In this document: positions 1-38,407 of the stretch, piece by piece
Position numbering within the stretch: the stretch's first letter is position 1
Layout of the letters: each line of letters starts with the position of its first letter
Virus record (IMG/VR): IMGVR_UViG_3300012346_000007
Location: 1 to 38,407 of that record
Length of the DNA: 38,407 nt
From: a virus
Lineage: Duplodnaviria; Caudoviricetes
Strand: one strand, 5' to 3'
Program-made: the position numbers and the translations under genes
The notes under the pieces: generated by a model
Database searches by the model: none
What the model was told of the DNA's origin: nothing
What the model saw: the letters and a program-made list of their open reading frames with translations, nothing else

Positions 1-1
1 A

Positions 2-907
2 TACTATGCGGCTCATACAGGGCGGTGGGGTGGAGACGATAAGATTAACTTACAAAACCTACCTAGTCGTGGGCAACACGGTGGCAAGCTAAAGAAAGCT
101 ATTGTGCCCCCTGAAGACTATGTAATGATTGACTGCGACTCATCTCAGATTGAGGCTCGGATTGTTGCATGGATGGCAGGACAGAACGACTTAGTAGAAG
201 CATTTGAAAAGGGTGAAGATGTTTACAAAATCATGGGTTCGGCTATCTATCAAAAGGATGCTACAGAAATCACGGCGCACGAAAGGTTCGTCGGCAAGAC
301 GACTATTCTCGGTGCAGGGTACGGCATGGGTGCTAAGAAATTCAAAGACCAACTCAAGACGTTTGGCGTGGACATTGAAGAGGGGGAGGCGAGTCGTATT
401 ATCAGGGTGTATCGGGAGACTTATCCTCAAATCCCTAAACTGTGGCAAGAGGCCGGTAGGTGTTTGGAAGCAATCCATACCAATAGACCTGCCCCATTCG
501 GCTTGGAAGGAGTCGTGTCATTCGATCACGTAAAGAAAGGCTTTCTATTACCTAGTGGGTTATGGCAACGCTATGAGACCTTACATCAAGTAACTGACCC
601 TGAAGGTAGAGCGCAGTTTGAATACAAGACTCGACGTGGTGCAGTTAAGTTATATGGTGGGAAGGTAGTGGAGAATCTATGCCAAGCAATTGCACGTTGC
701 GTGATAGCAGAACAAATGGTTAAAATATCCCAACGCTATAAAGTAGTCTTGACCGTACATGATGCAGTAGCTTGCATAGCACCCGAGGCAGAGGCGAAAG
801 AAGCACAAACGTATGTAGAAGAGTGTATGAAGTGGAGACCTAAATGGGCACAAACTTTACCACTTAACTGCGAATCAGGTATTGGTAAATCTTATGGAGA
901 GTGTTAA
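2..907 (+). CDS. polA: Family A DNA polymerase, C-terminal polymerase domain (5' partial)
   Basis: The frame is open from position 2 (YYAAHTGRWGGDDKINLQNLP), upstream of the ORF-track start at 104. It carries motif A DSSQIEAR, motif B RFVGKTTILGAGYG and motif C TVHD. Confidence 0.95.
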   Translation, partial: YYAAHTGRWGGDDKINLQNLPSRGQHGGKLKKAIVPPEDYVMIDCDSSQIEARIVAWMAGQNDLVEAFEKGEDVYKIMGSAIYQKDATEITAHERFVGKTTILGAGYGMGAKKFKDQLKTFGVDIEEGEASRIIRVYRETYPQIPKLWQEAGRCLEAIHTNRPAPFGLEGVVSFDHVKKGFLLPSGLWQRYETLHQVTDPEGRAQFEYKTRRGAVKLYGGKVVENLCQAIARCVIAEQMVKISQRYKVVLTVHDAVACIAPEAEAKEAQTYVEECMKWRPKWAQTLPLNCESGIGKSYGEC

Positions 908-910
908 ACA

Positions 911-1081
911 ATGGACTACGCAGAATTCTTATTAGAAGCAAGAAAGAACTTGAAATTATATGAAGAAGCTGTTATAAAAAGGGACTTCGAGAAAGCACAC
1001 GAACACGCATTAAATACGTTTGCTGAAGTCCGATTACTAATGCAGATTGCGAAAGATTCAAAGGATGTCAAAAAGGGATAG
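911..1081 (+). CDS. Hypothetical 56-aa protein (missed by the ORF track)
   Basis: ATG911 to TAG1081 encodes MDYAEFLLEARKNLKLYEEAV...KKG. GGAG lies upstream and the ORF fills the gap between pol and the next gene. Confidence 0.7.
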   Translation: MDYAEFLLEARKNLKLYEEAVIKRDFEKAHEHALNTFAEVRLLMQIAKDSKDVKKG

Positions 1082-1259
1082 ACCGATGCAAGCCGACATG
1101 ACCCAACAGGAGGTAGCAGATGCCTTGGGTACGACAAGGGCGGCAGTTGCAGACATCGAGAAGCGAGCATTACGTAAGCTACGAAACGAGTTATCAAAAC
1201 GTGGCTATACGATGGAAGATTTTTTCACTTATCAAAAGAAGAGGGTACTAAAAATATGA
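1065..1259 (+). CDS. Small HTH protein, sigma-70 region 4-like
   Basis: MTQQEVADALGTTRAAVADIEKRALRKLR resembles the sigma region 4.2 pattern (TLEEVG...VTRERIRQIEAKALRKLR). ATG1065 is preferred over TTG1047. Confidence 0.75.
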   Translation: MSKRDRPMQADMTQQEVADALGTTRAAVADIEKRALRKLRNELSKRGYTMEDFFTYQKKRVLKI

Positions 1260-1570
1260 TTACATTAACAGACGACCAACGCAACCGTTTGATGAACGTG
1301 GCGACTAGATTAACACCTGATGACCGTGCTAAACAAACATTGGCAGAAAGCCAAGCAATTGCAGACCGAATTGACAAGGTGCTATATGAACTGCATATGG
1401 AGAACCCATTAGCGTTTGTAACCAACGCATCACTTACCTTAGCTGGTCCTGAATTCTTACCTATTCATGCAATGATTCGCCGTCGTAAGTTTTACGATGA
1501 ACCTGCAAAGCCAGCAGTTAAGTCCAACGAATACGCTACTTTTACTAGATCTAAGCATGAAGCCAAATAA
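1256..1570 (+). CDS. Hypothetical protein
   Basis: ATGA overlap with the upstream gene, GAGGG RBS, in operon orientation. Confidence 0.7.
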   Translation: MITLTDDQRNRLMNVATRLTPDDRAKQTLAESQAIADRIDKVLYELHMENPLAFVTNASLTLAGPEFLPIHAMIRRRKFYDEPAKPAVKSNEYATFTRSKHEAK

Positions 1571-1859
1571 CTATCAAAAGATTGAAGATGGTATTAGTGC
1601 GGTATGGGGTGTTAAAGATGTTGTTGATACACTCATGTGGAGATACGTAGACCATCCTAAAGTAATGACCGAAGATGAGGTATGGAATCACTTATCCGCA
1701 ATCTCATGCCTACTAGACTTGCACTGCGAGAGGCTGATGGATACTTACTGCCAAGTGTACGAGTTAAATCAGTATGCAAGCGATGAGGTTAAGGCAAAAA
1801 GGGCAGAGGTACTTAGTCAGCTAGTCAACCCACCTAAAGCAAAGGCTAAAAAGAAATGA
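1557..1859 (+). CDS. Hypothetical protein
   Basis: Likely start ATG1557 (MKPNNYQK), which minimises overlap. Its stop overlaps the next ATG (ATGA). Confidence 0.65.
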   Translation: MKPNNYQKIEDGISAVWGVKDVVDTLMWRYVDHPKVMTEDEVWNHLSAISCLLDLHCERLMDTYCQVYELNQYASDEVKAKRAEVLSQLVNPPKAKAKKK

Positions 1860-2419
1860 ACTTCACAGAAGATTGGTTCAGTCATAACATTCCTAACTTT
1901 GAAACTTGTATGTCAGCTTTAAACAAGCGAGACTTATTCTTGGAGATAGGTAGTTTTGAAGGGCGCTCTACTTGCTGGTTATTACAAAATGGTTTAGATA
2001 CCGATGGAGAGTTTACTTGTATAGACCCATTTAGTGGCGGTGTTGAGCATGGTGGTATTGACTTCAAAGCGGTAGAAGAACGGTTCCATGCCAATACACA
2101 AGAAGCACGACGGGGTACTCAGTTTATTGACCTGATTAAATCTACTTCCTATGATGCGTTATCTTGGCTTATTCAGGATACAATTAGCACCCCTTGCTAC
2201 GACTTTATATATGTAGATGGTAGCCACGCTCCTGACGTTGCTCTTACTGATGCTTGCATGGCATGGGGGTTATTAAGACAAGGTGGGGTTATGTTGTTTG
2301 ACGACTATAAGTACCCACACGAGCCGACTAAGGTGGGGATTGATGCTTTTCTTAGTGGGTTTGAAGGTAAGTACGACATTATCCTAAACAACTACCAACT
2401 GGCGGTTCAAAAGAAATGA
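1856..2419 (+). CDS. Class I SAM-dependent methyltransferase (Methyltransf_24-like)
   Basis: LEIGSFEGRS motif I, YDFIYVDGSH and GGVMLFDDY. Confidence 0.85.
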   Translation: MNFTEDWFSHNIPNFETCMSALNKRDLFLEIGSFEGRSTCWLLQNGLDTDGEFTCIDPFSGGVEHGGIDFKAVEERFHANTQEARRGTQFIDLIKSTSYDALSWLIQDTISTPCYDFIYVDGSHAPDVALTDACMAWGLLRQGGVMLFDDYKYPHEPTKVGIDAFLSGFEGKYDIILNNYQLAVQKK

Positions 2420-3150
2420 CCCGTATTGCAGTCATAACACCGACCATAGGGACACACTACTTAACTGACGCTATTCATAGTGTTGGTATGCAAGCCGAGC
2501 ATTGGTTTGTAGTAGATGGTATTCCCTATGCTCAACCTGTTATCAGTAGGATAGAAGCACATCGGTACAACCCACGACTAATTATTCTTCCTGAGAATAC
2601 TGGCACTCCGCTTAAGAGTTTTAATGGCTTGCCTTACACGGGGTTCTTTAATGGGTATCGTATCAATGCGGCAATACCCCTGCTTACAAATGCAGACTAC
2701 ATTATGTTCTTAGATGAAGATAATTGGTTTGAGCCTGACCACATACCATCTATGGTTAAGTTATTAGAAGAGAAGAACTTAGACTGGTGCTACTCACTAC
2801 GCAAGATTGTAGATGTTGATGGTAACTTTTTATTCAATGACGACTGCGATAGTTTAGGCGAGTATCCTAGCTGGAAGCATGGGCACAAGTTTGTAGACAT
2901 GAACTGCTACCTATTTAAGAACTGTGTGATTAGTCAGATTGCTCATACCCTGTTCGATCTAGTGCATACCTACGATGGGGATAAAAACTTATTTAAAGAA
3001 GCAAGCAACCGATACCCTAACTTTGCTGGTACTGGTAAATATACAGTTAACTACCGTATGACAAGACCTAACCAAGAAGATTGGTATAGAGAAGGCAACG
3101 AAGTAATTAGAAAACAATACAGTCTCAACTTTCCTTGGAGCGAACTATGA
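2416..3150 (+). CDS. GT-A fold glycosyltransferase, family 2-like
   Basis: N-terminal IAVITPT, VVDG, DxD motif in YIMFLDEDNWF, and a later DGD motif. Confidence 0.85.
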   Translation: MTRIAVITPTIGTHYLTDAIHSVGMQAEHWFVVDGIPYAQPVISRIEAHRYNPRLIILPENTGTPLKSFNGLPYTGFFNGYRINAAIPLLTNADYIMFLDEDNWFEPDHIPSMVKLLEEKNLDWCYSLRKIVDVDGNFLFNDDCDSLGEYPSWKHGHKFVDMNCYLFKNCVISQIAHTLFDLVHTYDGDKNLFKEASNRYPNFAGTGKYTVNYRMTRPNQEDWYREGNEVIRKQYSLNFPWSEL

Positions 3151-3908
3151 CTAAAGAAGTATCCTTAACCCCTCAAATACTTGTAGCTACACCAATGTAT
3201 GGTGGTATGTGTCATGGGTCTTATACCCTAGGCATGATTCAAATGGTAAGTGTGTTTACCCAAGCTAGAGTCCCATTCCAATACAGCTACATGATGAACG
3301 AGTCTTTAATTACCCGTGCTCGTAACAGCTTGGCAAACGACTTTCTAGCTACTGACTGTACCCACATGATGTTTATTGATGCCGACATTGGGTTTAACTC
3401 AAACGACATCTTGCGTATGATTAACGCTAACAAAGACATTATCTGTGGTATCTACCCTAAGAAAGAAATTGATTGGGTTCAAGTAACTAAAGCCGTAAAA
3501 GATGGAGTACCTCCACAAGATCTTAAAAACCACACAGGTGCGTTTGTGGTAAACCTAGTAGACGATGCCGCATCTGCACAAGGCGATGTTAATTCTCCTA
3601 TTCAGATTGCTAATGGCGGTACAGGATTTATGCTGATCCAACGTAAGGTATTTGAAGGGTTAATTGGCAAGGTTCCAACCTACAACAACGATATGTTCTT
3701 AGCGATAGATACAGAACGTAAGCCAAAAGTAATTAACGAATTCTTTGCCACAAGCATTGACGCTACATCAGGTAATCGTTTATTATCAGAAGACTACCAT
3801 TTCTGCAAGATTGCTAGAGACCAAGGCTTTACAGTTTGGGCGGCACCTTGGGCACAGTTAGCGCATTGTGGTTCTTACATCTTTAACGGACAGTTACCAA
3901 AAGCATGA
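3147..3908 (+). CDS. GT-A fold glycosyltransferase-like protein
   Basis: ILVATPMY, ESLITRARN, MFIDADI (DxD), GTGFMLI and LSEDYHFC. ATG3147 overlaps the previous stop (ATGA). Confidence 0.8.
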   Translation: MTKEVSLTPQILVATPMYGGMCHGSYTLGMIQMVSVFTQARVPFQYSYMMNESLITRARNSLANDFLATDCTHMMFIDADIGFNSNDILRMINANKDIICGIYPKKEIDWVQVTKAVKDGVPPQDLKNHTGAFVVNLVDDAASAQGDVNSPIQIANGGTGFMLIQRKVFEGLIGKVPTYNNDMFLAIDTERKPKVINEFFATSIDATSGNRLLSEDYHFCKIARDQGFTVWAAPWAQLAHCGSYIFNGQLPKA

Positions 3909-4576
3909 CAGTTAAATACACTTGGTCGTACTCATCAATAAACCTGTTTAAGCAATGCCCACATAAATATTACCGCCTTCGGGTGGTAAAGGACATTGTC
4001 GAACCCCCAGCAGAGCATTTGAATTACGGCTTAGAAGTGCATAAAGCGGCTGAGGATTACATCGGTAAGGGCACACCAATCCCTGAAAAATATATCTTTA
4101 TTAAAGAACACTTGGATAAGCTAAATCTTATTAAAGGCGAGAAGCTTTGTGAATATAAGATGGGGCTTACCAGCAACTTAGAGCCATGTGGGTTCTTTGA
4201 TAAGGATGTATGGTGGAGGGGTGTTGCAGACTTGATTATTCTCAACGGCGATAAGGCGTATGTCATTGATTATAAAACAGGTAAATCCGCTAAGTATGCG
4301 GATACTAAACAGTTAGAACTGCTTTCCTGTGCGTTATTTAAGCACTTTCCTAACGTCAAAAAGGTCAAAGGTGGGTTATTATTTGTAGTATCCAACGACC
4401 TTGTCAAAGACAACTATGAAGCCGATAATGAGGGGGTTTACTGGACTAAATGGTTAGAAGATACCCAACGTTTAGAAGCGGCAATCCAAAATGATGTTTG
4501 GAATAAGAAGCCTAACTTCTCGTGCCGTGCATGGTGTTCTATAACCGACTGTGAACACAACGGAAAGAACCATTGA
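3905..4576 (+). CDS. PD-(D/E)XK exonuclease, Cas4/RecB-like with probable Fe-S cysteines
   Basis: WSYSS...CP, G-x-E-V-H, ADLII...IDYKTG, QLxL, and C-terminal CRAWCSITDC. Confidence 0.85.
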   Translation: MTVKYTWSYSSINLFKQCPHKYYRLRVVKDIVEPPAEHLNYGLEVHKAAEDYIGKGTPIPEKYIFIKEHLDKLNLIKGEKLCEYKMGLTSNLEPCGFFDKDVWWRGVADLIILNGDKAYVIDYKTGKSAKYADTKQLELLSCALFKHFPNVKKVKGGLLFVVSNDLVKDNYEADNEGVYWTKWLEDTQRLEAAIQNDVWNKKPNFSCRAWCSITDCEHNGKNH

Positions 4577-4577
4577 T

Positions 4578-4889
4578 ATGCCATACACTAAAACACCTAG
4601 ACCCTACGACCATGAATATGACATGGAAAAGAAGCGTGGGGAACATGAGCGCCGAATGGAGCGTCAACGTGCAAGACGTGCTATTGATAAACGTGATACA
4701 GGTACAGTATTAAAGAAGTCACCTAAACGTGCAGGTAAAGATGTAGCCCACGTAAAAGCGTTAGACAAAGGTGGTAGCAATAAAGACGGTGTAGTAATAC
4801 AATCTGCATCTAAGAACCGTAGCTTTAAACGAGATTCAAAAGGTAACTTAGTAAGAGAAGTAAGTACCAAAGAACGTAAGAAGAAATAA
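4578..4889 (+). CDS. Small HNH endonuclease-like protein
   Basis: DVAHVKALDKGGSNKDG...SKNRS matches the HNH/HNN core. The protein is basic and ATG4578 follows the previous stop. Confidence 0.75.
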   Translation: MPYTKTPRPYDHEYDMEKKRGEHERRMERQRARRAIDKRDTGTVLKKSPKRAGKDVAHVKALDKGGSNKDGVVIQSASKNRSFKRDSKGNLVREVSTKERKKK

Positions 4890-4929
4890 TTTTGTTGCAT
4901 AGTTAGGAAGTTAGATACGAGTGCTACTA

Positions 4930-5076
4930 ACGGGTTGACTTCATTTCCCATATAACCGTATCAGTTAAGGCTATTAGTTAGATGTTTTCCCTTCACGGGG
5001 CATCTTCCCTCCGAGATAGTGACTTAACCGATTGACCTCCGTAAGGGGTCGTTTTAATCAAAACGTGTGTTTTGGT
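4930..5076 (+). other. Putative structured intergenic element (four consecutive hairpins) upstream of the helicase
   Basis: Pairings seen by eye: 4930-4937/4953-4959; a long imperfect stem 4960-4991/4997-5032; a GTAA (GNRA) hairpin 5034-5050; and 5057-5064/5069-5076. Confidence 0.55.
5034..5055 (+). terminator. Possible intrinsic terminator or attenuator hairpin
   Basis: GACCTCC-GTAA-GGGGTC followed by GTTTT (short U-tract). Confidence 0.4.
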
Positions 5077-5098
5077 CGTATTCCTATTGGAGAAGAGA

Positions 5099-6649
5099 TT
5101 GCAAATCATAGAAAATAAGGCGTTGCTACTTAAAGTACGTGACCCAAATCGCATTACCACAGTAATACCAAGAAGCAAAGTATTAGATACAGGTGAGGTG
5201 CTAGTTAAGTGGGGGCTAGATGAAGCTCAAGTATTAAAGAACCTACGATACAAAGATGTACCATCGCCAATCCGTGCACATTATAACTGGCCTGGCCTGT
5301 ATAAACCGTTTGCACACCAACGTACAACTGCTGAGTTTCTGACTCTGCACCGCCGAGCCTTTTGTTTTAACGAACAAGGCACAGGTAAAACAGGCTCAGT
5401 TATATGGGCGGCTGACTACTTAATGAACATTGGGGTTATTAAACGGGTGCTGGTTCTATGCCCACTATCCATCATGCAATCGGCTTGGCAGAACGACTTG
5501 TTCAGGTTTGCTATGCACAGGACAACGGCAATCGCTCATAGCTACTCAAGAGAGAAACGTATCAAAGCCGTACAAAGCGATGCTGAATTTGTTATCTGTA
5601 ACTTTGATGGGCTAGGCATTATCAGAGATGCGGTGTTTGAACAGGACTTTGACCTAGTAGTTATTGACGAAGCCAATGCTTACAAGACCGTATCCACAAC
5701 ACGTTGGAAAACTCTTAACTCAATTATCAGACCTAAGACTTGGCTATGGATGTTAACAGGCACACCAGCCTCACAGTCCCCAACAGATGCGTATGGCTTA
5801 GCACGATTGATTAACCCACAAGGGGTTCCAAGATTCTATGGTTCTTTCCGAGACATGGTGATGTTTAAGCTGACCCAGTTTAAGTGGGTTCCAAAACCTA
5901 ATTCAGAGCAGACAGTTCACACAGTATTGCAACCTGCAATACGCTTCACAAAAGAAGAGTGCCTTGATCTACCTGACATGACATACACAACTAGGGATAT
6001 ACCCTTAACTGCACAACAAGAAAAGTATTACGAAGCTATCAGAAAAGATATGTTAGTGGTAGCCGCAGGGGAAGAAATTACAACAGTCAACGCCGCCGCA
6101 AACTTGAATAAATTACTCCAGCTTTCATGTGGTGCAGTCTATTCGGATAGTGGAGAGGTCGTTGAGTTCGATGCCTCTAATAGAATCAATGCGTTAAAGG
6201 AAGTGATTGACGAGGCTAGTCATAAGGTGTTAATATTTGTGCCCTATCGACACGCTATTGAGATTGTTACGGAAGAATTGAAAAGGTCAGGATATACTGC
6301 GGAAATTATAAATGGTGCAGTCTCAGCAGGTAATCGCACAGACATCTTTGCTCGTTTTCAAGGCGACAAAAACCCACAAGTCCTTGTAATCCAACCACAA
6401 TCTGCGGCACATGGAGTAACACTAACTGCGGCTAATGTAGTGGTATGGTTTTCCCCTATTACTTCAGTTGAAACTTATCTGCAAGCTAACGCTAGGGTAC
6501 ATAGAGCAGGGCAACACAACCCTTGCACAGTAGTGCACTTACAAGGGTCCCCAGTAGAAAAGAAAATGTACAAGATGTTACAAGGGAAGGTAGATATACA
6601 TACAAAAATGATTGACCTTTATAAAAATATAATTGAAGATGACTCTTGA
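5099..6649 (+). CDS. SNF2-family (SF2) helicase/ATPase
   Basis: EQGTGKT Walker A, IDEA Walker B, LTGTP motif III and QANARVHRAGQ motif VI. Start is likely TTG5099 after the GGAGAAGA RBS. Confidence 0.92.
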   Translation: MQIIENKALLLKVRDPNRITTVIPRSKVLDTGEVLVKWGLDEAQVLKNLRYKDVPSPIRAHYNWPGLYKPFAHQRTTAEFLTLHRRAFCFNEQGTGKTGSVIWAADYLMNIGVIKRVLVLCPLSIMQSAWQNDLFRFAMHRTTAIAHSYSREKRIKAVQSDAEFVICNFDGLGIIRDAVFEQDFDLVVIDEANAYKTVSTTRWKTLNSIIRPKTWLWMLTGTPASQSPTDAYGLARLINPQGVPRFYGSFRDMVMFKLTQFKWVPKPNSEQTVHTVLQPAIRFTKEECLDLPDMTYTTRDIPLTAQQEKYYEAIRKDMLVVAAGEEITTVNAAANLNKLLQLSCGAVYSDSGEVVEFDASNRINALKEVIDEASHKVLIFVPYRHAIEIVTEELKRSGYTAEIINGAVSAGNRTDIFARFQGDKNPQVLVIQPQSAAHGVTLTAANVVVWFSPITSVETYLQANARVHRAGQHNPCTVVHLQGSPVEKKMYKMLQGKVDIHTKMIDLYKNIIEDDS

Positions 6650-6674
6650 CATTGTAAAGGTTTGGCATTACATT
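6646..6674 (+). promoter_or_regulatory. Sigma-70 promoter
   Basis: TTGACA (6646-6651), 17-nt spacer, TACATT (6669-6674), directly upstream of the RBS and ATG6698. Confidence 0.75.
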
Positions 6675-6697
6675 ATAGATATAACGAAGGAGAAGAG

Positions 6698-7078
6698 ATG
6701 AGTGATATAACCGCAGATAAGCTAGTCAAGGCTTACATAAAGATTAGAGATAAACGTGCAGAACTATCTAAGCAAGATAGAGAACTAGAAGAGCAAATGG
6801 AAGTTATACAAACCGAACTACTTAGCATTTGCAAGGACACAGGAGCCGATGGATTAAAGACCCAGTATGGAACTGTAAGCCGTAGATTAAGTAAAAGATA
6901 TTGGACAAGTGACTGGGAATCTTTTTATGCGTTCATTAAAGAACACGATGCTATGCACTTTTTACATCAAAGAATTTCTAATGCGAATGTGGAAACATTC
7001 TTAGAGGAAAACCCCGATTTGCACCCGCCGGGGCTTCAAGCGGATGCGTCTTACACAGTAACAGTACGTCGTAAATAA
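6698..7078 (+). CDS. Conserved phage protein with N-terminal coiled coil (Gam/Gp157-like)
   Basis: AGGAGAAGAG RBS before ATG6698. A coiled coil is followed by KTQYGTV...DW...PPGL. The family assignment is tentative. Confidence 0.6.
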   Translation: MSDITADKLVKAYIKIRDKRAELSKQDRELEEQMEVIQTELLSICKDTGADGLKTQYGTVSRRLSKRYWTSDWESFYAFIKEHDAMHFLHQRISNANVETFLEENPDLHPPGLQADASYTVTVRRK

Positions 7079-7087
7079 CAGGAGAAG

Positions 7088-7975
7088 ATGATGAGTAAAG
7101 AACTCGCAATGTTGGACATGAATTTACCAGCGCATTTACAAGCGTTGGAGTTGGACGATACTACTAAAGCCCTTATGGGTAGCGGTGGTAGCGGTAGTAA
7201 ACGTATCTCTATTGAGGGTGGCGTATGGCGCTTGCTCGTAAATGGTAAAGAGATTGCACAGAAAGAAGAGCGTAATCTTAATGTGGTTATCGTAGCGGCT
7301 TCCTCAAAGGTTGCTCGTACGTACTACGCTGGTACTTATAAGAAGGGTGTATCTGCACCTCCTGATTGCTGGTCTGCTAACGGCGACTATCCTGATAAGT
7401 CTGTTGAATCCCCACAAGCTACTGGGTGCGCTAACTGCCCACAGAACATTAAAGGTTCAGGTCAGGGTGATGGTCGTGCTTGCCGATTCAGCCAACGTAT
7501 TGCAGTAGTTTTGGATAACGATATTGGTGGCGATGTATTCCAATTGGTACTTCCTTCTACATCAATCTTCGGTGAGGGTGAAGCTGGTAAGTGGCCTTTG
7601 CAGATGTACGCTAAGATGATCGGTGCTAAAGGTGTTCCTATTACTGCAGTTGTAACTGAGATGCGTTTTGATACTGCAAGCTCTACACCTAAGATTACTT
7701 TCAAACCCGTACGTTTCTTAGAAGCTAACGAGATTGAGAAAGCAATCGACCAAGGTAAGAGCACTGAGGCAATCAAAGCAATTACCATGACAGTAGCTAA
7801 AGTAGATAAAGACGCACCTAAGTTAGATGCTCCAGCTAAGGTTGAAGTTAAGTCTGTTGCCGTTGAAGTAGAGGGTGTTGAATCCGAACCTACTAAACGT
7901 ACTACTAAGAAAGAAGAGCCAGCCGCTAAGAAGGACTTAAGCAAGATTCTTTCTGACTGGGATGAAGAGGAGTAA
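7088..7975 (+). CDS. Putative single-stranded DNA-binding/annealing protein
   Basis: Lies between helicase and primase and has Cys residues (PDCWS, CANC, ACR), a flexible linker and an acidic C-terminal tail WDEEE. Start is 7088 or 7091. Confidence 0.6.
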   Translation: MMSKELAMLDMNLPAHLQALELDDTTKALMGSGGSGSKRISIEGGVWRLLVNGKEIAQKEERNLNVVIVAASSKVARTYYAGTYKKGVSAPPDCWSANGDYPDKSVESPQATGCANCPQNIKGSGQGDGRACRFSQRIAVVLDNDIGGDVFQLVLPSTSIFGEGEAGKWPLQMYAKMIGAKGVPITAVVTEMRFDTASSTPKITFKPVRFLEANEIEKAIDQGKSTEAIKAITMTVAKVDKDAPKLDAPAKVEVKSVAVEVEGVESEPTKRTTKKEEPAAKKDLSKILSDWDEEE

Positions 7976-7977
7976 TC

Positions 7978-8208
7978 ATGTCCAAAGGATATGCGAGTAG
8001 CTTTATCAATGAGGTAAATGCTTCGGACAAATCCAAGATAGGGGTACAGCTGGGAATCGTATGCACCAAACGGGATATTCCTGTAACTGATGTGTCTGAT
8101 TTCTTTACTGTATCCCGCATGACGGTCTACTCTTGGTTTCGTGGTAAAACTAATGTCCCTGAGAAACATTGGGACAAGATGAAAAAACTTGTTGATAAAT
8201 TGAAATAG
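7978..8208 (+). CDS. Small Cro/XRE-like HTH protein
   Basis: VTDVSDFFTVSRMTVYSWFRG HTH pattern and GAGGAG RBS. Confidence 0.75.
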   Translation: MSKGYASSFINEVNASDKSKIGVQLGIVCTKRDIPVTDVSDFFTVSRMTVYSWFRGKTNVPEKHWDKMKKLVDKLK

Positions 8209-8214
8209 TTGTGT

Positions 8215-8297
8215 GGGGGGCTAGGTTAGCTACCGAAAAGGATATACCGCCGTCTATCCCTGCCCATCCCTTTTTATAATGACGGCTAAAGGCGGCT
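8215..8297 (+). promoter_or_regulatory. Putative cis-regulatory RNA structure in the primase leader
   Basis: Stems GGGC 8218-21/GCCC 8262-65, GGT 8224-26/ACC 8232-34 and GGATA 8240-44/TATCC 8255-59. The loop TACCGCCGTC is complementary to 8281-8286 and 8291-8295. Confidence 0.55.
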
Positions 8298-11162
8298 ATG
8301 TTAAATACAAATGAATTCTTATCTGCAATACTTCCCGACAGTGGGTCGTACTGTGTGGTAGGACTAAAAATAGATGGAAGCCCAAGACAAAAGTTTGTGG
8401 GAAGTATCGAGGAAGTAAACGCTCTAGCACAGAAATTAGTAGAAGAACAATACAATGCCTACTTTGCTTTAGCTTCGTTTACTGACCCAAAAGAAGGCAG
8501 AACTGCCAAGAATGCACAGGCTTTAAAGTCTTTCTTTATTGATATTGATTGTGGTATGGGTAAACCCTATGCCGACCAAGCTGAGGGTATGAGCGCCCTT
8601 AAAGCGTTCCTTAAAGCTACAAAGCTACCTAAGCCTACTGTGGTCAATTCAGGCAACGGTATCCATGCGTATTGGGTGCTTAGCGAGGCTTTGCCTAGCG
8701 CTGAATGGAAACCCCTAGCCGAGCAATTTAAAATGCTCTGTGCCATGCACAAGTTCGAGGCAGACCCATCGGTTACTGCGGATACTGCACGCATACTGCG
8801 TATTCCAAACACCCTTAATTTTAAAGATCCACAAAACCCAGTCCCAGTAGAGGTATTACTTACAAGCCCCCTGGTTGCTATATCAGCTATAAAAGATGTT
8901 ATACAGACTTGTGTTGGTGGTGAGGATATTTTTGCTGGCATGACAGGTCAGCCGTTCGTACCCCGTCAAATGGATGCAATGACCCTAGCGTTAATGGGTA
9001 ACAACATCTCACGATTCAAGACGATTATGATTAAGAGCGCCGAGGGTACAGGTTGCCCACAACTCTTACATATTTACGAAAACCAAGCGACAATAGATGA
9101 GCCTCTTTGGAGAGGAGGGCTAAGTATTGCCCAAGCGTGTGTGGATAGGGATAAAGCCATCCATAGCCTGTCTAAGCGCCACCCTAGTTATTCAGCTAGT
9201 GAAACAGAACGTAAGGCTAATGAAACAAAAGGTCCTTACACCTGCGCTACATTTAAGAAACTAAACCCAAGTGCTTGTCAAGGATGCCCTCATACATTTA
9301 CTTCCCCTATTCAATTAGGTAAGGAGTTTAACGAGGCTACCGAAGAAGACAACACAGTAGAAGTTCCAGCAGTAGAAGAAGGTGAAGCGCCAACAATCTA
9401 TCAGATTCCTAAATACCCATTCCCATATACACGGGGAGCGGCTGGTGGTATCTACACCAAGATGAAGGACGAAGAAGGCGTAGAAGAAGTAATGATGATT
9501 TACCCATACGACTTTTATGTAGTCAAGCGTATGAACGACCCTGATAGGGGGGAAAGTCTTTTAATGCGTTTGCATTTACCAAAGGACGGCGTTAAAGAAT
9601 TCATCATGCCTTTGACAGATGTGCTGGCTAAAGATAGATTTAGAGATGCAATCGCTAAGCAGGGCTTGGCAGTATTAGGTAAGAAACAGGACATACTTAT
9701 GGCTTATATAACACGGTGGGTAGAAGAATTGCAAGCAAGCACAGAAGCAGAATTGGCACGTAAACAGTTTGGTTGGTTGCCTGACGACTCAGCATTTATT
9801 CTTGGGGATAAGGAGATTACCGCTACTGAGATTAAATACAGCCCTCCTACCGCTACGACCATTGAACTCGTACCTATGTTCAGAGAGAAAGGTGACTTCC
9901 ATGTTTGGAAAGACGTCATCAATGCGTATGCTAGAGAAGATATGGAGGCTAAGGCTTTTGCTTTCTTTATGGGCTTTGGCAACACACTATTGAAGTTTAC
10001 TAACCTCAAGGGCTACTTACTTAGTCTTAAATCTCAAGGGTCTGGGTCTGGTAAGACGACTGTATTGCACACCATTGGTAGTATCTATGGGCACCCTGAA
10101 GATAGCTTTATGCGGGTTAAGGACACATACAATCAGAAGCTACAACGTATCGGTACATTCCAAAACATCCCTATCTTGTTTGATGAGATGACCAATATGG
10201 ATCCAATGCAGAAGTCTAACTTAGCTTATGACATTACCGAAGGACGTGCTAAGAACCGTATGCAGTCTCAAAACAATGCTGAGCGTCTTAACCATACTAA
10301 GTGGGCAACAGGGTTAATTACCTCTACTAACCGCTCACTACGTGATGACTTGCTTTCTATCAAGGCTTTTCCTGAAGGCGAACTGATGCGTATGATGGAG
10401 TTGCATATCTTTAATGACGCTAACGACGATCCAGTATGGGCAAGACAACACTTTGGAAGACTGCACACTAACTACGGGCACGCTATTTTCCCATTCATGC
10501 AGTACGTGGTTGGTAATCTGCCTGAAGTAATTGCGTTCCTAGGGACTATCCAAACCAAGATTGAAGCGGCGGCAGATATTAAATCTCAAGAACGTTATTG
10601 GTCAGCTATGGCGGCTATCGCTATTGCAGGTGGGATTATTGCTAAGAACCTAGGGCTACACAACATTGACCATAGACCCGTAATGGCGTACATCATTAAG
10701 CATATTAAAGAGTCTAGAACGCAGAACACACAGATGGTGGCTGAGAATAGCGACTTCCTTAGTGGGTTTATCCAGCGTAAGTTCCATGAGGTATTGGTTA
10801 TTAACGGCAAGCACGACCATAAGACAGGCTTGGAGACAGGTCCGATTAGAGAGCCACGGGGTTCATTGACTGCACGTTATGAGCCTGATACAAAGCTTTT
10901 GTATGTGGTAGCCAAGGAATACCGTTCAGAGTGCAACAAAGCGCAGTTAAACTTTGACGAGTCATTAGCTATGCACAAGAAGAGTGGGGCTTATTTAGGT
11001 CAGAAACGCAAGCGTATGACTTCAGGTACTATTGTGGATACCAATCTAAATGCACCAGCCTTGGTATTCGATGTAACTAAACTGGAGTTCTTCCGTGAAG
11101 AAGTTTTACTAAATGCTAAAGATTCTGAATCAGATATTCTTGATCCCGTGGAAGCGACTTGA
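8298..11162 (+). CDS. DNA primase-helicase (AEP/RepB-type primase + DUF927-like + P-loop helicase)
   Basis: AEP-like motifs FFIDID, SGNGIHAYW and ARILRIP; Cys cluster C...CQGC; FGW; Walker A GSGSGKTT; Walker B ILFDE. Confidence 0.88.
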   Translation: MLNTNEFLSAILPDSGSYCVVGLKIDGSPRQKFVGSIEEVNALAQKLVEEQYNAYFALASFTDPKEGRTAKNAQALKSFFIDIDCGMGKPYADQAEGMSALKAFLKATKLPKPTVVNSGNGIHAYWVLSEALPSAEWKPLAEQFKMLCAMHKFEADPSVTADTARILRIPNTLNFKDPQNPVPVEVLLTSPLVAISAIKDVIQTCVGGEDIFAGMTGQPFVPRQMDAMTLALMGNNISRFKTIMIKSAEGTGCPQLLHIYENQATIDEPLWRGGLSIAQACVDRDKAIHSLSKRHPSYSASETERKANETKGPYTCATFKKLNPSACQGCPHTFTSPIQLGKEFNEATEEDNTVEVPAVEEGEAPTIYQIPKYPFPYTRGAAGGIYTKMKDEEGVEEVMMIYPYDFYVVKRMNDPDRGESLLMRLHLPKDGVKEFIMPLTDVLAKDRFRDAIAKQGLAVLGKKQDILMAYITRWVEELQASTEAELARKQFGWLPDDSAFILGDKEITATEIKYSPPTATTIELVPMFREKGDFHVWKDVINAYAREDMEAKAFAFFMGFGNTLLKFTNLKGYLLSLKSQGSGSGKTTVLHTIGSIYGHPEDSFMRVKDTYNQKLQRIGTFQNIPILFDEMTNMDPMQKSNLAYDITEGRAKNRMQSQNNAERLNHTKWATGLITSTNRSLRDDLLSIKAFPEGELMRMMELHIFNDANDDPVWARQHFGRLHTNYGHAIFPFMQYVVGNLPEVIAFLGTIQTKIEAAADIKSQERYWSAMAAIAIAGGIIAKNLGLHNIDHRPVMAYIIKHIKESRTQNTQMVAENSDFLSGFIQRKFHEVLVINGKHDHKTGLETGPIREPRGSLTARYEPDTKLLYVVAKEYRSECNKAQLNFDESLAMHKKSGAYLGQKRKRMTSGTIVDTNLNAPALVFDVTKLEFFREEVLLNAKDSESDILDPVEAT

Positions 11163-11313
11163 ACCTAAACAGTCGATTTTCATACCGTGCCTAGACCGCA
11201 AAGCCCATGAAAAGGAGTTACTAAAGGAGGCAGAGCGGCTAGGTATTGAGGTTAAATGCAAACAAGTGGTAGAAGATGGGAAGTATGGCTTGCGCTTATG
11301 GCGAGTTAAGTGA
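11113..11313 (+). CDS. Hypothetical 66-aa protein, last gene of the early arm
   Basis: Overlaps the primase end by 50 nt. The sequence is plausibly globular (IPW...SIFIPCLD...GLRLWRV). Confidence 0.6.
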   Translation: MLKILNQIFLIPWKRLEPKQSIFIPCLDRKAHEKELLKEAERLGIEVKCKQVVEDGKYGLRLWRVK

Positions 11314-11319
11314 TATAGT
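11290..11319 (+). promoter_or_regulatory. Candidate sigma-70 promoter (extended -10) for a small RNA
   Basis: TTGCGC (11290-95), 18-nt spacer, TG-A-TATAGT (11311-19). There is no + strand ORF between it and the terminator. Confidence 0.45.
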
Positions 11320-11325
11320 TACCCC

Positions 11326-11381
11326 ATTCTTCTCCTCGACCCACATTGAGGATTTAACCCCGCTTCGGCGGGGTATTTTTT
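11326..11381 (+). ncRNA. Candidate ~55-nt small RNA with an anti-RBS 5' seed
   Basis: Lies between the candidate promoter and the terminator. TCTTCTCCT (11328-36) is the reverse complement of the AGGAGAAGA RBSs at 6688 and 7080. Internal hairpin TCCTC/GAGGA. Confidence 0.4.
11357..11381 (+). terminator. Rho-independent terminator at the junction of the convergent arms
   Basis: ACCCCGC-TTCG-GCGGGGT is a perfect 7-bp stem with a C(UUCG)G loop, followed by ATTTTTT. Confidence 0.9.
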
Positions 11382-14300
11382 AGTAACCAGCCATTACCCG
11401 TAGTTTGTGCACGTTTTTAAGTAGCTTTTTCTCTTGCTCACGGATACGCTGAATCTCTCTGCCTTTTTTCTCGGCATCCATTCTAGCTTCAGGCAAGTCA
11501 TAGATATGGTTCTCATACTCACGTAACTTGGTCAACTGCCTACCGATATTGTTTACTTGAGACTTAACCTTCATTAGGTCTTTGTTTTCGGCAAACAATT
11601 CTTTGTATTCTTCTTTACGACCTTGCTTCTGCATAGCGTTTAATGTGGTGTTAATCTTGTCCACTTCCTCACGCAACTCATAAAAATCGTTCTTATCGGC
11701 ATTACCATATTCCCGTGCAACAAACGCACTTAGGCCGGGGGTAGTAGCAATTGCGTCTTGCCAACTCTTTTCAGGTTTTGGCTTATCTTCCCCAGCGTTA
11801 ATGATAGCGCTAGTAGCTTGCAATGCCAATCCGCCAGTAGTACCCATGTAACCTTTAATCAGATGGTCTACATTTACTGGGGCAATCAAACCTGTTTTAC
11901 CAATTAACTTAGCCAACTCAGAAGTACTATTGGTATATTGCTCTTCGGTAATCTTGTTTGCAATACCCTGACCTACAATAGAACGTCCTGTAAAGAAGTT
12001 ATGGTTTGTTGCAACTTCCAGTATCGGTTTAACGGCTTGTGGTACAGCAGTAGGACTCATTACTGCGTTAGCTAACGCATCGCTCATAGCACGGCGAATC
12101 TTTTTACCATCAGTAAATGCGTTGTCGGTCATACCCAAATAGGTATACTCAGCAATAAGTTTAGGCAGTAAAGTCAAGTCACTACGCAACGGCAACATAA
12201 AGCTAGTGCCAGGAATTAACAGGTGGCGGTCACGAATTTGAGGATCCATCTTCTGATAGTCTTCGTCATCACTTGCAATAGCGGCATACATAAAGGCTAA
12301 AGCGCCGATCTTTAATGCGTTGCTAGTTAATACTTTAAACGCTTCTTTGCGTTGCTGGGGTGCAATACCTTTACCTGATATAACTTTATAGACTACGTTT
12401 TGGGCCTGTAAATACGCACCAAAGAACGGTACTACCTGACGCATCATCTGAATCTTGCCTGATGCACCCGCACGTTTAAAGTTAATAATCTCAAATGCCC
12501 GTTCAACTGCTAGAGCCTTGTCGCCTGTTTCTTTCATGGTCAGGTTATAGATAGCTTGACGCACCGCATTGTCAGAAGCCATTGCAAACTTCTCAAGGGC
12601 ATTACTAATCTTACCAGTCTTACTTTCAGACTTTAAACCAGCCATAATCTCAGCAGTATCACGAACAAATGTAGCTGAGTAATCTCGAACGCCCACTGCA
12701 CCATACTTGGTCAACTCGGTAGCAGTTTCACTTCTACCCCGTAAAGTCTTAGTAAACTCTTTAGCAACTTCCAAAGGTAATAACCAAGGATGCTTTAATC
12801 CCGAAGTAAGCATTGCACCAAATGAATCTTGGGACAACTGGCTAATAGAGAACAAAGGCATTAACACAATGTTCTTACGTAAGAAGTTTGCGATAGAAGA
12901 GGCAATACCAAAATGAGGAATAGCGGCAGATTCGATACCTGTAAATGCGTGCACAAACAATGGGTCTTTAAATTCTACCTTCTTCTTAATACCGTTTTCC
13001 CATATATCAATAGTGTTTTGTTCACGTTTAACACGGGCATCTTGACGTAAATCGGTAACTTCATCAGGGAATAACTGCTTAGCTGTGTTGTATAGATTTA
13101 AGGCACTACGGTTCTTAACAGCGCGGGATATAGTATAGCTAGTCCAGCGCTCCATATTATCAAAGATGTTTGCAACTTCTTGCTCACTACCCTCAATCTT
13201 GTAGCCTTTAGCAAAATCAATTAAGCCACGACCATACTCTTTCGGACCTGCACCACCCGCTAATTGGTCTTCACGGTAAAACGGCACATAGTCCATGTAA
13301 TCTAGTAATTCTTCGGCTTGTTCTTTGTTGTATAGGCCGCCTTGAATTGCCACTTCCATAGCATTTTTACGTACTTCGTTCCAGCTTTTTTGTAGATCTC
13401 TTAGCTCAGGAATCATCGTAAAGAACTTAAGGCCTGCATCAATTTCTGCTTGAGTCATGTGGCTATAAACAGAACGCTTAGCCTGTGAAAGACCTTTTAA
13501 ACGATCGGATACAAAAGCTTGTTGTGCGTAGGCTTCTGCTTCTTTAAAAGATATTTCATACTTATCTGCGATACTAGAAAGCTTATCTTGGATTAGTTTA
13601 GACCAACTATCTGCTTTATCTACGGCTTTCCACTTGTAAGATTTAGCGTCGTACTCTAGTCCACCATGCTGTAGAAACTGCATACCAAGGGCATCTGCAT
13701 GAGTAGCTTGAGCGGTACTAACTTCATACATCATCTCTCTGATGGTTTCCCAAGACTTACCACCAGCCTCTAATCCTTTACGGATAGCATTGTTCAACGC
13801 AGCATCTGCGGAGAATAGCATTGTTTCTGCGGTGTTTAAGAACCTAGAAAGACCTTGTTTTGCGGCAGCTGAACTCTTAGTAGAGTTTTTAAATGATTGG
13901 AAAGGTCCTGTTTCTATCGTAGGCTTAGCACGGCGCTCTACACCCGTAGCCTTTAAGTTAGCCGCAAGTTCATCACGTTTAACATTAACCGTAGGCATTG
14001 TTTCTTTGCCTGTTATTACATCTTCTTGAACCTTACGACCTGTAGCCATACTGCGGTCAGCTAGCATTAAACCAGCAGCCAAAGCGCTTAACTTCTGAGT
14101 AGGGGATAGTCCTAATGCAGTCAACACAGCACGGACAAACGCAGTAAACAAACTTTGGTTCTCTACACGGTAAGGAATCTGTGCTAGGGTTTGTTGAAAC
14201 TGACGGTTAGACATGAGTTCAGATGCAAACTCAGTAAGGCTTTCCATACCATACTCTTCTGCTAGCCCGGGTTCTGTACGTTTAATAAACTCGTATAGGT

Positions 14301-17241
14301 CTTTAAGGTCAGAAATACCTTTGTTCTTAGCACCTTCTAGTTCAAACTTCTTAATAAGTGCATGAAGGAAACCATGTGTTGTTTCATGTAACACAGTATG
14401 CGAATCAATTTCGCCGTCATTAATTTGAACGGTATCTGTAAACGGATTGTATTGGGCGGAGCCGTCTTTAATAGTTCCAGCTGGAACAACCTCAATCTTA
14501 GGTAGACTACCTTTATTTGCTAGAAGGCGATTAGAGACCAGTTTTTCTAAGATGTTGAAGGTATCAGTCGTGTCTTTTGCAATTGCATTCAATGCACCGG
14601 CTAGATCCCCACGCTTTGCTGCGCTGATAAGAGCTTCACTTGTCGCTCCCGCAATAAGACGTTTAACTTTAGGGTTTTCTTTTTCTTCTTTAAGTTGGCG
14701 AGTAAACGCATCAGATTGGCGTTTGCCTTCTTCCATTGCCAAGTCCCAAGCACTTTTCTTTTCAGTAGTTTTAACTGGAGCTTCTTCAAGTTTTGCTTTT
14801 GATTTCGGTGCAACAGCTTCTACTAACCCTGCAAATGGGCTTGCTGGTGGCTTAGCTTTTTTAGTTGGACGTACTCTTGGTGTAGGTGTTTTTTCTTCCG
14901 CCGCTTCACGGATGTCGTCTTCGTCATCAAGACGATTTTCTTCTTCCTCAGCCCTAGCTTTTATTTCGTCCGCTAAGTCAATAACTTTATTTTTTCGACG
15001 CTCTTCACGTCCTTTGCGTTGTGTAGCTTTTTCTTCTAACGCTTTTAACAACTCTACACGGCGGTTTTCGTCCATTGCCGGTACTGGGTCTGTAGTTTCC
15101 CTGCTTATTACGGTAGCGGCGGCTTCTTCTAAAGTAGTACCTAAGTCTTCACCTTTAGGTCCAATCCATTCATTAGGACCATATTGCGTAATTTCTACAG
15201 TTTTACCGTTATCTAAAGTAAGTAAAGCTCCTTTAGTGCCACTGTCTCCAAACCTAACATTCTGTGCAGTATTAACAACAGTAGCTGGTTTTAATGTACT
15301 TGCGACTGATGCCGCTCCTCCAATAGGTTGTCCAATAGTATCCCCAACAGGAACCATTCCTCGTCGTTTAGATTGTTTAGATCCGGTGGTGGTTCCAAGT
15401 CGCTCGCTAGGCACTCGAACGCTTGACTCACTTGGTCCGCTGATAGGTGTAACAGACCCCCCAGTAATTTGCTTTTCAGTGGCTGCTTGTGCATTTTTTA
15501 TAGGCTCCGCTTGGGCTTTCTTTAAACTACCGTATGGACGACGTAGACCAAGTTTACCTTGTTCTTGTGCTTCTAGTGGTTTTGGAATTGAATCTAAAAA
15601 TTGACCAACACCTTTGTTAATAGACTCTCCACGACCTTGTTGTACCCAAGACTCTAAAGTATCTCTTACTTCTTGTACTTGTGCTGGGTCATTTAAGTCT
15701 TTACCTAACAACTGTTCACGCAACTTCTTGTTTGTTTTATTAATCTTCATTACCGAAAAGTCGGCTTCGGTCACAGGGCGAGCAACAGGTGCTTCCTGTT
15801 GTACTGGGGGTGCTACAGGTGTAGGCATACCGGGCAGGTTCATTTGACCTGACTCATCAGTAAACCCTAATTCCATTTGACCAGCTTGTGCTATTGTTTT
15901 AGGCTGTATTGGTTCTTCAACTTGCTGTTCTCTTTGCGCCATTACATCGCCTAGTAAGTCAGGCTGTGCTTCATGGAACGCAGATTGTTTGTATGCTTCT
16001 TTTGCTTGGTCGGCTCTATCTCTAGAGGCAATAGCTTTATCTACTTTAGCTTGTAGTTCTGCAAACGCTTCGGATTGGTTAAATCTTTCAGGGGCTTCTT
16101 CTTGCAGTGCACGGATTCTAATCTTCTCTTGCTCTGCCTCAAACGCATCACGACGTGCTTGGTCTTCAGCTGCAGCTACTTGGTCAATAAGGTCTTGTGC
16201 TGCTTGTTTTTGTGCTTCAAATTGTTGCTTGCGTTGGTCATCAGCAGCTTGCGCTCTAGACTCAGTATACCCAGCAGCTCCGCCAAATAGACCACCACCC
16301 AATGCCCCCATACCCGCTGCACCGCCAACACCTTTAGTAAGGCTAGTCTCAGGGCTAACTTCTTGTACGCCTACGTTAGACGCAAACTTACCAGCACCTT
16401 CTTCAAACCCTTCAGATACCGCTTCTCCAAACAAACCTCTAGCAACACCGCCAGTAGTAGGCAAACCTTTACCCGCCATCGCCTTCTCAATAGTAGTACC
16501 ACCGGGGAGTCTAGTAGCAGCAAGAGATAACATAGCAGCTTCAATACCAGCTACACGTCCTTTGGATAGAGCAATACCATTAGCTTGCTCGTCATCCATA
16601 CCTTGTTTTTTAAGATCTTTATATACAGCTTCGTATGTTTCAGAACCAATGTCGGCACCTTGCATTACAGCACCTGTACCTACTGAACCACGAACACCAG
16701 CTTTACCCAACGCAGAGCCAGTAGCTTCTGCCATCAATGCTTTAGTTGCACCACGGGCTAATAAACCACCACCCCAAGAACCTGCTAGGTTAGGTAATTG
16801 CTCTGCAAAGAAAGATGTCAACAAAGCTGGATCTTTAATCGTTTCTTTAATGGCAGTACCAAACTCAGCCAACATACCATCAGCTTGTGCAATCTTTTCA
16901 GAACGTACGGCTTCTTTGCCTTTAAGTCTAGTAGACTTAGATTCTTGACCAAACTGCTCTAGTTGCTTGCCTAGACCCTGCAGACCTTTATCTGCATCTT
17001 CGGCTGTAGTTAAACCTGCTAATTGTGTAAGCTGACCAGGAACTTGAGCAAGACCACCAACGCCAGTAGCTAAACTAGATAGAACGTCCGTACCTACTTC
17101 ACCCCAACTACGGCTAGTTTGAGCAGCTAATTTTGGGTATTTGGGAAGAATGTCATTCTTAATGGCTTTGCCAATATCTTCACCAGACATTCCTTCAGGG
17201 AAGTCAATTAAACCTACCCCTTCAACGTTTACTAATGGCAT
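11380..17241 (-). CDS. Large polyvalent virion/ejection protein with zincin-like metallopeptidase and C-terminal LPD38-like domain
   Basis: Gly/Ala-rich N-terminus; VLHETTH (HExxH) with downstream EFASE; C-terminal DYQKMDPQIRDRHLLIP...EVATNHNFFTGRSIV, typical of LPD38. It is the last gene of the structural arm. Confidence 0.75.
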   Translation of the reverse strand: MPLVNVEGVGLIDFPEGMSGEDIGKAIKNDILPKYPKLAAQTSRSWGEVGTDVLSSLATGVGGLAQVPGQLTQLAGLTTAEDADKGLQGLGKQLEQFGQESKSTRLKGKEAVRSEKIAQADGMLAEFGTAIKETIKDPALLTSFFAEQLPNLAGSWGGGLLARGATKALMAEATGSALGKAGVRGSVGTGAVMQGADIGSETYEAVYKDLKKQGMDDEQANGIALSKGRVAGIEAAMLSLAATRLPGGTTIEKAMAGKGLPTTGGVARGLFGEAVSEGFEEGAGKFASNVGVQEVSPETSLTKGVGGAAGMGALGGGLFGGAAGYTESRAQAADDQRKQQFEAQKQAAQDLIDQVAAAEDQARRDAFEAEQEKIRIRALQEEAPERFNQSEAFAELQAKVDKAIASRDRADQAKEAYKQSAFHEAQPDLLGDVMAQREQQVEEPIQPKTIAQAGQMELGFTDESGQMNLPGMPTPVAPPVQQEAPVARPVTEADFSVMKINKTNKKLREQLLGKDLNDPAQVQEVRDTLESWVQQGRGESINKGVGQFLDSIPKPLEAQEQGKLGLRRPYGSLKKAQAEPIKNAQAATEKQITGGSVTPISGPSESSVRVPSERLGTTTGSKQSKRRGMVPVGDTIGQPIGGAASVASTLKPATVVNTAQNVRFGDSGTKGALLTLDNGKTVEITQYGPNEWIGPKGEDLGTTLEEAAATVISRETTDPVPAMDENRRVELLKALEEKATQRKGREERRKNKVIDLADEIKARAEEEENRLDDEDDIREAAEEKTPTPRVRPTKKAKPPASPFAGLVEAVAPKSKAKLEEAPVKTTEKKSAWDLAMEEGKRQSDAFTRQLKEEKENPKVKRLIAGATSEALISAAKRGDLAGALNAIAKDTTDTFNILEKLVSNRLLANKGSLPKIEVVPAGTIKDGSAQYNPFTDTVQINDGEIDSHTVLHETTHGFLHALIKKFELEGAKNKGISDLKDLYEFIKRTEPGLAEEYGMESLTEFASELMSNRQFQQTLAQIPYRVENQSLFTAFVRAVLTALGLSPTQKLSALAAGLMLADRSMATGRKVQEDVITGKETMPTVNVKRDELAANLKATGVERRAKPTIETGPFQSFKNSTKSSAAAKQGLSRFLNTAETMLFSADAALNNAIRKGLEAGGKSWETIREMMYEVSTAQATHADALGMQFLQHGGLEYDAKSYKWKAVDKADSWSKLIQDKLSSIADKYEISFKEAEAYAQQAFVSDRLKGLSQAKRSVYSHMTQAEIDAGLKFFTMIPELRDLQKSWNEVRKNAMEVAIQGGLYNKEQAEELLDYMDYVPFYREDQLAGGAGPKEYGRGLIDFAKGYKIEGSEQEVANIFDNMERWTSYTISRAVKNRSALNLYNTAKQLFPDEVTDLRQDARVKREQNTIDIWENGIKKKVEFKDPLFVHAFTGIESAAIPHFGIASSIANFLRKNIVLMPLFSISQLSQDSFGAMLTSGLKHPWLLPLEVAKEFTKTLRGRSETATELTKYGAVGVRDYSATFVRDTAEIMAGLKSESKTGKISNALEKFAMASDNAVRQAIYNLTMKETGDKALAVERAFEIINFKRAGASGKIQMMRQVVPFFGAYLQAQNVVYKVISGKGIAPQQRKEAFKVLTSNALKIGALAFMYAAIASDDEDYQKMDPQIRDRHLLIPGTSFMLPLRSDLTLLPKLIAEYTYLGMTDNAFTDGKKIRRAMSDALANAVMSPTAVPQAVKPILEVATNHNFFTGRSIVGQGIANKITEEQYTNSTSELAKLIGKTGLIAPVNVDHLIKGYMGTTGGLALQATSAIINAGEDKPKPEKSWQDAIATTPGLSAFVAREYGNADKNDFYELREEVDKINTTLNAMQKQGRKEEYKELFAENKDLMKVKSQVNNIGRQLTKLREYENHIYDLPEARMDAEKKGREIQRIREQEKKLLKNVHKLRVMAGY

Positions 17242-17250
17242 ATCTACCCT

Positions 17251-18528
17251 TTACGAGCCAGCTGGTGAGTAACCACCTTTTAGAGAATAAGTCCCCATTA
17301 CAACAGGGGCTGCACTACCTGAACCACTCATACCTACTTGCTGTTCTATCTCTGACATTTTAGCCTGTTGTTCTTCAGCAGTTGCCATTGGATTCAAACG
17401 TGCCCAAGCATTATACCTCGATGTTACTGCAGCAAGTTTAGCTCGTTCCATAGCAGTACTACCAGCAGCTCCAGCACCAGCAGCCCTTACACCAGACGCT
17501 TTAGCAGCGGCATCGTAATAACGACCATGAGCACCATACAGTTTTTCTGTCATAGCCAGTTTCTGAGCTTCACGTTCTGCTTCTTCACGTTTCATACCTA
17601 GACCCATGAGTTCTTTAATGTTCTCACGATCTTCTTTTCTATATCCAGCTTTGTCTTGTGCATATCCTTTAGCCGCACCCATAGCACCTTGACCGATATT
17701 AGTAAGGGCATGTTGTGAAGTACCGCCCATAATACCAAGACCAGCTTCAAGCAAACGCATATACTTATCTTGATCCCGTGCTGCTTTAGAATCTGCTGCT
17801 TGCCCTTTTAACATCTCTTCGTACTTAGCGTACATGTCTTCTTTAGGTCTTGCATTTAAAGCATCAATTTCTTCTTTAGTCGGTGCCATTCTGCCTCGCT
17901 CACCAACAGTAGGTAAAGCTTGACCCTGTGGGGCTATTTGTTTAGCAAGGGCTTCGGCTTGGAATAATTTAGATTCGTCACCTTGAATAGTATCGGCAGG
18001 TAGCATGTTTTTAACTTGGTCAGAAGTCATAGGAATACCTGAACCTTTACCACTACGAACTGCTTGTATTTGGCCTGGAAGCGCATTAACCGGAGCACCG
18101 CCACGAGGCATTACACCGCCACCTAAGTTGTTTAAATAGCGTTTAAACTTCTCAAACGAACTTAAACCTTCTTCATCTTCATTTACTAAACTGCCAGTAT
18201 CCCCAGCAAAAGCAACAATGCCTCCACCTGCAAGAGATTGCTCATTCATACCACTAGGTAAAGCAGCTACGCCTTGAGGACGTTGCATAGCTTGTAAGCC
18301 AGCCATTTGTTGAGGCATAGGTTGTGGGGTAGCAGATTTTGTTAAATCTTCCTGAACCGTAGTTTGTGCTGGAGCTGGGCTATGCGCAACTAAACTTTGA
18401 CGACGTTTAATTTCAGCCAATGCTAAAAATTCAGGCACCGCTGGGTTTTGTCCTTGTGCGTATCTTGCTAGTGTATCTAGCTTAATAGAAGGGCTTTTTA
18501 GTTGGTCTATAACTTTATCGTAGTTCAT
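17251..18528 (-). CDS. Putative internal virion (DNA ejection) protein
   Basis: Helical, Ala/Gly/Gln-rich, with a GLGIMGG...IGQGAMG segment. Located next to the large ejection protein. Confidence 0.6.
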   Translation of the reverse strand: MNYDKVIDQLKSPSIKLDTLARYAQGQNPAVPEFLALAEIKRRQSLVAHSPAPAQTTVQEDLTKSATPQPMPQQMAGLQAMQRPQGVAALPSGMNEQSLAGGGIVAFAGDTGSLVNEDEEGLSSFEKFKRYLNNLGGGVMPRGGAPVNALPGQIQAVRSGKGSGIPMTSDQVKNMLPADTIQGDESKLFQAEALAKQIAPQGQALPTVGERGRMAPTKEEIDALNARPKEDMYAKYEEMLKGQAADSKAARDQDKYMRLLEAGLGIMGGTSQHALTNIGQGAMGAAKGYAQDKAGYRKEDRENIKELMGLGMKREEAEREAQKLAMTEKLYGAHGRYYDAAAKASGVRAAGAGAAGSTAMERAKLAAVTSRYNAWARLNPMATAEEQQAKMSEIEQQVGMSGSGSAAPVVMGTYSLKGGYSPAGS

Positions 18529-19646
18529 GATTTTTTACTCATCAATCTGTCTAGTTCAAGGGCAGCTAAACCACTACCTTTTTTCTCTTCAATCTGACCC
18601 CCTTTTTTCTTAGCCATACCGTACATTGCTGCACCGGTTAAACCAAGACCTGACAACTGTGATAGTTGATTTGGAGCTGCTTGATACTGCTGAGTAGTAG
18701 CTTGTTGTAACGGTAAACCACGTAACATTGCATTGAGCTGACCCAACTGCATCATTGGGTACTGCTGAGCTGTAGCGTAATCTTGAATTGCTTGGTTAAT
18801 CTTCTGCTGCTCTTGTTGTTGCTGTGCTGCACCCATCTGTGATTGAGTACCAATAATCTGTTGCTGAGCAGTTTGTTGTGCAGTGCCTAAATTACCTAGG
18901 GTAGAGGCGGCTTGATTAGCTTGACCCAAACCTTGCAAACCAGCTTGCATACCTTGTAAACCTAATTGAGCACCAAACTGTTGTTGTGCCTGTGCATCTT
19001 TATATGCTTGTTGCGTACCGCTAGCTTGAATGCCTTGTAACTGGGACATTAAACCACGTTGAGCTTCTGCTTGTTGTAGTGCAAGACGATTACCACCAAA
19101 AGCACCTTGACCAACAGCCGTTGCTTGTAGTTTAGGAGCGCCCATTTGATAGTCACGAACTGCTTGAGACTTTTGATAGTCAACAACGTTTTGCATATAA
19201 GGCGACATATAGCCTTGCATAGACATTGGGTCTTGTGCTTGTTGTGCATATTGTTGTCCAGCACCAGCAGCTTGGCTAGCTAACCCCATAGAACCCATAC
19301 CCGCCATACCAGCTAAACCTGAAGCCGCACCAAATTGACCAGGTACTTGCATGTTATAAGCGGACTGTTGTGCTTGTTGTTGTAGTGGAGAAAACTCAGC
19401 TACATAATCGTTTACGTTAGAGCTATATGGTTGATATGGACGGAAAGAAGTCATATCGTCGTTGTAGATCTGCGTTTGTGCAGAAGACAACATATTCTCT
19501 ACATAAGGACGTGCATATTCAGGAACGTTTGAAGAGTACGTAGTAGAATTAGTTGGGCCAGGAGACCCACCACCACCAGAACCACCAAATGGAGTTCGTT
19601 TTAGTTCGTGTGTCCAACCACTATGTTTGCTTTTTAAAATACTCAT
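18525..19646 (-). CDS. Putative internal virion (DNA ejection/pilot) protein, Gln/Gly/Ala-rich
   Basis: YMSPYMQNVVD, GAFGGNR, poly-Q helices and a Gly-rich hydrophobic C-terminus. Confidence 0.6.
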   Translation of the reverse strand: MSILKSKHSGWTHELKRTPFGGSGGGGSPGPTNSTTYSSNVPEYARPYVENMLSSAQTQIYNDDMTSFRPYQPYSSNVNDYVAEFSPLQQQAQQSAYNMQVPGQFGAASGLAGMAGMGSMGLASQAAGAGQQYAQQAQDPMSMQGYMSPYMQNVVDYQKSQAVRDYQMGAPKLQATAVGQGAFGGNRLALQQAEAQRGLMSQLQGIQASGTQQAYKDAQAQQQFGAQLGLQGMQAGLQGLGQANQAASTLGNLGTAQQTAQQQIIGTQSQMGAAQQQQEQQKINQAIQDYATAQQYPMMQLGQLNAMLRGLPLQQATTQQYQAAPNQLSQLSGLGLTGAAMYGMAKKKGGQIEEKKGSGLAALELDRLMSKKS

Positions 19647-20056
19647 ATCTTAGCCTCTACAATTCTGTAGCGTTCTTTAAACCCATATCTAGTCCACAAA
19701 CGTGCAATAGATTCTCTAGCGGCACCTTGAATCTTAGTAGCGCCATATCCTTTTAGTAAAGCAGTAAACTGCTCGTATGTATCTTTATTACTAATTAACT
19801 TACCACCAATAGCAACAACAAAAGCAACTCTATCGTTAGGCATATTGTTAAAACTAACTGCTGTTGCGCCGTGTATATTATTTTCTTCATCTACTGCTAC
19901 TAAAAGCATCCAATCGCCTCTAGCTAAATAAGCTTTAGCCTGTTCTACTGTATAGTCATCTTCGCCCCATTTTAACGCATCTGCTAAAAAATGCTCAACC
20001 AAAGGCCAAGTTTGATGGAAAAAAGTTACTGGAACAGATTTAATAGTTAAGTTCAT
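19643..20056 (-). CDS. Putative GNAT-fold protein of the virion morphogenesis module
   Basis: Size and position between nozzle and ejection genes. The C-terminal ARLWTRYGFK resembles the GNAT motif B pattern. Confidence 0.5.
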   Translation of the reverse strand: MNLTIKSVPVTFFHQTWPLVEHFLADALKWGEDDYTVEQAKAYLARGDWMLLVAVDEENNIHGATAVSFNNMPNDRVAFVVAIGGKLISNKDTYEQFTALLKGYGATKIQGAARESIARLWTRYGFKERYRIVEAKI

Positions 20057-20509
20057 TTAACCGCCACTAACCCAATTGTCATAGTTAGGTTCTGCTGGAT
20101 GTGCTGCATCCCATGCTGCTTTTTCCGCTGCAATTCGGGCATCTTCAATAGCTTGTCGTCTGTTCATTTCAGCCACACTAGGAGTTACACGACTTAAGTT
20201 TTGCTGGGCATTAGTCATATCAGGTCTATAGTTTAAAGCTTGACTTTGATACGTAGGCATCTGTCGCTGCATTGGTTGTTGGTAAAACTGATCCATCGAA
20301 TTAAACTGCTGCGAAATAGGAGCGTACTGACTAGCCATGCTTTGATACAACGCTTCTAAACCCATATCTTGTACGGCTTGGCCTGGAGTAGGTGGTTGGT
20401 AAGTAGCAGTGTATTTCCCTGCATTTCCTTCAGTTCGAGAAGGAGCACCACCATAAGTAGGCATAGAACTTTGTTGTTGGGGTTCGGCCCCTACTGATCC
20501 ACCGCTCAT
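20057..20509 (-). CDS. Hypothetical Gln/Pro-rich protein
   Basis: ATGA overlap with the upstream gene and abuts the downstream gene. Confidence 0.65.
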   Translation of the reverse strand: MSGGSVGAEPQQQSSMPTYGGAPSRTEGNAGKYTATYQPPTPGQAVQDMGLEALYQSMASQYAPISQQFNSMDQFYQQPMQRQMPTYQSQALNYRPDMTNAQQNLSRVTPSVAEMNRRQAIEDARIAAEKAAWDAAHPAEPNYDNWVSGG

Positions 20510-22107
20510 GCTGGTAAGTCCTTATCTGCTCTAGAGTTAACTGCAAACTTGCCTTTACCCATAGACTTTTTACGTTTAGCTTGTACCCGATCCATCATTG
20601 CATAAAGGCGCTTAGCCCCTGCATCTGTAGAACCGTTACCTAATTCTGACACAATACGGGCAGGTACTACAAACTCACCATCAGCAAGACGTGCTGGTTG
20701 ACGTCCCCCAATAGTAGCAGGAATGTTATCAGACACACCGTCACCAGGACCTTTAAGTAAACGACCACCATCTGAATACCCACCTAAATCAGCAATACCA
20801 CCATCAGCCATTGTTACACCAGCGTATTGGTTATTCATAGTTACTTCTGCACTTGCTGGCATTTGTGTGGGGGTAGCAAAGTTAGTACGGTCTTGTTGGC
20901 TTTGTGGGAACATATTAGTAGCCCCACCTTCAGCGTTTTGAGTCATACGTTCAACAGGTCCAGTAGGACCGCCGTTAGCTAAACGCATAATTCCACCATC
21001 TGCTGCATAGGTTGGGTATCGTGCTCTGTAATATGGGTCTGGCTGGATTGGTTCTTGTGCACGGAAATTAGGTGAAATACGACGTAAATACGCCCCATCA
21101 TCTGAAGTATCATCAGTTGGGGTAGCATTTTGAACGGGGTTCATAGCCGCTAAAATACCTGCACCAGCCGTTGTATATCCAGCTTTTTCCAAAGGAGTTT
21201 GTTTAGACCACCAGCTAGAGTTAGGGTCCGCTTTTGCTGCAGCCACTGCATCTGCTTGTTGCTTAAGGATTTTATCCCCAGCATTCATTGGGGTTGTAGG
21301 GCCATTTACTGTTGGGGCATTAGCCGTTACGTTAGTTCCATTAGTTGGAATACCAGGAGTTGTTAAGCTAGTACCAGGAGCAGCGCTGTTAACATAGTTA
21401 GCTGTAGGAGTTAAAGTACTTGTAGGTGTTCCAACGCCAGGCGTTGCTTGTCCACCAGTAAACCCAGAGTAACCACCAGAAGGAACAGGAGGAGCCGCTA
21501 ACGGATCAATCGGTGCGCCAGTAGACGGATTTAAGCTAAGGGCTTTTGTACCTACTTGAGTAGATTGACCCAGTGCAAGATTAGGGTCGACTGGAGCAGA
21601 ACCAGCACTAATACCAGGACCAGCCGCACCAGGAGCAGCATTTATACCAGCACCAGCACCAGCACCTTCAACACCAGTAGGAGTTGCACTTAAACCTTCT
21701 AAACCAGCGCTTAAACCACCACCAATAGCGCCTGTTGCACCGCCCATAAGAGCGCCTTTACCTACATCGCCACCTTGAATAGCCGCACTACCGCCACCAA
21801 TAAGGGCACCAGCACCAGCACCAGCTAGGATACCAGCAGAAGTAGCACCCATACCAGCACTCATCAATAAAGGAGTAGCCGCACCAGCAGTAAAATACAT
21901 AGCCGCACCAGCAGCCACAATAGGTAGAATCTGCTCTAAGAACCCTGCCTCATACAATCCTGTTTCTGGGTTTTTGGTTAAACTACCACCATGCGCCTTA
22001 GCTAAAGCTTGCAGTCCACTAATCTCTCTTTTAGACATGTGGATAAGTTCGGTGTCATTTCCCCGACCTTTAGTTTCTAGTTGTTTGGCTATATGTTGTA
22101 GGCTCAT
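20506..22107 (-). CDS. Putative virion/ejection protein with Gly-rich hydrophobic segment and C-terminal GPGDG-SD-IPA-GEFVV domain
   Basis: NPETGLYEA, a long GA-rich amphipathic region, a P/T-rich linker and GPGDGVSDNIPA...LADGEFVVPA, a motif I also recall from tape-measure-type proteins. Confidence 0.6.
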   Translation of the reverse strand: MSLQHIAKQLETKGRGNDTELIHMSKREISGLQALAKAHGGSLTKNPETGLYEAGFLEQILPIVAAGAAMYFTAGAATPLLMSAGMGATSAGILAGAGAGALIGGGSAAIQGGDVGKGALMGGATGAIGGGLSAGLEGLSATPTGVEGAGAGAGINAAPGAAGPGISAGSAPVDPNLALGQSTQVGTKALSLNPSTGAPIDPLAAPPVPSGGYSGFTGGQATPGVGTPTSTLTPTANYVNSAAPGTSLTTPGIPTNGTNVTANAPTVNGPTTPMNAGDKILKQQADAVAAAKADPNSSWWSKQTPLEKAGYTTAGAGILAAMNPVQNATPTDDTSDDGAYLRRISPNFRAQEPIQPDPYYRARYPTYAADGGIMRLANGGPTGPVERMTQNAEGGATNMFPQSQQDRTNFATPTQMPASAEVTMNNQYAGVTMADGGIADLGGYSDGGRLLKGPGDGVSDNIPATIGGRQPARLADGEFVVPARIVSELGNGSTDAGAKRLYAMMDRVQAKRKKSMGKGKFAVNSRADKDLPA

Positions 22108-22145
22108 GCTTGCCTCTTAAGGTTATTTGGTGTTGATTTTATCAT

Positions 22146-22445
22146 TTAAACTACTGTTCCGGTAGCATCTACCCAGTCAGCTCCGTCCCACCAAATAGGG
22201 TACCCCAAGGTGGTATCAAAATAAAGCTGCCCTATTGCTAAAGGTACTTGTACGTTTTCTATTGGTCGGTTTGCTGTAACCCCTGATAAAGGTATAGCAA
22301 CGGCTTGAGTAAAGTTGTCTATCTGTGCAAAATATAGGCGTAGGGCGTTAGTTAGTTGGTCAATATAACGCTGGTCATAAGCTACAGGCCCAACAGGAAT
22401 ATTAGGGGATTTTGTAGATTTTAGCGGTATGTTCTTTACAGCCAT
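22146..22445 (-). CDS. Hypothetical structural protein
   Basis: TAATG coupling to the nozzle gene. C-terminal GVTANRP...GQLYFDTTLGYPIWWDG resembles a short fibre-type repeat. Confidence 0.65.
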   Translation of the reverse strand: MAVKNIPLKSTKSPNIPVGPVAYDQRYIDQLTNALRLYFAQIDNFTQAVAIPLSGVTANRPIENVQVPLAIGQLYFDTTLGYPIWWDGADWVDATGTVV

Positions 22446-24358
22446 TATCTGCGACCGTCATTTCTAATATCTATACGGGGGGTACCCAACTGCCAAGACA
22501 CACCTAAACTAGTTGACTCAATACGGAAGCTTAACTGACGACCACGTAAGCGTGTATAAACCTGACCACTAAATTCTTGGATGTTATAAACGCCTCTAGT
22601 ACCATAGTCATCTGCACTTGTTACTTGTGGGTTATCTGCAACACCATAAGGAGCACCTGAGTTCCTACGGGGTTTAACCGTCATAGTTACATAAGGCTGG
22701 TTTACATTAGAGCCGTTAAAGTTAATGTCAGGCAGGATGCGCCATACAAAACCAAAGTTGTGTCCATCACCAATGTCAAAGTCTGAGGATTGCACATACG
22801 CATTAATTGGTACTGGAGTTAAGCCAGACACGTCGTCAACTGCGCTTTCGTGGTACAGAATGCGATTCTCGTAATTTGCTGCCATTGGGTATTGTCTAAT
22901 TCCTGAATCGAGCCAAGCGGTCCGAGCCATAGAGCCGTAATACCATACACGGTCAAGGTAGTTATAGATGACATACTTATCCACAGTTGTTGAATCGCCA
23001 GAACAATAGAACCACCAGATTTCACTGTAGCCTTCATTAGTACCACAAAATACTTGGTACCCTTGGTCTTTATTAATGTCATTAAATATATACTGCCACA
23101 AACTACAAGGCAACGTTTCAACACGTCCTGAATACATGTAGAACTTATCTGTGCCCATCCAGTAGGTTATGTTGTTAATTGTAATAGCAGCATTAGGGCT
23201 GATAATCGAGATGTTGTCCATAAGGACGTTAAAGCCCCACACATAAGGAGGCCCTAGGTACTGCATAGAATATAGGCAAGAATCAGTCCAAACTAGAATC
23301 TCTTGACGTGTAGCACGGGCACACATAATGTATGAACCGTTTGATAAGCGGAACTCACCAGCCTGATTAGTTACCTCTGGTACCCATTGGTATGGGTTTT
23401 CTTGGTCTGACCAGCGTACAAGCATTGGGTCAAAGTCGGTATTAGGAGTACCAGTTAGATAGGAGTTAGCGCCTAATGCAATAACAAAGCGCTGAATAGC
23501 CGAAGATAGAACCTGATAAGTAGTTGTAGGAACATAATCACCATCAAACGAATAGAAGTCAGCTAGGTCGGATAAGTATTTAGCTCTAACGTCAGTACCA
23601 TCTGCAGCCACCCAATAGAAAATCGGACCACCACGAGGAGCAATAAGTAAGTCTTGTCCGTAGTTGTCGTTAGACCATAAGCGTAGTTGATACTGCACAC
23701 CCCCACTATAAGCAGTACCCCAACCACCACGGCTCCAAGGACCTGAACCCCATCCAGTACCAACAATGGCAACGTCTAGACCAATTGGGTATTGATATTG
23801 TGCTTCAACAGTAGCCCCACCGTGCCCAGTATCCGAACTATTAGCAACTACAGGAGCAACGCTGATTGTGTAAGCTGTGGCATTAACCGTAGAAACAACT
23901 TTAAATTCTGCATCAAGAACCGTAGCAGTTACGTTACCACCAAGACTTGTAGTACCCGAAAAAGTAACCCAGTCACCTACGTTTGGAGCATACCCAGCAT
24001 CGACTACAGTAATGATAGAAGAGTTTGCAGTTGCAGTAAATGGGCCAGCAGCGGCACCTAGTGTAGTGGAGGTATGAACAATTGGGGTTACATCATTAAA
24101 GAACCCACCAAGCTCAATGTAGTATTTCTCGTTAGTACCAACACCTAGATAGTTAGAACCTTCTAAGTTAATCCAATTCCACATAGAGCGGGCAATACCC
24201 ACATACTGGTCATTAGACATACGGCTCCAGCCGCCAAGCTTTTCTGGGAAGCCAGAACGAAAGCGAATTTTGTCCCCATCATACCAACCGCCTTCGTTGG
24301 CGTAGTCAGTACCTTCTCGGTTAAGACCGGGTCTAAATTGTAGCTTTTGTAATGGCAT
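22445..24358 (-). CDS. Putative tail nozzle / head-closure (stabilisation) protein, beta-propeller type
   Basis: 637 aa, beta-rich with Trp/Asp repeats (VRWSDQENP.QW, EIWWFY, VIYNY...WY). Position upstream of the ejection genes is as for P22 gp10 or T7 gp12. Confidence 0.65.
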   Translation of the reverse strand: MPLQKLQFRPGLNREGTDYANEGGWYDGDKIRFRSGFPEKLGGWSRMSNDQYVGIARSMWNWINLEGSNYLGVGTNEKYYIELGGFFNDVTPIVHTSTTLGAAAGPFTATANSSIITVVDAGYAPNVGDWVTFSGTTSLGGNVTATVLDAEFKVVSTVNATAYTISVAPVVANSSDTGHGGATVEAQYQYPIGLDVAIVGTGWGSGPWSRGGWGTAYSGGVQYQLRLWSNDNYGQDLLIAPRGGPIFYWVAADGTDVRAKYLSDLADFYSFDGDYVPTTTYQVLSSAIQRFVIALGANSYLTGTPNTDFDPMLVRWSDQENPYQWVPEVTNQAGEFRLSNGSYIMCARATRQEILVWTDSCLYSMQYLGPPYVWGFNVLMDNISIISPNAAITINNITYWMGTDKFYMYSGRVETLPCSLWQYIFNDINKDQGYQVFCGTNEGYSEIWWFYCSGDSTTVDKYVIYNYLDRVWYYGSMARTAWLDSGIRQYPMAANYENRILYHESAVDDVSGLTPVPINAYVQSSDFDIGDGHNFGFVWRILPDINFNGSNVNQPYVTMTVKPRRNSGAPYGVADNPQVTSADDYGTRGVYNIQEFSGQVYTRLRGRQLSFRIESTSLGVSWQLGTPRIDIRNDGRR

Positions 24359-24364
24359 GTGGGT

Positions 24365-24958
24365 TTACCCTAGTATTGACAATGCTTTGGCAATTTTAGC
24401 TTTTCGGTCTTCTATACCAATTAAACCGCCATTAATGCGTTTAGTCATTGTATCAATATCCCCAGCATCTGCTAAGGCATTTAATCCTTTTTTGTTCCAG
24501 AACCATCCCGCAGACATAGCAGCCAAATCAGGCTGAGCCAAAAGACCAGGTTGATTAATAAGGTCAACGCCAATTGCTTCTCCACATCGCTCATAATTTT
24601 CCTTGCCGGTTAACTGAATCAAACCCCTTCCGTGGTACTTAGACCCCTCACCAGACTCTTCAGCACCATTACCCATACGGTTGGCGTAAACCTTGTTGGC
24701 TATTTTAATAGGGTCATGCGCATACTTCATAGCAGTTGGCAGGTCAGGAAACCGACTAGGCCAAACACGCATTAGAGCTTCTGGCTTGTAGTTTAGGTTT
24801 TCTTCAAGAGTCTTAAAATTACCAGATTCATGAGCACACTGACCAATAAACGCTGCTTGACGCTGTGGTGTATTAATATCATATTTAGCAAATACCTCGT
24901 TCAAAGGCTCTAACCACTTAGCGTCAATACCTAAAGCTACCAATTGCTCATTCGTCAT
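24365..24958 (-). CDS. Endolysin, glycoside hydrolase family 19
   Basis: FIGQCAHESG, ENLNY, YHGRGLIQLTGKENY, SAGWFW and TKRINGG. Confidence 0.92.
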   Translation of the reverse strand: MTNEQLVALGIDAKWLEPLNEVFAKYDINTPQRQAAFIGQCAHESGNFKTLEENLNYKPEALMRVWPSRFPDLPTAMKYAHDPIKIANKVYANRMGNGAEESGEGSKYHGRGLIQLTGKENYERCGEAIGVDLINQPGLLAQPDLAAMSAGWFWNKKGLNALADAGDIDTMTKRINGGLIGIEDRKAKIAKALSILG

Positions 24959-25175
24959 TTGAATCTTGTCCTATCTTAATACCTGTAATTAACCCAATGA
25001 ACCCACCAATAATGGTCTGGAAGGCTGGAGTAATGGCCTCAAAAATCTTGTCGTTGCTAATATCTGTGTCAAACAAACCAACTAACATACCACAAACCAT
25101 ACCGCAAACAACTACGCAAAGGGTCAATGTAACGCATACGGTTACAAACCCAGGCACTGTATCTTTACTTATCAT
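24948..25175 (-). CDS. Small two-TM membrane protein in the lysis cassette
   Basis: Two hydrophobic stretches, between holin and endolysin. Confidence 0.65.
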   Translation of the reverse strand: MISKDTVPGFVTVCVTLTLCVVVCGMVCGMLVGLFDTDISNDKIFEAITPAFQTIIGGFIGLITGIKIGQDSNDE

Positions 25176-25575
25176 CTTTATTCCTAGACTTCATATCAAT
25201 AATTTTCTCAAGGGTACGCCCACCAAAGTAGAAGGACATAATTAACATACCCCACTGACCCAGCAATTCTACATAAGACTTATTGGTTTCTATATTAAAA
25301 GCTGATAACATAGCAAACGTAAAATAACCCGTAAGGATTGCAATCAATGTCATTGGACGAATATTTTTTGACAGCCATGAATCTGATGCCATATCTGCTT
25401 CTGCTCGCTTGGTCAGCTCTTGTGCTTCTGCCGTATCTGCTTGCAGTTCTGCTAACCTACCTTGTTGTTGTAACTCTACCAACTTGGCTTGTGCTTCGGC
25501 TTTTGCAGCAGGGTCAGGAATAACCTTGTCTAAGATTTTCATTCCTACGCCGATGATGTCGTCTATACCAAACAT
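25165..25575 (-). CDS. Holin-like protein (GTA 3TM-holin family-like)
   Basis: LDKVIPDP.AKAEA, SDSWLSKNIRP and FYFGGRTLEK. Hydrophobic helices, near the endolysin. Confidence 0.75.
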   Translation of the reverse strand: MFGIDDIIGVGMKILDKVIPDPAAKAEAQAKLVELQQQGRLAELQADTAEAQELTKRAEADMASDSWLSKNIRPMTLIAILTGYFTFAMLSAFNIETNKSYVELLGQWGMLIMSFYFGGRTLEKIIDMKSRNKDDK

Positions 25576-25577
25576 AT

Positions 25578-26030
25578 CTACTCCTTAATACCCCAAGTTA
25601 AATACCAAGCAATTAATGCTGCTACTGCAAAACAATAAAATTGCACCCGCCTTACTTCTTTTAAATCATGCTGATATGCTTCATTGGCTTTACGTTCCAT
25701 ATTTTCAATATCAAGCTTAATCTTTAATACTGCATCCCACTCTTTTGCGCCGTACTTCCTAACAAAATCAATCTTTAGGTTGGCCTCCTCGTCGGAGATT
25801 TGTTTCTTTCGCTTCCATTCGTCAAGCGCTTTTATTAACGCTCGTTCTTTCTTTAATTCTGCTTCCCTAGCCGCTCGACGTCTTTCTTGAGCTTTCTGTT
25901 TGGCTACATCCGTTGCATCTTGTTGGACTCCTTCAATGCTTTTAGACAGACCTTTACTAGCCTCCCGACTTGCATCTAGGCTTCCGCTAAGAGTCTTTAC
26001 TCCTTCGGATAAACCAAATGGGTCCTGCAT
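25578..26030 (-). CDS. Coiled-coil protein with C-terminal TM anchor
   Basis: Charged helical body ending in FYCFAVAALIAWYLTW. Confidence 0.65.
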   Translation of the reverse strand: MQDPFGLSEGVKTLSGSLDASREASKGLSKSIEGVQQDATDVAKQKAQERRRAAREAELKKERALIKALDEWKRKKQISDEEANLKIDFVRKYGAKEWDAVLKIKLDIENMERKANEAYQHDLKEVRRVQFYCFAVAALIAWYLTWGIKE

Positions 26031-26039
26031 GGCGCACTT

Positions 26040-26240
26040 TTATTTCACCTTTTTTGCACGGGTTGTTTTAGCAACTACGGCTGGTTTTTTAGTTGTGCGC
26101 TTTCTAGCAACTGGTTTCTTTTTTGGAGTTTCCGCTGGAAAAGGCCATGCGTCTTTTAGTTGTAAATCTACTTTACCAACTTGTATATCAATCTTAGGCA
26201 TGTAGCCGAGCTTATCAAACAACCAAGTAATAATAAACAT
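26040..26240 (-). CDS. Small Lys-rich hypothetical protein
   Basis: TAATG coupling. WPFP followed by a histone-H1-like K/A/P/T tail. Confidence 0.65.
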   Translation of the reverse strand: MFIITWLFDKLGYMPKIDIQVGKVDLQLKDAWPFPAETPKKKPVARKRTTKKPAVVAKTTRAKKVK

Positions 26241-26449
26241 TAGAGTGTCGCTCCACCGGAAGAAAGATTAGCAACTGTAATAGCTACGTGACGTTCTGGT
26301 TCTGCTAGTGAATGACCACAATCGCTACATACTTTAGCAGCTAGTTCAACCTCAGATACATCGTATCCACAAGCTGGGCAATACACCTCAATAGTATGAC
26401 GGCACTTAAGCTCGCCATTTACCATCTGGTCTGGGATCTCTTTAATCAT
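26240..26449 (-). CDS. Small zinc-ribbon protein
   Basis: CPACG...CSDCG; translationally coupled on both sides. Confidence 0.7.
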   Translation of the reverse strand: MIKEIPDQMVNGELKCRHTIEVYCPACGYDVSEVELAAKVCSDCGHSLAEPERHVAITVANLSSGGATL

Positions 26450-26730
26450 TAATATTTACCTTCTGCAAATACGTTTACAAACACAGTGTCGTCTTCTAGT
26501 GCTTCAATCTCATGCCACTCACCAGCAGGAAGATTTAACGGCTGACTGTTTTTATCAATAGTATAACTGCGACCTTCTAAACTAACTAAACAAGACCCAT
26601 TGTGACAAACCGTTGCATGTGAATACGAATGGCTGTGACTAGGCAAACCTTGTCCTTTATCTGCGTGATACACATTTAACTGCGCACCATCGTAGGTAAA
26701 ACTATGCTTAGGGGCAATTAGAACTACCAT
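26449..26730 (-). CDS. Cupin-fold (RmlC-like) protein
   Basis: PSHSHSYSH motif 1 and LPAGEWHEIEALED motif 2. Confidence 0.8.
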   Translation of the reverse strand: MVVLIAPKHSFTYDGAQLNVYHADKGQGLPSHSHSYSHATVCHNGSCLVSLEGRSYTIDKNSQPLNLPAGEWHEIEALEDDTVFVNVFAEGKY

Positions 26731-27071
26731 TACGCAGTTTGAGTGCCAGTAGTTGCAGTTGCGTTAGCGGCAGCTTGTTCAGCAGCGATTCGGGCGGCTT
26801 CCGCAGCGGCGGCAATAGCAGCTTCTTCAGCGGCTTTAGCTTCGTCCCATTTAGCTACAGCTGTAGTAGCCCATGCTGGAAGTGAAGTGATCTTCTCGTT
26901 AGCAGCTTTATCACCAAAGTCGTCTTGGACAAACTCAATCCAACCAGCATTAGAAGCATCGTTAAACTGCAGTGCATGTACGTCAGACGGTACAGCTGAC
27001 AAGTCTAAGTCAGAATAAGATACGCCATCTTTATAAACAGCGCCATCTGCACGGATAATAGTAAGTTTCAT
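26730..27071 (-). CDS. Hypothetical protein, probable tail-fibre accessory/chaperone
   Basis: Start MKLTIIRADG after AAGGA. Contains VHALQF...GWIEF and directly follows a fibre gene. Confidence 0.55.
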   Translation of the reverse strand: MKLTIIRADGAVYKDGVSYSDLDLSAVPSDVHALQFNDASNAGWIEFVQDDFGDKAANEKITSLPAWATTAVAKWDEAKAAEEAAIAAAAEAARIAAEQAAANATATTGTQTA

Positions 27072-27090
27072 TTTTAATCCTTTTAAAAAA

Positions 27091-27705
27091 TTAGTCGATA
27101 GTAGCAATAATTACGTCAACGTATTGAACCGCTAAGTTAATAGCAGAAGAAGTTGCAGAGCCAGATAATGTAGCTGAACCTGAAATTGAGTGAGTGTGTG
27201 AGCCTCCACCGCCTGTTGAACTTGAAGTTTTATTGGTTGAACCACCGCTACTGTCATCCCTTAATCCAGGTGGCGTACATCCAGCACCGCCTGAACCTAT
27301 TGTAGTAAAGTGGTTATGGCTAGGCATTTGTGATTCAGAAAGAGTTGTGGCACCAGCACTTAACCCTGATGTATTGATTGAAAATGTATTGCTAATTGTT
27401 GGAGTCTGTGAAGCAAAAGCTGTAGTAAATGCTACTGAACCTCCAGTACCCGCAGTGCCAGAGACTACACGAAGCGCTTTGTTGTCGTCAGTAGTTACCT
27501 TTGTCCAGCCTGTTGGAGCTGCGGTTTGCTTAAATAGCATTGCAGTGCCCGTAACAAAAGGCTTGGTGCTAATCGCTTGTGATGCCCAAATAGTACCCGT
27601 AGAGGTAAGTACGTTTCCAGAAGTACCAGGACCTGGCACACCAGAAGTTTGTAGTACGGAGTCAGGGAATGTTACCCCAGCTGTTCCATTAATTATGACT
27701 GACAT
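27091..27705 (-). CDS. Short tail-fibre tip protein (collar-like domain with HxH motifs), paralogue of 29269-29946
   Basis: QTAAPTGWTK...ALRVVSG, PSHNH, SHTH and AINLAVQYVDVI. Confidence 0.75.
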   Translation of the reverse strand: MSVIINGTAGVTFPDSVLQTSGVPGPGTSGNVLTSTGTIWASQAISTKPFVTGTAMLFKQTAAPTGWTKVTTDDNKALRVVSGTAGTGGSVAFTTAFASQTPTISNTFSINTSGLSAGATTLSESQMPSHNHFTTIGSGGAGCTPPGLRDDSSGGSTNKTSSSTGGGGSHTHSISGSATLSGSATSSAINLAVQYVDVIIATID

Positions 27706-27884
27706 AGTTGTTCCTTAGTTTCTGTTACTTCTTTTTCCATTTGTACCGCCATCCATTTGCCTGTATAACCTTGCATTGTATTTATATATCGCACTTGCAT
27801 CTCTATTGTTCCGTCTGCTTTTTGTAAATGGCGAAACTCAGGTACAGAGCCCGGATATATTCTGCCTTGACAATATGTAGTCAT
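27693..27884 (-). CDS. Hypothetical 63-aa protein
   Basis: TAATG coupling to the upstream gene; fills the gap. Confidence 0.6.
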   Translation of the reverse strand: MTTYCQGRIYPGSVPEFRHLQKADGTIEMQVRYINTMQGYTGKWMAVQMEKEVTETKEQLCQS

Positions 27885-28129
27885 TATGGATTTGTAGGTG
27901 TTGGCTCAAAATCAATAGTTGGAATAGTAGTTTCTACAAAAGGGGATACTTCACCAAATTCACCAGCAACGGCACGATTAAATAAATCAACACCCCAAGG
28001 TTCAGGGTCATAAGAAGTTGCACCAAATGGCATTTCTTCGTTAAATTCTTCCCATTTAACAGTCAACATAATTGCAGTGCTTTCTGCATTATTCCAAATC
28101 GGGTCTTTAGCGTATTGAAGTGTAAACAT
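27884..28129 (-). CDS. Putative tail-fibre assembly chaperone
   Basis: PFGATSYDPEPWGVDLF...GEFGEV pattern, typical of genes following fibres. AAGGA RBS. Confidence 0.6.
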   Translation of the reverse strand: MFTLQYAKDPIWNNAESTAIMLTVKWEEFNEEMPFGATSYDPEPWGVDLFNRAVAGEFGEVSPFVETTIPTIDFEPTPTNP

Positions 28130-28142
28130 TATTTTTCCTTTA

Positions 28143-28958
28143 TTAAGATACTCGACAAGCCATTCCTATTGACCAACTTGTTGTGCCTGTATTGCCAGCC
28201 ATCCATTTCCATGTTCCTGACAAATTATTAGTTGATGTAAAATTTCCATATTGGTCGCCAAAATATTCAGAAGCGGCAGATTGAATATTTCCCACGCCGC
28301 CACCAGCGGAATAGTTTGTGCCTGACGATACAGAATTTGAATTATTATTAAATCTTGCCGCAAGACAATAACTACCAACAGTATTAAATGTAGGGCAAGC
28401 AACTACCAAAGTTCCGCTAGTAGTAATTGTTCCGCCTGATAATCCGTTACCAGTAGCAACTGAAGTAACTGTTCCACCGCCTGTTGCAGCGATAGAGATA
28501 GAACCAGAGCCGTTAGTAATAGAGATGCCTGAACCCGCTGTTAGAGTTGTACGAGTGAAGTTTGTACCATTACCAATATCAAGAGCACCGTTTGCGGGGG
28601 TCGAAGTTAAGCCTGTACCACCGTTTGCTACACCCAATGTACCTGCAGTAATAGTAGAAGCGTTTACACCAGAAGCTGGAAGTACCGATGTTGATAACGT
28701 ACCGCTTGAGATGTTAGATGCGTTAAGCGTAGTTAGAGCAGAACCAGAACCAGCAAAGTTTGTAGTAGCAGTGATGACTGCGCCTTGAATGTTTCCACCG
28801 TATGTAACCGCATTTGCATAAGTGACGTTTTGGTTGCCGTCAATGGTTAAGGCTACAACGTTAGCTGCACCTGTTTTAAATGCTAAGTTACCCGAGGTGT
28901 CGCTTTGTATATTAAGCGCTGTACCCGAGGTTGTTCCTGCTGAGATAGTTGATGCCAT
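28143..28958 (-). CDS. Tail-fibre tip protein
   Basis: S/T/G-rich, with NASNISSGTL and VANGGTG repeats. C-terminal VGSY...LSGTWKWM.G...RVS domain. Confidence 0.75.
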   Translation of the reverse strand: MASTISAGTTSGTALNIQSDTSGNLAFKTGAANVVALTIDGNQNVTYANAVTYGGNIQGAVITATTNFAGSGSALTTLNASNISSGTLSTSVLPASGVNASTITAGTLGVANGGTGLTSTPANGALDIGNGTNFTRTTLTAGSGISITNGSGSISIAATGGGTVTSVATGNGLSGGTITTSGTLVVACPTFNTVGSYCLAARFNNNSNSVSSGTNYSAGGGVGNIQSAASEYFGDQYGNFTSTNNLSGTWKWMAGNTGTTSWSIGMACRVS

Positions 28959-29269
28959 TATTTATTCTCCAAAATCATAGTCTGTGCTTGTTGGGGAACC
29001 CCTGCAGCAGCCAATAAAACACGTTGCCCTACTTCGTTATTCTTAACCATTTCGTTACGGAAGCTCTCAACTGCAGCTCCAGTACTACGTTGTTGCTGGC
29101 TATTCTCAATCATTAAGACTGGCAGCCAAGCCATTGAACAACCCCATTCGTCTATTGCTTCACCTGTATTAGGATTGTTACCAGCAATTTTCATAAACCA
29201 CGCACAATCAAGCTGACGACATGGGTTAAAGTTGTCTAAAGGGCAATTTGGTTTTGCTTCAATTTTCAT
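28958..29269 (-). CDS. Cys-rich protein coupled to a fibre gene (possible accessory factor)
   Basis: CPL...C...CAWF...WGC followed by a helical C-terminus. TAATG coupling to 29269-29946. Confidence 0.65.
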   Translation of the reverse strand: MKIEAKPNCPLDNFNPCRQLDCAWFMKIAGNNPNTGEAIDEWGCSMAWLPVLMIENSQQQRSTGAAVESFRNEMVKNNEVGQRVLLAAAGVPQQAQTMILENK

Positions 29270-29946
29270 TAGTTTTTGCTCGCACGGATAACGTCAACGT
29301 ATTGAACTGCTAGGTTAATTGCTGTACCTGTAAAAGAGGCAGAACCAGAAATGGTATGGCTGTGTGAACCGCCACCGCCTTCGCCATAAGTGCTTGCAGT
29401 CCAATCAGGTGATCCACCAACAGAACCTATGGTGCTTCTTCCTGGAGGGTAATCATTAGGTTGAGCACCAAAACCATGACTATGACTTGGGATCTGACTT
29501 GTTGAAAGTGTTGTTGCCCCCGCACTTAAACCAGAAGTATTAATTGAACCTGCTGGGGTCTGGCTTGCAAAAGCTGTTGTAAATGCAACAGAACCACCTG
29601 TACCTGCCGTACCACTAACAACACGCAAAGCGTAGTTATCAAGGTTGGTTAATTTAGTCCAACCTGTAGGAGCAGAAGTCTGACCAAATAACATAATAGT
29701 ACCGGAATCAAATGCAGCGGGTGCAGAGCTAACCCAAGTCGTTCCATTAGACGTCAGTACGTTACCCGAAGTACCTACAGAAGAAAGTCCAGTACCCCCA
29801 TTAGCAGCATCAATAACACCGCCAGTAGGTGTGGAATACAAAACACCGCTAGTAGTTGGTAGGGTTAGCGTGGTAGTACCCGCAGCGCCATTAGCCTGTA
29901 ATGTACAGGTTCCGCTAACATCCCCAGCAATAACAATTGAACTCAT
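29269..29946 (-). CDS. Short tail-fibre tip protein (collar-like domain with HxH motifs)
   Basis: ANGGTG, GNVLTSNGT, QTSAPTGWTK, PSHSH, SHSH and AINLAVQYVDVI. Confidence 0.75.
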   Translation of the reverse strand: MSSIVIAGDVSGTCTLQANGAAGTTTLTLPTTSGVLYSTPTGGVIDAANGGTGLSSVGTSGNVLTSNGTTWVSSAPAAFDSGTIMLFGQTSAPTGWTKLTNLDNYALRVVSGTAGTGGSVAFTTAFASQTPAGSINTSGLSAGATTLSTSQIPSHSHGFGAQPNDYPPGRSTIGSVGGSPDWTASTYGEGGGGSHSHTISGSASFTGTAINLAVQYVDVIRASKN

Positions 29947-29955
29947 TTTTAATCC

Positions 29956-30519
29956 TTATAAAATAATCCAGCGGCTGTCTACCGGAATAGTAATAGTGAC
30001 GCCACCAAGAACCGTAATAGGTCCAACACTTTCGCCATTATAACCCGTACTCATCGTATAGTCAGATCCAATAGTTTGTTTGTTTTGGTAAACCGCACCG
30101 CCAGCAGAAGCTCCAGTACCTGAGAAAGCAGTGTAAAAGTTAGTGCCATCACAGAATACTTGGGTAGTCTCTCCATTACCGACAGTAACCACAGAACCTG
30201 TAGAACCGCCAATACTTACACCAAACCCGCCAGTCGTATTATTGACAACAATATATATCTTATTGACTAGAGGCGCAATAACTTGACGTACTGCTGTGTT
30301 GGTTCCGGTCACTACTAAAACCGCATTTCGTGCTTCGTCTGATGTGCCGTCTAGGTTAGTTAGGGTGTAATTCGCATCAGTCATAACGATAGAACGAACG
30401 CCAGTAATAGCCTGTTCTAAAAGGGTTCCAAGGTTGGTGTTAGTCGTAGTACCCCAAGTACCCGCCTGTTCACCGTTCCCGATGAGCGTTAATTTTAGCG
30501 ATGATGAATATGTAGTCAT
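29956..30519 (-). CDS. Tail-fibre anchor/adaptor-like structural protein
   Basis: N-terminal GEQAGTWGTTTNTNL. Its C-terminal SVGPITV...SRWIIL motif is shared with 31205-34033. Confidence 0.6.
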   Translation of the reverse strand: MTTYSSSLKLTLIGNGEQAGTWGTTTNTNLGTLLEQAITGVRSIVMTDANYTLTNLDGTSDEARNAVLVVTGTNTAVRQVIAPLVNKIYIVVNNTTGGFGVSIGGSTGSVVTVGNGETTQVFCDGTNFYTAFSGTGASAGGAVYQNKQTIGSDYTMSTGYNGESVGPITVLGGVTITIPVDSRWIIL

Positions 30520-30528
30520 AATTTACCT

Positions 30529-31203
30529 TTAAGACGGTACTAATACTTCTGTCCAATTTGGTGTCTGAGCGGTATTAATATTAGCCCAATTTGGCACTTG
30601 ATTTGTATTAATATCACCCCAGACATTTACCCTGTTAAGTCTAACAACTGTTTTAACCCCTGTTAAGTAGACAACAGCACTGGCTTGAGCACTTACCGTT
30701 CCTACCCTACCTACTGCGTATACCCCTGTAGCATCTATATAGGTGCCACCATTTACATCTACGTTACCCAAAGCAGCTACTGAGCTTACTCCAGTTACGT
30801 CAATTATAGTAGAGCCGGTCTCAGTTGTATTGCCTAACCTAGCTACCGAGTAAACCCCAGTAACATCAACATAAGTACCGCCGTTTACCTCATAGTCCCC
30901 TAAAACAACCGCAGAACTAACTCCAGTAAGCGTTACTACAGACTTAGCAGCAATACTTACATTACCAATCCTACCAACTGAGGCAACCCCAGTAACAAAC
31001 ACATTTGCATTAGCCTGAGCTGCAACAGTACCAACCCGACCAACTGTATAAACCCCTGTAGGTACAAAATTAGCTGTACCTGTTACAACTACGGTGCCTG
31101 TCCTACAAACTGCGCTTACGCCGGTAAGGTCTACAACTACACTAACAGACGATGTACCTGTACCAGCGAAGGGCGCCCCTGCGTAGGGAAATCCCGCAAA
31201 CAT
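30529..31203 (-). CDS. Val/Thr/Gly-rich structural protein with eight ~22-aa repeats
   Basis: Repeats of V-x-x-TGV-x-x-V-x-R-x-G-x-V, then W-x-x-INT-x-Q-x-PN twice. Confidence 0.7.
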   Translation of the reverse strand: MFAGFPYAGAPFAGTGTSSVSVVVDLTGVSAVCRTGTVVVTGTANFVPTGVYTVGRVGTVAAQANANVFVTGVASVGRIGNVSIAAKSVVTLTGVSSAVVLGDYEVNGGTYVDVTGVYSVARLGNTTETGSTIIDVTGVSSVAALGNVDVNGGTYIDATGVYAVGRVGTVSAQASAVVYLTGVKTVVRLNRVNVWGDINTNQVPNWANINTAQTPNWTEVLVPS

Positions 31204-31204
31204 G

Positions 31205-34033
31205 TTATAAAACTACCCAACGACTCCCAGCAGGGAGGGTGATTACAGCTCCCGAACCAACCGTAATAGGCCCTACAGAGCTGGCTGAATATCCAGAAGG
31301 AACTGAGAAGCTAGAACCCACCGTCATATTGTTAACCACTAAACCATTACTTGCTACTACGTTTGGTGCAGTAAATTGGTCTGTTGTAGAGTCAAATGTC
31401 AGGTTGGCAGAAGCGGCAAAAGCCCCACCGTTGTTATATTGAATCTGTGTGCTAGAGCCAGCAGCAGAAACACTTACTGTACCCCAAGAGGAGTTAGCCC
31501 CATCAGTAGTTAAGAACTTACCTGAGTTACCAGTCTGGCTAGGAGCCAAAGCATTAAAAGCTGCATTTGCAGTAGTTTGACCTGTACCACCATAACTAAT
31601 ACCAACAGTACCAGAAGATACGTTAGAGCCATTTAGGGCTGTTAAGTTAGCTCCAGAACCACTAAACAATGTAGTCTGTAATGTACCTGTAGAAGGTGTA
31701 AATGTGATCTTAGTGCTAGATACCTTAACTGCATTGTTACCAGAAGAAGCACTTACCCAAACTGGATATACAGCAGTTGCAGTTGTGGTGTCGTCAGTTG
31801 TAGCTACATAGGTAGCAACGTTAGCAGTAATAGAGCTTGGTGAAGTCCAAACAGGAGCAGTGCCATCAGAAGTCAGGATTGTGCCAGAACCACCAATGGA
31901 TACAAATGTAGTAGCACCCGAACCAGATTGGTAAGGAACAGCTCCAGCAGTACCAGAACCTAAGTTAGTAGCTGTACCAGCAGTAACCGCATAAGTAGCA
32001 TTAGCTACAGCGTTAGTCCCAATTAGGGATACTACTTGTGCTCCTGTTGCCCCTGTATAAGCCGATGAACCGTTTGCGTAAGGAATACCAGTAAGCGAGC
32101 CGCCCACGCCAGTACCACCGTACGTAGCACCGATAACGTTTGCAGACCAAGTCCCGACTGTAAGGTTTCCAGTACCAGTAAGGCCAGTATAAGACCCAGT
32201 AATACGCCCAGTAGGAAGAGTACCAGAAGTGATGTTATCGGCATTTGTAGTATCCGTTGTAGCAGATGGAGCTAAACCAGAAATATCAGCAGCTGCAATT
32301 TGTTGCCAGCTAGGGGCAGCGGAGTTAACGCCATCACCTTGTTGCTGAAGGTACTTCTTAGTAGTCGTTGTTTGACCAGCTAACTTGCTTAATGTATTAG
32401 CAGCGCTAGAGTAAATAATGTCACCAAGCGTGTAAGTAGTCTGACCTGTACCACCGTTAGTTGCACCTAAAGAACCTGTAATAGCGTTTGAATTAGATAG
32501 GTTTACGGAACCCCAAGAAGGAACACCTGCGCCAGAAACAGTTAGGACGTTGTATTGAGAACCAACACCAAGAGTAGTTAGAGTAGAAGCGTTTGCGTAG
32601 AGTAAATCACCCGCAGTATAAGACGCTAGGTTTGTACCGCCATTAGCTACAGGAACAATTCCTGTTAGCGCAATAGTCTGACCAGCTACGTTAATTGGGT
32701 CTGTACCTGTATATACCAAAGCAGAAGCAAATTCTACAAATGGTAGTGCTGTAGTACCAAGAACAATAGGTGATGTTAACTGAGACAGAACATAAGAAAA
32801 GCCTTTATATGTAGTTCCGTTAGTTACAAAAACATACGCGTTGTTTGCAATCTCGCCAGGACCAACAGTATCAAAGTCTGTTGCTCTAGTAACTACCCAA
32901 GGAGTAGACACACTACCAGCATCAGTAAGGGTGTAGATACCATTTTCATAAGCGTTTGTAAGGGCACGGAATAAAACACGATCCCCTACGTTAATTGTTA
33001 CGCCATCTATAACACCAAATGCGGCATTAGTATTGTTAGTAATAGTACCAGCGCCGTTGTTATAGGTAGCGCCAGAACCAGTATATGTATTAGCTACAGC
33101 TTTAACTGGAGTATGAACAACAAACCCTGTAGATACTGCACCGTCTACATATGCCTGAGTTACCAAAACTGTGCTATTAGCAGCGTTAGAAAGGTTGCCA
33201 CCAGCGTAGGCAAAGTTGGTTATGTTAACGTTGTTTGCAGATACGTTACTTGTAGCGCTGATATTATTTGCAAAGTTAACGTTTTTGGTAGAAGCTACAA
33301 AAGTTGCAATCTCAGCACCAGAGTTAACGCTGCCACCAAAGACAACTACGTTGCTATTGGCTGTACTTGTACCAAGGTATAAATCAGAAGTTTCACCAGC
33401 TGCGCCAGTACCAGAAACTAAACCACCACTAAATAGGTATGCAGAGTTTTCTGGGAAGATTGGGTAGTCACCAGAATTGTAGGTTGAGCTATTAATACCC
33501 ATGTCTACAAAGTAAGACGCACCATCACCTAAGTTATTGTAGGCAACGACGTCAGAAGACGCATTAGCATCAGCGCTTTGGTTTTGCGCTACTAACTGAG
33601 AAAAACTATCTACATTAGAGACAAAGCTAGATAAGGTTGTAGCAAAAGCAGGGGCAGTAGCATTAGCACCGACCACAGAAATATAGTTTTCTGGGAATGT
33701 TGTAATTCCATCTGGATCTTGGTATACCGCTTGCTCAGCCGGTTGAGTAATAAATACCTCTTTATCACCAGCGCTAAAGTTTACTAGCGTATTGGAATTG
33801 GTAGAAGAATATACAGTCGTACGGGTTAATGTATTAGACGAATAAGTACCGTAACCAACTTCCCACTCAGTTAAACCAGGAGCAGTGTTGTTGATACAGT
33901 AGTAAACAATCGAACCGTTAGGAACGCACGAAGCAAACGTGCGGTACTCCACATACGCCCCACTTAGGGTGAACGTAGTTGTACCTGTGCTAGTACTTAA
34001 TTCCCGTACTCTATCTTGCAGAACCAAAGCCAT
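31205..34033 (-). CDS. Long tail fibre protein
   Basis: 942 aa, T/S/G/A/N-rich. Contains GDRVLF...ENGIY...RATDFD, four GGT[GN] repeats and QIQYNNGGAF. Confidence 0.8.
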   Translation of the reverse strand: MALVLQDRVRELSTSTGTTTFTLSGAYVEYRTFASCVPNGSIVYYCINNTAPGLTEWEVGYGTYSSNTLTRTTVYSSTNSNTLVNFSAGDKEVFITQPAEQAVYQDPDGITTFPENYISVVGANATAPAFATTLSSFVSNVDSFSQLVAQNQSADANASSDVVAYNNLGDGASYFVDMGINSSTYNSGDYPIFPENSAYLFSGGLVSGTGAAGETSDLYLGTSTANSNVVVFGGSVNSGAEIATFVASTKNVNFANNISATSNVSANNVNITNFAYAGGNLSNAANSTVLVTQAYVDGAVSTGFVVHTPVKAVANTYTGSGATYNNGAGTITNNTNAAFGVIDGVTINVGDRVLFRALTNAYENGIYTLTDAGSVSTPWVVTRATDFDTVGPGEIANNAYVFVTNGTTYKGFSYVLSQLTSPIVLGTTALPFVEFASALVYTGTDPINVAGQTIALTGIVPVANGGTNLASYTAGDLLYANASTLTTLGVGSQYNVLTVSGAGVPSWGSVNLSNSNAITGSLGATNGGTGQTTYTLGDIIYSSAANTLSKLAGQTTTTKKYLQQQGDGVNSAAPSWQQIAAADISGLAPSATTDTTNADNITSGTLPTGRITGSYTGLTGTGNLTVGTWSANVIGATYGGTGVGGSLTGIPYANGSSAYTGATGAQVVSLIGTNAVANATYAVTAGTATNLGSGTAGAVPYQSGSGATTFVSIGGSGTILTSDGTAPVWTSPSSITANVATYVATTDDTTTATAVYPVWVSASSGNNAVKVSSTKITFTPSTGTLQTTLFSGSGANLTALNGSNVSSGTVGISYGGTGQTTANAAFNALAPSQTGNSGKFLTTDGANSSWGTVSVSAAGSSTQIQYNNGGAFAASANLTFDSTTDQFTAPNVVASNGLVVNNMTVGSSFSVPSGYSASSVGPITVGSGAVITLPAGSRWVVL

Positions 34034-34045
34034 ATGGCTCTCCTA

Positions 34046-34477
34046 TTACGAAGCGGTCAAACGAATAATTGCGCTGCTTGCGTCTGCAGTTGGGAAGTTA
34101 ATAGTAAAGTCACCGTTAGTAGATGTCTTATCACCACCAAACGCTAAAACAGCAACAGCAGCATTGCCGTAAGTGTTGTTATAAATCAAAGCGCCGTTAG
34201 CAGTGATAGTTGCATTTGCCCAAGTAGTATTAGCAAACGATACATAAGCTACGTTACCAGATGAGGTTGGTGTTACGTTAACTGTCAAAGTATTACCACC
34301 AGCCGTGTAGTTACCGGTTGAAGGGCACTCATTGGTTGCTGAATAAGCAGTTGTAGATTCACCTAAAGTTGCTGAGCTTGTATACAAAGCAATCTTAAAA
34401 GTATTTGAAGAAAAGTTTTGCAAGCCATTTAAGATTTGAACCTTAAACGATGTTGCCATTCCTTGGGTAATTGCCAT
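34046..34477 (-). CDS. Conserved phage structural protein
   Basis: AGGAG RBS. Beta-rich, with MAITQ...FKIALYT...YTAGG...GALIYN. Confidence 0.7.
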   Translation of the reverse strand: MAITQGMATSFKVQILNGLQNFSSNTFKIALYTSSATLGESTTAYSATNECPSTGNYTAGGNTLTVNVTPTSSGNVAYVSFANTTWANATITANGALIYNNTYGNAAVAVLAFGGDKTSTNGDFTINFPTADASSAIIRLTAS

Positions 34478-34493
34478 TTTTAACTCCTAAAAA

Positions 34494-35141
34494 TTATCTA
34501 ACAGGGCCGGGTATCGGCATCCTTAATTGTCCATCACGATAAGCACTACGTCTATCTTTACCATCGCCCAAATCTTTCAACAACGCTAAAGATTCTTGAT
34601 ATTTCTGCTCGTAATAAGCAACCATATCCTGTTCACCTTTTTGGAAGATTACCGCCTCTCGTAAGGCTCCATAAACCAAAGCAGTTTCAAAATTATCACC
34701 CAACCATGAAGTACCAGCCGTAACAATAGACTCTGGATAGTAGTAATAGTGTAATTCTACTTGATAACTATCGTCTGGCGTAGGTCCAATCAAATATGTA
34801 TATGGCTTAAATTGCGCATAGTATCTTGGGACGCCTTGGTCGTTGGCAGTTGGGTAAGATTGACGAATAAAGTTAACGTCTTTATCTAGTAAGTACTCGT
34901 AGTTACCGTCTGCATCAATGACCGCTAAGGAGAAAGAAGCCAAATAATCATCAGGTAAAGCCAAGTAGTGGTCGCCAGCCGTAAAATTACCAATCTGGTT
35001 TTTACGAATTGCTGGGATCTGGACGGCATTGTAAATACGCTCTTCCGCAAACTGAACAAAATTAGGGATGTTATCGACGAATAACTGCTCATCGGTCTCC
35101 GCATAATCTTGAATTGTTTGTGATAACTGAGTGTAATTCAT
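34494..35141 (-). CDS. Putative head-tail adaptor (tail tubular protein A-like)
   Basis: N-terminal helices (FVQFAEERI), LPDDYL, GVPRYY, GPTPD..Y and LVYGAL; the layout of podovirus adaptors. Confidence 0.6.
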   Translation of the reverse strand: MNYTQLSQTIQDYAETDEQLFVDNIPNFVQFAEERIYNAVQIPAIRKNQIGNFTAGDHYLALPDDYLASFSLAVIDADGNYEYLLDKDVNFIRQSYPTANDQGVPRYYAQFKPYTYLIGPTPDDSYQVELHYYYYPESIVTAGTSWLGDNFETALVYGALREAVIFQKGEQDMVAYYEQKYQESLALLKDLGDGKDRRSAYRDGQLRMPIPGPVR

Positions 35142-35150
35142 TGCTTAGCC

Positions 35151-35432
35151 TTAGCCCATTTTTCCACTGATCTTACGACCTTTAGTAGCAGCACCGTAGC
35201 CACGCATTACGCCAACACCGTATGGGTTCTCTTTAGCGTAATTGCCTTTGCTAACACCACCAACAGAAATATTAGATGTGTCTAGCTTATTACCCGGCTT
35301 AGTTACTGCAGCGTTCATAGCAGCTACACCTGTACCGTTTTTAACATAGGCACTGGCATCTTTGTTTTCTTTGGCATTACCTAATGGATACTTGGTAGCC
35401 GCAGTTGGTTTAACTTTTTTCTCAACAGCCAT
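35151..35432 (-). CDS. Small basic hypothetical protein
   Basis: AGAGGA RBS. Lys/Gly-rich, ending MRGYGAATKGRKISGKMG. Confidence 0.7.
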   Translation of the reverse strand: MAVEKKVKPTAATKYPLGNAKENKDASAYVKNGTGVAAMNAAVTKPGNKLDTSNISVGGVSKGNYAKENPYGVGVMRGYGAATKGRKISGKMG

Positions 35433-35434
35433 GA

Positions 35435-35623
35435 TTAACGTCCTCTTTGAGCTGCTAATTTAGCAAGACCACGACCCATAGATTTCATGTTAGCGTTTGT
35501 TTTACCAACAGTTTTCTTGATTGGACCGTTCTCAACTTTAGCAGTTGGGCCTGAATTACCAAGGTTTTTACCCTCAGTTTTACCTTTTTTCTCAATGCCG
35601 TTGGCACCTTGTTTGAATGACAT
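35435..35623 (-). CDS. Small basic hypothetical protein
   Basis: AAGGAG RBS. Contains ANGIEKKGKTEGKNLG and MGRGLAK. Confidence 0.7.
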   Translation of the reverse strand: MSFKQGANGIEKKGKTEGKNLGNSGPTAKVENGPIKKTVGKTNANMKSMGRGLAKLAAQRGR

Positions 35624-35632
35624 ATAAGCTCC

Positions 35633-36055
35633 TTAGCTTGTTGTTACTGTTACTGTACCTAATACTACTCCGGAAACTAAATCGTTTGGGGTTTGAGGCC
35701 AATTTGAACCTCCACCAACAGGATTCCATCCCCATTGAAACACCCTACTACCCATCTCTGGTTCACCAAATCCTGCTTGTGTGGTGCCACCATTTACATT
35801 AGTCTTCAACCCGTTGTTACCAGACTGGTAGTAACTTACATCAGGTCTTGGTTCCCGTACTGCTTGGGGGTCGTTTACTGGATACAAGCCAAGAGACAAC
35901 TGAGGCTGATCTGGATCCCAACAAGACGGGCAAACTTTAATCTGGTACAACTTGGTCTTAATGACCTCTTTCTTTAATTCCTTAAGCAGATACCGTTGCG
36001 CACATCTGTCGCACTCGGCAATCGCATATTTACCTGAAGCGTATTTACTAGGCAT
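35633..36055 (-). CDS. Conserved phage protein with CxxC...CxxC
   Basis: ECDRC...VCPSCWDPDQPQ...DPQAVREPRPD. Confidence 0.7.
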   Translation of the reverse strand: MPSKYASGKYAIAECDRCAQRYLLKELKKEVIKTKLYQIKVCPSCWDPDQPQLSLGLYPVNDPQAVREPRPDVSYYQSGNNGLKTNVNGGTTQAGFGEPEMGSRVFQWGWNPVGGGSNWPQTPNDLVSGVVLGTVTVTTS

Positions 36056-36063
36056 GATTTACC

Positions 36064-36993
36064 TTAATAAAACAATACTCTAGGTACAAATCTAATAGCA
36101 GCTTTCTCTCTATCCTCATCAGCGGCTAACTGCCATTGCTGCTCGTATTCTGACTTCAACATCATTACACGATTAGGATCTACATCAGGTAATTTAACGC
36201 TTAGATTATAAGCTAATCCAGCCACCATAGCGGTTACTAGACGGAATGGGATGTCTTCAATACTTGTGCCTGTACCAGCATCTTGCATACGACGGAGACG
36301 GTAATACACGAATGTATATTGGTCGCCAGGAGAATTAGGGGTAGGCCAGACGTTAATGCAAGGTAAGTTGTTTGTAAATACCTCGGAGGCTGTTATATGG
36401 CTAGCGGCAGTTGTGCCGTTTTGACCACGCCAAGCGTTCAGAATCTGATTACCAACAATGTTCTGATAACCAATAGTCTCATTGTCAATATTAATAAAGC
36501 CCTGTGTAGGCAGGCCAGACGCGTTAACCAATGTAATAGTAGTGTCTGTAGAGCTAATAGCACCATCTAAAACAGCTGAGGCAATCTTAGCCACATTACC
36601 TGTTTGACGGTTTACATAAACCTGAATAGGGCGACCATTGGCATTCTTATTAGGAATAGTGATGTAGGTTGACTCTGAAATGCGTGTGATATTGATGTCG
36701 ATCTGGTTGTTGCCTTGACCGTTATTTGTACGTACAACAGTATCCAGTAGGTCAATAGTGTCCACGGGAAGGGGGTAGATAGCCTGACCTGTATTCATTA
36801 CAAGCTGGCCCTGCTCTACAGTCCATAGGTTAATACCTCGGTTAGCCCACTCAATACAAAGCAGGTTGAGGCTTCTACGGGCTGTGCGCAAGTCATAACC
36901 AGAACGCAGCTCTTTTCCGCAACGCTCATACGCCTCTTCGACTAATTCGTTGAGGTCTAGGTTAAACTGACTTAATCCTGATGTATTAGCCAT
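36064..36993 (-). CDS. Putative second head-tail adaptor/connector with an inserted beta domain
   Basis: ARRSLNLL..EW.NRG, YPLP.D, GRP.Q, VWPTP and GLAY.L adaptor-like layout. Confidence 0.55.
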   Translation of the reverse strand: MANTSGLSQFNLDLNELVEEAYERCGKELRSGYDLRTARRSLNLLCIEWANRGINLWTVEQGQLVMNTGQAIYPLPVDTIDLLDTVVRTNNGQGNNQIDINITRISESTYITIPNKNANGRPIQVYVNRQTGNVAKIASAVLDGAISSTDTTITLVNASGLPTQGFINIDNETIGYQNIVGNQILNAWRGQNGTTAASHITASEVFTNNLPCINVWPTPNSPGDQYTFVYYRLRRMQDAGTGTSIEDIPFRLVTAMVAGLAYNLSVKLPDVDPNRVMMLKSEYEQQWQLAADEDREKAAIRFVPRVLFY

Positions 36994-37123
36994 TAGGCTC
37001 CCACGCTATTCCAATTCGTACAATCAATAGGTCAACGATAAAAAAACTTTCGTCACCTTCTTCTACTATTTCAAACCCAAGACTAACGCCTTTTATCAAA
37101 TGTAAAAATATTGCCCAGTTCAC
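36986..37123 (-). CDS. Hypothetical 45-aa protein (missed by the ORF track)
   Basis: The GTG start overlaps the upstream TGA (GTGA). It encodes MNWAIFLHLIKGVSLGFEIVEEGDESFFIVDLLIVRIGIAWEPNG and fills the gap exactly. Confidence 0.65.
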   Translation of the reverse strand: MNWAIFLHLIKGVSLGFEIVEEGDESFFIVDLLIVRIGIAWEPNG

Positions 37124-37371
37124 TTCTTTTTTGCCGTTTTAGCAGAGTTAAGAAAGTCCATTTTACTAGGGGCGCCTTTAGCTCCAGCCTTACGCATCTT
37201 CTCACCAGAACCCGCAGCTATGCGTTTTTTCTTAGCGTTAATATTTGCATATAGTCCAACCTTACCGCCTTCAGCGTATTGAGTAAAGTCCGTGTCATCA
37301 CGGCGGGCTTTTTTAACCCCTTTACCCATCTTAGAAGGCATTATGTCGCCCATACCACGGCTTGGTCTCAT
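37120..37371 (-). CDS. Small basic hypothetical protein
   Basis: MRPSRGMG...YAEGGKVGLYANINAKKKRI...SAKTAKK. Confidence 0.7.
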   Translation of the reverse strand: MRPSRGMGDIMPSKMGKGVKKARRDDTDFTQYAEGGKVGLYANINAKKKRIAAGSGEKMRKAGAKGAPSKMDFLNSAKTAKKK

Positions 37372-37374
37372 GAC

Positions 37375-37833
37375 TTAGCACTTCCCGCCAGATTTCATTT
37401 TAATCATTGTGCCTTTAGTGTGACCTTTAGTTGCACAACCATCAGCACGGGTTACGCCGCCTTTAGCGTATGTATCACCCATTGGGTTCATACGAGACAT
37501 AGAGTCAGTCATAGCATTAGATTTAGCTTTTGGCTTCATTCTCGCTTTAGGTTTTGGCATATCTTTTTGACCACCTTCAGCGATTGCTTTCATAGCACGC
37601 TCACGAACATCATCAGTGATATTCTTATTTGGGCCTACTTTAGTTTCAAATTCGATTTCGCCACCTTCGTCGTAACGCTTGGCTTTACCACCGCTGCACA
37701 TCTTTTTCATAGTCATTCCACCTTTATTAAGTTTGGATAGGTTAGTTTTTTTACCTGGATGCTCTTGTTTATCGTGCATACCAAATGCTTTTTTGATAAG
37801 TTTCTTATCTTCAATTAAATCGTCATGTTTCAT
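37375..37833 (-). CDS. Basic low-complexity protein with five xxGG motifs
   Basis: Start MKHDD after GAGG. Contains LNKGG, MCSGG, YDEGG, YAKGG and MKSGG. Confidence 0.7.
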   Translation of the reverse strand: MKHDDLIEDKKLIKKAFGMHDKQEHPGKKTNLSKLNKGGMTMKKMCSGGKAKRYDEGGEIEFETKVGPNKNITDDVRERAMKAIAEGGQKDMPKPKARMKPKAKSNAMTDSMSRMNPMGDTYAKGGVTRADGCATKGHTKGTMIKMKSGGKC

Positions 37834-37834
37834 A

Positions 37835-38026
37835 TTATTCCTCATTACCTTTAAACCAACCCTGAACGGTCTTAGTCTCATAGATACGGATTGCTGTCCA
37901 TACTATAGTAAAGATAGCTGCTACGGAAGGTAGGATGTTCACTAGAGTTCCTAATACTGTAATTACCGAAGCACCATCAATAATATGCTTGATTGCTTCG
38001 TCTAAATGTGCAAATGGGTCTTTCAT
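37835..38026 (-). CDS. Small membrane protein
   Basis: ATG38026 overlaps the upstream stop (ATGA). Hydrophobic core followed by IRIYETKTVQ. Confidence 0.65.
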   Translation of the reverse strand: MKDPFAHLDEAIKHIIDGASVITVLGTLVNILPSVAAIFTIVWTAIRIYETKTVQGWFKGNEE

Positions 38027-38298
38027 GAGCAATTCCATCTTTTCAAACTAGCTGCCTTACGAGTTGGGCGACCCTTCTCGTCTTTCATTGGACCCGGCAT
38101 ACCTGACATACGAGCACAAAACGATTTACGGCGTCCTGCATCTGCTTTAGTCTTAGGGTTTGGTGCTGGAGCCTTTAGATTAGAGCCTGTAGCAGCGTTG
38201 TACTTAGCACGGCCTTTAGCAGTAAGCCCCGCACCTTGCGATACGGGTAACTTTTCGCCTCGTCCAACAGCTAAAACAGGACCTTTTTTCTTAGCCAT
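38023..38298 (-). CDS. Small basic conserved phage protein (DUF6321-like)
   Basis: Likely start MAKKKG at 38298. Contains GLTAKGRAKYN...LKAP...RRKSFCARM...RWNC. Confidence 0.65.
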   Translation of the reverse strand: MAKKKGPVLAVGRGEKLPVSQGAGLTAKGRAKYNAATGSNLKAPAPNPKTKADAGRRKSFCARMSGMPGPMKDEKGRPTRKAASLKRWNCS

Positions 38299-38407
38299 AA
38301 AAAATATAACCAGAAGCAATCGCATCCATATACCCATAAATACCGTTAAAGACACGAATGCCCTCACCCGGAATTGGGATAATGTTTGTATAAGTATCAC
38401 TAGCTGC
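38291..38407 (-). CDS. C-terminal end of a structural-region protein (5' partial, missed by the ORF track)
   Basis: Open frame from the window edge: AASDTYTNIIPIPGEGIRVFNGIYGYMDAIASGYIFYG, then stop. It overlaps the next ATG. Confidence 0.65.
   Translation of the reverse strand, partial: AASDTYTNIIPIPGEGIRVFNGIYGYMDAIASGYIFYG

Follow-up and report, generated by a model that had tools for sequence, protein, structure and literature searches.

What occupies the 89 nucleotides between a small HTH gene and the primase-helicase gene of this phage, and could it set how much primase-helicase is made? The window, by which we mean the whole 38,407-nucleotide stretch of viral DNA analysed, is a 38 kb virus record that is 58% complete; sequencing runs containing its DNA are mostly freshwater or aquatic. 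Its plus-strand replication block comprises a DNA polymerase, an exonuclease, an SNF2 helicase, the small HTH gene and the primase-helicase, and the virion and lysis genes are opposed to it. The HTH gene (Cro-like; 7978–8208, plus strand) is an open reading frame with weak HTH matches below cut-off, and its homologue in locus L054 matches several HTH families. The primase-helicase gene (8298–11162, plus strand), which we predict to be the regulated gene, encodes 954 amino acids matching DUF927 (E = 3e-28) and the primase/helicase families phrog_25314 and phrog_8841. The gap from the HTH stop (8208) to the primase-helicase ATG (8298) is filled by an RNA element. Two RNA runs contain the region as assembled contigs: one contig in X17 ends at 8274, in the U-tract of the element, but one in X20 spans 8247 to 8515.

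All parts of the element lie on the plus strand. Stem P1 is formed by 8215–8221 (core GGGC 8218–8221, extension 8215–8217) and 8262–8270 (core GCCC 8262–8265, extension 8268–8270), with the HTH stop 12 nt before the core. Within it are the P2 hairpin (8224–8234; GGT 8224–8226 and ACC 8232–8234 around the loop TAGCT 8227–8231), the junction strand GAAAA (8235–8239; GAAGA in relatives) and the P3 hairpin (8240–8259; GGATA 8240–8244 and TATCC 8255–8259). P3 presents the targeting loop TACCGCCGTC (8245–8254), which includes CCGCC (8247–8251) and GCCGTC (8249–8254). A U-rich linker follows (8271–8280, with five T at 8271–8275); linkers are 43% T across the family. Box 1, GACGGC (8281–8286), is the predicted decoy partner of the loop, and box 2, GGCGGC (8291–8296), overlaps a Shine-Dalgarno (SD)-like AAGG (8289–8292), as located by the pairing and SD analyses (8289–8296). 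Reading the sequence confirmed all three stems, the GAAAA linker, the loop and the T-tract where an earlier note on this DNA had placed them, along with both loop complements, GACGGC at 8281–8286 and GGCGG at 8291–8295. GCCGTC is also able to pair with GGCGGC (8291–8296) through one G-U; therefore, a single repeat underlies both boxes. The junction strand varies between GAAAA and GAAGA, often behind a cro-like gene, and these two sequences are also those of the boxB loops of lambda nutR and nutL; in the window, 8235–8239 is a junction strand and forms no hairpin loop.

The earlier note regarded the RNA as possibly novel and proposed an Rfam search, which identified it. Between 7900 and 8500, int-alpA (RF02996) was the only family at E≤10; the IncI/IncB models gave no match. 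The element aligned to all 71 model positions (8214–8285, plus strand) with 33.5 bits (E = 4e-5 in a 601-base search), 2.3 bits below the curators' cut-off of 35.8. Thus int-alpA surfaces by E-value only: no Rfam family matched the window at gathering threshold, and a whole-record search at E≤0.001 returned no int-alpA match. The three-stem model, with its CUAG, CGAAAAG and CCUG junction strands, was fitted full-length with identical junction letters, and its stems covary. One of five leaders of the same primase exceeded the cut-off (L040, 37.7 bits), as did 6 of 18 primase-family loci (four fell under it and eight gave no match) and 14 of 20 hand-picked pattern matches. Because the full model is matched and homologues pass the cut-off, the RNA is not new, and on sequence grounds we file the window copy as a putative, slightly low-scoring int-alpA member, one that precedes a primase-helicase. 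A hammerhead ribozyme was also considered and dropped, as there is no CUGAUGA core.

The int-alpA motif is reportedly due to Weinberg et al. 2017. The string "alpA" is absent from the main text of PMC5737381, and a literature search for int-alpA, RF02996 and the motif returned no account of a two-box pairing, the probable source being a supplement outside its coverage. Where "int-alpA" does occur, it is an RNA entry in an E. coli table or, elsewhere, a term for genes. In an excerpt of Fremin 2023 (PMC10690425), RF02996 appears eight times in the list of known families that DNA viruses yielded; the family is thus already known and was previously recovered from viruses. The Rfam consensus has a loop, CCuUua, complementary to its tail, uaAgGG, and the pairing of the loop with box 1 may therefore have been described there already. 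The 71-position model does not extend to box 2. Rfam classes int-alpA as an sRNA, whereas our data suggest that cis leader would be the better label.

Taken singly, the window sequence folds no better than its shuffles (z = +0.38 to +1.39), and the three-way junction comes out as the fold of lowest energy for 8215–8270 and 8210–8280 only. The earlier note had named covariation between loop and target in homologous leaders as the check on its proposal, and such covariation is present. In 26 aligned primase leaders, P1, P2, P3 and loop/box 2 were 97.9% paired, compared with 39–58% in slid-register controls, and double changes occurred at 8 of 18 pairs. P2 exchanged U-A for G-C in 8 of 26 rows, and four of the five P3 pairs showed double changes. 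In the GAAAA junction strand, G, A, A and the last A were invariant in all 26 rows; CUAG, CGAARAG and CCUG, conserved in these leaders, which were collected without a DNA pattern, are upper-case in the Rfam consensus. Loop and box changed together in separate branches of a quick tree of the primase family: loop GCCGUA accompanies box 1 UACGGC (L037), AUCGCC accompanies box 2 GGCGA(U) (L027–L034), ACCGUC accompanies GACGGU at both boxes (L350), UCCGUC accompanies box 2 GACGGA (L323) and AUGCCAA accompanies UUGGCAU (L354).

We located 52 loci by their primase protein. The element could be seen by eye in 48, was absent from three distant ones, and one had no upstream DNA. A junction was parsed in 68 of 140 unique primase rows and in none of the other 72. 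Two boxes were present in 52 of 52 distinct parsed primase-linked elements, at a threshold looser than that used family-wide (at least 4 Watson-Crick pairs, G-U allowed). The second complement lies on the start codon in L354 and L361; together with L094, these are leaders in which it covers the start codon and first codons instead of the SD. By eye, box 2 was weak or missing in L330, L349, L351, L375 and L388. Reduced leaders ahead of the same primase make up a natural deletion series (L371:1120-1200, L373:1130-1200, L375:1130-1195): L371 and L373 lack P2 and GAAAA and keep the hairpin, loop and two boxes, their relative L369 being complete, and L375 has lost P2 and GAAAA and keeps the hairpin, the loop and box 2 only. 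In L380, L381 and L383, a different, longer, G/C-closed structured leader, as judged by eye, stands before the primase instead of the element.

The two-box arrangement extends well beyond primases. A junction pattern retrieved 121 viral and 120 genome loci; a stems-only filter kept 122 of the 170 viral loci that were parsed, giving 70 distinct loops, and dropped 48, some of them real-looking. Sixty of the 70 distinct loops had a match of at least 5 and a separate match of at least 4 Watson-Crick pairs within 60 nt downstream, against 16.8% when loops and tails were permuted (maximum 32.9%) and 7% upstream. In held-out bacterial genomes the same filter kept 18 of 120 loci, 15 of which had both boxes; among the 102 that failed, the 35 with a usable loop gave 12 matches versus 7.8 permuted. 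With the primase group left out, two matching boxes were found in 58 of 69 loci versus 8.8 when loops were swapped (maximum 20, of 10,000 derangements). Likewise without that group, the loop matched its own −16 to +1 region in 46 of 62 loci versus 5.4 swapped, and its box 1 region in 42 of 62 versus 3.0. The SD-side match is therefore loop-specific, beyond purine richness. Loop complements peaked 0–40 nt downstream only. A 4967-base contig (L122, L123) carries the element twice, at a distance of about 1.1 kb, with different loops and boxes that match them. Cultured carriers of the family include Shewanella phage X14 and a prophage of E. coli CEC15.

The geometry of the pairings was examined in the members that have both boxes (80 of 88). 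In 74 of these 80, box 1 begins 12–19 nt after the core; in 71 its helix meets the 3′ end of the loop without a gap, and in 70 there are 1–4 loop bases left free on the 5′ side. An H-type pseudoknot that stacks on P3 has just such a flush 3′ helix and a few free 5′ loop bases, and the predicted geometry fits it. At least 4 loop bases are common to both boxes in 74 of 80, and the boxes are therefore mutually exclusive. Where an SD is present (62 members), box 2 covers at least part of it in 51. Together with the covariation and the swapped-loop controls, these shared bases sustain the central proposal of the earlier note, a cis-acting three-way junction whose loop has two mutually exclusive targets, one at the translation start. 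The stronger partner was box 1 in 46 of 80, box 2 in 23 and neither in 11 ties, with a median gap of 0.6 kcal/mol between the two helices. Simple energies thus favour the open state and leave closing unexplained. Internal wobbles were G-U rather than A-C at box 2 (12 versus 1, confounded by G-rich SDs) and in P3 (17 versus 3), and no such excess was seen at box 1 (20 versus 16) or P1 (12 versus 9); this bias is evidence for plus-strand RNA pairing at box 2 and in P3 but offers none for box 1 or P1.

The earlier note had made two further observations here. The primase was said to lack the GGAG ribosome-binding site used by its neighbours; GGAG is indeed absent, but the absence of a ribosome-binding site is not supported: AAGG lies five bases before the ATG, its anti-SD duplex, at −6.5 kcal/mol, is comparable to those of many other genes, and GGAG occurs at only 6 of the 26 starts examined in the window. 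A complement between TTAGC in P2 and GCTAA downstream is likewise present in the sequence, but a P2-loop pairing is not supported and was rejected: it occurs in 6 of 52 primase-family elements, and in 8 of 88 across the whole family, where permutation gives 8.1.

Among 53 downstream proteins scanned, some of whose starts may be mis-called, 17 were replication initiators, loaders or primases, bearing out what the earlier note said of similar motifs ahead of other phage replication genes. Twelve were HNH-type endonucleases, two more carried NUMOD3, two were antirepressor/Rha proteins, one was an integrase (L110) and one a helicase; the rest were other or unknown. Upstream, the element recurs either directly behind a Cro-like gene or directly behind a sigma-70-like promoter (11 of 67 versus 5 shuffled, with 8 sites ending 5–12 nt before the core), so coupling to an upstream gene is not required. 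Among 19 primase-linked loci, 17 place the upstream stop 12–17 nt ahead of the core. Outside the primase group the stop falls at 11–18 nt in 12 of 47, a distance that is not conserved, and one phage carrying the element has a divergent upstream gene; on both counts, translational coupling as a family-wide requirement was rejected. In two loci (L057:619-758, L091:607-762) int-alpA begins 3 nt past the last tRNA of a tRNA cluster. Within the HTH gene of the window, TGACGGT (8120–8126) is another loop match; RNA-less relatives (L052) carry it too, and it is therefore probably protein-driven.

Building on features seen directly (the stems, both loop complements and the way these covary with the loop, the loop bases they share, and the placement of box 2 on the initiation site), we favour, with reasonable though far from complete confidence, a cis translational toggle in which box 1 would park the loop and leave the SD open, box 2 pairing would close it, and the balance would cap primase-helicase initiation. 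The int-alpA copy likely folds within the primase-helicase message. Box 1, transcribed first, would capture the loop in a decoy pseudoknot, with the initiation site open. Because only a small energy difference separates the two helices, the loop could then migrate from box 1 to box 2, closing the site. A box 2 pseudoknot would hide the SD and so cap translation. As the loop matches both the decoy and the ribosome-binding site, protein synthesis is likely dialled down, and because the exchange would be poised in energy, the element would be a built-in throttle requiring no dedicated factor. More speculatively than any other step, a ribosome halted at the HTH stop just before P1 may tip the balance in this phage group.

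A throttle that works passively gives no reason for a junction so nearly invariant. The main competitor addresses this feature: the conserved junction would bind a host metabolite, ion or protein and tip the loop between boxes, as in a translational riboswitch. Conservation of CUAG, CGAARAG and CCUG in both primase leaders and Rfam consensus favours it, as does the energetic poise of the two helices. However, the 53 downstream genes share no common metabolic theme, and the junction-less L371 and L373 still keep loop and boxes, so we regard it as a minority reading, a good deal less probable than the unaided toggle. We are similarly tentative about the broader idea that int-alpA is an unrecognised riboswitch-like phage class, whose invariant junction senses a host molecule and whose re-programmable loop moves from decoy to ribosome-binding site, timing replication initiators, primases, antirepressors and homing endonucleases.

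A trans-acting RNA, excised or terminated at the U-tract and targeting the boxes of new transcripts like the phage P4 CI RNA, would agree with the sRNA type given by Rfam, the two tandem targets downstream and the presence of at least 5 T in the 8 nt after P1 in 44 of 88 members. We think it improbable: each target offers only 5–7 bp, the fixed short spacing and H-type geometry indicate cis pairing, and one loop is common to many different phages. As excerpted in PMC4825925, the P4 CI RNA with seqA/seqC resembles our element in being structured, in preceding replication genes and in having complementary sites close by on its downstream side. It differs in that our element has short targets, no C4-type Rfam match and no seqA-like upstream target (no peak within 600 nt in 53–70 loci); the element is not a P4 CI system. 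Marginally less probable still is a transcriptional role, with P1 and the U-tract acting as a leaky terminator behind the cro-like gene and the box pairings secondary. The extended P1 does end at 8270, directly before the T5, and a Cro-like gene precedes the element here and in three O-like loci; against this, no plus-strand terminator was called, half of the family lacks the U-tract, both boxes lie beyond the stop point, and box 2 covariation would go unexplained. That the three motif copies, two direct and one inverted and adjoining an HTH gene, are protein-binding DNA sites rather than RNA pairings is very improbable, given that the inverted copy always sits within a covarying hairpin loop in H-type register, that wobbles are biased at box 2 and P3, and that upstream genes vary and include tRNAs.

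The cis toggle also differs from the plasmid systems to which the earlier note likened it. In the part of a review (PMC4705826) that covers IncI-alpha ColIb-P9 repZ and IncB repBA, a pseudoknot activates translation by opening a separate SD-hiding hairpin, a leader-peptide stop is needed, and antisense Inc RNA competes. As described there, the likeness is that a hairpin loop pairs near the SD of a replication gene and controls its translation; the difference is that our element has one loop and two cis targets, one of them the SD region itself. The comparison stands as a loose analogy, but two of its particulars are absent from the window: there is no separate SD-hiding hairpin, the loop pairing the SD region directly, and there is no adjacent leader-peptide stop, the upstream stop ending at 8208, 72 nt before box 1. 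An antisense RNA is not supported: the promoter-like site shows no conservation in relatives (0 of 19 and 3 of 69, fewer than after shuffling), and the window has one 9/12 minus-strand promoter-like site where 1.4 are expected. The excerpted account of the T4 gene 32 leader pseudoknot and T4 homing endonuclease SD hairpins (PMC3014915) similarly describes RNA structure limiting translation of phage replication and endonuclease genes, there through a protein-nucleating pseudoknot far upstream or simple hairpins rather than a junction with two exclusive targets.

We estimate that the loose pattern occurs in about 3,800 viral stretches, part of them by chance. The proposed toggle gives this orphan, widespread phage RNA family a precise, testable mechanism, and the window locus contributes an extensive primase-linked set that includes paired changes, forms without the junction, and losses. 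The toggle would be a compact switch with a re-targetable loop, and a portable means by which phages limit replication and nuclease proteins that are sensitive to dose.

What the first reader, a model, noticed from the sequence alone, without database searches (positions are those of the whole stretch)
11290..11381. Candidate phage small RNA whose 5' seed is antisense to an RBS shared by three replication genes
Seen: three consecutive early genes share an unusually extended RBS. These are the helicase (GGAGAAGAGA-TTG, 5089), the 126-aa gene (AGGAGAAGAG-ATG, 6688) and the SSB-like gene (AGGAGAAGATG, 7080). The 66-nt gap at the arm junction carries the exact reverse complement TCTTCTCCT (11328-11336) on the same + strand. 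It sits just after a promoter-like TTGCGC-N18-(TGA)TATAGT and before a hairpin (TCCTC/GAGGA) and a strong UUCG terminator. CTCCTC also matches the GAGGAG RBS of the HTH gene at ~7967. Established: bacterial trans-acting sRNAs commonly have a 5' seed plus terminator and block RBSs. Inference: a ~55-nt sRNA, or the processed 3' end of the early mRNA, that coordinately represses the phage's own replication genes, acting as a timing or lysis/dormancy switch. Alternative reading: on the - strand the same bases form RBS + ATG GGG TAA, a Met-Gly minigene.
Basis: partly seen in the sequence, partly recalled or inferred. Interest (0 to 1): 0.8.

Follow-up and report, generated by a model that had tools for sequence, protein, structure and literature searches.

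The report
Phage small RNA silencing early genes
A large family of uncultured phages keeps a short promoter-to-terminator element whose front end mirrors the ribosome-binding sites of some of their own early genes, and mirror and target change together between lineages, so it likely makes a small RNA that would turn down those genes, although no transcript has been seen.

Summary
In the window alone the match is borderline (116 of 3000 shuffles do as well); relatives make the case. Of 117 distinct junctions, 106 keep a -10-like hexamer and 107 a + strand terminator; 86 of 101 have a purine at the predicted start (window A11326). The seed covaries with the ribosome-binding site of the 126-aa gene (own 8.15 nt vs foreign 5.73 nt, 30 clusters; sister swaps 13:4; repeated in a second set). 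The SSB-like gene covaries in one set only, helicase weakly, HTH hardly. In 11 genomes, 49 of 190 early-strand but 6 of 138 late-strand GGAG starts match at 8 nt or more. Best reading: a 56-nt trans-acting RNA that likely blocks translation of the phage's own early genes, probably as a feedback timer; no tyrosine integrase in 10 of 10 genomes weakens the dormancy idea. The minigene is not conserved. It is built like the Burkholderia double-hairpin RNAs but scores below the Rfam cut-off. No transcript seen; a DNA-site rival remains. This scan noted similar RNAs before on other phage DNA.

The parts
11290..11295 (+). -35-like hexamer TTGCGC inside the Leu-Arg codons of the 66-aa gene
   Evidence: Leu codon here is TTG in 65 of 79 junctions with Leu, against 77 of 534 other Leu codons of the same gene (rows are related). 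Poorly kept in distant clades.
11311..11319 (+). extended -10: TG-A-TATAGT; the TG is the start of the TGA stop of the 66-aa gene
   Evidence: TAnnnT in 106 of 117 junctions, 101 counts at two adjacent offsets, also where the ORF runs on through it; stop is TGA in 68 of 83 against 365 of 961 called genes.
11326..11381 (+). predicted 56-nt small RNA (start inferred at A11326)
   Evidence: +1 purine in 86 of 101, -1 pyrimidine in 87 of 101; predicted length median 60, range 43-104; fold z -4.9. No transcript seen.
11326..11336 (+). 5' seed ATTCTTCTCCT, complement of the early-gene RBS tag
   Evidence: CTCC in 99 of 107 relatives with a terminator; covariation with targets.
11333..11352 (+). hairpin 1, pairs the last four seed bases
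   Evidence: Predicted in the window and most relatives folded one by one, but absent from the RNAalifold consensus of 27 near relatives: register varies.
11357..11381 (+). intrinsic terminator: GC hairpin with UUCG loop and U run
   Evidence: 107 of 117 relatives have a + strand hairpin with T run, 2 of 107 have the matching A run for the other direction; 4 of 7 pairs show compensatory changes.
6688..6700 (+). main target: RBS tag AGGAGAAGAG and ATG of the 126-aa gene (6698-7078; Pfam PF22709 Mu Gam/Gp157-like at 29.5 bits, cut-off 27; DUF7307-like)
   Evidence: strongest covariation; best duplex in the window, -16.2 kcal/mol.
7080..7093 (+). second target: RBS tag of the SSB-like gene (7088 or 7091 to 7975)
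   Evidence: Predicted fold resembles OB-fold ssDNA binders (Z 9.0 to 9teh_I, rmsd 3.7, 152 aligned; Z 5.4 to RB69 gp32). Covariation, not.
5089..5101 (+). third, weaker target: RBS tag GGAGAAGAGA and TTG of the SNF2-type helicase (5099-6649)
   Evidence: Pfam PF00176/PF00271; tag kept in the near clade; z 1.5-3.3, null.
7967..7980 (+). HTH gene RBS GAGGAG: not supported as a specific target
   Evidence: z 0.5-2.4, null.
11113..11313 (+). conserved 66-aa gene of unknown function that carries the promoter
   Evidence: Family alignment A1; no Pfam or PHROG hit; fold search gives no clear match (best Z 5.5).

Best explanation
The element is a conserved promoter-seed-terminator unit whose seed matches and covaries with the ribosome-binding sites of the phage's own early genes, so it likely makes a 56-nt small RNA that would pair over those sites in trans and block their translation. 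Steps: (1) host sigma-70-type polymerase starts at A11326 from an extended -10 promoter built into the end of the last early gene (inferred from conservation); (2) the RNA ends at the UUCG terminator, which would also end early read-through (inferred); (3) the unpaired 5' bases would nucleate on the lineage-specific spacer between Shine-Dalgarno core and start codon, and pairing would then extend over GGAG (predicted; the tag gives specificity beyond the generic core); (4) ribosomes would be excluded from the 126-aa Gam/Gp157-like gene first, the SSB-like gene and other tagged early genes next (from the established mechanism of anti-RBS sRNAs; untested here). Purpose, inferred: a threshold or timer that builds up with genome copy number and damps early, DNA-handling proteins as infection moves on (about 60 in 100 of this reading), rather than a dormancy switch (25) or exclusion of kin phages (15).
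For: Promoter geometry, +1 purine, polarity of the terminator. Own versus foreign seed-target match for the 126-aa gene: 8.15 vs 5.73 nt, -17.5 vs -13.3 kcal/mol, 30 clusters at 70% primase identity, p at the floor of 2000 permutations; SSB-like 6.97 vs 6.08 nt, 26 clusters; exonuclease, the 103-aa gene and the 66-aa gene null. Sister-pair swaps at 80%: 126-aa gene 13 wins, 4 losses, 2 ties by run length, 14:4 by energy; SSB-like 16:1 by energy. Second set of 38 new metagenome junctions: 35 with -10, 38 with terminator, 32 with CTCC; 126-aa gene 9.38 vs 6.34 nt, 8 clusters, p 0.0002. Examples of different tags each mirrored by their own seed: AAGGAGAAACGACG (L278, 14 nt), AACAGGAGAATGT (L275), GAAGGAGCAACT (L266), GGAGAGTGA (L011), CCTTGGAGAA (G009). 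Genome-wide, GGAG-bearing starts with a match of 8 nt or more: 49 of 190 early strand, 6 of 138 late strand, p 7e-8; own vs foreign 6.68 vs 6.03 for early, 5.26 vs 5.27 for late. Decoy stretches null.
Against: No transcript or repression shown. G-U versus A-C test does not favour RNA pairing overall (126-aa gene 11 vs 20, though 9 vs 2 on the start-codon side; SSB-like 9 vs 13; helicase 3 vs 8). SSB-like did not repeat (p 0.09 and 0.71) and was 6:5 by run length. Helicase and HTH null. Primase start, meant as a control, gave z 2.6-3.1 by run length but not by energy. G010 has the unit but 0 of 67 called starts match at 8 nt; L182, L030, L473 and L474 match their 126-aa gene poorly. 10 of 117 junctions lack the terminator. 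Part of the seed is paired (mean unpaired probability 0.62 over 19 matched runs); net energies for the window are modest (about -9, -6 and -3 kcal/mol for the three targets, my sum values). Clusters are related, so p-values overstate independence; gene starts were called by a simple script.
Confidence: 0.72

Rival explanations
1. The seed works as the 3' tail of the long early message (or a piece cut from it), folding back on or pairing with upstream ribosome-binding sites; the promoter-like site is secondary.
For: The unit lies directly behind the last early gene on the same strand and shares its terminator; all three window targets lie upstream in the same orientation.
Against: -10 hexamer, TG and +1 purine sit at fixed spacing, and conservation begins at +1 while the six bases before it vary; codon and stop biases fit a promoter. 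A terminator at 5033-5051 and the int-alpA element at 8214-8285 break up the arm, and tagged genes lie far upstream in complete genomes. Both sources could coexist.
Confidence: 0.1
2. The tag is a binding site for a phage protein (a DNA operator, or an RNA site with the minus-strand copy as decoy); the inverted copy behind the promoter is one more site.
For: Complement on + equals identity on -, so covariation cannot tell RNA pairing from a shared motif; the G-U test was inconclusive; two HTH-type proteins are encoded. Pope 2011 leaves the like sites of Cluster K mycobacteriophages unexplained.
Against: The tag changes in sequence, length and side of the GGAG core between clades, which would need repeated re-tuning of a protein; it is non-palindromic; the single inverted copy always lies inside a transcribed-looking unit that points the other way from a decoy.
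Confidence: 0.09
3. The RNA is mainly a weapon against host messages, a general anti-Shine-Dalgarno RNA like the Burkholderia toxic sRNAs, and the match to phage genes is a side effect.
For: Best Rfam match is RF02278, 28 bits in the window and 33.5 in L012; overexpressed ncS27 slows growth (PMC5688073). Some clades carry a second CUCC motif in a loop.
Against: The part outside the generic core tracks the phage's own early genes and not its late genes; a host-directed seed gives no reason for that.
Confidence: 0.05
4. A minus-strand RBS plus minigene (Met-Gly).
For: A start codon follows the minus-strand GGAG in 62 of 98 junctions.
Against: None in 36 of 98; frames run from 1 to 73 aa with no shared peptide; no minus-strand terminator signal. 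The apparent start is what a complement of RBS-plus-spacer looks like.
Confidence: 0.02
5. Chance match next to an ordinary terminator.
For: Window-only shuffles reach the count in 4-8 of 100.
Against: Conservation down to about 37-40% primase identity and covariation.
Confidence: 0.02

Closest known systems
Betaproteobacteria toxic small RNA / double-hairpin RNAs of Burkholderia (Rfam RF02278; PMC5688073 and PMC4603805, passages seen)
   Same: About 57-67 nt, CU-rich 5' end complementary to ribosome-binding sites, one hairpin, then terminator; the window RNA aligns over the whole model.
   Different: 28 bits against a cut-off of 50 (best of the relatives scanned 33.5); chromosomal, 3-5 copies, predicted host metabolic targets; here one copy in a phage with a lineage-specific seed that tracks the phage's own genes.
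c4 antisense RNA of phages P1 and P7 (review PMC12197685, parts 1-2 of 6 and passages seen)
   Same: Phage RNA that pairs near a ribosome-binding site of the phage's own message and blocks translation; specificity differs between related phages.
   Different: c4 targets the antirepressor message of temperate phages through loop sequences; no Rfam C4 match here; here several early genes, a 5' seed, and no integrase found.
Start-associated sequences (SAS) of Cluster K mycobacteriophages (PMC3203893, passages seen)
   Same: A non-palindromic tag around AGGAG on non-structural genes, with a single copy on the opposite strand in four genomes.
   Different: 13-bp tag on 11-19 genes, function unknown, no RNA proposed in the passages seen; here shorter tags on fewer genes, with the complement inside a promoter-terminator unit and covariation shown.
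SviR of the Vibrio cholerae satellite PLE (bioRxiv 10.1101/2022.04.08.487710, abstract and section list seen)
   Same: Trans-acting mobile-element sRNA that regulates several of its own operons.
   Different: Encoded by a satellite, lowers translation of helper-phage targets and alters processing of its own messages.

Membership tests
RF02278 toxic / double-hairpin sRNA | Score at or above Rfam gathering cut-off (50 bits) | tested here: not met
   28 bits window; 33.5 and 23.2 in 2 of 11 relative loci scanned.
RF02278 toxic / double-hairpin sRNA | About 60 nt, two hairpins, CU-rich anti-RBS stretch | tested here: met
   56 nt, two hairpins; median 60 nt, CTCC in 99 of 107.
RF02278 toxic / double-hairpin sRNA | Second CU-rich stretch in the loop of hairpin 1 | tested here: inconclusive
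   Present in the L031 and L011 clades, absent in the window.
RF02278 toxic / double-hairpin sRNA | Growth inhibition on overexpression | not testable with these tools
   Bench test.
C4 antisense RNA (RF01695) | Match to the C4 covariance model | tested here: not met
   Not among the matches up to E 10 for 11200-11500; none at gathering in the window.
C4 antisense RNA (RF01695) | Target is an antirepressor message in a temperate immunity region | tested here: inconclusive
   No antirepressor label among the proteins scanned (20 window genes; 38 of 90 G001 genes); no PF00589 in 10 of 10 genomes.
Trans-acting base-pairing sRNA (general class) | Own promoter and intrinsic terminator | tested here: met
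   By sequence conservation only.
Trans-acting base-pairing sRNA (general class) | Seed complementary to targets elsewhere, with compensatory change | tested here: met
   126-aa gene; SSB-like in part.
Trans-acting base-pairing sRNA (general class) | Discrete transcript, and seed-dependent regulation | not testable with these tools
   Needs 5' end mapping and reporters.
Trans-acting base-pairing sRNA (general class) | Hfq or ProQ dependence | not testable with these tools
   Host unknown; U-tailed terminator fits Hfq binding (recalled).

The most novel reading that the evidence does not exclude
A widespread family of apparently lytic phages runs an RNA-only regulon: each lineage barcodes the ribosome-binding sites of chosen early genes and carries one matching small RNA that sets the early-to-late switch and could also silence incoming kin with the same barcode. 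Seed and barcodes re-diversify together, giving natural orthogonal translation switches, and such tags may be what unexplained start-associated sequences in other phages are for.
Probability: 0.35. Interest if true: 0.85.

Novelty: new variant of a known kind. Interest (0 to 1): 0.7.

Why it matters
How lytic phages turn down early genes after the level of transcription is little known, and the phage sRNAs covered in the review parts I read act mostly in temperate control or on host genes. Here more than 100 natural seed-target variants give ready compensatory pairs, so the mechanism can be tested in a laboratory strain without culturing the phage. It would also offer a testable function for start-associated tags described without one, and a set of short orthogonal repressors. 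Five paper searches aimed at this arrangement returned no paper holding all terms, and the listings showed none on it; the library lacks most subscription journals, so this does not show it is not in print.

Tried and rejected
Expression: no RNA holder listed; the one run, an RNA guess kept as contigs, gave one 194-base contig inside the primase gene; no evidence either way. Collection scan with a loose DNA pattern gave 120 stretches, of which 5 held the 66-aa gene: mostly chance. G-U asymmetry: inconclusive. The idea that the anti-Shine-Dalgarno core is always masked and the 5' end always a toehold: fits the near clade but not the family (core 0.66, 5' part 0.53 unpaired). Hairpin 1 as a fixed consensus structure: not recovered. 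The 66-aa protein as an RNA chaperone: no clear fold match. SSB-like protein against solved sequences: no match. A late gene (phrog_28737) as conserved target: 11, 8 and 7 nt in three genomes but 4-6 nt in seven, rejected as general. Cultured distant relative Pseudomonas phage Rollin (28% primase identity) has overlapping genes at the junction and no hit to my RNA model, nor has the Undibacterium locus L303. The model R1 from the near clade found G001, G004, G007 and L296 units but not those of G009 and G010. Host not determined: matches in bacterial assemblies were scattered over unrelated bins. Kimelman 2012, the paper that named the toxic sRNAs, is not held; I cite it only through PMC5688073 and PMC4603805. 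Supplementary Table S1 of PMC12197685 (38 phage sRNAs without function) was not opened and may bear on novelty. Look-ups of earlier scan notes by place and sequence were empty.

Full report
Setting. The window is a 38.4-kb virus record, 58% complete. A + strand arm encodes DNA polymerase, exonuclease, SNF2-type helicase, a 126-aa protein, an SSB-like protein, an HTH protein, a primase/helicase and a 66-aa unknown; a - strand arm encodes virion proteins and ends in a 1953-aa LPD38 protein. The arms converge at 11314-11379. Near-complete relatives are 58-65 kb. The nearest cultured records share under 30% primase identity over most of the protein. The host is unknown.

The observation. The promoter does not pass the consensus scan, the terminator does. 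11326-11381 folds into two hairpins (z -4.9); the last four seed bases are in hairpin 1. In the window alone the match is borderline: 116 of 3000 shuffles, or 237 of 3000 with the CTCCT core fixed, hit as many starts. The three named genes rank 1-3 of 50 called starts by duplex energy with the first 16 bases, HTH ranks 5th.

The unit is conserved. The 66-aa gene was found in 159 locus records, 122 distinct junctions. Anchored on its G-x-R-x-W motif (2 loci could not be anchored), 117 distinct junctions had 120 bases or more. Of these 106 have TAnnnT in a 10-position zone, with 101 counts at two adjacent offsets; 107 have a + strand hairpin plus T run; 101 have both. In those 101, TG precedes the hexamer as in extended -10 promoters (T 74, G 86), position -1 is a pyrimidine in 87 and +1 a purine in 86; the predicted length is 43-104, median 60; CTCC is in 99 of 107; only 2 of 107 show the A run that a minus-strand terminator would need. 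The hexamer stays in place where the gene reads on through it. The Leu codon under the -35 is TTG in 65 of 79 against 77 of 534 elsewhere in the gene, and the stop under the TG is TGA in 68 of 83 against 365 of 961 genome-wide. At 70% clustering 30 of 30 representatives have the hexamer, 21 the TG, 23 the +1 purine (these were drawn from loci with a terminator). The terminator has compensatory changes in 4 of 7 pairs; hairpin 1 does not appear in the consensus of 27 near relatives, although single folds mostly show one. Ten junctions lack the terminator and eleven the hexamer. That this is a sigma-70-type promoter with a start at A11326 is inference from this geometry and from recalled promoter rules.

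Seed and targets change together. I used 103 of the 117 junctions (those with a terminator and a called start for the 126-aa or SSB-like gene), one representative per cluster, five random draws, and compared each RNA body with -22..+6 of each gene, own against foreign. At 70% (30 clusters): 126-aa gene 8.15 vs 5.73 nt (z 10.7), SSB-like 6.97 vs 6.08 (z 5.1, 26), helicase 6.07 vs 5.49 (z 2.5, 21), HTH 5.32 vs 4.90 (z 1.7, 15); exonuclease, the 103-aa gene and the 66-aa gene null; primase z 3.1 by run length but null by energy. At 60% (15 clusters) the 126-aa gene stays at z 8.0, SSB-like 2.9, helicase 1.5. Anchoring the match on GGA gives z 9.4, 3.8, 2.5, 1.8; an upstream decoy stretch and the opposite strand give z -2.1 to 1.9. 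To limit shared ancestry I swapped partners between disjoint nearest pairs: at 80%, 126-aa gene 13 wins, 4 losses, 2 ties (p 0.025), energy 14:4; SSB-like 6:5 by run length, 16:1 by energy; helicase 5:5 and 8:5; HTH 4:3 and 3:8. A second set from metagenome contigs gave 38 junctions not seen before, from the same broad clades: 35 with hexamer, 38 with terminator, 32 with CTCC; the 126-aa gene repeated (9.38 vs 6.34 nt, 8 clusters, p 0.0002), SSB-like did not (p 0.09 and 0.71), the rest were null. The tags differ in letters and in side: AGGAGAAGAG (near clade), GGAGAGTGA (L011), GAGAAGAGTGC (L224), GAAGGAGCAACT (L266), AACAGGAGAATGT (L275), AAGGAGAAACGACG (L278), CCTTGGAGAA (G009), each mirrored by its own seed. 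The spacer parts are not complementary to the 16S rRNA tail (recalled), so ribosome preference does not explain them. Several 126-aa starts were miscalled in the first set (for example L271, L273, L294), which should dilute rather than inflate the signal.

A small early regulon. In the window plus ten near-complete relatives, with a simple gene caller, 55 of 430 early-strand and 9 of 531 late-strand starts matched their own RNA at 8 nt or more. After dropping four rows (three in a duplicated end of G009, one ORF overlapping the RNA in G005) and keeping only GGAG-bearing starts: 49 of 190 against 6 of 138 (p 7e-8); own beats foreign for early genes (6.68 vs 6.03, p 5e-5) and not for late genes (5.26 vs 5.27). 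The eleven genomes are not independent (four share nearly one seed, two another). Extra tagged genes include an AAA ATPase (8-11 nt in 6 of 10 genomes) and a DUF3150 protein (8-10 nt in 4 of 10). G010 has none of 67.

The targets. The 126-aa protein passes Pfam PF22709 (Mu Gam/Gp157-like) narrowly and resembles DUF7307 clusters; PHROGs calls its family a minor head protein, so its role is open. The SSB-like label is supported by fold: model pLDDT 80.9, best matches a phiC31 integrase-RDF fusion chain (Z 9.0), BRCA2 OB domains (7.0) and RB69 gp32 (5.4). The helicase is SNF2-type.

Mechanism. Shown: the layout, its conservation, and the covariation. Inferred: transcription from 11326, pairing in trans, ribosome exclusion. 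For the window, duplex energies are -16.2, -14.0 and -13.2 kcal/mol, with 6.7 to open hairpin 1 and 0.3, 1.0 and 3.3 to open the targets, which orders them as the covariation does. Purpose: no PF00589 in 10 of 10 and no PF00239 in 5 of 5 near-complete genomes, and no repressor or partition label among the genes scanned, so an integrated-prophage switch is unlikely; a non-integrating carrier state is not excluded. A short stable RNA from a host-type promoter would rise with genome copy number while its targets are needed early, which makes a feedback timer the most economical reading. This step is inference only.

Rivals. The minigene fails: a start codon in 62 of 98, frames of 1-73 aa, no shared peptide. 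A protein-binding site cannot be excluded by covariation, and the G-U test did not decide; the polarity of promoter and terminator and the free change of the tag argue against it. A 3' tail of the early message could supply the same seed in addition. A host-directed role is possible on top but does not explain tracking of own early genes.

Known kin and novelty. No Rfam family reaches its cut-off in the window. The best sub-threshold match is RF02278 over the whole model, described as double-hairpin RNAs with CU-rich anti-RBS stretches (PMC5688073, passages; PMC4603805, passages). It works like these and like P1 c4 (PMC12197685) but is a member of neither by score. The tags recall the Cluster K start-associated sequences (PMC3203893, passages), a lead I took from earlier scan notes. 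Those notes describe similar anti-RBS RNAs in other phage genomes; they are unchecked and I did not test them, and none came up for this genome or its look-alikes. My reading was written down before I saw them. Verdict: a real, conserved feature; most likely a trans-acting small RNA against the phage's own early ribosome-binding sites (0.72); new variant of a known kind; interest 0.7.

Noticed in passing
window 8214-8285 (+), between HTH gene and primase; L182:2400-2472, L034:1975-2042: An int-alpA RNA motif (Rfam RF02996): 33.5 bits in the window, cut-off 35.8; above cut-off in 2 and below it in 5 more of 11 relative loci. A second structured RNA in the same arm, at the primase leader, whose start lacks a GGAG site.
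   Followed up: partly
L011/L012/L015 junction; L031-L036 junctions: A second CUCC motif in the loop of hairpin 1; in L011 it reads ATCACCTCCT, the same letters as the bacterial 16S rRNA tail (recalled).
   Followed up: partly
window 7091-7810: Best fold match of the SSB-like protein is a chain of a phiC31 integrase-RDF fusion (Z 9.0), although no recombinase was found in the genomes tested; the large serine recombinase domain itself was not searched.
   Followed up: no
window 4960-5060: Non-coding stretch with a terminator-like hairpin (5033-5051) just before the helicase RBS.
   Followed up: no
L412:71-123 (G010): A second pyrimidine-rich stretch plus terminator that scores 28 bits with my RNA model, in the one genome whose junction RNA matches none of its starts.
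   Followed up: partly
window 11376-11382: The stop codon of the 1953-aa late gene overlaps the U run of the terminator in the window and many relatives, and the hairpin has no good U run on the minus strand, so late read-through could make an antisense strand to the small RNA.
   Followed up: no
window 1047-1259: Small sigma-70 region 4 / HTH_3 protein in the early arm, a candidate regulator.
   Followed up: no
G009 (L408, L411): The record repeats the 126-aa and SSB-like genes at both ends with slightly different sequences: overlap of two strains or a terminal repeat.
   Followed up: no
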